This document shows positions 1 through 64,000 of a stretch of 64,000 bases of DNA, piece after piece. How positions within the stretch are numbered: the first letter of the stretch is position 1; each line of letters opens with the position of its first letter. A model generated the notes under the pieces. The model saw nothing but the letters and a program-made list of their open reading frames with translations. It was not told where the DNA came from and searched no databases. Source of the DNA: Escherichia coli. Its GTDB lineage: Bacteria > Pseudomonadota > Gammaproteobacteria > Enterobacterales > Enterobacteriaceae. The position numbers were made by a program, and so were the translations under genes. The stretch lies in NCBI RefSeq assembly GCF_030013205.1, contig NZ_CP122648.1. The stretch is one strand, 5' to 3'.

Positions 1-37018: not shown

Positions 37019-38252
37019 CGCTCTGACCGTTACAAAAAGAGAAAGCGCCCCGTTGCCGGAGCGCCTTTGTGAACGAATAGCCTACTGCGCCATATTGCTT
37101 ACTGTCTACGAGGCAGATTATAGCGTTGTGGTCGCACAGAGTGAAGGCGCTGATCACCGTTACTACAGCACGCCAGAAATGCAGAATATTTTGCTGCAAA
37201 ATGCCGTTGGTCACGCCGTCCGGAAAGCAAAAAATTTTGCTGGTGGCGCGACTGATGCGATTTTGTCAGGTCGCCAGGTGCTGATCAATCTGATGTCTGA
37301 TTTCGTTCTGGATAAAACAAAGGCGACCGCAGAGGGTCGCCAGTGGGTATTACGGCAAATCAAACTTGAACGCATCACCAACAATGCCACATTTGCGGCT
37401 GGTGGGCAATGTGATCAGTCAGATTTGGTTCGTTCCAGGGTTTGCAACGAGAGCTTTTTCCTGCGCTCTTTAAGGAATTTCTCAAGAGCAAACGAACAAG
37501 GTGCGAATCTTTCTGATTCATGCTCTATCTTTCTGCGCCGTCTTTTCCGTGTCGGTGATAATGTTTTGGTCAATTCTTTATCGGTCATTGTGTTGTCCTG
37601 CATAGCAATGCGCCGTAGTTACTCACACCACGGCGCTGATAGTGATTATTCTGATTCTTTGGCCTTCCGGCGCTGTTCATATTTTAATTTGCGTCCACAG
37701 GCATCTAAGACCCATGCGGAAAAATTAGCACTAGGATTAGTTAATTTTTCTTGTTCAACGCTGGCATCAATCCCATCTATAAGCTCATGTGGGAATCGAA
37801 TATTTTTCTTTGCTGATTTGTTGTTTGTGTTACCGCTAGACATTGATGCACCTCACTTAAATGGACTTTATGGGCGCACACAATACAGCAAAAAAAATGA
37901 GATGTTAAGTATTGACATGTGCGCACACATGATTTTAATCTGTGCGCACAGTTTGAGTTTTGTCACTCAAATTAAGCAACGCCCCGCAGTGCTCGCAACA
38001 CATGCAGGGCGTCTAACCACCAACGATAGCAAGAGTATCGAGGTAGCTATGAGAAATCATACCACACACCCGCAAGGGCGGGACTCGCACAACCTGAATA
38101 AATATATCTGGCGTTTTATCGCCCTGAGCACCGCACAACCGCGCGTGATTCACATCGTGGCCACCAGCGAACAGGAAGCACGCCAGCAATCTCCTGATGG
38201 CTGCGTGATGGTATTCGCTGCCCGTATTCGTCAGGGGGTAAGTCATGCATAA
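37011..38252 (+). CDS. doubtful 413-codon open frame, translationally coupled to the antirepressor gene
   Basis: ATG overlaps the upstream stop (ATGTGTAA); first ~130 codons look protein-like, the rest is low-complexity and overlaps two minus-strand ORFs and a promoter/operator region. Confidence 0.25.
   Translation: MCNALTVTKRESAPLPERLCERIAYCAILLTVYEADYSVVVAQSEGADHRYYSTPEMQNILLQNAVGHAVRKAKNFAGGATDAILSGRQVLINLMSDFVLDKTKATAEGRQWVLRQIKLERITNNATFAAGGQCDQSDLVRSRVCNESFFLRSLRNFSRANEQGANLSDSCSIFLRRLFRVGDNVLVNSLSVIVLSCIAMRRSYSHHGADSDYSDSLAFRRCSYFNLRPQASKTHAEKLALGLVNFSCSTLASIPSISSCGNRIFFFADLLFVLPLDIDAPHLNGLYGRTQYSKKNEMLSIDMCAHMILICAHSLSFVTQIKQRPAVLATHAGRLTTNDSKSIEVAMRNHTTHPQGRDSHNLNKYIWRFIALSTAQPRVIHIVATSEQEARQQSPDGCVMVFAARIRQGVSHA
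37415..37603 (-). CDS. small basic hypothetical protein
   Basis: 62-aa Lys/Arg/Glu-rich ORF downstream of the YlcI-like ORF on the same strand. Confidence 0.4.
   Translation of the reverse strand: MQDNTMTDKELTKTLSPTRKRRRRKIEHESERFAPCSFALEKFLKERRKKLSLQTLERTKSD
37646..37843 (-). CDS. YlcI/YnfO-family (DUF3950-like) small protein
   Basis: 65-aa ORF with NIRFPHELIDGID...NFSAWVLDACGRKL, matching the prophage YlcI/YnfO pattern as I recall it. Confidence 0.55.
   Translation of the reverse strand: MSSGNTNNKSAKKNIRFPHELIDGIDASVEQEKLTNPSANFSAWVLDACGRKLKYEQRRKAKESE
37868..37951. promoter_or_regulatory. divergent promoter region with three GCGCACA operator-like sites
   Basis: GGGCGCACACAAT; TTGACA immediately followed by GTGCGCAC (8-bp palindrome); perfect 12-bp palindrome CTGTGCGCACAG. 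Confidence 0.6.
38049..38252 (+). CDS. small hypothetical protein (possibly Icd-like)
   Basis: 67-aa ORF MRNHTTHPQGRDSHNLNKYIWRFIALSTAQPRVIHIVATSEQEARQQ... with SD GAGG 5 nt upstream; the Icd-like assignment is a weak memory-based guess. Confidence 0.4.
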   Translation: MRNHTTHPQGRDSHNLNKYIWRFIALSTAQPRVIHIVATSEQEARQQSPDGCVMVFAARIRQGVSHA

Positions 38253-38610
38253 CCTGTCAATTTCTGACCTTAACTGCATTCAGTTTGACGAGAAATTTAC
38301 CGGGCAGCTACTGGTCCATGTGGAGAACGGGCGCATAGTGCGTAATTACCACCTGCCGGATGGTGCAATTGCCGGAAGTGTTGAAGCATTGCTGGAACTG
38401 GCAGAGCGTGCGCGACTGATTAATCCGTCAACGTGCTATCACGATGATGATCTGCATTTTACCGGACGCATGGTGAGCCATTATGAAAACGGCGTTGAGG
38501 TATCCCGCGAACGTATGCGTGATGATTGCTGTTTCGGCACACTGCCGGAATTTATCGAGTTGCTGACCAGTTGCGGTTATCAGGTTATTCAGGGGGTGAA
38601 TTATGGATAA
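38245..38610 (+). CDS. hypothetical protein (paralogue A)
   Basis: 121-aa ORF with SD AGGGGG; shares a FTGxLLV...G...L motif with the next ORF. Confidence 0.55.
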   Translation: MHNLSISDLNCIQFDEKFTGQLLVHVENGRIVRNYHLPDGAIAGSVEALLELAERARLINPSTCYHDDDLHFTGRMVSHYENGVEVSRERMRDDCCFGTLPEFIELLTSCGYQVIQGVNYG

Positions 38611-38803
38611 TCAGCAAGCAACAATGACAATTACCCTGAGTGCGCCAGATGATTTCACCGGACGCATACTGGTTTACCTGGATAAAGGAAAAGTGAAATC
38701 ACAATGCCGACTGAAAAGTAATGAGATTGTTGGTTCTCCTGAATTTTTTTCTGAACTCTGTATTCGTGCGGAAATAAAACCGGAACTGCTGACAGGAAAA
38801 TAA
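38603..38803 (+). CDS. hypothetical protein (paralogue B)
   Basis: 66-aa ORF overlapping the upstream stop; PDDFTGRILVYLDKGKV... parallels DEKFTGQLLVHVENGRI... in the previous ORF. Confidence 0.5.
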   Translation: MDNQQATMTITLSAPDDFTGRILVYLDKGKVKSQCRLKSNEIVGSPEFFSELCIRAEIKPELLTGK

Positions 38804-38807
38804 AACC

Positions 38808-39098
38808 ATGAAAAAGAAAAATTCTGGCTTTACTGCCAGCGGCCTCTCTCGGCCTGAAATCCGCCCCGGTGATATTTTCCGGGACACCAGACGCGGGGGA
38901 CGGGTGGTTATTCGTCACGTTACGCCAGGCAATATCACCTACCGCCGTGAGGCTTACGAATATGACTGCGTAATGCCGCGCCGTCAGTTTGATCGTGATT
39001 TTATTCTGGTGGAAAACAAACAACTGGCAGTGGCGAGACGTGCAGCCACGAATATTAAAAAAATCCGGGCAATGTTGGTTGCGGGAGGTAAGAAGTGA
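38808..39098 (+). CDS. hypothetical protein
   Basis: 96-aa ORF; stop overlaps the start of the replication gene. Confidence 0.5.
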   Translation: MKKKNSGFTASGLSRPEIRPGDIFRDTRRGGRVVIRHVTPGNITYRREAYEYDCVMPRRQFDRDFILVENKQLAVARRAATNIKKIRAMLVAGGKK

Positions 39099-40507
39099 AA
39101 AACGCACCGAGTCTAAAATATCAGCCGAAGGATAAATTCACTGAGGTAATCATTTTTGCCGGGACGGATGCTTACGCCCATGCTCAACACTGGATTGAAA
39201 GTGAAGGACGAAAACACGGCGATAACGTGCCTCCTGTTTACCTGGGGCCAAAGCAACTGGCAGACCTGGCGAATATCCGCATTATTGACGAGAAACGCCG
39301 TTTTGCGCGTGTCTATATCGCGGGGGAGATAGAGCCAATCCAGATCAATACTATCGCTGAAAAGCTGGCGCTGGCTGGCGTACAGGAGGCGAAATTATAC
39401 AAAGGTATCACCGACCAGGAACCGGAGAACTGGCGCGACTACCTGCAACGGATCCGCGAACAGGCTGAGCGCGAAGAAATGCTTACTGACGAGCAATACA
39501 GCCAGCGAAAAACCACGCTACCAATGAGCATTGGATCGGAAGGATACGATTCACAGCTTAGCTATGTGGTTAAGGGTGTGATTCCGGCTAATTCGTTGTG
39601 CAGCACATACGGTGCGAGCGGTTCTTATAAGTCGTTCCTTGCGTGTTCGTGGGCGTGTCATGTTGCTACCGGTATCCCGTGGGGAGGTCGCAGGGTTGTA
39701 CATGGTGCGGTGATGTATGTCGTTGGTGAGGGCGGGATCGGTGTTCCTCGTCGTATCAAGGCATGGGAACTGGTGAACAGTGAGCAGGTGAAAAATCTGT
39801 ACCTGGTAAATCGTCCAATTTTTCCGGCCGCACCGAGTGATGTTGATGAAATGGTTATTGCTGCCCGACAGGTTGAGCAGGAAACGGGTAAACCTGTACG
39901 CATGATTATTCTGGATACTCTGGCGCGTTGCTTTGGTGGCAGCGATGAAAATGATGCGCGGGATATGGGGGCATTTGTCCATGGATGTGACGAACTGAAA
40001 CGGCGTACAGGCGCTACAGTGCTGGTAATTCACCATTCCGGCAAGGATGAAACAAAGGGTGCGCGCGGTTCCAGTGCGTTTCGTGCAGCACTGGATGCAG
40101 AGTACCGGATACGCCGTGAAGGTGCAGGCAGTGAAGCCCTGGTTATCGCATGTACCAAGATGAAGGATGCGGAGGAACTGAAAGAAATGGCTTGCGATTT
40201 GCGCGAGGTTGAGCTTTTCAAGGATGAAGGCGGGGAGTTAATCACGTCATTGGTGCTGGAGGATAAGCCCCGTCCGCCAGTTGAACTGGAGCGCATCGAG
40301 TACGCTGCTAACAAGACAGAGAATCACGTCGCGCTATGGGGCTGTATCCGTTCACGCACGCAACGCGGAGATAAATGCACTATCCCGTTGTTGCGCGATG
40401 ACATGAAAAAGCTGGGGTATGAGATGAAACACTTCCGGCGCTGGCTGTACAAGCTGGAAGGTGACGGCGTAATCACTATTGACGGTGATGACGTGCGCCC
40501 ACTGTAA
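39095..40507 (+). CDS. replication initiator / helicase-like protein (RecA/DnaB-like ATPase)
   Basis: SD GGGAGG then GTG; Walker A-like GASGSYKSF, Walker B-like MIILDTLARCF, IHHSGKDETKGARGSSA; immediately followed by an iteron region. Confidence 0.7.
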   Translation: MKNAPSLKYQPKDKFTEVIIFAGTDAYAHAQHWIESEGRKHGDNVPPVYLGPKQLADLANIRIIDEKRRFARVYIAGEIEPIQINTIAEKLALAGVQEAKLYKGITDQEPENWRDYLQRIREQAEREEMLTDEQYSQRKTTLPMSIGSEGYDSQLSYVVKGVIPANSLCSTYGASGSYKSFLACSWACHVATGIPWGGRRVVHGAVMYVVGEGGIGVPRRIKAWELVNSEQVKNLYLVNRPIFPAAPSDVDEMVIAARQVEQETGKPVRMIILDTLARCFGGSDENDARDMGAFVHGCDELKRRTGATVLVIHHSGKDETKGARGSSAFRAALDAEYRIRREGAGSEALVIACTKMKDAEELKEMACDLREVELFKDEGGELITSLVLEDKPRPPVELERIEYAANKTENHVALWGCIRSRTQRGDKCTIPLLRDDMKKLGYEMKHFRRWLYKLEGDGVITIDGDDVRPL

Positions 40508-40900
40508 AAAGTGGGTAGCAAAAGTGGGGAGAGTGAGCAATGAGAGCCAAAGAAGCTATTTTTCCCCACTTTTAAACCTCTATATATACGCAAAAGTGGG
40601 GAGTGAAAAATTCAAAATAAAACAATGAATTATCAACTCGTGGAATCCCAATTTTTGGCGTGGTGAGAAATTGAAAAAGTGGGTAATAAAAATGGGTAGT
40701 GATGGGTAAATGAAAACTATGTGATGAAAGCAATAGGAAGATTAAAAAACAATCAATGCAATGTATTAACTAAAAATTAACTATTTACCCCACTTTTGCG
40801 TATATATAGAGGTTTAAAAGTGGGGGCTTAAAAATATATTTAAAATCATATTGTTATTAACTTCATAAATTCCCACCGGACAACGAGTGGGGAATTAAAA
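40508..40900. repeat. putative origin of replication: AAAGTGGG(G/T)A iterons plus two inverted 38-bp elements
   Basis: at least 8 iteron copies in both orientations; 40564-40601 is the exact reverse complement of 40788-40825; AT-rich spacers. Confidence 0.7.
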
Positions 40901-40909
40901 AAATTAGGA

Positions 40910-41692
40910 ATGTTAAAAATGAAAACAGAACGTTACATACCTCAGGGTATGACTTACATAGAGCGTGAAGAACTGAAAAGTTTTGCGACATCATGTGGAC
41001 TACGCGGCGATATTCAGAGCCTTACCAGAACTCTGATAATGATTGCGCACTGGATGAGGCAGGGTAAGCCAGTGAGCTTCACAGAATACGCCAGCCAGTG
41101 GACAGAGGCACAGCGCGAACGGGACGACGGTAATCACTCAACGCCTGAAATGGCGAAGCAATGGCCTTTCAGTGGCAAACGGTGCATTTATCCCAGGTGC
41201 TCCGATTACTACCCATACGGAACGGAAAGAGAACATCAGGATGACGAAACGGAAATTAAACACGCAGTAACGGTAATTCTTGCCAAATACCCGTTTTTTA
41301 ACCGCAATGGTCTTGTTCGGTATAGCCGTGACAAGCCATGGGAGCACCCGCTTGATTATGTCTGTTTTATGGAGGAGGCAAAAAGCTGTTTGCGCTGGAT
41401 AAGGGAGAACAATCTTACCGACTGCAAAATTGCATCATTCCCCGGTAAAAATCCGACATCCTACGGCCTGAAACATTGTGTTGAACGGGCGAATCAAATA
41501 AGAGCAAAGGCAAACGGAAAACCCACGGAGCCGATGTATATCACAAACGGTGCTCTAATTGCCGCAATGGTCGCGGCTGGTTATCAGATAAAGCCTGAAG
41601 GAAGGATGAATTGCCGATTCAATATTTCGCGTAAGCAGCTTAAGAGTGTATTGAGCGGGGAATCTTACAAATCAGGAGAGTGGGCGATATAA
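40910..41692 (+). CDS. hypothetical protein (Cys-containing, 260 aa)
   Basis: 260-aa ORF directly after the iteron region; no family recognised. Confidence 0.55.
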   Translation: MLKMKTERYIPQGMTYIEREELKSFATSCGLRGDIQSLTRTLIMIAHWMRQGKPVSFTEYASQWTEAQRERDDGNHSTPEMAKQWPFSGKRCIYPRCSDYYPYGTEREHQDDETEIKHAVTVILAKYPFFNRNGLVRYSRDKPWEHPLDYVCFMEEAKSCLRWIRENNLTDCKIASFPGKNPTSYGLKHCVERANQIRAKANGKPTEPMYITNGALIAAMVAAGYQIKPEGRMNCRFNISRKQLKSVLSGESYKSGEWAI

Positions 41693-41703
41693 CGGCAATA
41701 ACG

Positions 41704-42246
41704 ATGGGGCAAAGCATGACTAAGCTGACCATTAACAGAAAACCTAAAGGCATTTACGGCACGCCGCAGAAAACGACGCAGGCGGCGCAGGAGCAGGATA
41801 AAACCACGTCGGCGCATAAAGTGATGCCCGGTAACCAGAAAGCGCAGCAGAAGCCCACAGGGGCGACACCGTGGCGGCATATGACCAAGCGCCAGCGCAA
41901 AAACCGCAGGCGCGTTAACCGCCTTATCGAACTGTGGCCAGAATTATTCAGCCGGGAAGCACCGAAGCCGCTTAAGGTGGGGATATTTGACGACCTGATG
42001 CAGGATCTCGCCGTCAGGGGGCTGGCATTCGGGCCAGGGGCATTACGTGCGACGCTGGCATCTTATGCGCAGTGTCCGCGCTATTACCGCGCCTTAATGG
42101 CTGGTGGGGTACGCTACGACCTGAAAGGCCAGCCGTGCGGCGAGGTGACACCACAGGAACAACAGGACGCAGAAACGCGGCTGGTGGCGCTGAATGAGAA
42201 GCGCAAACGTCAGCGCCGGGCAGCAAAGGAGAAAACAGGCGCATGA
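41704..42246 (+). CDS. ProQ/FinO-family RNA-binding protein-like
   Basis: central region RLIELWPELFSREAPKPLKVGIFDDLMQDL...RYYRALMAGGVRYDLKGQPCGEV resembles the FinO/ProQ fold; start uncertain (41680 GTG, 41704 or 41716 ATG). Confidence 0.55.
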   Translation: MGQSMTKLTINRKPKGIYGTPQKTTQAAQEQDKTTSAHKVMPGNQKAQQKPTGATPWRHMTKRQRKNRRRVNRLIELWPELFSREAPKPLKVGIFDDLMQDLAVRGLAFGPGALRATLASYAQCPRYYRALMAGGVRYDLKGQPCGEVTPQEQQDAETRLVALNEKRKRQRRAAKEKTGA

Positions 42247-42530
42247 TTCACGACAGCAAAGCGGAAGCACTGGAAGCGCGTGGTCTGTACCGGAGAGCGG
42301 CGGCGCGGTGGGCTGAGGTCATCATGCTGGCGAATGATGACAAGGCACGGGAACAGGCGGCAAAACGTCGCGCGGAATGTATCCACAAGGCAGCACGCCC
42401 ACCAGCAAGGCAGGATAATTTCGGGGAGATGCGCGAAACCATCAGCCGGGCACATGCCGGAATGGGATTACATCAGCCCAATGGTAAGGCATTCAGGAAA
42501 TATCCTGGATCGAAAAATTGCAGTCAGTGA
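42243..42530 (+). CDS. PerC-family transcriptional activator-like
   Basis: 95-aa ORF MIHDSKAEALEARGLYRRAAARWAEVI..., ATG overlaps the upstream stop; the PerC assignment is from memory. Confidence 0.5.
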   Translation: MIHDSKAEALEARGLYRRAAARWAEVIMLANDDKAREQAAKRRAECIHKAARPPARQDNFGEMRETISRAHAGMGLHQPNGKAFRKYPGSKNCSQ

Positions 42531-42535
42531 CGGAG

Positions 42536-42606
42536 GCCGGGATTTTTCCCGGCTTTTTTGTGCCAGTAAAAAGCCCGCAGCCAGAAGTGTTGCGGGCTTT
42601 GTTTTT
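42536..42606 (+). terminator. two tandem rho-independent terminators
   Basis: GCCGGGA-TTTT-TCCCGGC plus T6, then AAGCCCGCA...TGCGGGCTT plus TGTTTTT. Confidence 0.7.
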
Positions 42607-42731
42607 CAGGTGATTGAAGTCAATGGGAAGAACGCGATCATCATGCGTTATCGTTTCATAAATTGCAATGATGTAGATCGTCATTTCAGTTTGTGCAATC
42701 ATAATCGTTGTTTTGTTCAGGAGATATGACT

Positions 42732-42905
42732 ATGAGAAAAGCCAGCGTGAAACCCGTTTTACTCGCTCGTGAGCAGATTGAAGCATTACAGCGCATCCAG
42801 GACGAGGAACGCCGCAATTCTCCGCTGGGGATTGCTCCGAGCATTCATGAGGTCGCCCGGCGTTTAATGCAGCGGGCGCTTTATCCCGTAGAACGTCCGG
42901 CCTGA
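42732..42905 (+). CDS. small hypothetical protein
   Basis: 57 codons from ATG 42732, SD CAGGAGA 7 nt upstream. Confidence 0.45.
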   Translation: MRKASVKPVLLAREQIEALQRIQDEERRNSPLGIAPSIHEVARRLMQRALYPVERPA

Positions 42906-42943
42906 TGGTCGTGATTTTTTGGTGAAAAAGAGAGGTGGTAAAA

Positions 42944-43528
42944 ATGCCAGCAAGCAAAGAAGATTTGCGATTAAAACTGATGGAGGTGGTTAACGCTCTG
43001 TCAGAGTCGCAGGGCAGCACTCCGCAGGAGATTATCGAAATTCTGAATGCGATCCCCGCACAGGATTTCACAAAAGCGGACGAGGATGACGCGAATAAAA
43101 ACATCGTCGCGTCAGTCGAAGATGAATCCTCACTGGCAGAAGCCCAGGCTAAAGCGGATTCCGCATACAGCAATATGGGCCGTCGAGCTCCGGCCCCGTT
43201 TGCTGGTGAAAAGTCGATGGATTACCGCAAGCGTGCATTAATTGGTGCACAGAAGCTGGCTAAAAAATTCAGTGATGTGGATATTCGTTCCGTTTCAGAT
43301 TCTGCAACGCTGGCGGTGCTGGAAGATCAGATTTACCAGGCTGCAAAAGACAGTGTTCAGTGGGCTGTGGAAAATACGCCGGGCTATTTGCGTAAAACCG
43401 TAAGAATGGATGAAGCCGGACGGCGGATTACTGAATATCAGGGGGATCCGAATAACTGGCTTAGTGCTTTCAAAATCCCTCCCCGTCGCCTGGTCAAAAT
43501 TAACACTGCAAGCCTCGCGGGGGCATGA
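42944..43528 (+). CDS. hypothetical acidic protein
   Basis: about 194 aa from ATG 42944 with SD AGAGGTGG; acidic, probably helical. Confidence 0.5.
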   Translation: MPASKEDLRLKLMEVVNALSESQGSTPQEIIEILNAIPAQDFTKADEDDANKNIVASVEDESSLAEAQAKADSAYSNMGRRAPAPFAGEKSMDYRKRALIGAQKLAKKFSDVDIRSVSDSATLAVLEDQIYQAAKDSVQWAVENTPGYLRKTVRMDEAGRRITEYQGDPNNWLSAFKIPPRRLVKINTASLAGA

Positions 43529-43592
43529 AAAACGTGCTGAGTTCAGCCCTGCCGGATTTGGCGGGGCTTATTGCTTATAACCGGATAACATT

Positions 43593-44276
43593 ATGCTTTT
43601 AACAGAAATTGAGGCGGCGAAGCAGATTCGGGACGGACAGCTACCGTCGCCTTATCAGTTTTCCAACATGTGGCTGGTTAACCTGCGTATCACAGGAACC
43701 GGAATGGCCTACCGCGCCGAAGAAAAAGAATTTGTCTGGCGTTCACCGCAAACTTATCTCAATCCGCAGTTCCTGGAACGTTGCGCCGGAGTACCCGTCA
43801 TTATCGACCATCCCGAAAGCAAAACCCTTGAAGACGTGGGCGAACGGTCGCGCATTATTGGCACCGTCATGTTGCCGTATATTCGCGGTGACGAGGTGTG
43901 GGGCGTATGCCGGATTTACGGACAGGAAATCATCGATTACATCCAGAAAGCCCGAGGGGAGGTATCCACCAGTCCGTCGGTTGTGTTTTGTGGTGCCTCA
44001 GGTGGGGCAGAAGTTCCTGATGTAATGGGCGAGGACAATTTTTTTATTGAGGGTACGCCATTTCTTATCGATCACGTTGCGCTCGTGCCGCTTGGTGTTT
44101 GGGATAAGGGCGGGAAACCATCGGGCGTGGAAGTAACAACGCCGACAGCAGAAGAACAGCTTGCCGGAATGGTCCGGGACGTTATTGATGCGGCCTGCAA
44201 GCCAGCTCTGGAAAAACTGGAAGAAATATCCGGGCGGCTGGATCAACTGGAAAAAAACAGAGTGAGTGAATCATGA
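43593..44276 (+). CDS. hypothetical protein
   Basis: 227-aa ORF; stop overlaps the next start. Confidence 0.55.
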   Translation: MLLTEIEAAKQIRDGQLPSPYQFSNMWLVNLRITGTGMAYRAEEKEFVWRSPQTYLNPQFLERCAGVPVIIDHPESKTLEDVGERSRIIGTVMLPYIRGDEVWGVCRIYGQEIIDYIQKARGEVSTSPSVVFCGASGGAEVPDVMGEDNFFIEGTPFLIDHVALVPLGVWDKGGKPSGVEVTTPTAEEQLAGMVRDVIDAACKPALEKLEEISGRLDQLEKNRVSES

Positions 44277-44890
44277 AAATTGCTAAAAACTTAAATCTGA
44301 TTATCCCTGTGCGCACTGAAAAGGGTAATGGCTGGCTCCATGCCACGCCGATCAGCAAAGAGGTGTTTAAAGAGCATTTCTTCATCCTGAGTAAAACCTT
44401 TTCTGCCATTTTTTCTGAAGGTCTTGGTGTTGTTGCGGGTCCGCGCGTTGCCTGCCTTATGCTGGAGAAAATCTCCCGTGACTCCGGTTTATGGGATGGG
44501 GAGAAAGGCATACGTAATACGCTCATAAACGAAATTATTCGCCTGGCAAACCTTGTTTATCCAGTGGAGGGCAAAGGCTACGACACAATCCCTCTCGATA
44601 TGGCGCTGGAGCGTGAAATCGTTGATTTGGACGAAGTGGCGGGTGAACTTGTTTTTTTTACATGCGTCTCGTCGATAAATTCCCCGGAGCAGACGAAGGG
44701 GACTATGGATGCGGTGAATGGAATATGGAGCACTCAATGCTCGTCCTTGAGTCTTACGGAATGGATCGATTCATTGCCGACATTGAAGCCTGCCGTCAGT
44801 TCTGGCGCGACGGCGAACACGTCATCAGCGACATCCTCGACTACTCAGCCGGAGCCGGATTCAGAGACATCTGTGCAGATTCCGGTCTGA
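44273..44890 (+). CDS. hypothetical protein; 3' end uncertain
   Basis: 205-aa ORF with low-complexity Ser/Thr-rich tail; alternative frame 44662-44955 is open across the same region. Confidence 0.4.
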   Translation: MKIAKNLNLIIPVRTEKGNGWLHATPISKEVFKEHFFILSKTFSAIFSEGLGVVAGPRVACLMLEKISRDSGLWDGEKGIRNTLINEIIRLANLVYPVEGKGYDTIPLDMALEREIVDLDEVAGELVFFTCVSSINSPEQTKGTMDAVNGIWSTQCSSLSLTEWIDSLPTLKPAVSSGATANTSSATSSTTQPEPDSETSVQIPV

Positions 44891-44954
44891 ATGTAAAAAC
44901 AGCAGCTCAGTTTCGTGAGCTGCTCAAATTCAAAAATCCCGCAGGAGTATTGTA

Positions 44955-64000: not shown

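What the first reader, a model, noticed from the sequence alone, without database searches (positions are those of the whole stretch)
37868..37951. Divergent promoter with three GCGCACA operator-like sites
Between the minus-strand YlcI-like ORF and the plus-strand ORF at 38049 there are three copies of a GCGCACA core. One is the perfect 12-bp palindrome CTGTGCGCACAG. One is the 8-bp palindrome GTGCGCAC abutting a consensus TTGACA -35 hexamer. This is a classic repressor-controlled switch region and probably the immunity or induction control point of the element.
Basis: seen in the sequence. Interest (0 to 1): 0.55.

Follow-up and report, generated by a model that had tools for sequence, protein, structure and literature searches.

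The report
Repressor operators of a phage-satellite switch
The three GCGCACA palindromes are real and are conserved in position in about 80 related elements, so they are most likely operators where the adjacent small YlcI protein shuts off the replication operon of a phage-satellite island, with an overlooked antisense RNA next door as a second brake.

Summary
Three copies of TGTGCGCACA (two perfect, one with one mismatch) lie in 81 bp between the divergent ylcI and icd-like genes of a ~14.7-kb int-alpA-PerC island inserted in yifB of E. coli.

This is not chance. None of 20,000 random 205-bp sequences had such a triplet. About 80 related loci from Enterobacterales and Orbales keep the same layout:
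- one site in the spacer of the rightward promoter;
- one over its -10 end and start site;
- one over the -10 and start site of the ylcI promoter.

The consensus is G-TGT-N4-ACA-C. The central bases differ between lineages but match among the sites of one element. They track YlcI, whose residues 11, 12 and 14 are hypervariable beside an invariant K-x-IRFPHE motif that resembles the DNA-reading strand of Arc.

My best explanation is that YlcI (DUF3950), probably a ribbon-helix-helix protein, represses the icd-to-RepA-helicase operon and its own gene.

A conserved ~80-nt antisense RNA (38050 to 37970, minus strand) covers the icd ribosome-binding site. It resembles the IncQ R1162 countertranscript.

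The characterised island EcCIMP1 carries isrK/C4 RNAs at the same position instead.

Binding and repression are inferred, not shown. This is a new member of a known kind, of moderate interest.

The parts
37646..37843 (-). ylcI: a 65-aa YlcI/YnfO (DUF3950) protein, the candidate repressor. It has an Arc-like N-terminal motif K-N-I-R-F-P-H-E followed by two predicted helices.
37871..37880 (.). O1: TGGGCGCACA, one mismatch to the palindrome. It overlaps the -10 end and the predicted start site of the leftward ylcI promoter.
   Evidence: An equivalent site overlaps the -10 in related loci and resembles that locus's own O2/O3. It is a perfect TGTGCGCACA in Rahnella loci L004 and L005.
37880..37908 (-). 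P_L, the leftward promoter for ylcI: -35 TTAACA (37908-37903), 17-bp spacer, -10 TATTGT (37885-37880). The predicted start is about 37871-37873. The ribosome-binding site GAGG lies ~8 nt before the ATG at 37843.
   Evidence: Promoter scan. A -10-like TAnnnT hexamer is conserved just upstream of O1 in related loci.
37912..37941 (+). P_R, the rightward promoter for the icd-like to RepA-helicase operon: -35 TTGACA (37912-37917), -10 TAATCT (37936-37941, 18-bp spacer). An alternative -10 is TTTAAT (37934-37939, 16-bp spacer). The predicted start is about 37948.
   Evidence: Sequence. A position matrix of 50 distinct loci shows TTGAC (invariant here because it was the anchor used to select them), then 18 nt, then T(46) A(47) W N S T(48).
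37918..37927 (.). O2: perfect 10-bp palindrome TGTGCGCACA, filling the -35/-10 spacer of P_R.
   Evidence: The position is fixed relative to TTGAC in the anchored loci, with consensus G-TGT-N4-ACA-C. It is invariant in GCGC-type loci while the flanks diverge.
37940..37951 (.). O3: perfect 12-bp palindrome CTGTGCGCACAG (core 37941-37950). It overlaps the last bases of the P_R -10 and the predicted start site. Its centre is 23 bp from that of O2.
   Evidence: The same register holds in related loci. The 23-bp operator-plus-spacer unit is duplicated in L046 and deleted in L053.
37970..38050 (-). Predicted ~80-nt cis-antisense RNA (countertranscript). It is complementary to the 5' UTR, the ribosome-binding site (GAGG, 38040-38043) and the start codon of the icd-like gene. 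A terminator hairpin at 37978-38013 is followed by a U-run.
   Evidence: Minus strand MFE -40 kcal/mol, z = -5.0. In 25 loci the antisense strand folds at a mean of -34.5 against -21.5 kcal/mol for the sense strand, with 14 G-U pairs in antisense and 1 in sense. 13 of 18 pairs have compensatory changes. Covariance model R1 scores 76 bits here and hits 80 of 84 ylcI loci on the ylcI strand. It also hits the IncQ countertranscript position at 22 bits, E 0.005.
38056..38064 (-). Extended -10 TGGTATGAT, the predicted promoter of the antisense RNA, lying inside codons 3-6 of the icd-like gene. The predicted start is about 38049.
   Evidence: Sequence. A TAnnnT hexamer (TATGAT, TATAAT, TATAGT, TAGACT or TATGCT) lies 6-9 nt before the RNA start in most lineages.
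38049..38252 (+). First gene of the repressed operon, an icd-like protein of 67 aa. It is followed by small ORFs, a DUF4222 gene and the RepA-family helicase (39095-40507).

Best explanation
The three sites are operators of a compact regulatory cassette carried by a phage-satellite island of the Gram-negative PICI type (int, alpA, ant, RepA-family helicase, ProQ/FinO, PerC).

Proposed mechanism:
1. The divergently transcribed 65-aa YlcI protein is probably a ribbon-helix-helix dimer. Its N-terminal strand (K12, N14, R16) would read the major groove, and it would bind each 10-12-bp palindrome G-TGT-GCGC-ACA-C.
2. O2 fills the -35/-10 spacer of the rightward promoter P_R. O3 covers its -10 end and start site. 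Occupancy would therefore exclude RNA polymerase and keep the icd-like to RepA-helicase (replication) operon silent.
3. O1 has one mismatch and is probably weaker. It overlaps the -10 and start of the ylcI promoter and would give negative autoregulation.
4. A second layer is an ~80-nt antisense RNA. It would start at about the icd start codon and end at a strong terminator just before O3. By pairing with the leader and ribosome-binding site it would block translation of the first gene of any transcript that escapes repression.

This logic matches the dual protein-plus-countertranscript control of small plasmid replicons, namely pMV158 CopG/RNA II (from my own knowledge) and IncQ F/75-nt RNA.

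Shown here: the sites, their non-random occurrence, their conserved register relative to both promoters, their within-locus covariation, their linkage to YlcI, and the antisense-strand structure with compensatory changes.

Inferred: the fold of YlcI, binding, repression, the stoichiometry of binding, and the way a helper phage or AlpA lifts repression.
For: - **Non-random occurrence.**
- **Conserved architecture.** In 33 genome loci and 53 IMG/VR loci retrieved through YlcI alone, a -35 element (TTGAC in nearly all, used as the alignment anchor) is followed at once by O2. A -10 TAWNNT lies 18 nt on, and O3 starts inside it. A third site overlaps the -10 of the ylcI promoter.
- **Locus-specific centres.** The outer TGT/ACA is conserved family-wide, while the central bases are specific to each locus and shared among its sites. 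Best O1 identity to the locus's own O2/O3 averages 9.36 of 12, against 8.21 for foreign ones. Identity of 10 or more occurs in 14 of 28 own-locus comparisons against 69 of 606 cross-locus ones.
- **Footprinting.** Among loci with the GCGC centre, O2 and O3 are invariant while the spacer and flanks diverge.
- **Linkage to YlcI only.**
  - Rahnella L004 and L005 have the same KKNIRFPHE strand and the same TGTGCGCACA sites as the window. Yet they have no detectable AlpA homologue, an integrase only 22% identical, and a different first rightward gene.
  - L002 and L003 share YlcI and operators but differ in the first rightward gene.
  - No conserved ORF follows ylcI.
- **Specificity signature in YlcI.** Positions 11, 12 and 14 have 2.0-2.7 bits of entropy, set between invariant S10, K13, I15, R16, F17 and P18. 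The residue pair at 12/14 tracks the operator class across taxa.
- **Hints of the fold.**
  - NIRFPHE aligns with NLRWPRE of Arc, where N11 and R13 read bases (Arc sequence and contacts from my own knowledge).
  - Two helices follow the motif.
  - There are sub-threshold Pfam hits to HicB_lk_antitox and CopG_antitoxin.
  - Remote relatives are fused to other DNA-binding modules.
- **Antisense RNA.**
- **Positional equivalence.** EcCIMP1 carries isrK/C4 RNAs, whose P1/P4 relatives mediate immunity, upstream of its icd-like gene.
- **Literature.** A global repressor of Gram-negative PICIs is described as unclear (PMC6092414).
Against: - No experiment exists. Binding, promoter activity and the RNA are all predictions.
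- The residue-to-operator correspondence is imperfect. KKN, KKY and KKG proteins all go with the GCGC centre, while EKKN goes with a different centre.
- Operators and ylcI are inherited together, so covariation is confounded by linkage.
- YlcI-family genes in lambda and lambdoid prophages lie near the right end of the genome, with no obvious operator array. The family need not always act as a switch repressor.
- AlpA, not a repressor, is the experimentally shown master regulator in related islands.
Confidence: 0.7

Rival explanations
1. The palindromes are operators, but they are bound by another protein. Candidates are the island's AlpA activator, a product of the rightward operon acting like Cro, PerC, a helper-phage protein or a host factor. 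YlcI would then do something else.
For: AlpA is the demonstrated activator of downstream genes in related PICIs. PHROGs labels the icd-like family 'transcriptional repressor'. YlcI's DNA-binding fold is not proven.
Against: L004 and L005 carry identical sites with no detectable AlpA homologue and a different first gene. L002 and L003 share sites but differ in the first gene. The other rightward genes of the window have no homologues in the other loci. A host or helper factor would not explain centres that differ between elements while co-varying within each element and with YlcI residues 12/14. The site is not a LexA box: the spacing is CTGT-N4-ACAG rather than N8 (LexA consensus from my own knowledge).
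Confidence: 0.15
2. YlcI is the ribbon-helix-helix antitoxin of a toxin-antitoxin pair, and the palindromes only autoregulate that pair. They would not control the island's replication operon.
Against: No conserved ORF follows ylcI in 23 loci examined, and orf62 has no homologue in the genome-derived loci L002-L034. Two of the three sites sit on the divergent promoter P_R rather than on the ylcI promoter.
Confidence: 0.05
3. The palindromes act as nucleic-acid hairpins, either as a terminator or attenuator or as a cruciform, rather than as protein-binding sites.
For: The scan flags CATGTGCGCACACATG plus ATTTTAAT (37916-37931) as terminator-like on the plus strand.
Against: The stems are only 5-6 bp with no loop. 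In other lineages the sites are not palindromic (for example GTGCACCCCCAC and its inverted copy in L007) yet keep the same register to the -35 and -10. That fits protein recognition and not hairpin formation.
Confidence: 0.05
4. The repeats are a neutral relic of a 23-bp tandem duplication and have no function.
For: L046 and L053 show that the 23-bp unit is gained and lost by recombination between repeats.
Against: The sites are kept in fixed register with promoter elements from Escherichia to Gilliamella and Orbus, while the spacers diverge completely. A third copy lies 47 bp away on the other promoter.
Confidence: 0.03

Closest known systems
pMV158 CopG / RNA II control of repB (streptococcal rolling-circle plasmid; from my own knowledge, and PMC2724298 listed)
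   Same: A small ribbon-helix-helix repressor binds a short pseudo-palindrome that overlaps the promoter of the replication operon. A short countertranscript pairs with the leader and ribosome-binding site of the first replication gene. Together these give two-layer negative control.
   Different: copG is co-transcribed with repB, whereas ylcI is divergent and has its own operator. There is no detectable sequence homology to CopG. Here there are three operators and two promoters. The controlled element is an integrated phage satellite, not a plasmid.
IncQ R1162/RSF1010: F repressor at promoter P4 plus the 75-nt countertranscript against the repA leader (Rfam RF00043)
   Same: The downstream replication protein is a RepA-family helicase. 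The leader has the same layout: a GC hairpin, then single-stranded UAACCACCAAC, then a hairpin carrying the ribosome-binding site, then AUG. My covariance model of the island RNA hits the IncQ plasmid end-to-end on the antisense strand, exactly between F and repA (22 bits, E 0.005).
   Different: The window scores 18.4 bits against a gathering score of 55 for RF00043. The F protein is unrelated to YlcI. In the island the RNA targets an icd-like gene five genes upstream of the helicase.
Phage P22 immI region: Arc and Mnt ribbon-helix-helix repressors at divergent promoters Pant/Pmnt (from my own knowledge)
   Same: Small repressors with the N-x-R-(W/F)-P-x-E strand motif control a pair of divergent promoters through short symmetric operators.
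   Different: Arc binds one 21-bp operator as a tetramer. Here there are three 10-12-bp sites with centres 23 and 47 bp apart. Homology is not demonstrable beyond the motif.
C4/CI (and isrK) RNA immunity upstream of icd-like genes in P1, P4 and the PICI EcCIMP1
   Same: Same genomic position, immediately upstream of the icd-like first gene of the replication or antirepressor operon. The presumed purpose, keeping that operon off, is also the same.
   Different: No C4 or isrK match appears in the window even at E 10. The window's cassette uses a protein with operators plus a cis-antisense RNA, not a processed trans-acting RNA.
SaPI/PICI master repressor Stl (Rpr) of Gram-positive islands
   Same: A repressor gene is transcribed divergently from the excision and replication operon of a phage satellite (PMC6092414).
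   Different: Stl proteins are larger helix-turn-helix proteins (from my own knowledge) and are co-oriented with int. Here ylcI is convergent with int-alpA-ant. Derepression by a helper protein is unknown here.

Membership tests
Ribbon-helix-helix (Arc/MetJ/CopG) repressors | N-terminal beta-strand followed by two helices, with the strand pairing in a dimer | tested here: inconclusive
   The AF2 monomer has helices at 19-35 and 41-64 with residues 13-18 extended. The fused-dimer model failed with pLDDT 45. The alternating conserved/variable pattern at residues 10-18 fits a strand with one face toward DNA.
Ribbon-helix-helix (Arc/MetJ/CopG) repressors | Significant sequence or structure similarity to a solved member | tested here: inconclusive
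Ribbon-helix-helix (Arc/MetJ/CopG) repressors | Binds short symmetric or tandem operators overlapping its own promoter | not testable with these tools
   Suitable 10-12-bp palindromes overlap both promoters. Binding itself needs EMSA or footprinting.
Repressor-controlled divergent-promoter switch (phage immunity-region type) | Two divergent promoters with multiple operators overlapping their -35/-10/+1 elements, next to the repressor gene | tested here: met
   P_L was found by the scan. P_R was defined by the family matrix. O1, O2 and O3 overlap them in a register conserved in ~80 loci.
Repressor-controlled divergent-promoter switch (phage immunity-region type) | A Cro-like antagonist as the first gene of the opposing operon | tested here: not met
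   The first rightward gene is replaceable without any change of operators (L002 vs L003; window vs L004/L005). It therefore does not determine the operator sequence.
R1162-like plasmid antisense RNA (Rfam RF00043) | Score at or above the Rfam gathering threshold (55 bits) | tested here: not met
   18.4 bits, E 2.9 at 37977-38050. The reciprocal model hit on IncQ scored 22.1 bits, E 0.005. This suggests a distant relationship or convergence, not membership.
C4 / isrK phage immunity RNAs (RF01695, RF01394) | Covariance-model match upstream of the icd-like gene | tested here: not met
   No match in the window at the gathering threshold, at E<=10 over 37300-38700, or at E<=1 over 36900-37700. As a positive control, EcCIMP1 gives C4 at 81 bits and isrK at 69 bits.
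Gram-negative PICI (phage-inducible chromosomal island) | int followed by alpA, a replication gene, PerC-type accessory genes, ~10-20 kb, site-specific insertion | tested here: met
   RefSeq annotation of the identical locus lists int, a helix-turn-helix (AlpA-like) gene, Ant, a RepA-family helicase, ProQ/FinO and PerC. The island is ~14.7 kb and splits yifB (phrogs). The same cassette occurs in the packaged capsid-forming PICI vB_KppS-Ant.
Gram-negative PICI (phage-inducible chromosomal island) | Induction and packaging by a helper phage | not testable with these tools
   No helper is known for this island.
Type II toxin-antitoxin module with a ribbon-helix-helix antitoxin | A conserved adjacent toxin gene in the same operon | tested here: not met
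   No conserved ORF lies downstream of ylcI in 23 loci. orf62 has no homologue in the genome-derived loci L002-L034.
LexA (SOS) box | CTGT-N8-ACAG | tested here: not met
   The site is CTGT-GCGC-ACAG, with N4 spacing. The LexA consensus is from my own knowledge.

The most novel reading that the evidence does not exclude
The ylcI-operator-countertranscript cassette is the missing master repressor module of a large subset of Gram-negative PICIs and capsid-forming PICIs. It would be interchangeable with the C4/isrK RNA cassette at the same position. YlcI residues 11, 12 and 14 and the operator centres would have diversified into at least about a dozen hetero-specific 'immunity' types. This would give the uncharacterised DUF3950/YlcI-YnfO family, which includes an unannotated lambda ORF and two E. 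coli K-12 y-genes, its first function.
Probability: 0.45. Interest if true: 0.65.

Novelty: new member of a known kind. Interest (0 to 1): 0.55.

Why it matters
Gram-negative phage-inducible islands spread virulence and anti-phage genes. Their known regulator is the activator AlpA, and the founding paper states that a global repressor is unclear (PMC6092414).

A conserved, portable cassette with a candidate repressor, three operators and a countertranscript gives a directly testable answer for part of these islands and for capsid-forming PICIs.

It also assigns a plausible function to DUF3950 (YlcI/YnfO). I found no functional study of this family in the searchable literature.

Finally, it offers a natural series of orthogonal operator/repressor pairs with a simple recognition code, which could be useful for synthetic circuits.

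Tried and rejected
- **Sequence searches for a solved relative of YlcI.** The PDB profile search found nothing.
- **Dimer model.** I forced a dimer by fusing two copies with a Gly-Ser linker in a paired alignment. The result had pLDDT 45 and was unusable.
- **Rfam.** No family reaches threshold in the region. The mir-27 and snoRNA hits are noise.
- **Similarity searches of plasmids and phages.**
  - blastn of the region against plasmids found no IncQ similarity at the DNA level.
  - tblastn with the icd-like protein found only the capsid-forming PICI, and neither P1 nor P4.
- **Literature.** Searches for YlcI/YnfO/DUF3950 and for a PICI repressor found no functional study.
- **Ant as antirepressor of YlcI.** I considered this but rejected it as a firm claim. 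Ant co-occurs with the cassette in only about a third of loci, and it is present in EcCIMP1, which lacks ylcI.
- **TTTAAT as the -10 of P_R.** I considered TTTAAT with a 16-bp spacer. The family matrix favours TAATCT with an 18-bp spacer.
- **Frequency in E. coli.** This exact cassette type occurs in 68 of 5,426 complete genomes, always as a single copy. That is too rare to test mutual exclusion.
Full report
**1. The observation**

The intergenic region 37844-38048 lies between a minus-strand YlcI/YnfO gene (37646-37843) and a plus-strand icd-like gene that starts at 38049. It contains three related sites:
- TGGGCGCACA at 37871-37880;
- TGTGCGCACA at 37918-37927, a perfect 10-bp palindrome directly abutting TTGACA at 37912-37917;
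- CTGTGCGCACAG at 37940-37951, a perfect 12-bp palindrome.

The only correction is that the middle palindrome is 10 bp long, not 8.

The heptamer GCGCACA is not enriched in the window as a whole (15 copies against 16 expected), but the clustering is far from chance:
- Three of the six matches to TGTGCGCACA (at most one mismatch) in 64 kb lie here.
- None of 20,000 random 205-bp sequences contained three copies of any 10-bp palindrome.
- No other place in the window does either.

**2. Context**

The window is E. coli and is 100% identical to strain ETEC4079. The region belongs to a ~14.7-kb island that splits yifB. RefSeq and PHROGs annotate these genes on it:
- a tyrosine integrase, an AlpA-like excisionase/regulator and an Ant-like protein, all on the plus strand;
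- ylcI, on the minus strand;
- then, on the plus strand again, the icd-like gene, three small ORFs including a DUF4222 gene, a RepA-family helicase, ProQ/FinO, PerC, a NUDIX protein, a DUF2213 protein and a lytic transglycosylase.

This is the gene set of Gram-negative phage-inducible chromosomal islands such as EcCIMP1 (PMC11773190). For these islands AlpA is the demonstrated activator. [quoted passage not shown]

**3. Comparative anatomy**

I retrieved loci only through the YlcI protein: 33 from one-genome-per-species contigs and 53 from IMG/VR. Most of the IMG/VR contigs are of satellite size.

Nearly all of these loci share one architecture. They span Escherichia, Klebsiella, Serratia, Rahnella, Pectobacterium, Brenneria, Pantoea, Xenorhabdus, Proteus, Providencia, Arsenophonus, Gilliamella and Orbus.

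Reading rightward, the layout is:
- TTGAC(N), the -35 of the rightward promoter;
- a 12-bp site immediately after it;
- a conserved -10 (T46 A47 W N S T48 of 50 distinct sequences) after an 18-nt spacer;
- a second 12-bp site that starts inside that -10.

Reading leftward, a TAnnnT hexamer is overlapped by a third site about 30-40 nt before the ylcI start codon.

The site consensus is G-TGT-N4-ACA-C. The outer bases are conserved across the family. The central bases differ between lineages: GCGC here, with TTAA, ATAT/ACAA, ACCC and CCGC in others. Within one element the central bases are alike among the sites. The best match of O1 to its own O2/O3 averages 9.36 of 12, against 8.21 for foreign operators. 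Matches of 10 or more occur in 14 of 28 own-locus comparisons against 69 of 606 cross-locus ones.

Among loci that share the GCGC centre but are otherwise diverged, O2 and O3 are invariant. The 13-bp spacer between them is unrecognisable apart from the -10.

Two natural variants show that the operator-plus-spacer unit is a recombining module. L046 has a 23-bp duplication, giving four sites. L053 has the matching deletion.

For the window these results give the following map:
- P_R has -35 at 37912-17 and -10 TAATCT at 37936-41, with a start near 37948.
- P_L has -35 at 37908-03 and -10 at 37885-80, with a start near 37872.
- O2 lies in the P_R spacer, O3 on the P_R -10 end and +1, and O1 on the P_L -10 end and +1.

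**4. Who binds**

YlcI is the only protein consistently linked to the sites.
- Rahnella loci L004 and L005 carry the window's sites and the same N-terminal strand (SAKKNIRFPHE). Yet they have no detectable AlpA, an integrase only 22% identical, and a different first rightward gene.
- Serratia loci L002 and L003 share YlcI and operators but differ in the first rightward gene.
- No conserved ORF follows ylcI. This argues against a toxin-antitoxin pair.

YlcI shows the signature of a specificity-diversifying DNA reader. Residues 11, 12 and 14 carry 2.0-2.7 bits of entropy, while S10, K13, I15, R16, F17 and P18 are invariant.

The 12/14 residue pair tracks the operator class across taxa:
- K/N, K/Y and K/G go with TGT-GCGC-ACA.
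- K/H goes with TGTG(A/C/T)ACCCAC.
- Q/K goes with GTG(C/T)ACCCCCAC.
- T/G goes with GTGCAYAWACAC.
- Y/G goes with TGTTTAAACA.
- R/D goes with TGTCCGCACA.

There are exceptions, such as EKKN.

The motif K-N-I-R-F-P-H-E aligns with Arc F-N-L-R-W-P-R-E. In Arc, Q9, N11 and R13 contact bases (from my own knowledge). These correspond to YlcI residues 12, 14 and 16.

The ribbon-helix-helix fold is nevertheless only probable:
- The monomer model shows an extended N-terminus plus two helices.
- Pfam hits to ribbon-helix-helix antitoxin families are sub-threshold.
- The PDB profile search, both Foldseek searches, hhalign and a fused-dimer model gave nothing usable.

Remote DUF3950 relatives are fused to terminase small-subunit or recombinase helix-turn-helix modules. 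This is consistent with a DNA-binding domain.

**5.

The 97-nt leader between O3 and the icd start is conserved across the family.

The structure belongs to the minus strand:
- In all 25 distinct sequences the antisense strand folds much better (mean -34.5 against -21.5 kcal/mol).
- The conserved helices contain 14 G-U pairs in antisense but only 1 in sense.
- RNAalifold gives -22.6 kcal/mol for antisense against -9.0 for sense.
- 13 of 18 pairs carry compensatory changes.
- In the window the minus strand 38056-37962 folds at -40 kcal/mol with z = -5.0.

The predicted RNA has three parts: a 5' stem enclosing a hairpin whose loop is complementary to the ribosome-binding-site region, a GC-rich terminator hairpin (38013-37978), and a U-run.

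An extended -10 (TGGTATGAT, 38064-38056) lies inside codons 3-6 of the icd-like gene. It places the start at about 38049. A TAnnnT hexamer sits 6-9 nt before the RNA start in most lineages.

A covariance model of this RNA hits 80 of 84 ylcI loci, always on the ylcI strand just upstream of the operators. It also hits the capsid-forming PICI vB_KppS-Ant.

The same model hits an RSF1010-type IncQ plasmid end-to-end on the antisense strand. The hit falls exactly between the F repressor gene and repA, where the known 75-nt R1162 countertranscript lies (22 bits, E 0.005). In the other direction, Rfam's R1162 model is the only plausible weak hit in the window (18 bits, well below the gathering score).

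The two leaders share their layout, including the identical single-stranded UAACCACCAAC. I therefore treat the RNA as working like an IncQ or pMV158 countertranscript. I do not treat it as a member of RF00043.

**6. Mechanism**

The best-supported reading is a two-layer off-switch for the island's replication operon.
- YlcI at O2 and O3 would block P_R.
- YlcI at the weaker O1 would limit its own synthesis.
- The countertranscript would block translation of the first gene of any escaping transcript.

How repression is lifted is unknown. One inferred possibility is that AlpA-driven transcription from the upstream int-alpA-ant unit, which converges on ylcI, overrides the cassette.

The stoichiometry is also unresolved. 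It could be one dimer per 10-12-bp site, with or without cooperation across the 23-bp spacing.

**7. Comparison with what is known**

The cassette occupies the position where EcCIMP1 has isrK and C4 RNAs upstream of its icd-like gene. The window has no C4 or isrK match. EcCIMP1 in turn has neither ylcI nor the countertranscript. The two look like alternative control modules at the same position.

The closest functional analogues are pMV158 CopG/RNA II, IncQ F/countertranscript and P22 Arc/Mnt.

I found no paper in the searchable library that assigns a function to YlcI/YnfO/DUF3950 or describes this cassette.

**8. Verdict**

The feature is real and very probably a functional operator array. 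The kind of system is classical. The protein family, the operator code and the association with Gram-negative PICIs appear to be undescribed. I rate it a new member of a known kind, with interest 0.55.

Noticed in passing
window 37970-38050 (-), promoter 38056-38064 (-): A conserved ~80-nt antisense RNA lies opposite the leader and ribosome-binding site of the icd-like gene. It has a strong terminator and compensatory base changes. It is distantly similar to the IncQ R1162 countertranscript and matches no Rfam family at threshold.
   Followed up: yes
L091 16600-16840 (E. coli MP1, PICI EcCIMP1): The experimentally characterised PICI EcCIMP1 carries isrK (69 bits) and C4 (81 bits) RNAs just upstream of its icd-like gene. 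They lie under a pseudogene annotated as 'ash family protein'. It has no ylcI and no countertranscript, so this looks like an alternative control cassette at the same position.
   Followed up: partly
L046 and L053 (IMG/VR loci), equivalent to window 37918-37940: The 23-bp unit of operator plus spacer is tandemly duplicated in L046, giving four operators. It is deleted in L053, leaving two. L053's YlcI also has E20G in the invariant motif. L046 additionally has a second copy of the antisense-RNA element downstream of ylcI (2060-2143).
   Followed up: partly
L035 = LR881103.1 (vB_KppS-Ant) 8578-9552: In this packaged capsid-forming PICI the deposited annotation calls a 975-bp plus-strand 'hypothetical protein'. 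That call runs across the real minus-strand ylcI (9000-9185), the three operators and the antisense RNA, so it is probably a mis-annotation.
   Followed up: partly
L036 = phage lambda J02459 48142-48303 (-): Lambda has an unannotated YlcI-family ORF (MSTKNRTRRTTTRNIRFPNQMIEQIN...) at the extreme right end of the genome, near cos. I saw no obvious triple-operator array upstream. The function of the family in lambdoid phages remains open.
   Followed up: partly
window 37293-37650 (+) and 37415-37603 (-): RefSeq annotates a truncated 'Icd-like' pseudogene on the plus strand here. The same DNA encodes a 62-aa, very basic minus-strand ORF that matches phrog_21027 (E 2e-13). Which reading is real is unresolved. 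No C4 or isrK remnant was detected.
   Followed up: partly
window 42544-42606 (+): There is a weak match of the antisense-RNA covariance model here (15.9 bits, E 0.13), just downstream of the ProQ/FinO gene and in or next to the PerC gene. It may be chance.
   Followed up: no
window 37322-37341 and 37386-37399 (-): Two terminator-like hairpins on the minus strand lie downstream of ylcI and orf62, between the convergent ant and ylcI units. They may be bidirectional terminators separating the two units.
   Followed up: no
proteins P0137-P0214 (remote DUF3950 relatives): Many distant DUF3950 proteins are 120-250 aa long. They carry C-terminal Recombinase-type helix-turn-helix modules or a terminase small-subunit N-terminal domain, which suggests the domain is a portable DNA-binding module.
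   Followed up: partly

What the first reader, a model, noticed from the sequence alone, without database searches (positions are those of the whole stretch)
38245..39098. Tandem paralogous small ORFs upstream of the replication gene
The ORFs at 38245-38610 and 38603-38803 share an internal motif (DEKFTGQLLVHVENGRIV...GSVEALLELAERARL versus PDDFTGRILVYLDKGKV...GSPEFFSELCIRAEI), suggesting a local duplication. With the 96-aa ORF at 38808-39098 they form a coupled three-gene cluster with overlapping stops and starts. The region between the regulator and the replication module is a typical accessory slot in satellites, so these are candidates for helper-interference or anti-phage functions.
Basis: partly seen in the sequence, partly recalled or inferred. 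Interest (0 to 1): 0.5.

Follow-up and report, generated by a model that had tools for sequence, protein, structure and literature searches.

The report
Triplicated antirepressor domain in phage satellite
Two adjacent small genes in an E. coli phage satellite carry three copies of a ~50-residue domain homologous to the prophage antirepressors FsoA and Rem, so the satellite probably uses them to switch on resident (helper) prophages rather than to block phages.

Summary
ORF121 (38245-38610) and ORF66 (38603-38803) are paralogues (BLASTP E=1e-7). ORF121 is also an internal duplication, so the locus holds three copies of one ~50-aa beta-hairpin-plus-helix domain. The duplication is ancient and the genes are under purifying selection.

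The window is E. coli ETEC4079. The genes lie in a ~14.7-kb PICI-type satellite inserted in yifB, in a translationally coupled early operon: icd-like, ORF121, ORF66, DUF4222, RepA helicase.

Databases call both ORFs hypothetical. However, the domain profile hits Salmonella Fels-1 FsoA at E=4.6e-21. FsoA, E. coli Rem and both ORFs all fall in PHROG 340. FsoA and Rem are experimentally shown trans-acting antirepressors of short, non-cleavable CI-like prophage repressors.

P4 (icd-like ORF, epsilon, primase) and P1 (icd, ant, repL) have the same layout, with unrelated antirepressors in the same slot.

Best reading: satellite-borne antirepressors that derepress resident or helper prophages. The homology is shown; the function is inferred. 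There is no match to known defence systems, so the "anti-phage" reading is not supported. The slot is a variable cassette array, and the model island EcCICFT073 lacks these genes.

This is a new variant of a known kind, of moderate interest.

The parts
37646..37843 (-). Divergent small regulator candidate (YlcI/YnfO family, 65 aa)
   Evidence: NCBIfam NF041551 at 59 bits against a cutoff of 30; phrog_949; RefSeq annotation. A regulatory role is inferred from position only.
37871..37950 (.). Three copies of the palindromic operator-like motif TGTGCGCACA (37871, 37918, 37941). They overlap a TTGACA hexamer (37912-37917) between the divergent regulator and the icd-like gene.
   Evidence: the repeat finder families D2, I4 and I12; sequence read. 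No LexA box here. Function is inferred.
38049..38252 (+). icd-like first gene of the operon (67 aa). Its stop overlaps the ORF121 start by 8 nt.
   Evidence: NCBIfam NF033153 phage_ICD_like at 71.8 bits against a cutoff of 25; phrog_6196 and phrog_1743; RefSeq annotation; junction.
38231..38252 (+). Cassette junction 1: Shine-Dalgarno GGGGGT plus ATGCATAA start/stop overlap
   Evidence: 22-nt direct repeat D1, 82% identical to junction 2. Relatives have the same 8-nt overlap design at every small-ORF junction.
38245..38610 (+). ORF121, a two-domain FsoA/Rem-family protein
   Evidence: phrog_340 at 2.4e-29 with two stretches. BLASTP to FsoA at 4e-7 (N domain) and 9e-7 (C domain). dN/dS 0.14-0.28.
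38263..38424 (+). ORF121 N-terminal FTG domain (beta-hairpin plus helix)
   Evidence: Domain HMM hit at 1.8e-24; AF2 secondary structure E21-27, E30-37, H46-56.
38431..38592 (+). ORF121 C-terminal FTG domain
   Evidence: Domain HMM hit at 1.6e-23; AF2 E76-81, E84-90, H100-109; N half vs C half E=8e-7.
38589..38610 (+). Cassette junction 2: Shine-Dalgarno GGGGGT plus ATGGATAA start/stop overlap
38603..38803 (+). ORF66, a single-domain FsoA/Rem-family protein (domain at 38621-38785)
   Evidence: phrog_340 at 1.6e-16; domain HMM at 2.4e-26; BLASTP to FsoA at 2e-8; AF2 pLDDT 84; dN/dS 0.45-0.67.
38808..39098 (+). DUF4222 protein (96 aa). It always lies between the small-ORF array and the replicase.
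   Evidence: Pfam PF13973 at 4.8e-19. Synteny in L003, L004, L006, L007, L010, L011 and L014.
39095..40507 (+). Replication protein (RepA-family helicase). Its first ~125 aa are shared with primase- and DUF927-type replicases of related islands.
   Evidence: phrog_2850 and phrog_906; RefSeq annotation; N-terminal identity read.

Best explanation
ORF121 and ORF66 are satellite-borne members of the FsoA/Rem family of small trans-acting prophage antirepressors. Each ~50-aa domain is a beta-hairpin followed by a helix and acts as a protein-binding module.

Proposed mechanism:
1. The island's early operon is switched on, either on induction or on arrival in a new cell.
2. The genes are translated by termination-reinitiation coupling behind the icd-like leader gene.
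3. Their products bind short, non-cleavable CI-like repressors (GfoR/GftR/DicA/RacR class) of resident lambdoid prophages and remove them from their operators.
4. This derepresses a helper or co-resident prophage whose lytic functions the satellite needs.

This is the role epsilon plays for satellite P4, and the role FsoA plays in Fels-1 to Gifsy-2 crosstalk. Three domains (a fused pair plus a single) could address a repressor dimer or several repressor specificities.

Shown here: the paralogy, the three-domain anatomy, purifying selection, homology to FsoA and Rem, the operon structure, and the shared icd-antirepressor-replicase layout.
Inferred: antirepressor activity, the identity of the target, and the benefit to the satellite.
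For: Homology to characterised antirepressors:
- The domain HMM hits the Fels-1 78-aa ORF at E=4.6e-21. The published primers le154 and le162 match its termini and identify it as FsoA.
- FsoA vs ORF66 gives E=2e-8; vs the ORF121 N and C domains it gives 4e-7 and 9e-7.
- FsoA (1.1e-26), Rem (4.4e-21), ORF121 (2.4e-29) and ORF66 (1.6e-16) all hit PHROG 340.
- The domain profile vs Rem gives hhalign probability 81%, E=1.3e-5.
- Some family members carry faint Pfam PF27490 'Rem' hits.

Published function of the relatives:
- FsoA inactivates the Gifsy-2 repressor in trans. It lies in the Fels-1 early-left operon and is not needed for induction of Fels-1 itself (PMC3121763).
- Rem derepresses DicA-controlled dicBp 165-fold (PMC10448788).

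Layout:
- In P4, an ICD-like ORF (NF033153, 73.9 bits) overlaps epsilon, the 'helper derepression protein', by 8 nt upstream of the primase.
- In P1, icd is annotated as 'required for expression of ant'. It overlaps the antirepressor gene ant1 and is followed by kilA and repL.
- The window has icd-like (71.8 bits), then ORF121 with an 8-nt overlap, ORF66, DUF4222 and the replicase.

Other support:
- There is no LexA box, so control would resemble FsoA (the element's own circuit) rather than GfoA.
- Foldseek gives weak hits to C-terminal parts of Bro-N/antirepressor proteins.
- Purifying selection. The genes are carried in 354 of 5426 complete E. coli genomes.
Against: - There is no functional test.
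- Identity to FsoA is only 21-29% over ~50 residues for the window's domains, and function may have drifted.
- Similarity to the LexA-controlled Gifsy antirepressor GftA is not significant (phrog_340 E=0.23; hhalign 7%).
- No candidate target repressor was identified in the window or in the host genome.
- EcCICFT073, a fully functional PICI, has the same operon without any FsoA-like gene. The genes are therefore dispensable for the basic satellite cycle.
- The related island EcCIMP1 did not change helper titre or CI expression (PMC11773190). I did not check whether that island carries these genes.
- The two-domain AF2 model is of low confidence (pLDDT 64, pTM 0.27).
Confidence: 0.5

Rival explanations
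1. They are antirepressors, but their target is the satellite's own regulator, for example the divergent YlcI/YnfO-like protein or another island-encoded repressor. This would give a feed-forward commitment switch for the island rather than derepression of a helper.
For: Family homology is as above. The genes sit directly downstream of a divergent regulator and a promoter region with three TGTGCGCACA operator-like palindromes. Rem acts on the repressor of its own prophage.
Against: Known targets of this family are ~135-aa HTH CI-like repressors. No such protein is annotated in the island. FsoA acts on a foreign repressor, not its own. Islands with the same regulator and promoter but no FsoA-like genes exist, such as EcCICFT073.
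Confidence: 0.15
2. The beta-hairpin-helix module has been re-used as a generic small protein inhibitor with a different target. The target could be a helper-phage protein (interference) or a host protein (takeover, like the neighbouring Icd-like division inhibitor).
For: The slot holds diverse, swappable small ORFs of unknown function. The first gene of the operon is a host-division-inhibitor homologue. ORF66 has a hypervariable N-terminus and higher dN/dS, which would fit an arms race.
Against: There is no match to any PADLOC defence model. The only members of the family with known function are antirepressors. Known PICI interference genes lie downstream of the replication module (PMC6092414).
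Confidence: 0.2
3. They are accessory factors of the island's replication module, such as initiator or helicase-loading adaptors.
For: The two-domain protein is in strict synteny with DUF4222 and the conserved ~125-aa N-terminal domain of the replicase, across replicases of three different catalytic types and across genera.
Against: In EcCICFT073, pri-rep plus ori alone supports replication (PMC6092414), and that island lacks these genes. The homologues FsoA and Rem are not next to replication genes. ORF66-type genes are absent from the divergent loci L006 and L007.
Confidence: 0.1
4. They are decaying, functionless remnants of duplicated phage genes.
For: Many truncated, fused or hybrid variants exist in databases.
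Against: dN/dS is well below 1. Reading frames are intact in hundreds of genomes. The two-domain architecture is conserved down to 25% identity. Shine-Dalgarno sites and coupled starts are conserved.
Confidence: 0.03

Closest known systems
FsoA, antirepressor of Salmonella prophage Fels-1 (Lemire et al. 2011, PMC3121763)
   Same: It has the same domain: a gapless alignment with the FTGR...NG...E...G motif, HMM E=4.6e-21 and PHROG 340. It is a small protein in an early operon of overlapping small ORFs, controlled by the element's own circuit rather than by LexA.
   Different: FsoA is a single-domain 78-aa prophage protein. Here there is a fused two-domain protein plus a single-domain one, in a satellite, coupled to an icd-like gene and placed immediately upstream of DUF4222 and the replicase. 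Identity is 21-29%. Activity is untested.
Rem, antirepressor of DicA in E. coli K-12 cryptic prophage Qin (Ragunathan et al. 2023, PMC10448788); Pfam PF27490 'Rem'
   Same: It falls in the same PHROG 340 (4.4e-21). The domain profile matches Rem residues 42-79 (hhalign 81%). It has the same terminal helix motif S..AL.E....AG.
   Different: Rem carries an extra ~25-aa insertion (an additional hairpin) and lies in the nin/Q region of a lambdoid prophage. Direct BLAST similarity to the window proteins is not detectable.
Epsilon (E) protein of satellite phage P4, the antirepressor of the helper P2 C repressor (role of E from my own knowledge of the P4 literature; the record annotates it as 'helper derepression protein')
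   Same: It occupies the same position and has the same coupling. It is the gene directly after an ICD-like ORF, with an 8-nt start/stop overlap, in the early operon that ends with the primase. It is also carried by a satellite.
   Different: There is no sequence similarity to ORF121 or ORF66, and it belongs to a different PHROG (10016). This is an analogy of role and position, not family membership.
Ant1/Ant2 of the phage P1 immI operon (c4-icd-ant)
   Same: An icd gene overlaps the antirepressor gene and is annotated as required for its expression. Lytic replication genes follow.
   Different: Ant1/2 are large (about 260-350 aa) and unrelated in sequence. P1 uses the C4 antisense RNA, and no C4-like RNA was found here.
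GfoA/GfhA/GftA, LexA-controlled antirepressors of the Gifsy prophages
   Same: They are small proteins that bind non-cleavable repressors. The literature treats them as relatives of FsoA and Rem.
   Different: GftA shows only faint similarity to the domain (E=0.23; hhalign 7%). These genes sit behind dinI under a LexA box, and no LexA box is present here.

Membership tests
FsoA/Rem small prophage antirepressors (PHROG 340; Pfam PF27490 'Rem') | Significant sequence similarity to an experimentally characterised member | tested here: met
   Domain HMM vs FsoA at 4.6e-21. BLASTP to FsoA at 2e-8, 4e-7 and 9e-7. ORF121, ORF66, FsoA and Rem all hit phrog_340 at E<=1.6e-16. FsoA's identity was verified from published primers.
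FsoA/Rem small prophage antirepressors (PHROG 340; Pfam PF27490 'Rem') | Small single-domain protein (~65-85 aa) with a beta-hairpin plus helix core | tested here: met
   This is met for ORF66: 66 aa, AF2 pLDDT 84, E21-27, E30-37, H46-55. ORF121 departs from it, being a tandem fusion of two such domains. That architecture has not been described for the family.
FsoA/Rem small prophage antirepressors (PHROG 340; Pfam PF27490 'Rem') | Expressed from an operon that is silent in the resting element and switched on at induction, under LexA or the element's own repressor | tested here: inconclusive
   The genes lie in the early operon behind a promoter region with three operator-like palindromes and a divergent small regulator. 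There is no LexA box. Expression was not measured.
FsoA/Rem small prophage antirepressors (PHROG 340; Pfam PF27490 'Rem') | Binds a short, non-cleavable CI-like repressor and releases it from DNA | not testable with these tools
   This needs pull-down, EMSA or reporter assays. No multimer structure prediction was available.
FsoA/Rem small prophage antirepressors (PHROG 340; Pfam PF27490 'Rem') | A cognate target repressor is present in the same cell | not tested
   Only 64 kb of the host genome was in the window, and the island has no DicA-like gene. dicA-like DNA occurs in 850 of 5426 E. coli genomes, but ETEC4079 was not checked.
Gifsy-type LexA-controlled antirepressors (GfoA/GftA) | Sequence similarity to GftA and a LexA box upstream | tested here: not met
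   GftA vs phrog_340 gives E=0.23; vs the domain profile, hhalign gives 7%. There is no CTGT-N8-ACAG motif in 37800-38100.
P4 epsilon-type helper derepression protein | Sequence homology to epsilon | tested here: not met
   BLASTP E=1.9 over 19 aa, and no HMM hit. Epsilon belongs to phrog_10016.
P4 epsilon-type helper derepression protein | Position: a satellite early operon, directly after an ICD-like ORF with an overlapping start/stop, upstream of the primase | tested here: met
   P4: the ICD-like ORF scores 73.9 bits on NF033153, with 8-nt overlaps, then alpha. Window: the icd-like gene scores 71.8 bits, with 8-nt overlaps, then the replicase.
P1 immI module (c4-icd-ant) | A C4-type antisense RNA upstream of icd, and an Ant1/2-type antirepressor | tested here: not met
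   No Rfam hit in 34000-49500 other than one weak unrelated match. ORF121 and ORF66 hit no Ant PHROGs. Only the icd-then-antirepressor-then-replication gene order is shared.
Known anti-phage defence systems (PADLOC-DB v2) | Match to a defence-system protein model | tested here: not met
   No hits for ORF121, ORF66, DUF4222, the icd-like gene or RepA.

The most novel reading that the evidence does not exclude
PICI-type satellites actively induce their helpers. The internally duplicated ORF121 and its single-domain partner ORF66 would form a multivalent antirepressor set that neutralises several prophage repressor specificities, or both halves of a repressor dimer. A satellite arriving in, or awakening inside, a polylysogen would then trigger the prophages it needs. 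More generally, 'icd-like leader ORF, then antirepressor, then replicase' would be a conserved control module shared by P1, P4 and PICIs, whose middle slot is filled by unrelated, exchangeable antirepressor cassettes.
Probability: 0.25. Interest if true: 0.7.

Novelty: new variant of a known kind. Interest (0 to 1): 0.55.

Why it matters
Gram-negative PICIs are thought to wait passively for a helper phage to activate AlpA. If they carry working FsoA/Rem-type antirepressors, they can provoke induction of resident prophages themselves, as P4 does with epsilon. That would change how satellite-helper dynamics, prophage crosstalk in polylysogens and toxin-phage induction in pathogenic E. coli are modelled.

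In practical terms, the result gives a testable function to a gene family annotated as 'hypothetical' in about 6.5% of complete E. coli genomes. It also links PHROG 340 and Pfam 'Rem' to the FsoA literature. The tandem-domain form offers a natural experiment on how antirepressor specificity is built.

Tried and rejected
- Pfam on ORF121 and ORF66: nothing significant. The installed Pfam seems to predate PF27490.
- NCBIfam: no hits.
- PDB by sequence and by Foldseek: nothing meaningful.
- tblastn of ORF121 against GenBank phages: no match at E<=0.01. The Fels-1 homologue only emerged with a domain profile on a small target set.
- Exhaustive phmmer against 1.84 billion representatives: only 23 hits (one of them spurious), all close or two-domain relatives. 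Word-indexed profile searches did not extend the family.
- Rfam scan for a C4-like antisense RNA upstream of the icd-like gene: none.
- PADLOC: none.
- Idea that P4 orf151 is a DUF4222 homologue, which would have extended the synteny: no Pfam hit and no significant BLAST match. Dropped.
- Epsilon homology: rejected.
- Link to GftA: too weak to claim.
- The two-domain AF2 model did not resolve how the domains pack (pTM 0.27).
- Looked for the genes in the model island EcCICFT073: absent.
- Riedel 1993 on P1 icd was not held, so I used the P1 record's annotation instead.
Full report
**Where this is.** The window is identical to the chromosome of E. coli ETEC4079, NZ_CP122643.1. The finding lies inside a ~14.7-kb island, roughly window 34,206-48,900, which splits the yifB/comM gene. 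The island's gene order is as follows:
- tyrosine integrase
- AlpA-type HTH
- AntA/AntB antirepressor-family protein
- a truncated icd-like pseudogene
- a divergently transcribed YlcI/YnfO-family gene (37646-37843, minus strand)
- on the plus strand: an icd-like gene (38049-38252), ORF121 (38245-38610), ORF66 (38603-38803), a DUF4222 gene (38808-39098) and a RepA-family helicase (39095-40507)
- ProQ/FinO, PerC and a late region

The int-alpA-...-primase-PerC organisation is that of E. coli phage-inducible chromosomal islands such as EcCICFT073 and EcCIMP1 (PMC6092414, PMC11773190).

**Checking the observation.** Both ORFs exist as described. They align at BLASTP E=1e-7, with 37% identity over 41 residues. 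ORF121 is itself a tandem duplication: its two halves align at E=8e-7. A profile built from the domain finds two copies in ORF121 and one in ORF66. All three types align without gaps over about 50 columns, with the motif [FY]TG[RQ]-hhh-x-h-x2-G-x-V...S-x4-E-h-x4-G.

AlphaFold2 gives a confident model for ORF66 (pLDDT 84) of a beta-hairpin followed by a helix. The two-domain model repeats this unit twice but does not resolve the packing (pLDDT 64, pTM 0.27).

The duplication is old. At DNA level only a 16-nt stretch encoding FTGR (94% identical) and the 22-nt gene junction (82%) are repeated. N-domains group with N-domains and C-domains with C-domains across orthologues from Hafnia, Serratia and metagenomes that are only 25-42% identical.

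The genes are constrained. dN/dS is 0.14-0.28 for ORF121, 0.45-0.67 for ORF66 and 0.20-0.45 for DUF4222.

**Operon anatomy.**
- The icd-like gene and ORF121 overlap by 8 nt (ATGCATAA).
- ORF121 and ORF66 overlap by 8 nt (ATGGATAA). Each of these starts is preceded by GGGGGT.
- ORF66 is followed after 4 nt by the DUF4222 start.
- DUF4222 overlaps the replicase start by 4 nt.

The same 8-nt design, with a GGAGG-like Shine-Dalgarno site inside the upstream gene's last codons, recurs at every small-ORF junction in related islands. This explains the shared ...Q(G/E)Vx(H/Y)(A/G) C-terminal tails.

The region between the divergent regulator and the icd-like gene holds three TGTGCGCACA palindromes overlapping a TTGACA hexamer. 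It has no LexA box.

The 413-aa ORF at 37011-38252 seen in a mechanical ORF list is an artefact. It runs through a pseudo-icd fragment, the antisense strand of the regulator gene and the real icd-like gene.

**The slot is a variable cassette array.** The tally across related islands is:
- L004 and L010: the same two genes as here, but with DUF5906-primase or DUF927 replicases.
- L003: four small ORFs (74, 121, 77 and 66 aa).
- L011, a capsid-encoding island: five small ORFs.
- L006 and L007 (divergent loci): the two-domain gene directly before DUF4222.
- EcCICFT073: four unrelated helical ORFs and no FTG domain.

The replicase's first ~125 residues travel with the block while its catalytic part changes.

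Natural recombinants confirm the paralogy:
- P0020 joins the ORF121 N-terminus to ORF66 exactly at the FTG motif.
- P0107, P0110 and P0113 are N/C hybrid single domains.
- P0095 and P0103 carry an ORF66/FsoA-like N-domain on a P0056-like C-domain.

About 6.5% of complete E. coli genomes (354 of 5426) carry ORF121/ORF66-like DNA, always on the chromosome.

**What the domain is.** Standard annotation gives nothing:
- Pfam: no hit.
- NCBIfam: no hit.
- PDB: no hit.
- PADLOC: no hit.
- RefSeq calls both proteins 'hypothetical protein'.
- PHROG 340 matches both but is labelled 'unknown function'.

Some relatives carry a faint precomputed hit to Pfam PF27490 'Rem'. E. coli K-12 Rem (Qin prophage, b1561) hits PHROG 340 at 4.4e-21, and the domain profile matches it at hhalign probability 81% (hmmsearch 2.7e-4). 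Rem is an experimentally shown antirepressor of the CI-like repressor DicA. It was found by its discoverers through homology to the Salmonella antirepressors GfoA and FsoA (PMC10448788).

I then scanned Fels-1. A 78-aa ORF in its early-left operon (NC_010391, 3494-3730, minus strand) hits the domain profile at 4.6e-21. The primers used by Lemire et al. to clone and tag fsoA encode exactly this ORF's first (MNSQQMM) and last (EAGIRFEEISNVG) residues. The ORF is therefore FsoA.

FsoA hits PHROG 340 at 1.1e-26. It matches ORF66 at 2e-8 and the two ORF121 domains at 4e-7 and 9e-7. It is thus as close to each domain as the domains are to one another.

FsoA binds and inactivates the non-cleavable Gifsy-2 repressor in trans, is controlled by the Fels-1 repressor, and is not needed for Fels-1 induction (PMC3121763). 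By contrast, similarity to GftA is not significant.

Foldseek with the confident ORF66 model finds dozens of 57-91-aa uncharacterised proteins across Enterobacterales (TM 0.6-0.85). It also gives weak hits to C-terminal parts of Bro-N/antirepressor proteins.

**Layout analogy.** In P4, the legacy 'cI ORF' has an ICD-like C-terminus (NF033153, 73.9 bits; phrog_1743). These are the same families that the window's icd-like gene hits (71.8 bits). It overlaps epsilon, the helper derepression protein, by 8 nt. Epsilon overlaps orf151 by 8 nt, and the operon ends with the alpha primase.

In P1, icd ('apparently required for expression of ant') overlaps ant1, whose product antagonises C1. kilA and repL follow.

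All three elements therefore place an antirepressor directly behind, and translationally coupled to, an icd-like ORF, ahead of a replication gene. The antirepressors themselves are unrelated.

**Interpretation.** The best-supported reading is that ORF121 and ORF66 are satellite-borne FsoA/Rem-family antirepressors. They would be expressed with the island's early operon and would bind CI-like repressors of resident prophages to derepress them.

My estimates are as follows. These bands are separate judgements and are not meant to sum with the rival confidences given elsewhere.
- About 0.9 that they belong to the family.
- About 0.5 for the best explanation as a whole, i.e. antirepressor activity directed at a helper or co-resident prophage.
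- Some further probability that they are antirepressors acting on the island's own regulator. That reading is listed separately as a rival, at 0.15.

The fused pair may address a repressor dimer or two specificities; this is speculation.

Rivals are listed separately: self-derepression, another protein target (interference or host takeover), replication accessory, and decay. Points against the replication idea:
- pri-ori alone is sufficient for replication in EcCICFT073.
- That island lacks these genes.
- FsoA and Rem have non-replicative contexts.

Against the main reading: nothing functional has been tested, the identity is modest, no target was identified, and a working PICI does without these genes.

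**Novelty.** The family and its mechanism are known from prophages. Three things appear new. No paper in the searchable library links them.
1. The presence of these genes in PICI-type satellites.
2. A fused two-domain member that is conserved across genera.
3. The shared icd-antirepressor-replicase layout linking P1, P4 and PICIs.

I rate this a new variant of a known kind, of moderate interest. It gives a concrete, easily testable hypothesis: some PICIs can induce prophages rather than only respond to them.

Noticed in passing
window 37011-38252 (+); pseudogene part 37293-37650: A 413-aa ORF in the mechanical list is not a gene. It reads through a truncated second icd-like copy (annotated as a pseudogene in RefSeq), the antisense strand of the YlcI/YnfO gene and the real icd-like gene. 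The pseudo-icd fragment suggests the regulator/promoter cassette was inserted or replaced by recombination.
   Followed up: partly
window 37871-37950: Three copies of the palindromic motif TGTGCGCACA overlap a TTGACA hexamer between the divergent YlcI/YnfO-like gene and the icd-like gene. They are likely operators of the early promoter. The binding protein is unknown.
   Followed up: partly
window 39095-39470 (first ~125 codons of the replicase); L003 7561-7935; L007 801-1100: The N-terminal ~125 residues of the replication protein are conserved, nearly identical within E. coli. The rest of the protein switches between RepA-helicase, DUF5906-primase and DUF927 types. The conserved part travels with the icd/small-ORF/DUF4222 block, so the recombination breakpoint lies inside the replicase gene.
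   Followed up: partly
window 38231-38252 and 38589-38610; L003 6250-7080; L006 5570-6010: Every junction between small ORFs in this operon family has the same design: a GGAGG-like Shine-Dalgarno site in the last codons of the upstream gene and an 8-nt ATGnnTAA/TGA start/stop overlap. This conserved junction may also serve as microhomology for cassette exchange. Database variants include fusions and hybrids that break exactly at junctions or at the FTG motif (P0020, P0036, P0042, P0107, P0113).
   Followed up: partly
window 42534-42603 (+): Two consecutive GC-rich hairpins with U-tracts lie just after the PerC gene. They gave a weak sub-threshold Rfam hit to Bacillus sRNA ncr1175 (32 bits against a gathering score of 60). 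This is most likely a tandem intrinsic terminator, not that sRNA.
   Followed up: no
window 36218-37018 (+): The island's AntA/AntB-family protein (266 aa) matches the PADLOC candidate-defence model PDC-S22 with its C-terminal part (E=1.7e-9, residues 172-254). The island therefore carries a second, unrelated antirepressor-like gene.
   Followed up: no
window 42935-46994 (+): The late region has no capsid or terminase genes. Instead it encodes a protein annotated as NUDIX hydrolase, a DUF2213 (XkdF-like) protein (43593-44276) and a 680-aa lytic-transglycosylase-domain protein (44955-46994). This resembles the 'DNA transfer protein' late module discussed for EcCIMP1 and hints at a podovirus-type helper.
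   Followed up: no
NZ_CP122643.1 (host genome), outside the window: The 559-nt ORF121+ORF66 query has 3 matching places in ETEC4079, and the 1.8-kb query has 4. The strain probably carries several islands with this module.
   Followed up: no
L014 1050-1280 (EcCICFT073) and L013 4649-4843 (Fels-1, minus strand): By eye, the 76-aa first small ORF of the EcCICFT073 array (phrog_1478) resembles a 64-aa ORF of the Fels-1 early-left operon, sharing ...YP...E.S..I.L..RLSGEV...L..EQ. A DUF4222 gene also sits in the early-left operon of the CFT073 lambdoid prophage (L014 20192-20431). The satellite's small-ORF slot seems to draw on the pool of lambdoid early-left accessory genes.
   Followed up: no
L016 (LR881103.1, 'Escherichia phage vB_KppS-Ant', 16.5 kb): This was the only GenBank 'phage' record matching the icd-like protein. 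It is a 16.5-kb induced element with integrase, an icd-like ORF, two small overlapping ORFs, primase and a major capsid gene. It looks like a capsid-forming satellite deposited as a phage.
   Followed up: no

What the first reader, a model, noticed from the sequence alone, without database searches (positions are those of the whole stretch)
39095..40900. Replication gene followed by an iteron origin with two inverted 38-bp elements
The 470-aa protein has RecA/DnaB-like Walker A and B motifs. The 390-bp non-coding stretch after it carries at least eight AAAGTGGG(G/T)A iterons in both orientations. Two 38-bp elements (40564-40601 and 40788-40825) are exact reverse complements of each other, each built around CTATATATA and flanked by iterons. 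This is the rep-then-ori arrangement of satellite replicons and indicates the element replicates autonomously after excision.
Basis: partly seen in the sequence, partly recalled or inferred. Interest (0 to 1): 0.7.

Follow-up and report, generated by a model that had tools for sequence, protein, structure and literature searches.

The report
Phage-satellite replication gene and origin
This is the replication module (initiator-helicase gene followed by its repeat-rich origin) of a 14.7-kb phage-inducible chromosomal island inserted in E. coli yifB. The kind of element is already described, and here comparison of relatives shows which single amino acid of the initiator tracks which base of the origin repeats.

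Summary
ORF 39095-40507 encodes a 470-aa RepA-type (RecA-fold) helicase. The 38-bp inverted repeat is exact, and 8 of the window's 13 near-matches to AAAGTGGGKA lie within 40508-40826.

The interpretation also holds. The module sits in a 14.7-kb island that splits yifB and has the gene order of E. coli phage-inducible chromosomal islands (PICIs). Its Rep is 77% identical to the Rep of the published EcCIO42. In that family the origin lies just 3' of rep, and this was tested experimentally for EcCICFT073.

New support comes from 86 related loci:
- All carry 5-12 AAGTG(G/A)G repeats after rep.
- The G/A choice is uniform within a locus.
- It tracks one Rep residue: His446 with G, Asn446 with A (55 of 56 unique proteins).
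- That residue sits at the start of the recognition helix of a predicted C-terminal winged-helix domain.

So Rep most likely binds the repeats itself and loads itself as the helicase.

- The conserved core is one inverted repeat pair around CTGTATAYA, flanked by direct repeat clusters.
- The second 38-bp element belongs to a subgroup-specific extension.
- The exact 38-bp identity is unique to this lineage and looks like recent conversion.

This is a new member of a known kind, of modest interest.

The parts
34188..34203 (+). attL: left copy of the imperfect 16-bp direct repeat (ATTATCAATAGCGGAT) at the yifB/comM junction
   Evidence: The yifB 5' fragment ends here. The same insertion is present in ETEC1748.
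34392..35609 (+). Tyrosine integrase (start codon uncertain)
   Evidence: PHROG 1 integrase, E 3e-64. RefSeq 'tyrosine-type recombinase/integrase' in relatives.
35977..36165 (+). AlpA-like HTH regulator/excisionase
   Evidence: PHROG 2790, E 7e-18.
38808..39098 (+). DUF4222 gene whose stop overlaps the rep start (GTGA). It is found directly upstream of rep in both Rep allele types.
39095..40507 (+). rep: 470-aa initiator-helicase. N-terminal alpha/beta domain (residues 1-128, nt 39095-39478), RecA-fold RepA/SF4-like ATPase (about residues 140-390) and C-terminal winged helix (residues 400-470, nt 40292-40504).
   Evidence: Pfam AAA_25. AF2 model with pLDDT 91.7. Foldseek match to RSF1010 RepA, TMt 0.72. 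PDB profile hit 1g8y, E 6e-8. C-terminal domain hits are all winged-helix DNA-binding domains. N-terminal domain is 49% identical to that of EcCICFT073 Pri-Rep.
40430..40432 (+). Codon 446 (His, CAC/CAT; Asn, AAC/AAT in relatives), the N-cap of the recognition helix. It is the residue that covaries with the iteron base.
40507..40530 (+). Left iteron cluster: two direct iterons (AAAAGTGGGTA, AAAAGTGGGGA) starting at the rep stop codon
   Evidence: Conserved family-wide. Variable bases 40514 and 40527 have MI 0.91 and 0.81 with residue 446.
40563..40602 (.). Core inverted iteron pair around an 18-nt TATATATA spacer (left 38-bp element, 40564-40601)
   Evidence: The pair sits at +57/58 after the stop in nearly all 68 unique origins, with a CTGTATAYA spacer. 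Bases 40566 and 40599 have MI 0.81 and 0.91.
40603..40674 (.). AT-rich, poorly conserved spacer
40675..40708 (+). Right core cluster: three direct iterons spaced about one helical turn apart (13 and 10 bp between starts); two of them are degenerate
   Evidence: Bases 40682 and 40695 have MI 0.91 and 0.70.
40709..40786 (.). AT-rich spacer that begins the subgroup-specific right extension
40787..40826 (.). Second inverted iteron pair around TATATATA (right 38-bp element, 40788-40825). Present only in an E. coli subgroup.
40826..40869 (.). Least stable duplex of the region (40-mer dG -38 kcal/mol against a window mean of -56). Invariant in five E. coli relatives. Candidate unwinding element of the extension.
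40870..40893 (.). Terminal inverted pair of degenerate iterons, 17-26 bp upstream of the next gene (40910 or 40919). It switches GGG to GAG together with the other sites.
48901..48916 (+). attR: right copy of the direct repeat (ATTATAAATAGCGGAT). yifB resumes here.

Best explanation
The segment is the replication module of a Gram-negative phage-inducible chromosomal island (PICI) of the EcCIO42 Rep type. The island is 14.7 kb and is integrated in yifB/comM.

Rep is a single polypeptide with three parts:
- an N-terminal domain shared with other E. coli PICI Reps;
- a RecA-fold, RSF1010-RepA-like (SF4-type) hexameric helicase core;
- a C-terminal winged-helix domain.

Proposed mechanism, after helper-triggered expression and excision:
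1. The winged helix binds the AAAAGTGGG(G/T)A iterons that start at the rep stop codon. His446, at the start of the recognition helix, probably reads the fourth base of the GTGGG core.
2. Direct iteron clusters on both sides, plus an inverted pair around an easily melted TATATATA spacer, concentrate Rep in both orientations.
3. Rep melts the AT-rich DNA and loads itself as the replicative helicase, without a separate loader.
4. Priming is presumably done by host DnaG, because the island encodes no recognisable primase.

Shown here: the anatomy, the homology, the fold predictions and the residue-to-base covariation. Inferred: binding, melting, self-loading and priming.

The second 38-bp element belongs to an extra 200-bp right extension found in one E. 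coli subgroup. Its perfect identity to the first element is best explained by recent conversion of the left element by the right one.
For: Island identity:
- att repeats and a split yifB.
- The same backbone as EcCICFT073 and EcCIO42.
- Rep is 77% identical to EcCIO42 Rep.
- The literature places the origin 3' of rep, with iterons flanking AT-rich DNA, and shows replication for EcCICFT073 rep-ori (PMC6092414).
- SaPI Reps bind iterons through a C-terminal winged helix and self-load (PMC9371898).

Conservation:
- All 86 related loci carry 5-12 AAGTG(G/A)G copies within 420 bp after rep.
- The layout is the same family-wide: direct cluster, inverted pair around CTGTATAYA, direct cluster.

Covariation:
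- His446 goes with GTGGG in 30 of 30 unique proteins, and Asn446 with GTGAG in 25 of 26. MI is 0.88 of 1.0 bit; the next best column reaches 0.34.
- At nucleotide level, only the first base of codon 446 and the iteron variable bases reach MI of 0.7 or more. No other column in the last 300 nt of rep reaches 0.45.
- Where the last 75 aa are identical apart from residue 446, Asn gives 0 G / 10 A iterons and His gives 7-12 G / 1-2 A.
- Neighbouring proteins show nothing comparable.
- A K. pneumoniae relative has a different recognition helix (VRKSFPRW) and a different iteron (AAGTGCGGC) in the same layout. It is deposited as a closed 17-kb circle with no typed plasmid replicon.

Structure:
- The model has pLDDT 91.7, and residue 446 lies immediately before helix 447-456.
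- The C-terminal domain matches LexA, ArsR, DtxR, MarR and ORC winged helices.
- The core matches RSF1010 RepA.
- The origin holds some of the least stable DNA in the window.
Against: - No experiment exists on this Rep type. The published replication test used EcCICFT073, whose Rep has a different (SF3, D5-like) motor, and EcCIO42 did not transfer in that study.
- Codon 446 lies only 75 bp from the first iteron, so part of the association is co-inheritance of a C-terminal-domain-plus-origin module.
- One locus breaks the rule: L006 has His446 with 11 GTGAG iterons. L004 has a mixed origin.
- Foldseek E-values for the small C-terminal domain are weak (0.08 or higher).
- No primase was found, so the priming step is a guess.
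- The right extension may serve as a Rep-controlled promoter region for the next gene rather than as origin.
Confidence: 0.85

Rival explanations
1. The repeats are mainly operators. Rep, or another island regulator, binds them to control transcription of rep or of the downstream operon, and replication starts elsewhere or depends on the helper phage.
For: The terminal inverted pair 40870-40893 lies 17-26 bp upstream of the next gene. The right extension co-occurs with that 260-aa gene in a subgroup. Weak promoter-like hits occur at 40813-40840. Iteron-binding initiators often autoregulate (general knowledge).
Against: The conserved core sits directly 3' of rep in all members, whether or not that downstream gene is present. 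Promoter-like hits are no more frequent than in shuffled sequence (3 found against 2.5 expected). The positionally equivalent region of EcCICFT073 is needed for plasmid replication. The two roles are not mutually exclusive.
Confidence: 0.07
2. The module is a decayed remnant. It has the anatomy of an origin, but this copy no longer replicates.
For: Many E. coli PICI-like islands are partly degraded, and several relatives carry pseudogenes. EcCIO42 did not transfer in the published assay.
Against: rep is intact, and the catalytic residues conserved across 54 homologues are present. His446 is matched by GTGGG at 9 of 11 cores. The 1816-bp segment is 100% identical in two other strains.
Confidence: 0.06
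3. The two 38-bp arms are terminal inverted repeats of a small non-autonomous transposable element, or a packaging (pac/cos) site, rather than origin parts.
For: The inverted repeat is exact and 38 bp long, enclosing 186 bp. A TerS-like gene lies in the island.
Against: No target-site duplication flanks the arms. Relatives are collinear with diverged arms, and the arms are themselves iterons that switch with Rep residue 446. No lambda-type cosN is present in the window.
Confidence: 0.02

Closest known systems
EcCIO42 (E. coli 042 PICI) rep-ori, one of the four 'Pri-Rep' alleles in Fillol-Salom et al. 2018 (PMC6092414)
   Same: Rep is 77% identical over its full length and has the same three domains. 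DUF4222 lies upstream. Iterons begin at the stop codon in the same layout: direct cluster, inverted pair around CCTGTATACA, direct cluster.
   Different: EcCIO42 has Asn446 and GTGAG iterons, whereas the window has His446 and GTGGG. EcCIO42 lacks the 200-bp right extension with the second inverted pair. It sits at a different integration site (tqsA, not yifB) and carries a different downstream cargo (SSB and a capsid homologue).
EcCICFT073 pri-rep-ori, the experimentally tested Gram-negative PICI replicon
   Same: Same island backbone and the same position of the origin. Iterons occur in both orientations around AT-rich DNA. The Rep N-terminal domains are 49% identical. A DUF4222 gene is coupled upstream.
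   Different: The motor is SF3/D5-type (D5_N, DUF5906, Pox_D5), not RecA-fold AAA_25. The iteron is GGTAGA rather than AAAGTGGG. The C-terminal domains are unrelated in sequence.
SaPI Rep / PriRep self-loading helicases and SaPI origins (PMC9371898)
   Same: One protein is both initiator and helicase. A C-terminal winged helix reads short iterons. There are 6-12 iterons immediately downstream of rep, an AT-rich centre, and iterons in opposite orientations on each side.
   Different: SaPI motors are AAA+ (SF3 or MCM-like, moving 3' to 5'). The motor here is RecA-fold and RSF1010-RepA-like, a class that usually moves 5' to 3'. There is no detectable sequence similarity, and no solved structure of this architecture exists.
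RSF1010 (IncQ) RepA helicase
   Same: It is the closest solved fold and the only PDB sequence-profile hit for the ATPase core.
   Different: RSF1010 splits the work among RepA (helicase), RepC (iteron binding) and RepB' (primase). Here the DNA-binding domain is fused to the helicase, and no RepC or RepB' homologue is present.
SV40 large T antigen and papillomavirus E1 origins (functional analogy only)
   Same: Inverted pairs of short recognition sites next to easily melted AT-rich DNA, read by a helicase that assembles on its own origin.
   Different: The proteins are unrelated (AAA+ SF3 with a different origin-binding domain). The comparison comes from general knowledge and was not tested here.

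Membership tests
Gram-negative PICI (EcCI) as defined by Fillol-Salom et al. 2018 | Island of about 10-20 kb bounded by direct repeats at a specific chromosomal site | tested here: met
   14.7 kb lie between 16-bp imperfect repeats at 34188-34203 and 48901-48916, splitting yifB. Relatives sit at tRNA-Thr, tRNA-Pro, abgR/smrA and tqsA.
Gram-negative PICI (EcCI) as defined by Fillol-Salom et al. 2018 | int at the left end, an alpA regulator, and genes transcribed in one direction | tested here: met
   Integrase and AlpA-like HTH were found by PHROG. Nearly all annotated genes of the identical ETEC1748 copy are on one strand.
Gram-negative PICI (EcCI) as defined by Fillol-Salom et al. 2018 | A rep (pri-rep) gene of a PICI allele, followed directly by an iteron origin with AT-rich DNA | tested here: met
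   77% identity to EcCIO42 Rep. 8-11 iterons lie within 400 bp after the stop codon, at 30% GC.
Gram-negative PICI (EcCI) as defined by Fillol-Salom et al. 2018 | rep-ori drives autonomous replication | not testable with these tools
   Shown only for EcCICFT073. Indirect support: a related element is deposited as a closed 17-kb circle.
Gram-negative PICI (EcCI) as defined by Fillol-Salom et al. 2018 | Induction, packaging and transfer by a helper phage | not testable with these tools
   No helper was identified. No lambda-type cosN is present in the window. A TerS-like ORF lies at 47046-47573.
Gram-negative PICI (EcCI) as defined by Fillol-Salom et al. 2018 | No phage structural or lysis genes beyond a few hijacking genes | tested here: inconclusive
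   There is no portal, large terminase or tail set. However, the island has a DUF2213 / prohead-protease-like gene and a 679-aa protein with a transglycosylase-like C-terminus.
SaPI-type self-loading Rep helicases | C-terminal winged-helix domain that reads the iterons | tested here: met
   H-H-H-beta-beta topology. The top structural matches are all winged-helix DNA-binding domains. Residue 446 covaries with the iteron base. Binding itself was not tested.
SaPI-type self-loading Rep helicases | AAA+ motor of SF3 or MCM (SF6) type | tested here: not met
   The motor is a RecA-fold AAA_25 domain closest to RSF1010 RepA.
SaPI-type self-loading Rep helicases | 6-12 iterons downstream of rep, an AT-rich centre, and at least 2 iterons per side in opposite orientations | tested here: met
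   See the iteron map and the family-wide architecture.
IncQ (RSF1010) replication system | RepA helicase working with a separate iteron-binding RepC and a separate RepB' primase | tested here: not met
   The helicase core matches. No island ORF matched an initiator or primase family in PHROG, NCBIfam or Pfam. The DNA-binding domain is fused to the helicase.
Classical iteron-plasmid initiators (Rep_3 / WH1-WH2 type) | An initiator made of two winged helices with no ATPase, dependent on host DnaA, DnaB and DnaC | tested here: not met
   The only Pfam hit is AAA_25. There is a single C-terminal winged helix.

The most novel reading that the evidence does not exclude
A single residue at the start of the Rep recognition helix (His446 or Asn446) sets which of two origin dialects (GTGGG or GTGAG) the initiator accepts. 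Lineages have switched repeatedly by one C-to-A (or A-to-C) change in the codon, coupled to concerted change of all 6-12 iterons. This would create orthogonal replicon specificities among co-circulating satellites. In addition, this Rep would be a self-loading initiator-helicase built on a RecA-fold, SF4-like motor. That architecture has no solved structure or biochemistry, whereas the characterised satellite Reps are AAA+.
Probability: 0.55. Interest if true: 0.5.

Novelty: new member of a known kind. Interest (0 to 1): 0.3.

Why it matters
The module marks this 14.7-kb yifB insertion as a phage satellite that can probably amplify itself once induced. That matters for horizontal transfer in pig-associated E. 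coli, since identical copies occur in porcine ETEC strains.

Two points go beyond annotation:
- The family offers a clean natural experiment in protein-DNA recognition. One amino acid changes, one base changes, and the change is repeated at every site of the origin. This could be used to design orthogonal satellite or plasmid replicons.
- The Rep type pairs a RepA/DnaB-class motor with an origin-reading winged helix. It is an uncharacterised way of building a self-loading replicative helicase.

None of this changes the general picture of PICI biology.

Tried and rejected
- MITE or transposon reading of the 38-bp arms: rejected. There is no target duplication, and relatives are collinear with diverged arms.
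- The exact 38-bp inverted repeat as a conserved requirement: rejected. The other 67 unique origins have longest inverted repeats of only 8-14 nt.
- Direction of conversion: the window's left element departs from the family consensus (CCTGTATATAC) and equals the reverse complement of the right element, which resembles the right elements of relatives. So the right element converted the left one.
- Simple linkage as the explanation of the 446-iteron association: largely rejected. No other column in the last 300 nt of rep reaches MI 0.45, and DUF4222, PerC and ProQ show nothing comparable.
- LexA box at CTGTATATA: only a half-site, with no ACAG partner (read from the sequence).
- DnaA box: the nearest candidate, TTATCAACT at 40630, fails the consensus (read from the sequence).
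- Lambda-type cosN: absent.
- Rfam: nothing in the island at gathering thresholds. The only hit is the ilv leader region outside it.
- PDB sequence search with the single protein: no hit.
- Pfam on the downstream 260-aa protein: no hit.
- NCBIfam: nothing informative.
- The phage collection holds no close relative of rep-ori.
- EcCIED1a could not be fetched because the accession is not in the collection.
- EcCIRM13514, ATCC 25922 and EcCIMP1 carry primase-type Reps, not this type.
- Mutually exclusive iteron classes among islands of one genome: not supported. Several IMG genomes hold two or three islands of the same class (contig names, classes).
Full report
**1. What is in the sequence**

The ORF 39095-40507 (+ strand, GTG start, 470 aa) is real. 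Its start overlaps the stop of the preceding DUF4222 gene. The identical gene in RefSeq is named 'helicase RepA family protein'.

Pfam gives AAA_25 over residues 150-319 at E 8e-44. In an alignment of 54 homologues, the Walker A lysine (K179), the Walker B D274/T275 and several other catalytic-core residues are at least 90% conserved.

The intergenic stretch that follows (40508 to 40909 or 40918) has about 30% GC. The two 38-nt arms, 40564-40601 and 40788-40825, are perfectly complementary.

AAAGTGGGKA occurs exactly five times in the 64-kb window, all between 40508 and 40685, against 0.25 expected. With one mismatch allowed, 8 of 13 hits fall in 40508-40826, and the rest are at chance density. 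With a relaxed core I count 11 sites:
- two direct sites at the rep stop codon;
- an inverted pair around a TATATATA spacer;
- three direct sites spaced about one helical turn apart;
- a second inverted pair around TATATATA;
- a terminal inverted pair just before the next gene.

**2. Context**

The module lies in a 14.7-kb insertion that splits yifB/comM. The insertion is bounded by an imperfect 16-bp direct repeat at 34188-34203 and 48901-48916.

Its genes, nearly all on one strand, are integrase, AlpA-like regulator, Ant-like protein, Icd-like protein, small ORFs, DUF4222, rep, ori, a 260-aa unknown, ProQ/FinO-like, PerC-like, and then a variable block.

This is the backbone of E. coli phage-inducible chromosomal islands. 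EcCICFT073 and EcCIO42 show the same order, including the DUF4222-rep coupling and PerC. Close relatives of the window's island sit at other classical PICI sites.

In total, 777 of 5,426 complete E. coli genomes carry a related rep. Two porcine ETEC strains are 100% identical over the 1,816 bp.

**3. What is already known**

Fillol-Salom et al. 2018 (PMC6092414) defined Gram-negative PICIs. [quoted passage not shown] They showed that EcCICFT073 rep-ori maintains a temperature-sensitive plasmid in a rep- and ori-dependent way. They also reported four 'Pri-Rep' alleles in E. coli.

One of those alleles is that of EcCIO42. Its Rep is 77% identical to the window's Rep over the full length and is followed by the same kind of origin.

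EcCICFT073's Rep shares only the first 125 residues or so (49% identity). Its motor is SF3/D5-like and its iteron is GGTAGA.

For SaPIs, Rep is a self-loading helicase whose C-terminal winged helix reads 6-12 iterons located just downstream of rep (PMC9371898).

**4. New evidence that Rep reads these repeats**

A scan of IMG/VR returned 80 loci with Rep at 62-98% identity. Every locus has 5-12 copies of AAGTG(G/A)G in the 420 bp after rep.

The fourth core base is G or A, and it is nearly uniform within a locus. In His-type origins 91% of GTGRG cores are GTGGG. In Asn-type origins 96% are GTGAG.

Across 56 unique Rep proteins with a clear class, residue 446 predicts the class. His goes with G in 30 of 30, and Asn goes with A in 25 of 26. 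MI is 0.88 of 1.0 bit, and the next column reaches 0.34. On a tree built from residues 1-395, the two states are interspersed, with at least 17 changes.

Codon 446 is only 75 bp from the first iteron, so I tested linkage in three ways:
- In a nucleotide alignment of the last 300 nt of rep plus the origin, only the first base of codon 446 and the variable bases of iterons 1-6 (40514, 40527, 40566, 40599, 40682, 40695) reach MI of 0.7 or more. No other rep column reaches 0.45.
- On a background where the last 75 residues are identical except for position 446, the Asn form has 0 G / 10 A iterons. Twelve His forms have 7-12 G / 1-2 A.
- Neighbouring proteins (DUF4222, PerC, ProQ) show no comparable column.

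A more distant relative in a K. pneumoniae element has a different recognition helix (VRKSFPRW, against MKHFRRW here). It has a different iteron (AAGTGCGGC) laid out in the same way, including the central CCTGTATACA.

There are exceptions. L006 has His446 with 11 GTGAG sites, and L004 has a mixed origin.

**5. Structure**

The AlphaFold model is confident, with a mean pLDDT of 91.7. It shows:
- an alpha/beta N-terminal domain (residues 1-128);
- a RecA-fold core whose best-covered match is the RSF1010 RepA hexameric helicase (TMt 0.72), which is also the only PDB sequence-profile hit (E 6e-8);
- a C-terminal H-H-H-beta-beta domain (helices 409-423, 430-439 and 447-456; strands 460-463 and 466-469).

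Modelled alone, the C-terminal domain matches only winged-helix DNA-binding domains: LexA, ArsR, DtxR, MarR and ORC. TM-scores are 0.5-0.74 but E-values are weak.

Residue 446 immediately precedes the third helix. That is the position from which a winged-helix protein typically reaches into the major groove. His contacting G and Asn contacting A fit common recognition chemistry, which is general knowledge and was not tested here.

**6. Architecture and the 38-bp elements**

Across the family the conserved origin is about 205 bp long. It consists of 2-3 direct iterons at the stop codon, an inverted pair around CTGTATAYA at +57/58, a partly AT-rich spacer, and then 3-5 direct iterons.

The window belongs to an E. 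coli subgroup with an extra 200 bp or so (40709-40909). This extension holds the second inverted pair, an invariant and very unstable AT tract at 40826-40869, and a terminal pair next to the following gene. All of these sites switch GGG to GAG together with the others.

Only the window's lineage has exact 38-bp identity; the other 67 unique origins have longest inverted repeats of 8-14 nt. The window's left element departs from the family consensus and equals the reverse complement of the right element. This points to recent conversion of the left element by the right. The paired 38-bp elements are real but are not a defining feature.

**7. Mechanism proposed**

After induction and excision, Rep binds the iterons through its winged helix. 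The direct clusters and the inverted pair bring Rep together in both orientations. AT-rich DNA melts, either at the TATATATA spacers or in the flanking tracts. The RecA-fold ring then loads without a separate loader.

No primase was detected in the island, so host DnaG is the likely source of primers. The shared N-terminal domain resembles a segment of phage primases (PHROG 864) and may mediate that or another conserved contact.

These steps are inferences from homology and anatomy.

**8. Indirect support for autonomy**

A K. pneumoniae satellite-like element carries a Rep of this family along with integrase, capsid and terminase genes. It is deposited as a closed 16,971-bp circular 'plasmid' with no typed plasmid replicon. 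This is consistent with an extrachromosomal replicating form, although an induced excision product captured by assembly cannot be excluded.

**9. Verdict**

The finding is correct and well read. It is a new member (new integration site, His/GTGGG dialect, extended origin) of the EcCIO42-type PICI replication module.

The main added value of this analysis is the residue-to-base covariation and the recognition that this Rep type uses an SF4-like rather than an AAA+ motor. Interest is modest (0.3).

Noticed in passing
window 34188-34203 and 48901-48916: The island splits yifB/comM (5' fragment 34002-34211, 3' part from about 48917). yifB did not turn up in searches of the main text or supplements of the 2018 PICI paper.
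   Followed up: partly
window 34230-34320 and 48779-48792: Short repeats of the type TTCCACGTTGT / GTGCCACGTTGT occur next to int, and one copy (TTGTTCCACGTTGT) lies near the right end. They are possibly integrase arm-type sites.
   Followed up: no
window 42935-47573: The block downstream of PerC is variable. It holds a DUF2213 / prohead-protease-like gene (43593-44276), 205-aa and 97-aa unknowns, a 679-aa protein with a transglycosylase / tape-measure-like C-terminus (44955-46994), and a TerS-like HTH protein (47046-47573). The ETEC1748 island is otherwise identical but lacks 44273-46994. The block suggests a helper other than lambda-like cos phages.
   Followed up: partly
L006 (E. coli ETEC1738) 8736-10640: This is the only locus where Rep has His446 but all 11 iterons are GTGAG. 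Its C-terminal 75 residues are otherwise identical to Asn-type relatives. It is either a recent inactivating or relaxing mutation, or a sign that His tolerates A.
   Followed up: partly
L004 (E. coli TUM1881) 10386-10830: A chimeric origin: iterons 2 and 3 are GTGGG and the rest are GTGAG. Rep has Asn446 and a divergent C-terminal tail. It looks like a recombination junction inside the origin.
   Followed up: no
window 39095-39478; L002 2242-2622: A domain of about 125 aa is shared (49% identity) by PICI Reps with unrelated motors (RecA-fold here, SF3/D5 in EcCICFT073, and DUF927 or DUF5906 proteins on Klebsiella plasmids). It always lies downstream of a translationally coupled DUF4222 gene. 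Its function is unknown.
   Followed up: partly
L090 (K. pneumoniae CP018459.1, whole record): A 16,971-bp record deposited as a circular plasmid is really a satellite-like element with integrase, a DNA-binding protein, Rep of this family, capsid, head-tail adaptor, terminase and tape measure genes. An E. coli 10,790-bp 'plasmid' (NZ_CP148328.1) with a CFT073-type Rep looks similar.
   Followed up: partly
window 40575-40590 and +70 to +80 after rep in nearly all relatives: The motif CCTGTATA(T/C)A between the inverted iterons is conserved even where the iteron sequence differs (Klebsiella). It therefore seems to be read by something other than the specificity residue. It contains CTG, the preferred E. 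coli DnaG start triplet, but this connection is speculative.
   Followed up: no
window 33500-33750 (- strand): Rfam match to Rev39_5p_UTR (123 bits), cut off by the end of the searched stretch. It lies in the ilvL/ilvX leader region upstream of ilvG, is ordinary, and is outside the island.
   Followed up: no

What the first reader, a model, noticed from the sequence alone, without database searches (positions are those of the whole stretch)
40910..41692. Uncharacterised 260-aa Cys-containing protein immediately after the origin
No family was recognised for this ORF. Its position between the origin and the regulator pair, with a stop overlapping the next gene, suggests co-expression with the ProQ/FinO-like and PerC-like genes. 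It is a candidate accessory or helper-interaction protein.
Basis: seen in the sequence. Interest (0 to 1): 0.4.

Follow-up and report, generated by a model that had tools for sequence, protein, structure and literature searches.

The report
Unannotated two-module gene after satellite origin
The ORF is a real, conserved but optional gene of an E. coli phage satellite, built from two small protein modules that also occur alone in many mobile elements and have no assigned function; its job is still unknown, most likely nucleic-acid binding in the replication module.

Summary
The ORF at 40910-41692 (+) is real. It is under purifying selection (dN/dS about 0.12) and gives a confident AlphaFold model (pLDDT 85). 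The likely start is ATG 40919, giving 257 aa.

It lies in a PICI-like satellite inserted in yifB/comM. It follows a RepA-type helicase and an iteron origin. It precedes ProQ/FinO and PerC genes, which end in tandem terminators.

Pfam, NCBIfam, PADLOC and PDB sequences give no match. Fold searches give only weak winged-helix resemblance.

The new result is its architecture: two fused modules, each also found as a stand-alone small protein.
- **N-module (residues ~11-104):** seen here in enterobacterial satellites, near-neutral, related to phrog_4935.
- **C-module (residues ~108-250):** basic, matches phrog_9576, carries an invariant S-Y-x-x-K-H-x-x-E ... N-G motif, and is found across several phyla.

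The gene usually sits just after a primase/helicase and origin. The C-module also occurs beside methyltransferases, restriction-modification genes and PARIS AriA.

The slot is variable: near-identical islands lack the gene. Iterons differ between loci while the protein stays similar, so it is not an iteron-specific initiator.

Best guess, at low confidence: a dispensable nucleic-acid-binding accessory factor of the replication/early module. Counter-defence is the main rival.

The parts
40910..41692 (+). The ORF in question: 260 aa from ATG 40910, or more likely 257 aa from ATG 40919. The stop TAA is at 41690-41692.
   Evidence: ORF list and sequence. PGAP CDS WP_106661607.1 in an identical copy. 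dN/dS 0.12. AlphaFold2 pLDDT 84.9.
40940..41221 (+). N-module, residues ~11-104. Motifs: MTYxERExLK ... MIAHWMRQ ... FxEYAxxW ... WPxxGxRxI. Helical, with near-neutral to acidic relatives. It also exists as stand-alone 90-120-aa proteins.
   Evidence: In the representative search, many hits cover only profile positions ~3-100. Alignment A3. A stand-alone 98-aa version occupies the same post-origin slot. Median pI 6.3. 9 of 27 relatives match phrog_4935, but the window copy does not at E <= 1e-3.
41231..41659 (+). C-module, residues ~108-250. A basic helix-helix-helix-helix-hairpin-helix domain that resembles a winged helix. It also exists as stand-alone 110-165-aa proteins in several phyla.
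41459..41485 (+). Invariant motif S184-Y185-G-L-K188-H189-x-V-E192 at the start of a helix. With N213-G214 and N234 it is the most conserved polar cluster of the C-module.
   Evidence: S, Y, K, H and N213 are invariant in 56 of 56 diverse sequences, and E in 55 of 56.
40506..40906 (.). Replication origin of the island. AAAAGTGGG(G) iterons lie on both strands. A perfect 38-nt inverted repeat (40564-40601 and 40788-40825) flanks an AT-rich core. GC content is 33%.
40813..40840 (+). Promoter-like site (TTTAAA-16-TATATT) inside the right arm of the origin, about 80 nt upstream of the ORF. It is a candidate promoter only.
   Evidence: The number of such sites in the region is not above the shuffled expectation.
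39095..40507 (+). RepA-family (AAA_25) replicative helicase gene immediately upstream of the origin.
   Evidence: Pfam AAA_25 at 3.5e-44; phrog_2850 at 2e-220. PGAP name.
41716..42246 (+). ProQ/FinO-family gene, using the PGAP start. An alternative GTG start at 41680 would overlap the ORF's stop.
   Evidence: Pfam ProQ at 7.8e-24.
42243..42530 (+). PerC-family gene, overlapping the ProQ stop by 4 nt.
   Evidence: Pfam PerC at 5e-32.
42532..42600 (+). Two tandem intrinsic-terminator hairpins (42532-42557 and 42570-42600), each followed by a U-run. They close the putative ORF-ProQ-PerC transcription unit.
   Evidence: Fold of -40.5 kcal/mol, z = -5.28. The second hairpin was also found by the scan.

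Best explanation
The ORF encodes a dispensable accessory protein of the satellite's replication/early-gene module. It is a fusion of two autonomous modules.

The C-module is a small, basic domain that resembles a winged helix. Its invariant polar cluster (S184, Y185, K188, H189, E192, N213, N234) and its conserved basic positions lie before and on the motif helix, in the beta-hairpin and in the last helix. I infer that it binds nucleic acid, most likely DNA, in a way that is not specific for the island's iterons. The invariant cluster fits contact with an invariant feature such as the backbone, an end or a structure, or with a universally conserved partner.

The N-module was seen here in enterobacterial satellite loci. 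I infer that it is an adaptor that tethers the C-module, or other C-terminal extensions in relatives, to a partner present during satellite replication. That partner could be the neighbouring SSB or ProQ-type products, the replisome or a helper factor.

Shown here: the gene is real, it has two modules, it sits in the post-origin slot in many elements, it is optional, and it does not track iteron sequence. Inferred: nucleic-acid binding, the adaptor role and any effect on replication.
For: **Two modules.** In an exhaustive profile search, hits fall into N-only (~90-120 aa) and C-only (~110-165 aa) proteins. The C-module modelled alone gives pLDDT 88 and pTM 0.85. The two halves show discordant identity between loci: L003 has N 80% and C 57%, while L002 has N 74% and C 79%.

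**Position after a replicase and a non-coding gap, with unrelated replicase families:**
- AAA_25 helicase in the window.
- DUF927 in L002 and L020.
- DUF5906/D5 primases in L003, L007, L017-L019 and the P4-like locus L022.
- A BT4734-like protein and an AAA_25 protein in Bacteroidota elements L012 and L013.
- The primase of Streptococcus prophage 315.2.
- The DUF5906 and prim-pol module of a Staphylococcus plasmid, where two small genes separate it from the C-module gene.

Iterons were confirmed in four of these gaps.

**Neighbours.** In enterobacterial satellites the neighbours are SSB and/or ProQ/FinO, then PerC.

**Charge.** The C-module is basic: median pI 9.0, with 80% of members above 7.5. 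Positions 176, 188, 193, 196, 226, 228 and 242 are mostly K/R.

**Fold.** The best structural matches, though weak, are nucleic-acid-binding winged-helix domains: GntR, RFX, Cdc6 WH, the P4 origin-binding domain, PriRep1, RosR, ArsR and ROQ.

Against: The helix that would be the winged-helix recognition helix (NGALIAAMVAAGY) is almost wholly hydrophobic. Any DNA contact would therefore be non-canonical.

Invariant S/Y/K/H/E/N residues across phyla would fit an enzyme or a ligand pocket as well as they fit nucleic-acid binding.

Several C-module genes are not near replicases. They sit beside C5 methyltransferases, a type II restriction-modification pair, a type I restriction-modification/PDC-S14 island, PARIS AriA, and in a Mu-like phage.

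Near-identical islands lack the gene, so it is not needed for the basic replicon. No experiment or paper bears on it.
Confidence: 0.33

Rival explanations
1. Counter-defence or defence-associated factor. The C-module would be a small enzyme, sponge or inhibitor that mobile elements use against host immunity, for example restriction or PARIS-type systems. The satellite would express it early from the post-origin operon.
For: Stand-alone C-modules lie next to C5 DNA methyltransferases (L045, L009). They also lie in a type I restriction-modification island beside the PADLOC candidate PDC-S14 (L041-44), and directly after PARIS AriA (5e-71) in a Shewanella prophage accessory locus between the integrase and the cI-like repressor gene. 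The invariant S-Y-K-H-E-N cluster is conserved across phyla. The slot shows presence/absence variation typical of accessory 'arms-race' genes.
Against: No PADLOC model matches the protein. The module is rare on plasmids, in 7 of 72,556 records, unlike classic leading-region anti-restriction genes. It is basic, not an acidic DNA mimic. In this small, non-random sample, most contexts examined are replication modules. Adjacency to defence genes can simply reflect co-residence of mobile-element cargo.
Confidence: 0.25
2. Winged-helix transcription regulator that controls the ORF-ProQ-PerC operon, or host or helper genes, like the neighbouring PerC-type and RgdR-type regulators of these islands.
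For: Weak winged-helix resemblance to GntR, ArsR, RosR, CodY and PerR. Basic charge. It is the first gene of an operon that also encodes regulators. In two loci it sits where a restriction-modification controller protein might sit.
Against: Sequence-specific regulators do not normally keep the same polar residues invariant from Streptococcus phages to Bacteroidota and Planctomycetota. The putative recognition helix is hydrophobic. No fold hit is significant.
Confidence: 0.12
3. Helper-phage interaction or interference protein. It would be the functional counterpart of the genes found after the origin in other PICIs, such as RppA in EcCICFT073. The N-module would contact a helper protein.
For: In PICIs the region after the origin usually holds interference and packaging genes (PMC6739421; PMC6092414). 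The N-module was found here in enterobacterial satellite loci, one of them on a plasmid-borne remnant. In relatives it is joined to varied extensions. Islands with the gene often carry podovirus-like internal-virion or ejection genes (DUF2213, SLT, DUF2824), while the lambda-type EcCICFT073 and EDL933 islands carry a different small gene in the slot.
Against: No similarity to any PDB chain, RppA included if it is deposited. The C-module occurs in a Streptococcus prophage and in non-satellite elements. No helper is known for this island, and nothing was tested.
Confidence: 0.12
4. Iteron-specific origin-binding initiator, or specificity partner of the upstream replicase.
Against: Homologues 66-76% identical sit next to unrelated replicases: AAA_25, DUF927 and DUF5906. 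Their iterons are unrelated: AAAAGTGGGG, GTATCCGCCC and ACCTATACCA. Islands with the same kind of origin-to-ProQ arrangement lack the gene.
Confidence: 0.03

Closest known systems
phrog_9576 (with phrog_17839): PHROG families of phage proteins, function unknown
   Same: The C-module (residues ~146-251) matches phrog_9576 at E = 2.5e-9. Of 56 diverse relatives, 47 match it (best 1e-80) and 34 also match phrog_17839. Members share the ~130-aa size and the S-Y-x-x-K-H ... N-G motif.
   Different: The window protein carries an extra ~100-aa N-module that typical members lack. The PHROG families have no annotation, so membership says nothing about function.
phrog_4935: PHROG family, function unknown
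   Same: 9 of 27 stand-alone N-module relatives match it, best E = 1.2e-8.
   Different: The window's own N-module does not reach E <= 1e-3. The relationship is through relatives only.
Winged-helix DNA/RNA-binding domains (GntR/ArsR/RFX type; Cdc6/Orc WH; phage P4 alpha origin-binding domain 1ka8; PriRep1 7pds)
Post-origin accessory genes of Gram-negative PICIs (RppA/c1503 of EcCICFT073; the 83-85-aa + SSB + PerC cluster of EcCICFT073 and the O157:H7 island)
   Same: Same island type and same general position after the pri-rep gene and origin, on the same strand, with PerC downstream (PMC6092414, PMC6739421).
   Different: No detectable sequence relation to the 85-aa gene (BLAST E 4.4; hhalign probability 0.3%) or to any PDB chain. 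RppA is a TerS-binding packaging redirector, and nothing here suggests that activity.
RgdR (ECs1581/c1493), the small PICI-encoded regulator of type III secretion
   Same: It is encoded on the same family of islands. The window ORF happens to contain 'RGD' at residues 32-34.
   Different: RgdR is a 99-aa protein with pI 10 (PMC3378721). The paper gives the CFT073 variant as c1493. By size and position this appears to be the DUF4222 gene just upstream of the replicase. Its counterpart in the window would be 38808-39098, not this ORF.

Membership tests
phrog_9576 (phage protein family, unknown function) | Significant match to the family HMM | tested here: met
   E = 8.5e-9 for the whole ORF and 2.5e-9 for the C-module alone, covering profile positions 41-132 of 136. 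47 of 56 aligned relatives also match.
phrog_4935 (phage protein family, unknown function) | Significant match to the family HMM | tested here: inconclusive
   The window N-module gives no hit at E <= 1e-3. 9 of 27 aligned relatives hit, best 1.2e-8.
Winged-helix DNA-binding domain superfamily | Significant structural superposition on a solved winged-helix domain | tested here: inconclusive
Winged-helix DNA-binding domain superfamily | Solvent-exposed polar or basic recognition helix (third helix) | tested here: not met
   The third helix is N-G-A-L-I-A-A-M-V-A-A-G-Y. The family consensus is NGAFIAAA, with essentially no charged residues.
Iteron-binding replication initiator or origin-specificity factor | Protein sequence co-varies with the iterons and replicase it serves | tested here: not met
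   Homologues 66-76% identical lie next to AAA_25, DUF927 and DUF5906 replicases with unrelated iterons.
Iteron-binding replication initiator or origin-specificity factor | Required component of the replicon (always present with it) | tested here: not met
   L026 and L025 have an origin gap followed directly by 98-100% identical ProQ-PerC, without the gene.
RppA-type packaging redirector of E. coli PICIs | Sequence similarity to RppA (c1503) or to a solved structure of it | tested here: inconclusive
   No PDB chain matches at E <= 10. EcCICFT073 has no homologue of this ORF. I did not confirm that RppA is in the PDB copy, and I did not compare directly with the c1503 sequence.
Known anti-phage defence proteins (PADLOC-DB 2.0) | Match to any defence-system HMM | tested here: not met
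   0 families at E <= 0.01.
Gram-negative PICI (context of the gene) | Integrase at one end, then same-strand regulatory and replication genes, followed by an iteron origin | tested here: met
   Integrase at 34380-35609; small HTH gene at 35977-36165; AntA, Icd-like and DUF4222 genes; AAA_25 helicase; iterons. The AlpA identity of the HTH gene was not tested with an HMM.
Gram-negative PICI (context of the gene) | Size about 15 kb, its own attachment site, and no full set of phage structural or lysis genes | tested here: met
   About 14.7 kb between the two halves of yifB/comM. Only DUF2213 and an SLT-domain protein look phage-derived.
Gram-negative PICI (context of the gene) | Induction, replication and packaging by a helper phage | not testable with these tools
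   This needs experiments, and no helper is known for this island.

The most novel reading that the evidence does not exclude
The C-module, with its S-Y-x-x-K-H-x-x-E ... Y-I-x-N-G ... N-x-F-N-x-S signature, would be a previously undescribed functional domain. At least 597 clusters at 50% identity match the full two-module profile, and C-module hits make up roughly two-thirds of the best 150. None has a Pfam model. Phages, satellites and integrative elements of Proteobacteria, Bacteroidota, Bacillota and Planctomycetota would use it for one conserved task at incoming or replicating DNA. That task could be a new replisome or DNA-end accessory activity, or a new counter-defence enzyme. Enterobacterial satellites would have coupled it to a lineage-specific adaptor, the N-module.
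Probability: 0.3. Interest if true: 0.55.

Novelty: new member of a known kind. Interest (0 to 1): 0.38.

Why it matters
The region after the origin in phage satellites is where helper-manipulating and cargo genes sit, yet most of those genes in Gram-negative islands are unnamed.

This work shows that the slot holds a combinable pair of modules. One of them is a widespread mobile-element domain with a strictly invariant motif, no Pfam model and no annotation. That gives a concrete handle: point mutants of S184, Y185, K188 and H189, and stand-alone versions from several phyla.

If the domain proves to be a replication accessory or a counter-defence activity, it would name hundreds of 'hypothetical' phage and satellite genes.

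As it stands, the finding is an ordinary uncharacterised accessory gene, not a surprising system.

Tried and rejected
**Family and structure searches**
- Pfam, NCBIfam and PADLOC gave no hit for the ORF.
- Pfam also gave no hit for 30 stand-alone or extended relatives. The only exception was two sub-threshold N-terminal Glyoxalase_8 matches, in P0119 and P0279.
- PDB sequence searches with the protein and with both module profiles found nothing at E <= 10.
- The AlphaFold-database library was not available.

**Specific identities considered and rejected**
- **RgdR**, prompted by the RGD tripeptide: RgdR is a 99-aa protein, apparently the DUF4222 gene upstream of the replicase.
- **Homology to the 85-aa post-origin gene of EcCICFT073, or to the 78-aa gene of L003:** none was detectable.
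- **A structural zinc site (C92/H118/C160/H189):** these residues are invariant only in the fused enterobacterial family. C92 and H118 are not conserved in the stand-alone modules.
- **An HUH/rolling-circle 'YxxK' catalytic motif:** there is no conserved HUH motif, and the model has no central beta-sheet.
- **A plasmid leading-region gene:** only 7 plasmid records carry it.

**Other dead ends**
- No known RNA family lies in or around the ORF. Only sub-threshold hits fall on the terminators.
- The scan with the enterobacterial alignment returned only close relatives.
- Two blind fetches of CFT073 regions missed the island before it was found.
- Literature searches for the accessions, the PHROG identifier and FinO with satellites found nothing relevant.

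Full report
**1. The observation**

Window 40910-41692 (+) is an open reading frame of 260 codons with 8 cysteines. Three lines of evidence show it is a real gene.
- Against the 76%-identical homologue in E. coli 2014C-3338 (L002), dN is 0.148 and dS is 1.22, a ratio of 0.12. Against more distant homologues, synonymous sites are saturated while proteins remain alignable.
- AlphaFold2 with a 19-sequence alignment gives mean pLDDT 84.9 and pTM 0.77.
- NCBI's PGAP pipeline annotates it as hypothetical protein WP_106661607.1 in ETEC1748, which has an identical copy.

The window itself is identical to ETEC4079 over 42500-49000.

The likely start is ATG 40919, giving 257 aa. AGGA at 40905-08 abuts ATG 40910 but lies 10 nt before ATG 40919. 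PGAP and most homologues start at that Met.

**2. Context**

The gene lies in a ~14.7-kb island that splits yifB/comM. Window coordinates were transferred from the PGAP table of L001. The gene order is:
- integrase, 34380-35609
- small HTH gene, 35977-36165
- AntA, 36218-37018
- Icd-like gene
- DUF4222, 38808-39098
- RepA-family AAA_25 helicase, 39095-40507
- non-coding origin
- this ORF
- ProQ/FinO
- PerC
- tandem terminators
- DUF2213 and a 679-aa lytic-transglycosylase-domain protein

This is the layout of Gram-negative phage-inducible chromosomal islands (PICIs; PMC6092414).

The origin (40506-40906) has AAAAGTGGG(G) iterons on both strands. A perfect 38-nt inverted repeat flanks an AT-rich core, and GC content is 33%.

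The ORF, ProQ/FinO and PerC share a strand. The first terminator-like hairpins on that strand come after PerC: 42532-42557 and 42570-42600, at -40.5 kcal/mol and z = -5.3.

The claimed stop/start overlap with the next gene depends on a GTG start at 41680. PGAP uses ATG 41716. Co-transcription is therefore plausible but not shown.

**3. What the protein is**

No curated family matches: Pfam, NCBIfam and PADLOC all return nothing. No PDB sequence matches.

A word-indexed search finds only 22 relatives, all enterobacterial and all 'hypothetical'.

An exhaustive profile search of 1.84 billion representatives finds 597 hits at E <= 1e-3. These hits split cleanly in two:
- proteins of ~90-120 aa that cover only profile positions ~3-100
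- proteins of ~110-165 aa that cover only positions ~110-247

The ORF is therefore a fusion of two modules that each exist alone.

Further support for two modules:
- The C-module modelled by itself with 56 diverse sequences gives pLDDT 88.0 and pTM 0.85. Its elements run helix, helix, helix, helix, hairpin, helix.
- The two halves show discordant identity between loci. L003 has N 80% and C 57%, while L002 has N 74% and C 79%. This indicates recombination between the halves.

*N-module (residues ~11-104).* Its conserved pattern is MTYxERExLK ... MIAHWMRQ ... FxEYAxxW ... WPxxGxRxI (A3). Relatives have a median pI of 6.3. 9 of 27 relatives match phrog_4935, a family of unknown function, but the window copy does not. 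Relatives carry varied N- or C-terminal extensions with no Pfam match.

*C-module (residues ~108-250).* S184, Y185, K188, H189 and N213 are invariant in 56 of 56 sequences, and E192 in 55 of 56. Y210, G214, I217, A219, G224 and N234 are nearly invariant. It is basic, with median pI 9.0. K/R residues are enriched at positions 176, 180, 193, 196, 226, 228 and 242. It corresponds to phrog_9576 (47 of 56 members) and phrog_17839 (34 of 56), both of unknown function. A second indexed search with the module profile returned 292 proteins at E <= 1e-5. None of the 120 listed has a Pfam domain or an informative name.

**4. Where the gene and its modules occur**

In this small, non-random sample the commonest setting is directly after a replicase and a non-coding gap.
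- **Fused form:** after AAA_25 (window, L028), DUF927 (L002) and DUF5906-type primases (L003, L033-35, and L007 in Xenorhabdus).
- **N-only (98 aa):** after a D5-type primase-helicase and ahead of SSB-ProQ-PerC (L017-19).
- **C-only:**
  - after DUF927 (L020)
  - after a P4-like alpha-type primase and before an Ogr/Delta gene (L022)
  - after a BT4734-like protein and after an integrase/HTH_17/AAA_25 set in Bacteroidota (L012, L013)
  - after the primase of Streptococcus prophage 315.2, with a 260-bp gap (L021)
  - in the DUF5906 and prim-pol module of a Staphylococcus plasmid, two small genes downstream of the prim-pol gene (L039)
  - in a satellite remnant on a Klebsiella plasmid, before SSB-PerC (L040)

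The gaps in L002, L003, L017 and L020 each contain their own iterons: GTATCCGCCC, ACCTATACCA, GGTGAACAnTT and TTGAACCAAG. 'Immediately after the origin' is therefore a recurrent feature.

The iterons change with the replicase while the protein stays 66-76% identical. This rules against an iteron-specific role.

Other C-only genes lie elsewhere:
- next to C5 methyltransferases (L045) and a methylase/REase-like pair (L009)
- in a type I restriction-modification island beside the PADLOC candidate PDC-S14 (L041-44)
- right after PARIS AriA in a Shewanella prophage (L046/47)
- near an IS element (L024)

A 364-aa fused N+C relative (P0165) lies in a Mu-like phage (L036).

**5. The slot is variable**

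- L026 and L025 carry ProQ-PerC that is 98-100% identical to the window's, but go straight from origin to ProQ.
- EcCICFT073 and the related island in an O157:H7 genome carry an unrelated 83-85-aa gene plus SSB and PerC.
- By megablast, 147 of 5,426 complete E. coli genomes match some part of the ORF, and 11 match over at least 80% of it.
- The gene is rare on plasmids, at 7 of 72,556 records, and among deposited phages, at 5 records, all Streptococcus.

**6. Interpretation**

*Shown:* a real, optional, two-module gene of the post-origin operon. Its C-module is a widespread, basic, winged-helix-like domain with an invariant polar cluster. It is frequently placed after a replicase and origin. 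It is independent of iteron sequence.

*Inferred, at about 0.33 confidence:* the C-module binds nucleic acid without iteron specificity, or binds a universally conserved partner. The N-module acts as a lineage-specific adaptor. Together they serve the replication/early module alongside SSB and ProQ/FinO.

*Main rival, at about 0.25:* a counter-defence or defence-associated activity. The restriction-modification, methyltransferase and PARIS neighbourhoods suggest this, as does the enzyme-like invariant cluster.

*Lesser rivals:* a transcription regulator (0.12) and a helper-interaction or interference protein (0.12). An iteron-specific initiator is disfavoured (0.03).

**7. Comparison with what is known, and novelty**

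The protein belongs to PHROG families that have no function, and to the known class of PICI accessory genes. It is not RgdR, a 99-aa protein that appears to correspond to the DUF4222 gene (PMC3378721). No similarity to RppA or to any other solved protein was found.

No paper in the searchable library mentions it or its close homologues. The EcCIMP1 study, on an island that appears to be of the L003 type, singles out only other hypothetical genes downstream of the primase.

I rate it a new member of a known kind, with moderate interest. The two-module architecture and the unannotated, motif-bearing C-module are worth a bench test, but nothing here is surprising for a satellite accessory gene.

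Noticed in passing
window 40506-40906: The satellite origin has an unusually clean architecture. A perfect 38-nt inverted repeat (40564-40601 and 40788-40825) flanks a 186-nt AT-rich core. Each arm carries two inverted AAAAGTGGGG iterons, and further iteron copies lie outside the arms.
   Followed up: partly
window 38808-39098: A DUF4222 gene lies directly upstream of the replicase and overlaps it. By position and size it matches the c1493/RgdR-type small regulator of type III secretion described for O-island 51 and EcCICFT073. I did not compare the sequences directly.
   Followed up: partly
window 37011-38252 and 37646-37843 (-): The 413-aa + strand ORF here is probably not a gene as a whole. 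PGAP annotates only its last ~120 codons as an Icd-like protein. A 65-aa minus-strand ORF at 37646-37843 sits where related islands have a YlcI/YnfO-family gene. It is unannotated in ETEC1748. The window also differs from ETEC1748 by a 90-bp indel somewhere between 37018 and 37887.
   Followed up: no
window 42935-47573: The cargo downstream of PerC looks like podovirus internal-virion or ejection genes rather than lambda-type capsid genes. It comprises a 197-aa protein that PGAP names NUDIX hydrolase without Pfam support, a DUF2213 protein, a 205-aa protein and a 679-aa lytic-transglycosylase-domain protein. ETEC1748 has the same island but lacks the ~3-kb SLT segment.
   Followed up: partly
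L046 4371-7641 and L047 (Shewanella prophage): A stand-alone C-module gene (129 aa) sits between a PARIS AriA homologue (PADLOC 5e-71; 507 aa, longer than the 373-position model) and a 367-aa protein with no PADLOC match, where AriB would be expected. This may be a variant PARIS locus or an anti-PARIS neighbour.
   Followed up: partly
L041-L044 (metagenome contigs; protein P0241, indexed in 474 blocks of the collection): A very common C-module gene is embedded in a type I restriction-modification island. Its upstream neighbours are DUF1016/YhcG, HsdR and the PADLOC candidate PDC-S14 (DUF4357). It is followed by a 410-aa protein with a weak CapP-like match and by an M48 peptidase.
   Followed up: partly
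L008 10001-10667 (Enterobacter sp. 10-1) and protein P0022: This copy of the gene is broken into two frames. Its N-module part is fused in annotation to an 'i-spanin Rz'-named 192-aa protein. It is probably a decayed copy or a misannotation.
   Followed up: no
L026 2501-4306 versus window 39095-39470: The first ~375 nt of the window's RepA-family helicase gene are 95-98% identical to the start of a different 'DNA primase family' gene in other islands, while the rest is unrelated. The replicase genes of these islands appear to be mosaic, sharing an N-terminal segment next to DUF4222.
   Followed up: no

What the first reader, a model, noticed from the sequence alone, without database searches (positions are those of the whole stretch)
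41704..42530. Island encodes a ProQ/FinO-like RNA-binding protein and a PerC-like activator
The first ORF has the basic N-terminus and the KPLKVGIFDDL...RYYRAL...GGVRYDLKG pattern I associate with the FinO/ProQ RNA chaperone fold. The second resembles the PerC family of small activators. Both being on a mobile element suggests it could reprogram host post-transcriptional and transcriptional networks. Two tandem terminators (42536-42606) close the operon.
Basis: partly seen in the sequence, partly recalled or inferred. Interest (0 to 1): 0.6.

Follow-up and report, generated by a model that had tools for sequence, protein, structure and literature searches.

The report
FinO-like and PerC-like satellite genes

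Summary
Both ORFs are real and both family calls hold. ORF 1 (true start 41716, not 41704; stop 42246) matches Pfam ProQ/FinO (E 1.3e-23). Its model matches only FinO-domain structures in the PDB and keeps the Tyr/Arg 3'-end pocket. ORF 2 (42243-42530) matches Pfam PerC end to end (E 5.6e-32). The genes overlap by ATGA and are followed by two strong terminator hairpins (42536-42559, 42570-42606).

The window is E. coli ETEC4079. The genes lie in a 14.7-kb PICI-type phage satellite inserted in yifB/comM (integrase, AlpA, antirepressor, helicase, iteron origin). RefSeq already names both proteins this way.

The pair moves as a discrete cassette (41699-42561). Near DNA matches occur in 326 of 5,426 complete E. 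coli genomes. The same pairing was recorded in EAEC 042 in 2010. The PerC-like protein is the full-length form of PchE from O157. PchE does not activate LEE; it represses csgD/curli and raises flagella. The gene next to pchE encodes a FinO-like protein 172/176 identical to this one.

I found no study of the satellite FinO-like protein and could not identify an RNA partner. The two genes are often linked but each also occurs without the other.

Verdict: correct, already known, low to moderate interest.

The parts
34188..48923 (+). 14.7-kb PICI-type phage-satellite island inserted in yifB/comM. It is bounded by imperfect direct repeats at 34188-34210 and 48901-48923.
   Evidence: RefSeq annotates split yifB fragments on both sides. 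The direct repeat is D18. Related IMG/VR contigs are mostly 10-17 kb.
34380..35609 (+). Tyrosine integrase
   Evidence: RefSeq annotation of the identical record.
35977..36165 (+). AlpA-family regulator/excisionase
   Evidence: Pfam Phage_AlpA, E 3.4e-18; phrog_2790.
36218..37018 (+). AntA/AntB-type antirepressor
39095..40507 (+). RepA-type helicase (replication gene)
   Evidence: phrog_2850, E 2e-220, plus primase/helicase PHROGs; RefSeq 'helicase RepA family'.
40506..40825 (.). Putative replication origin: AAAAGTGGG(G/T)-type iterons and a perfect 38-nt inverted repeat flanking an AT-rich core
   Evidence: Repeats D16 and I1. The layout matches the PICI origins described in PMC6092414.
41716..42246 (+). 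FinO/ProQ-domain protein, 176 aa (WP_000164224.1). Residues 1-55 are disordered and basic. The FinO domain starts at about residue 58, and a long basic C-terminal helix spans residues 146-174.
   Evidence: Pfam, E 1.3e-23. PDB sequence hits to ProQ, FinO, NMB1681, Lpp1663 and RocC. AF2 model plus Foldseek: the top 27 hits are all FinO-domain structures.
42243..42530 (+). PerC-family protein, 95 aa (WP_000581047.1); the full-length form of PchE. Its start overlaps the FinO stop (ATGA), and AAGGAG lies at 42226-42231.
   Evidence: Pfam PerC, E 5.6e-32; phrog_994; PchE relative P0219.
42536..42559 (+). Intrinsic terminator 1 (GGCCGGGA-UUUU-UCCCGGC followed by U6). It forms the 3' end of the conserved cassette.
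   Evidence: The conserved block in E. coli genomes ends at about 42561.
42570..42606 (+). Intrinsic terminator 2 (12-bp stem plus a U-rich tail). It belongs to the variable downstream module.

Best explanation
What it is (shown). The two ORFs form a translationally coupled FinO-domain / PerC-family cassette. It sits at the 3' end of the rightward replication-gene block of a PICI-type phage satellite integrated in yifB of E. coli ETEC4079. The cassette (41699-42561, including terminator 1) travels as one unit between satellites that differ in their replication and packaging modules.

How it most likely works (inferred).
- The FinO-like protein has a single FinO domain flanked by basic extensions, which is FinO-like architecture. 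It has no ProQ-type C-terminal domain.
- It keeps the Tyr/Arg pocket that in RocC, FinO and ProQ holds the 3'-OH end of an intrinsic-terminator hairpin. The likeliest activity is therefore binding to terminator-type hairpins with U-tails, protecting those RNAs or matching them with partners.
- The cassette's flanks are unrelated in most relatives. Its RNA ligand must therefore travel inside the cassette (its own mRNA 3' end, terminator 1) or be generic (host, helper-phage or satellite terminators). A dedicated neighbouring antisense gene is less likely.
- The PerC-like protein is the intact version of PchE. By family analogy it acts on transcription at AT-rich, H-NS-bound DNA. In PchE this shows up as csgD/curli repression and increased flagella, not LEE activation.
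- The two proteins are made together, but either can work without the other.
For: Family identity.

Fold: residues 55-176 have pLDDT around 90. Foldseek gives only FinO-domain structures at E < 0.1, with TM up to 0.84 to RocC.

RNA-contact residues, from the ProQ alignment, with roles taken from PMC9674577. Conserved: G37->G89, K35->K87, R58->R111, R69->R122, Y70->Y123, R80->R133, D82->D135. All are invariant or nearly so in 29 relatives.

Element identity: 100% match to ETEC4079 with RefSeq annotation; AlpA; iteron origin and att repeats.

Cassette behaviour: 84-94% of 79 related loci share 41700-42200, against 5% for the upstream flank and 22-24% for the downstream flank. The conserved block in E. 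coli genomes is query positions 100-962.

Linkage: in 51 of 79 FinO loci, PerC lies directly downstream. In 4 more the order is reversed.

PchE relationship: the 54-aa protein that sources name PchE is 89% identical. It is truncated by a 1-nt deletion. It is preceded, with the same 4-nt overlap, by a ProQ-family gene whose product is 172/176 identical to this one.

PchE and Pch function: PMC6265319, PMC7369912, PMC4764244.
Against: - No RNA partner was found. Rfam gives nothing above noise in the island. Synonymous-site diversity is flat along both genes. Terminator 1 is degraded or replaced in some relatives.
- The N-cap serine of the hairpin-binding helix is glycine here (G106), and two basic ProQ contact positions are lost (K54->P107, R62->A115).
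- The genes are separable. 19 of 79 FinO loci have no PerC, and 52 of 80 PerC-relative loci have no FinO.
- Both genes look dispensable in places. The FinO gene is frameshifted in strain 83972, and pchE is truncated in O157.
- Nothing here shows expression, RNA binding or any phenotype in this strain.
- The PerC model has no informative structural match.
Confidence: 0.8

Rival explanations
1. Dedicated cis-antisense system, as in FinO/FinP or FopA/Inc. The FinO-like protein would serve one satellite-encoded antisense RNA that controls the satellite's own rightward operon. One candidate is the roughly 75-nt minus-strand unit at about 37110-37034, antisense to the start of the Icd-like ORF just after ant.
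For: Known FinO-domain proteins on mobile elements act on single antisense RNAs (PMC9977716). The candidate has the best sigma-70 match in the island (TTCACT-17-TATAAT) and an 11-bp GC-rich hairpin followed by a T-tract. Across 14 sequence variants the hexamers and the hairpin are kept while the RNA body diverges.
Against: Co-inheritance is loose. 28 of 43 informative loci with the hairpin carry FinO and 15 do not. Only about 45-50% of FinO loci carry that region. The region is also protein-coding on the + strand, which could explain part of the conservation. Fold z is only -2.3. There is no Rfam family and no transcript evidence.
Confidence: 0.2
2. The PerC-like protein is the satellite's own late activator. 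It would turn on the downstream morphogenesis/packaging operon (promoter-like site at 42678-42705) or act on helper-phage genes, rather than on host genes.
For: It sits just before two terminators and a new operon with its own promoter-like site and Shine-Dalgarno sequence. Several PHROG relatives are labelled transcriptional activators.
Against: Only 22-24% of related loci share the downstream module, and the cassette is found ahead of unrelated modules such as TerS and major head protein. A specific activator-promoter pair would be expected to stay together. PchE is expressed at a basal level without induction and falls on SOS induction (PMC6265319).
Confidence: 0.15
3. The FinO-like protein interferes with host ProQ. 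It would compete for or mimic ProQ at host 3' ends (for example hns, fliC, and the GlmY/Z routes to csgD), so that together with the PerC-like protein it shifts the same curli / flagella / H-NS regulon.
For: The 3'-end pocket is conserved. ProQ in EHEC binds 3' hairpins of hns, ihfA and fliC and affects csgD, motility and LEE. [quoted passage not shown] PchE affects csgD and flagella.
Against: This rests on analogy only. Identity to ProQ is about 33% over the domain. The protein has no ProQ C-terminal domain. There are no expression or binding data.
Confidence: 0.2
4. The genes are decaying cargo with no current function.
For: The FinO gene is frameshifted in strain 83972, pchE is truncated in O157, and PerC-like remnants occur in L069-L073.
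Against: Both ORFs are intact here. There are hundreds of sequence clusters with conserved functional residues. The cassette is retained across mosaic satellites, and the overlapping start/stop is preserved.
Confidence: 0.03

Closest known systems
pchE (group 3 perC homolog, O-island 51 of E. coli O157:H7) and the unnamed ProQ-family gene directly upstream of it
   Same: Same island architecture: int, Ant, DUF4222, AAA_25 helicase, then ProQ and PerC with a 4-nt overlap. The FinO-like proteins are 172/176 identical. The PerC-like proteins are 89% identical over the 54 residues of PchE.
   Different: O157 PchE is cut to 54 aa by a 1-nt deletion, whereas this copy is the full 95 aa. In the fetched islands that carry this exact PchE (L084, L085), an SSB gene sits between the 257-aa ORF and the ProQ gene. 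The insertion site is also different. The published work concerns pchE only: csgD/curli repression, increased flagella, no LEE effect (PMC6265319, PMC7369912).
Ec042-2429 / Ec042-2430 in ROD34 of EAEC 042
   Same: A proQ-like gene followed by a PerC-like gene on a small island next to a tRNA gene, noted in the 2010 genome paper (PMC2808357).
   Different: An 8-kb island at tRNA-Pro.
FinO (F-like plasmids) and FopA (IncI plasmid pCol1B9)
   Same: A single FinO domain with basic N- and C-terminal helical extensions, encoded on a mobile element. The best NCBIfam hit is FinO. The fold matches 1DVO with TM 0.53-0.60.
   Different: Only about 30-39% identical over about half the protein. The NCBIfam score of 63.7 is below the cutoff of 136. 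There are no tra genes and no FinP or Inc counterpart. The gene lies on a phage satellite, not a plasmid.
ProQ (chromosomal global RNA chaperone)
   Same: The FinO domain gives the best PDB sequence hit (5NB9, E 7e-12). The equivalents of K35, R58, R69, Y70, R80 and D82 are conserved.
   Different: No linker and no Tudor-like C-terminal domain. The NCBIfam score of 57.5 is below the cutoff of 127. The N-cap Ser is replaced by Gly.
PerC (EPEC pEAF), PchA/B/C (EHEC prophages) and EcCIMP1_025 (PICI EcCIMP1)
   Same: All belong to Pfam PerC. The N-terminal core D-x-KAE-x-LE-x-x-GLYRRAA-x-RW is shared. PerC-type genes are a recognised PICI accessory (PMC6092414, PMC11773190).
   Different: PerC and PchABC activate LEE1. 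The group 3 protein PchE does not, and EcCIMP1_025 represses LEE1. Most PerC relatives at or below 53% identity have no FinO neighbour.

Membership tests
FinO/ProQ domain family (Pfam PF04352) | Significant match to the domain profile over its full length | tested here: met
   E 1.3e-23, model positions 5-108 of 109.
FinO/ProQ domain family (Pfam PF04352) | FinO fold | tested here: met
   AF2 pLDDT is about 90 for residues 55-176. The top 27 Foldseek PDB hits are NMB1681, FinO, RocC, Lpp1663 and ProQ.
FinO/ProQ domain family (Pfam PF04352) | 3'-nucleotide pocket (RocC Gly52, Tyr87, Arg97) and backbone-contact Arg75 | tested here: met
   G89, Y123, R133 and R111 align to ProQ G37, Y70, R80 and R58 and are nearly invariant in relatives. 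Residue roles come from PMC9674577. The RocC-to-ProQ numbering correspondence is my own mapping.
FinO/ProQ domain family (Pfam PF04352) | Helix N-cap serine (RocC Ser70 / ProQ Ser53) that reads the hairpin phosphates | tested here: inconclusive
   The aligned residue is Gly106, within FGPGALR. Glycine can cap a helix, but the conserved Ser is absent.
FinO/ProQ domain family (Pfam PF04352) | Binds structured RNA with a 3' tail | not testable with these tools
   Needs EMSA or CLIP.
ProQ proper (NCBIfam NF003434, equivalog) | Score above the curated cutoff; linker plus C-terminal Tudor-like domain | tested here: not met
   57.5 bits against a cutoff of 127. Pfam finds only the N-terminal-type domain in a 176-aa protein.
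FinO proper (NCBIfam NF010317) | Score above the curated cutoff; F-like tra context with FinP/traJ | tested here: not met
   63.7 bits against a cutoff of 136. The island has no tra genes. Plasmid FinO proteins are 30-39% identical.
PerC family (Pfam PF06069) | Full-length profile match | tested here: met
   E 5.6e-32, model positions 1-89 of 90. The conserved core is shown.
PerC family (Pfam PF06069) | Activates the LEE1 (ler) promoter | not testable with these tools
   The closest studied relative, PchE, has little effect on LEE (PMC6265319). A PICI homolog represses LEE1 (PMC11773190).
PICI (Gram-negative phage-inducible chromosomal island) | Integrase, AlpA regulator and a replication gene followed by an iteron origin, all in one orientation, in an element of about 10-15 kb | tested here: met
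   The island is 14.7 kb. Criteria are from PMC6092414.
PICI (Gram-negative phage-inducible chromosomal island) | No phage structural or lytic genes | tested here: inconclusive
   No capsid, terminase or tail genes were found. However, the island has a DUF2213 / head-protease-like ORF (43593-44276) and a 679-aa protein with a lytic-transglycosylase domain (44955-46994).
PICI (Gram-negative phage-inducible chromosomal island) | Induced, packaged and transferred by a helper phage | not testable with these tools
   Needs induction and transduction experiments.

The most novel reading that the evidence does not exclude
The FinO-domain / PerC cassette could be a two-layer regulatory module specific to enterobacterial phage satellites. 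The RNA chaperone and the small H-NS-antagonist-type regulator would act together: on one shared regulon (curli / flagella / H-NS-silenced genes or helper-phage genes), or with the FinO-like protein controlling the stability of the PerC mRNA through its terminator. That would make it the first FinO-family protein with a role in satellite-helper-host interplay. Three observations leave this open. The genes are adjacent in two different orders across 41-100% identity. The start/stop overlap is conserved. Chromosomal ProQ is reported to influence ler through PerC in EPEC.
Probability: 0.2. Interest if true: 0.55.

Novelty: already known. Interest (0 to 1): 0.25.

Why it matters
As a finding it adds nothing to existing annotation. 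Identical proteins carry these names in RefSeq. PerC-type genes are a recognised PICI cargo with published phenotypes. The proQ-like/PerC-like pairing was listed in 2010.

The open part is the satellite FinO-like subfamily. It is a distinct clade, at most about 39% identical to plasmid FinO and about 33% to ProQ. Near DNA matches occur in about 6% of complete E. coli genomes, and the gene sits next to pchE in O157-type islands. I found no paper in the searchable library that studies it. If it binds host or helper-phage RNAs, satellites would be another route by which mobile elements alter post-transcriptional control in pathogenic E. coli. It would also be a confounder in ProQ studies of strains that carry it.

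Tried and rejected
1. Rfam scan of the whole island at E <= 1. It returned only two sub-threshold chance-level hits, one of them on the terminator pair. No known sRNA family is present.
2. Covariation or conservation of the downstream hairpins as a specific RNA element. Hairpin 1 is kept in many relatives but degraded or replaced in others, with no compensatory changes. It looks like an ordinary terminator.
3. Synonymous-site diversity along both genes, to detect an embedded or antisense RNA. The profile is flat (0.07-0.25) with no convincing trough.
4. Weak minus-strand terminator-like sites inside the FinO gene (41924-41908 and 41765-41749). They have 5-bp stems and the count is at the chance level for the scan. 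Dropped.
5. Strict FinO-PerC co-inheritance. Rejected, because each gene occurs without the other.
6. Co-inheritance of the candidate antisense unit at about 37034-37110 with FinO. It is loose: 28 of 43.
7. Fold search with the PerC-like model. No match below E = 1, only generic helical-repeat hits.
8. PDB sequence search for the PerC-like protein. Nothing.
9. PADLOC defence models on nine island proteins. No hit.
10. Isolated phage genomes. No near DNA match and only distant protein matches, so the cassette belongs to satellites, not to sequenced phages.
11. An RGDR motif search to locate RgdR. No exact motif was found, and the DUF4222 ORF has RPGD instead.
12. Porter et al. 2005 (PMC543544) could not be read because it is not held.

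Full report
**Observation**

The + strand carries two adjacent ORFs at the stated place. The first frame is open from 41680 to the stop at 42246. Three things place the start at 41716. Relatives share the N-terminus MTKLTINRK. A GGGG Shine-Dalgarno-like motif 7-12 nt upstream is conserved. The 41704 ATG is missing in many relatives, which read ...TTACAGGGGAAGGC ATG. RefSeq uses 41716 as well.

The second ORF runs 42243-42530. Its ATG overlaps the first gene's TGA (ATGA), and AAGGAG lies 11 nt upstream.

Two hairpins follow directly. Hairpin 1 has a 7-bp GC-rich stem, a UUUU loop and a U6 tail (42536-42559). Hairpin 2 has a 12-bp stem and a U-rich tail (42570-42606). The 91-nt stretch folds at -40.5 kcal/mol, z = -4.56, and none of 200 shuffles folds as well.

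**Family assignments**

ORF 1 matches Pfam ProQ/FinO (PF04352) at E 1.3e-23 over model positions 5-108 of 109. By sequence it finds the solved FinO-domain structures: ProQ-NTD 5NB9 (7e-12), FinO 1DVO (4e-10), NMB1681, Lpp1663 and RocC.

An AlphaFold2 model built on 29 relatives has pLDDT around 90 for residues 55-176 and a disordered N-terminal 50 residues. Its 27 best Foldseek PDB matches are all FinO-domain proteins, with TM up to 0.84 to RocC.

I used the ProQ alignment together with the RocC-RNA structure paper (PMC9674577) to check the RNA-contact residues.
- Conserved: the 3'-nucleotide pocket and backbone-contact residues G89, R111, Y123 and R133 (ProQ G37, R58, Y70, R80), plus K87, R122 and D135. 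All are invariant or nearly so in the family.
- Changed: the helix N-cap serine is glycine (G106), and two basic ProQ positions are lost (P107, A115).

NCBIfam scores for FinO (63.7 against a cutoff of 136) and ProQ (57.5 against 127) are well below threshold. There is no ProQ C-terminal domain. The protein is therefore a FinO-domain protein of its own subfamily. Its architecture resembles FinO: one domain between a basic N-terminal helix and a long basic C-terminal helix.

ORF 2 matches Pfam PerC (PF06069) at E 5.6e-32 over the whole model. Its model is four helices with pLDDT 77 and has no meaningful PDB match by sequence or by fold.

**The element**

The window is identical to E. coli ETEC4079, a pig isolate. 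The genes lie in a 14.7-kb insertion that splits yifB/comM, between ilvL and maoP. It is bounded by an imperfect 23-nt direct repeat at 34188-34210 and 48901-48923. The gene order is:
- integrase
- AlpA (Pfam E 3.4e-18)
- AntA/B antirepressor
- Icd-like fragments interrupted by a minus-strand ylcI-like gene
- small ORFs
- DUF4222
- RepA-type helicase
- an origin-like region with AAAAGTGGG iterons and a perfect 38-nt inverted repeat
- a 260-aa hypothetical protein
- the FinO-like and PerC-like genes and the two terminators
- a separate operon encoding DUF2213 / head-protease-like, hypothetical and lytic-transglycosylase-domain proteins
- a 175-aa protein whose N-terminus resembles a TerS N-terminus
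- AAAAGTGTCAA repeats

This is the Gram-negative PICI layout described by Fillol-Salom et al. (PMC6092414). One criterion, the absence of structural or lytic genes, is only partly satisfied. Related IMG/VR contigs are mostly 10-17 kb. Isolated phage genomes have no close copy of either gene. True plasmids carry only distant FinO relatives, 30-39% identical.

**A mobile cassette**

Near DNA matches to 41600-42700 occur in 326 of 5,426 complete E. coli genomes, all on chromosomes. The shared block is typically query positions 100-962, which is window 41699-42561. It starts just upstream of the ribosome-binding site and ends just after terminator 1.

Among 79 IMG/VR loci that encode a relative of the FinO-like protein, 84-94% share 41700-42200. 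Only 5% share the 800 bp upstream, and 22-24% share the downstream operon. The cassette's G+C content (56-59%) exceeds the island average of 48.6%.

The cassette sits behind different replication genes: RepA helicase, DUF927 primase and primase-like proteins. An SSB gene often lies immediately upstream.

Linkage between the two genes is frequent but not obligatory.
- From the FinO side (79 loci): PerC lies directly downstream in 51. It lies directly upstream in 4, with about 42% PerC and 60% FinO identity, followed by a TerS gene. Degenerate PerC remnants lie about 0.4 kb downstream in 4. There is no PerC in 19, and 1 locus is uninformative.
- In those 19 loci an unrelated 82-aa protein (phrog_1957) and a major head protein follow the FinO gene, which marks capsid-forming satellites.
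- From the PerC side: only 28 of the 80 best PerC-relative loci have a FinO gene within 4 kb, and it is always immediately upstream. Most PerC relatives at or below 53% identity lack one.

**What is already known**

RefSeq labels the identical proteins WP_000164224.1 'ProQ/FINO family protein' and WP_000581047.1 'PerC family transcriptional regulator'. The EAEC 042 genome paper (2010) lists a proQ-like gene next to a PerC-like gene on ROD34 (PMC2808357).

PICIs of E. coli are known to carry PerC variants (PMC6092414). The PerC-like gene of EcCIMP1 represses LEE1 in Citrobacter rodentium (PMC11773190).

The closest named relative is PchE, at 89% identity over its 54 residues. Contigs that encode that exact PchE show the same island architecture, with a 176-aa ProQ-family gene overlapping the pchE start. 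That protein is 172/176 identical to the one here, and O157-type pchE is a 1-nt-deletion truncation of the 95-aa form present here.

PchE is the group 3 perC homolog of O157, placed on O-island 51 by Flockhart et al. (PMC3378721). It has little effect on LEE. It strongly represses csgD and curli, and it increases flagella. It is expressed at a basal level that falls on SOS induction (PMC6265319; PMC7369912). PchA acts by binding AT-rich DNA inside H-NS-bound regions and remodelling H-NS complexes (PMC4764244).

On the FinO side, the FinO/ProQ review notes phage- and plasmid-borne members only in general terms (PMC9977716). [quoted passage not shown] I found no study of the satellite FinO-like protein in the searchable library.

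**Mechanism**

Shown: family, fold, conserved pocket, overlapping coding frames, strong terminators and cassette behaviour.

Inferred: the FinO-like protein binds terminator-type hairpins with 3' U-tails. Because its flanks change from island to island, a dedicated neighbouring antisense partner is unlikely. Its ligand should either lie within the cassette (the 3' end of its own bicistronic mRNA, terminator 1) or be generic. By analogy with PchE and PchA, the PerC-like protein modulates transcription of H-NS-associated genes.

I looked for a specific RNA partner and did not find one.
- Rfam shows nothing.
- Synonymous diversity is flat.
- Terminator 1 is not universally kept.

One lead did turn up. 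A promoter-plus-terminator unit lies on the minus strand at about 37145-37033. It would give an RNA of about 75 nt, antisense to the start of the ORF that follows ant. Its -35 and -10 hexamers and its hairpin are retained across 14 variants while the RNA body diverges. Its co-occurrence with the FinO gene is loose: 28 of 43 informative loci, and about half of FinO loci carry that region. I therefore rank it as a rival explanation, not the main one.

A third possibility is overlap or competition with host ProQ. ProQ affects hns, fliC, csgD and LEE in EHEC. In EPEC its effect on ler is modulated by PerC (PMC12426089). This rests on analogy only.

**Verdict**

The 'activator' label and the idea of host reprogramming are family-based expectations. 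For this clade the published data point instead to repression of csgD and no LEE activation. The finding is already in public annotation and the literature, so it is ordinary. The only open question is what the satellite FinO-like protein binds and whether it works together with its PerC-type neighbour.

Noticed in passing
window 37033-37145, minus strand: Candidate cis-antisense small RNA of about 75 nt. It has -35 TTCACT, a 17-nt spacer and -10 TATAAT (the best promoter match in the island), then an 11-bp GC-rich hairpin and a T-tract. It is antisense to the first 30 or so codons of the + strand ORF starting at 37011, just after ant. The hexamers and hairpin are kept in 14 variants while the RNA body diverges. 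The exact hairpin occurs in 59 IMG/VR contigs. There is no Rfam family for it.
   Followed up: partly
window 40506-40825: Origin-like region right after the helicase gene. It has AAAAGTGGG(G/T) iterons and a perfect 38-nt inverted repeat (40564-40601 / 40788-40825) around an AT-rich core, as described for PICI origins.
   Followed up: no
window 38808-39098 (+): A 96-aa DUF4222 ORF directly upstream of the replication gene, overlapping its start by 4 nt. It is probably the RgdR family described for O-island 51 (99 aa, RGD at residues 20-22). This copy has RPGD at residues 19-22 instead of RGD. The homology to RgdR was not tested.
   Followed up: partly
window 47574-47835: A cluster of direct and inverted AAAAGTGTCAA repeats just downstream of a 175-aa ORF (47046-47573) whose N-terminus weakly resembles a TerS or HTH N-terminus. 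This may be a packaging (cos/pac) site with a small-terminase-interacting protein. About 49% of related loci share this module.
   Followed up: no
window 42935-44276 (+): Two adjacent ORFs match different parts of one 545-aa PHROG (phrog_6216) in permuted order: 42935-43528 matches positions 405-545, and 43593-44276 matches positions 115-326. RefSeq calls the first 'NUDIX hydrolase' and the second DUF2213. The NUDIX label looks doubtful.
   Followed up: no
window 44955-46994 (+): A 679-aa protein with a C-terminal lytic-transglycosylase domain, related to tape-measure or injection-transglycosylase PHROGs, on a satellite that has no capsid, tail or terminase genes. This is unusual cargo for a classical PICI and may hint at the type of helper phage.
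   Followed up: no
window 37293-38252: The Icd-like gene is split by a minus-strand ylcI/ynfO-family gene (about 37646-37843). That insert is present in only about 3% of related loci, while its flanks are present in about 45-50%.
   Followed up: no
window 41716-41880 (residues 1-55 of the FinO-like protein): The N-terminal 55 residues are predicted to be disordered (pLDDT below 50), yet they are well conserved (MTxLTINRKPKG...), and codons 13-36 have somewhat low synonymous diversity. The reason is unknown. It could be a protein-interaction motif or an overlapping nucleic-acid signal.
   Followed up: partly
L003 8975-9492 (strain 83972); L084 9001-9165: Natural knock-outs exist. The FinO-like gene is frameshifted in the asymptomatic-bacteriuria strain 83972, which has an identical PerC-like protein. 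O157-type pchE is truncated to 54 aa by a 1-nt deletion, while its FinO-like neighbour is intact.
   Followed up: partly
L078-L081 (for example L079 5601-6585): In a divergent satellite lineage the gene order is reversed: PerC-like first, then FinO-like, then TerS. The FinO-like protein there has a C-terminal extension.
   Followed up: partly
L004 13469-15425 (E. coli 55989 island): A related satellite carries an AAA ATPase plus a DUF4435 gene pair at its 3' end. This resembles known anti-phage defence cargo (a PARIS-like pair, from memory). It was not tested.
   Followed up: no
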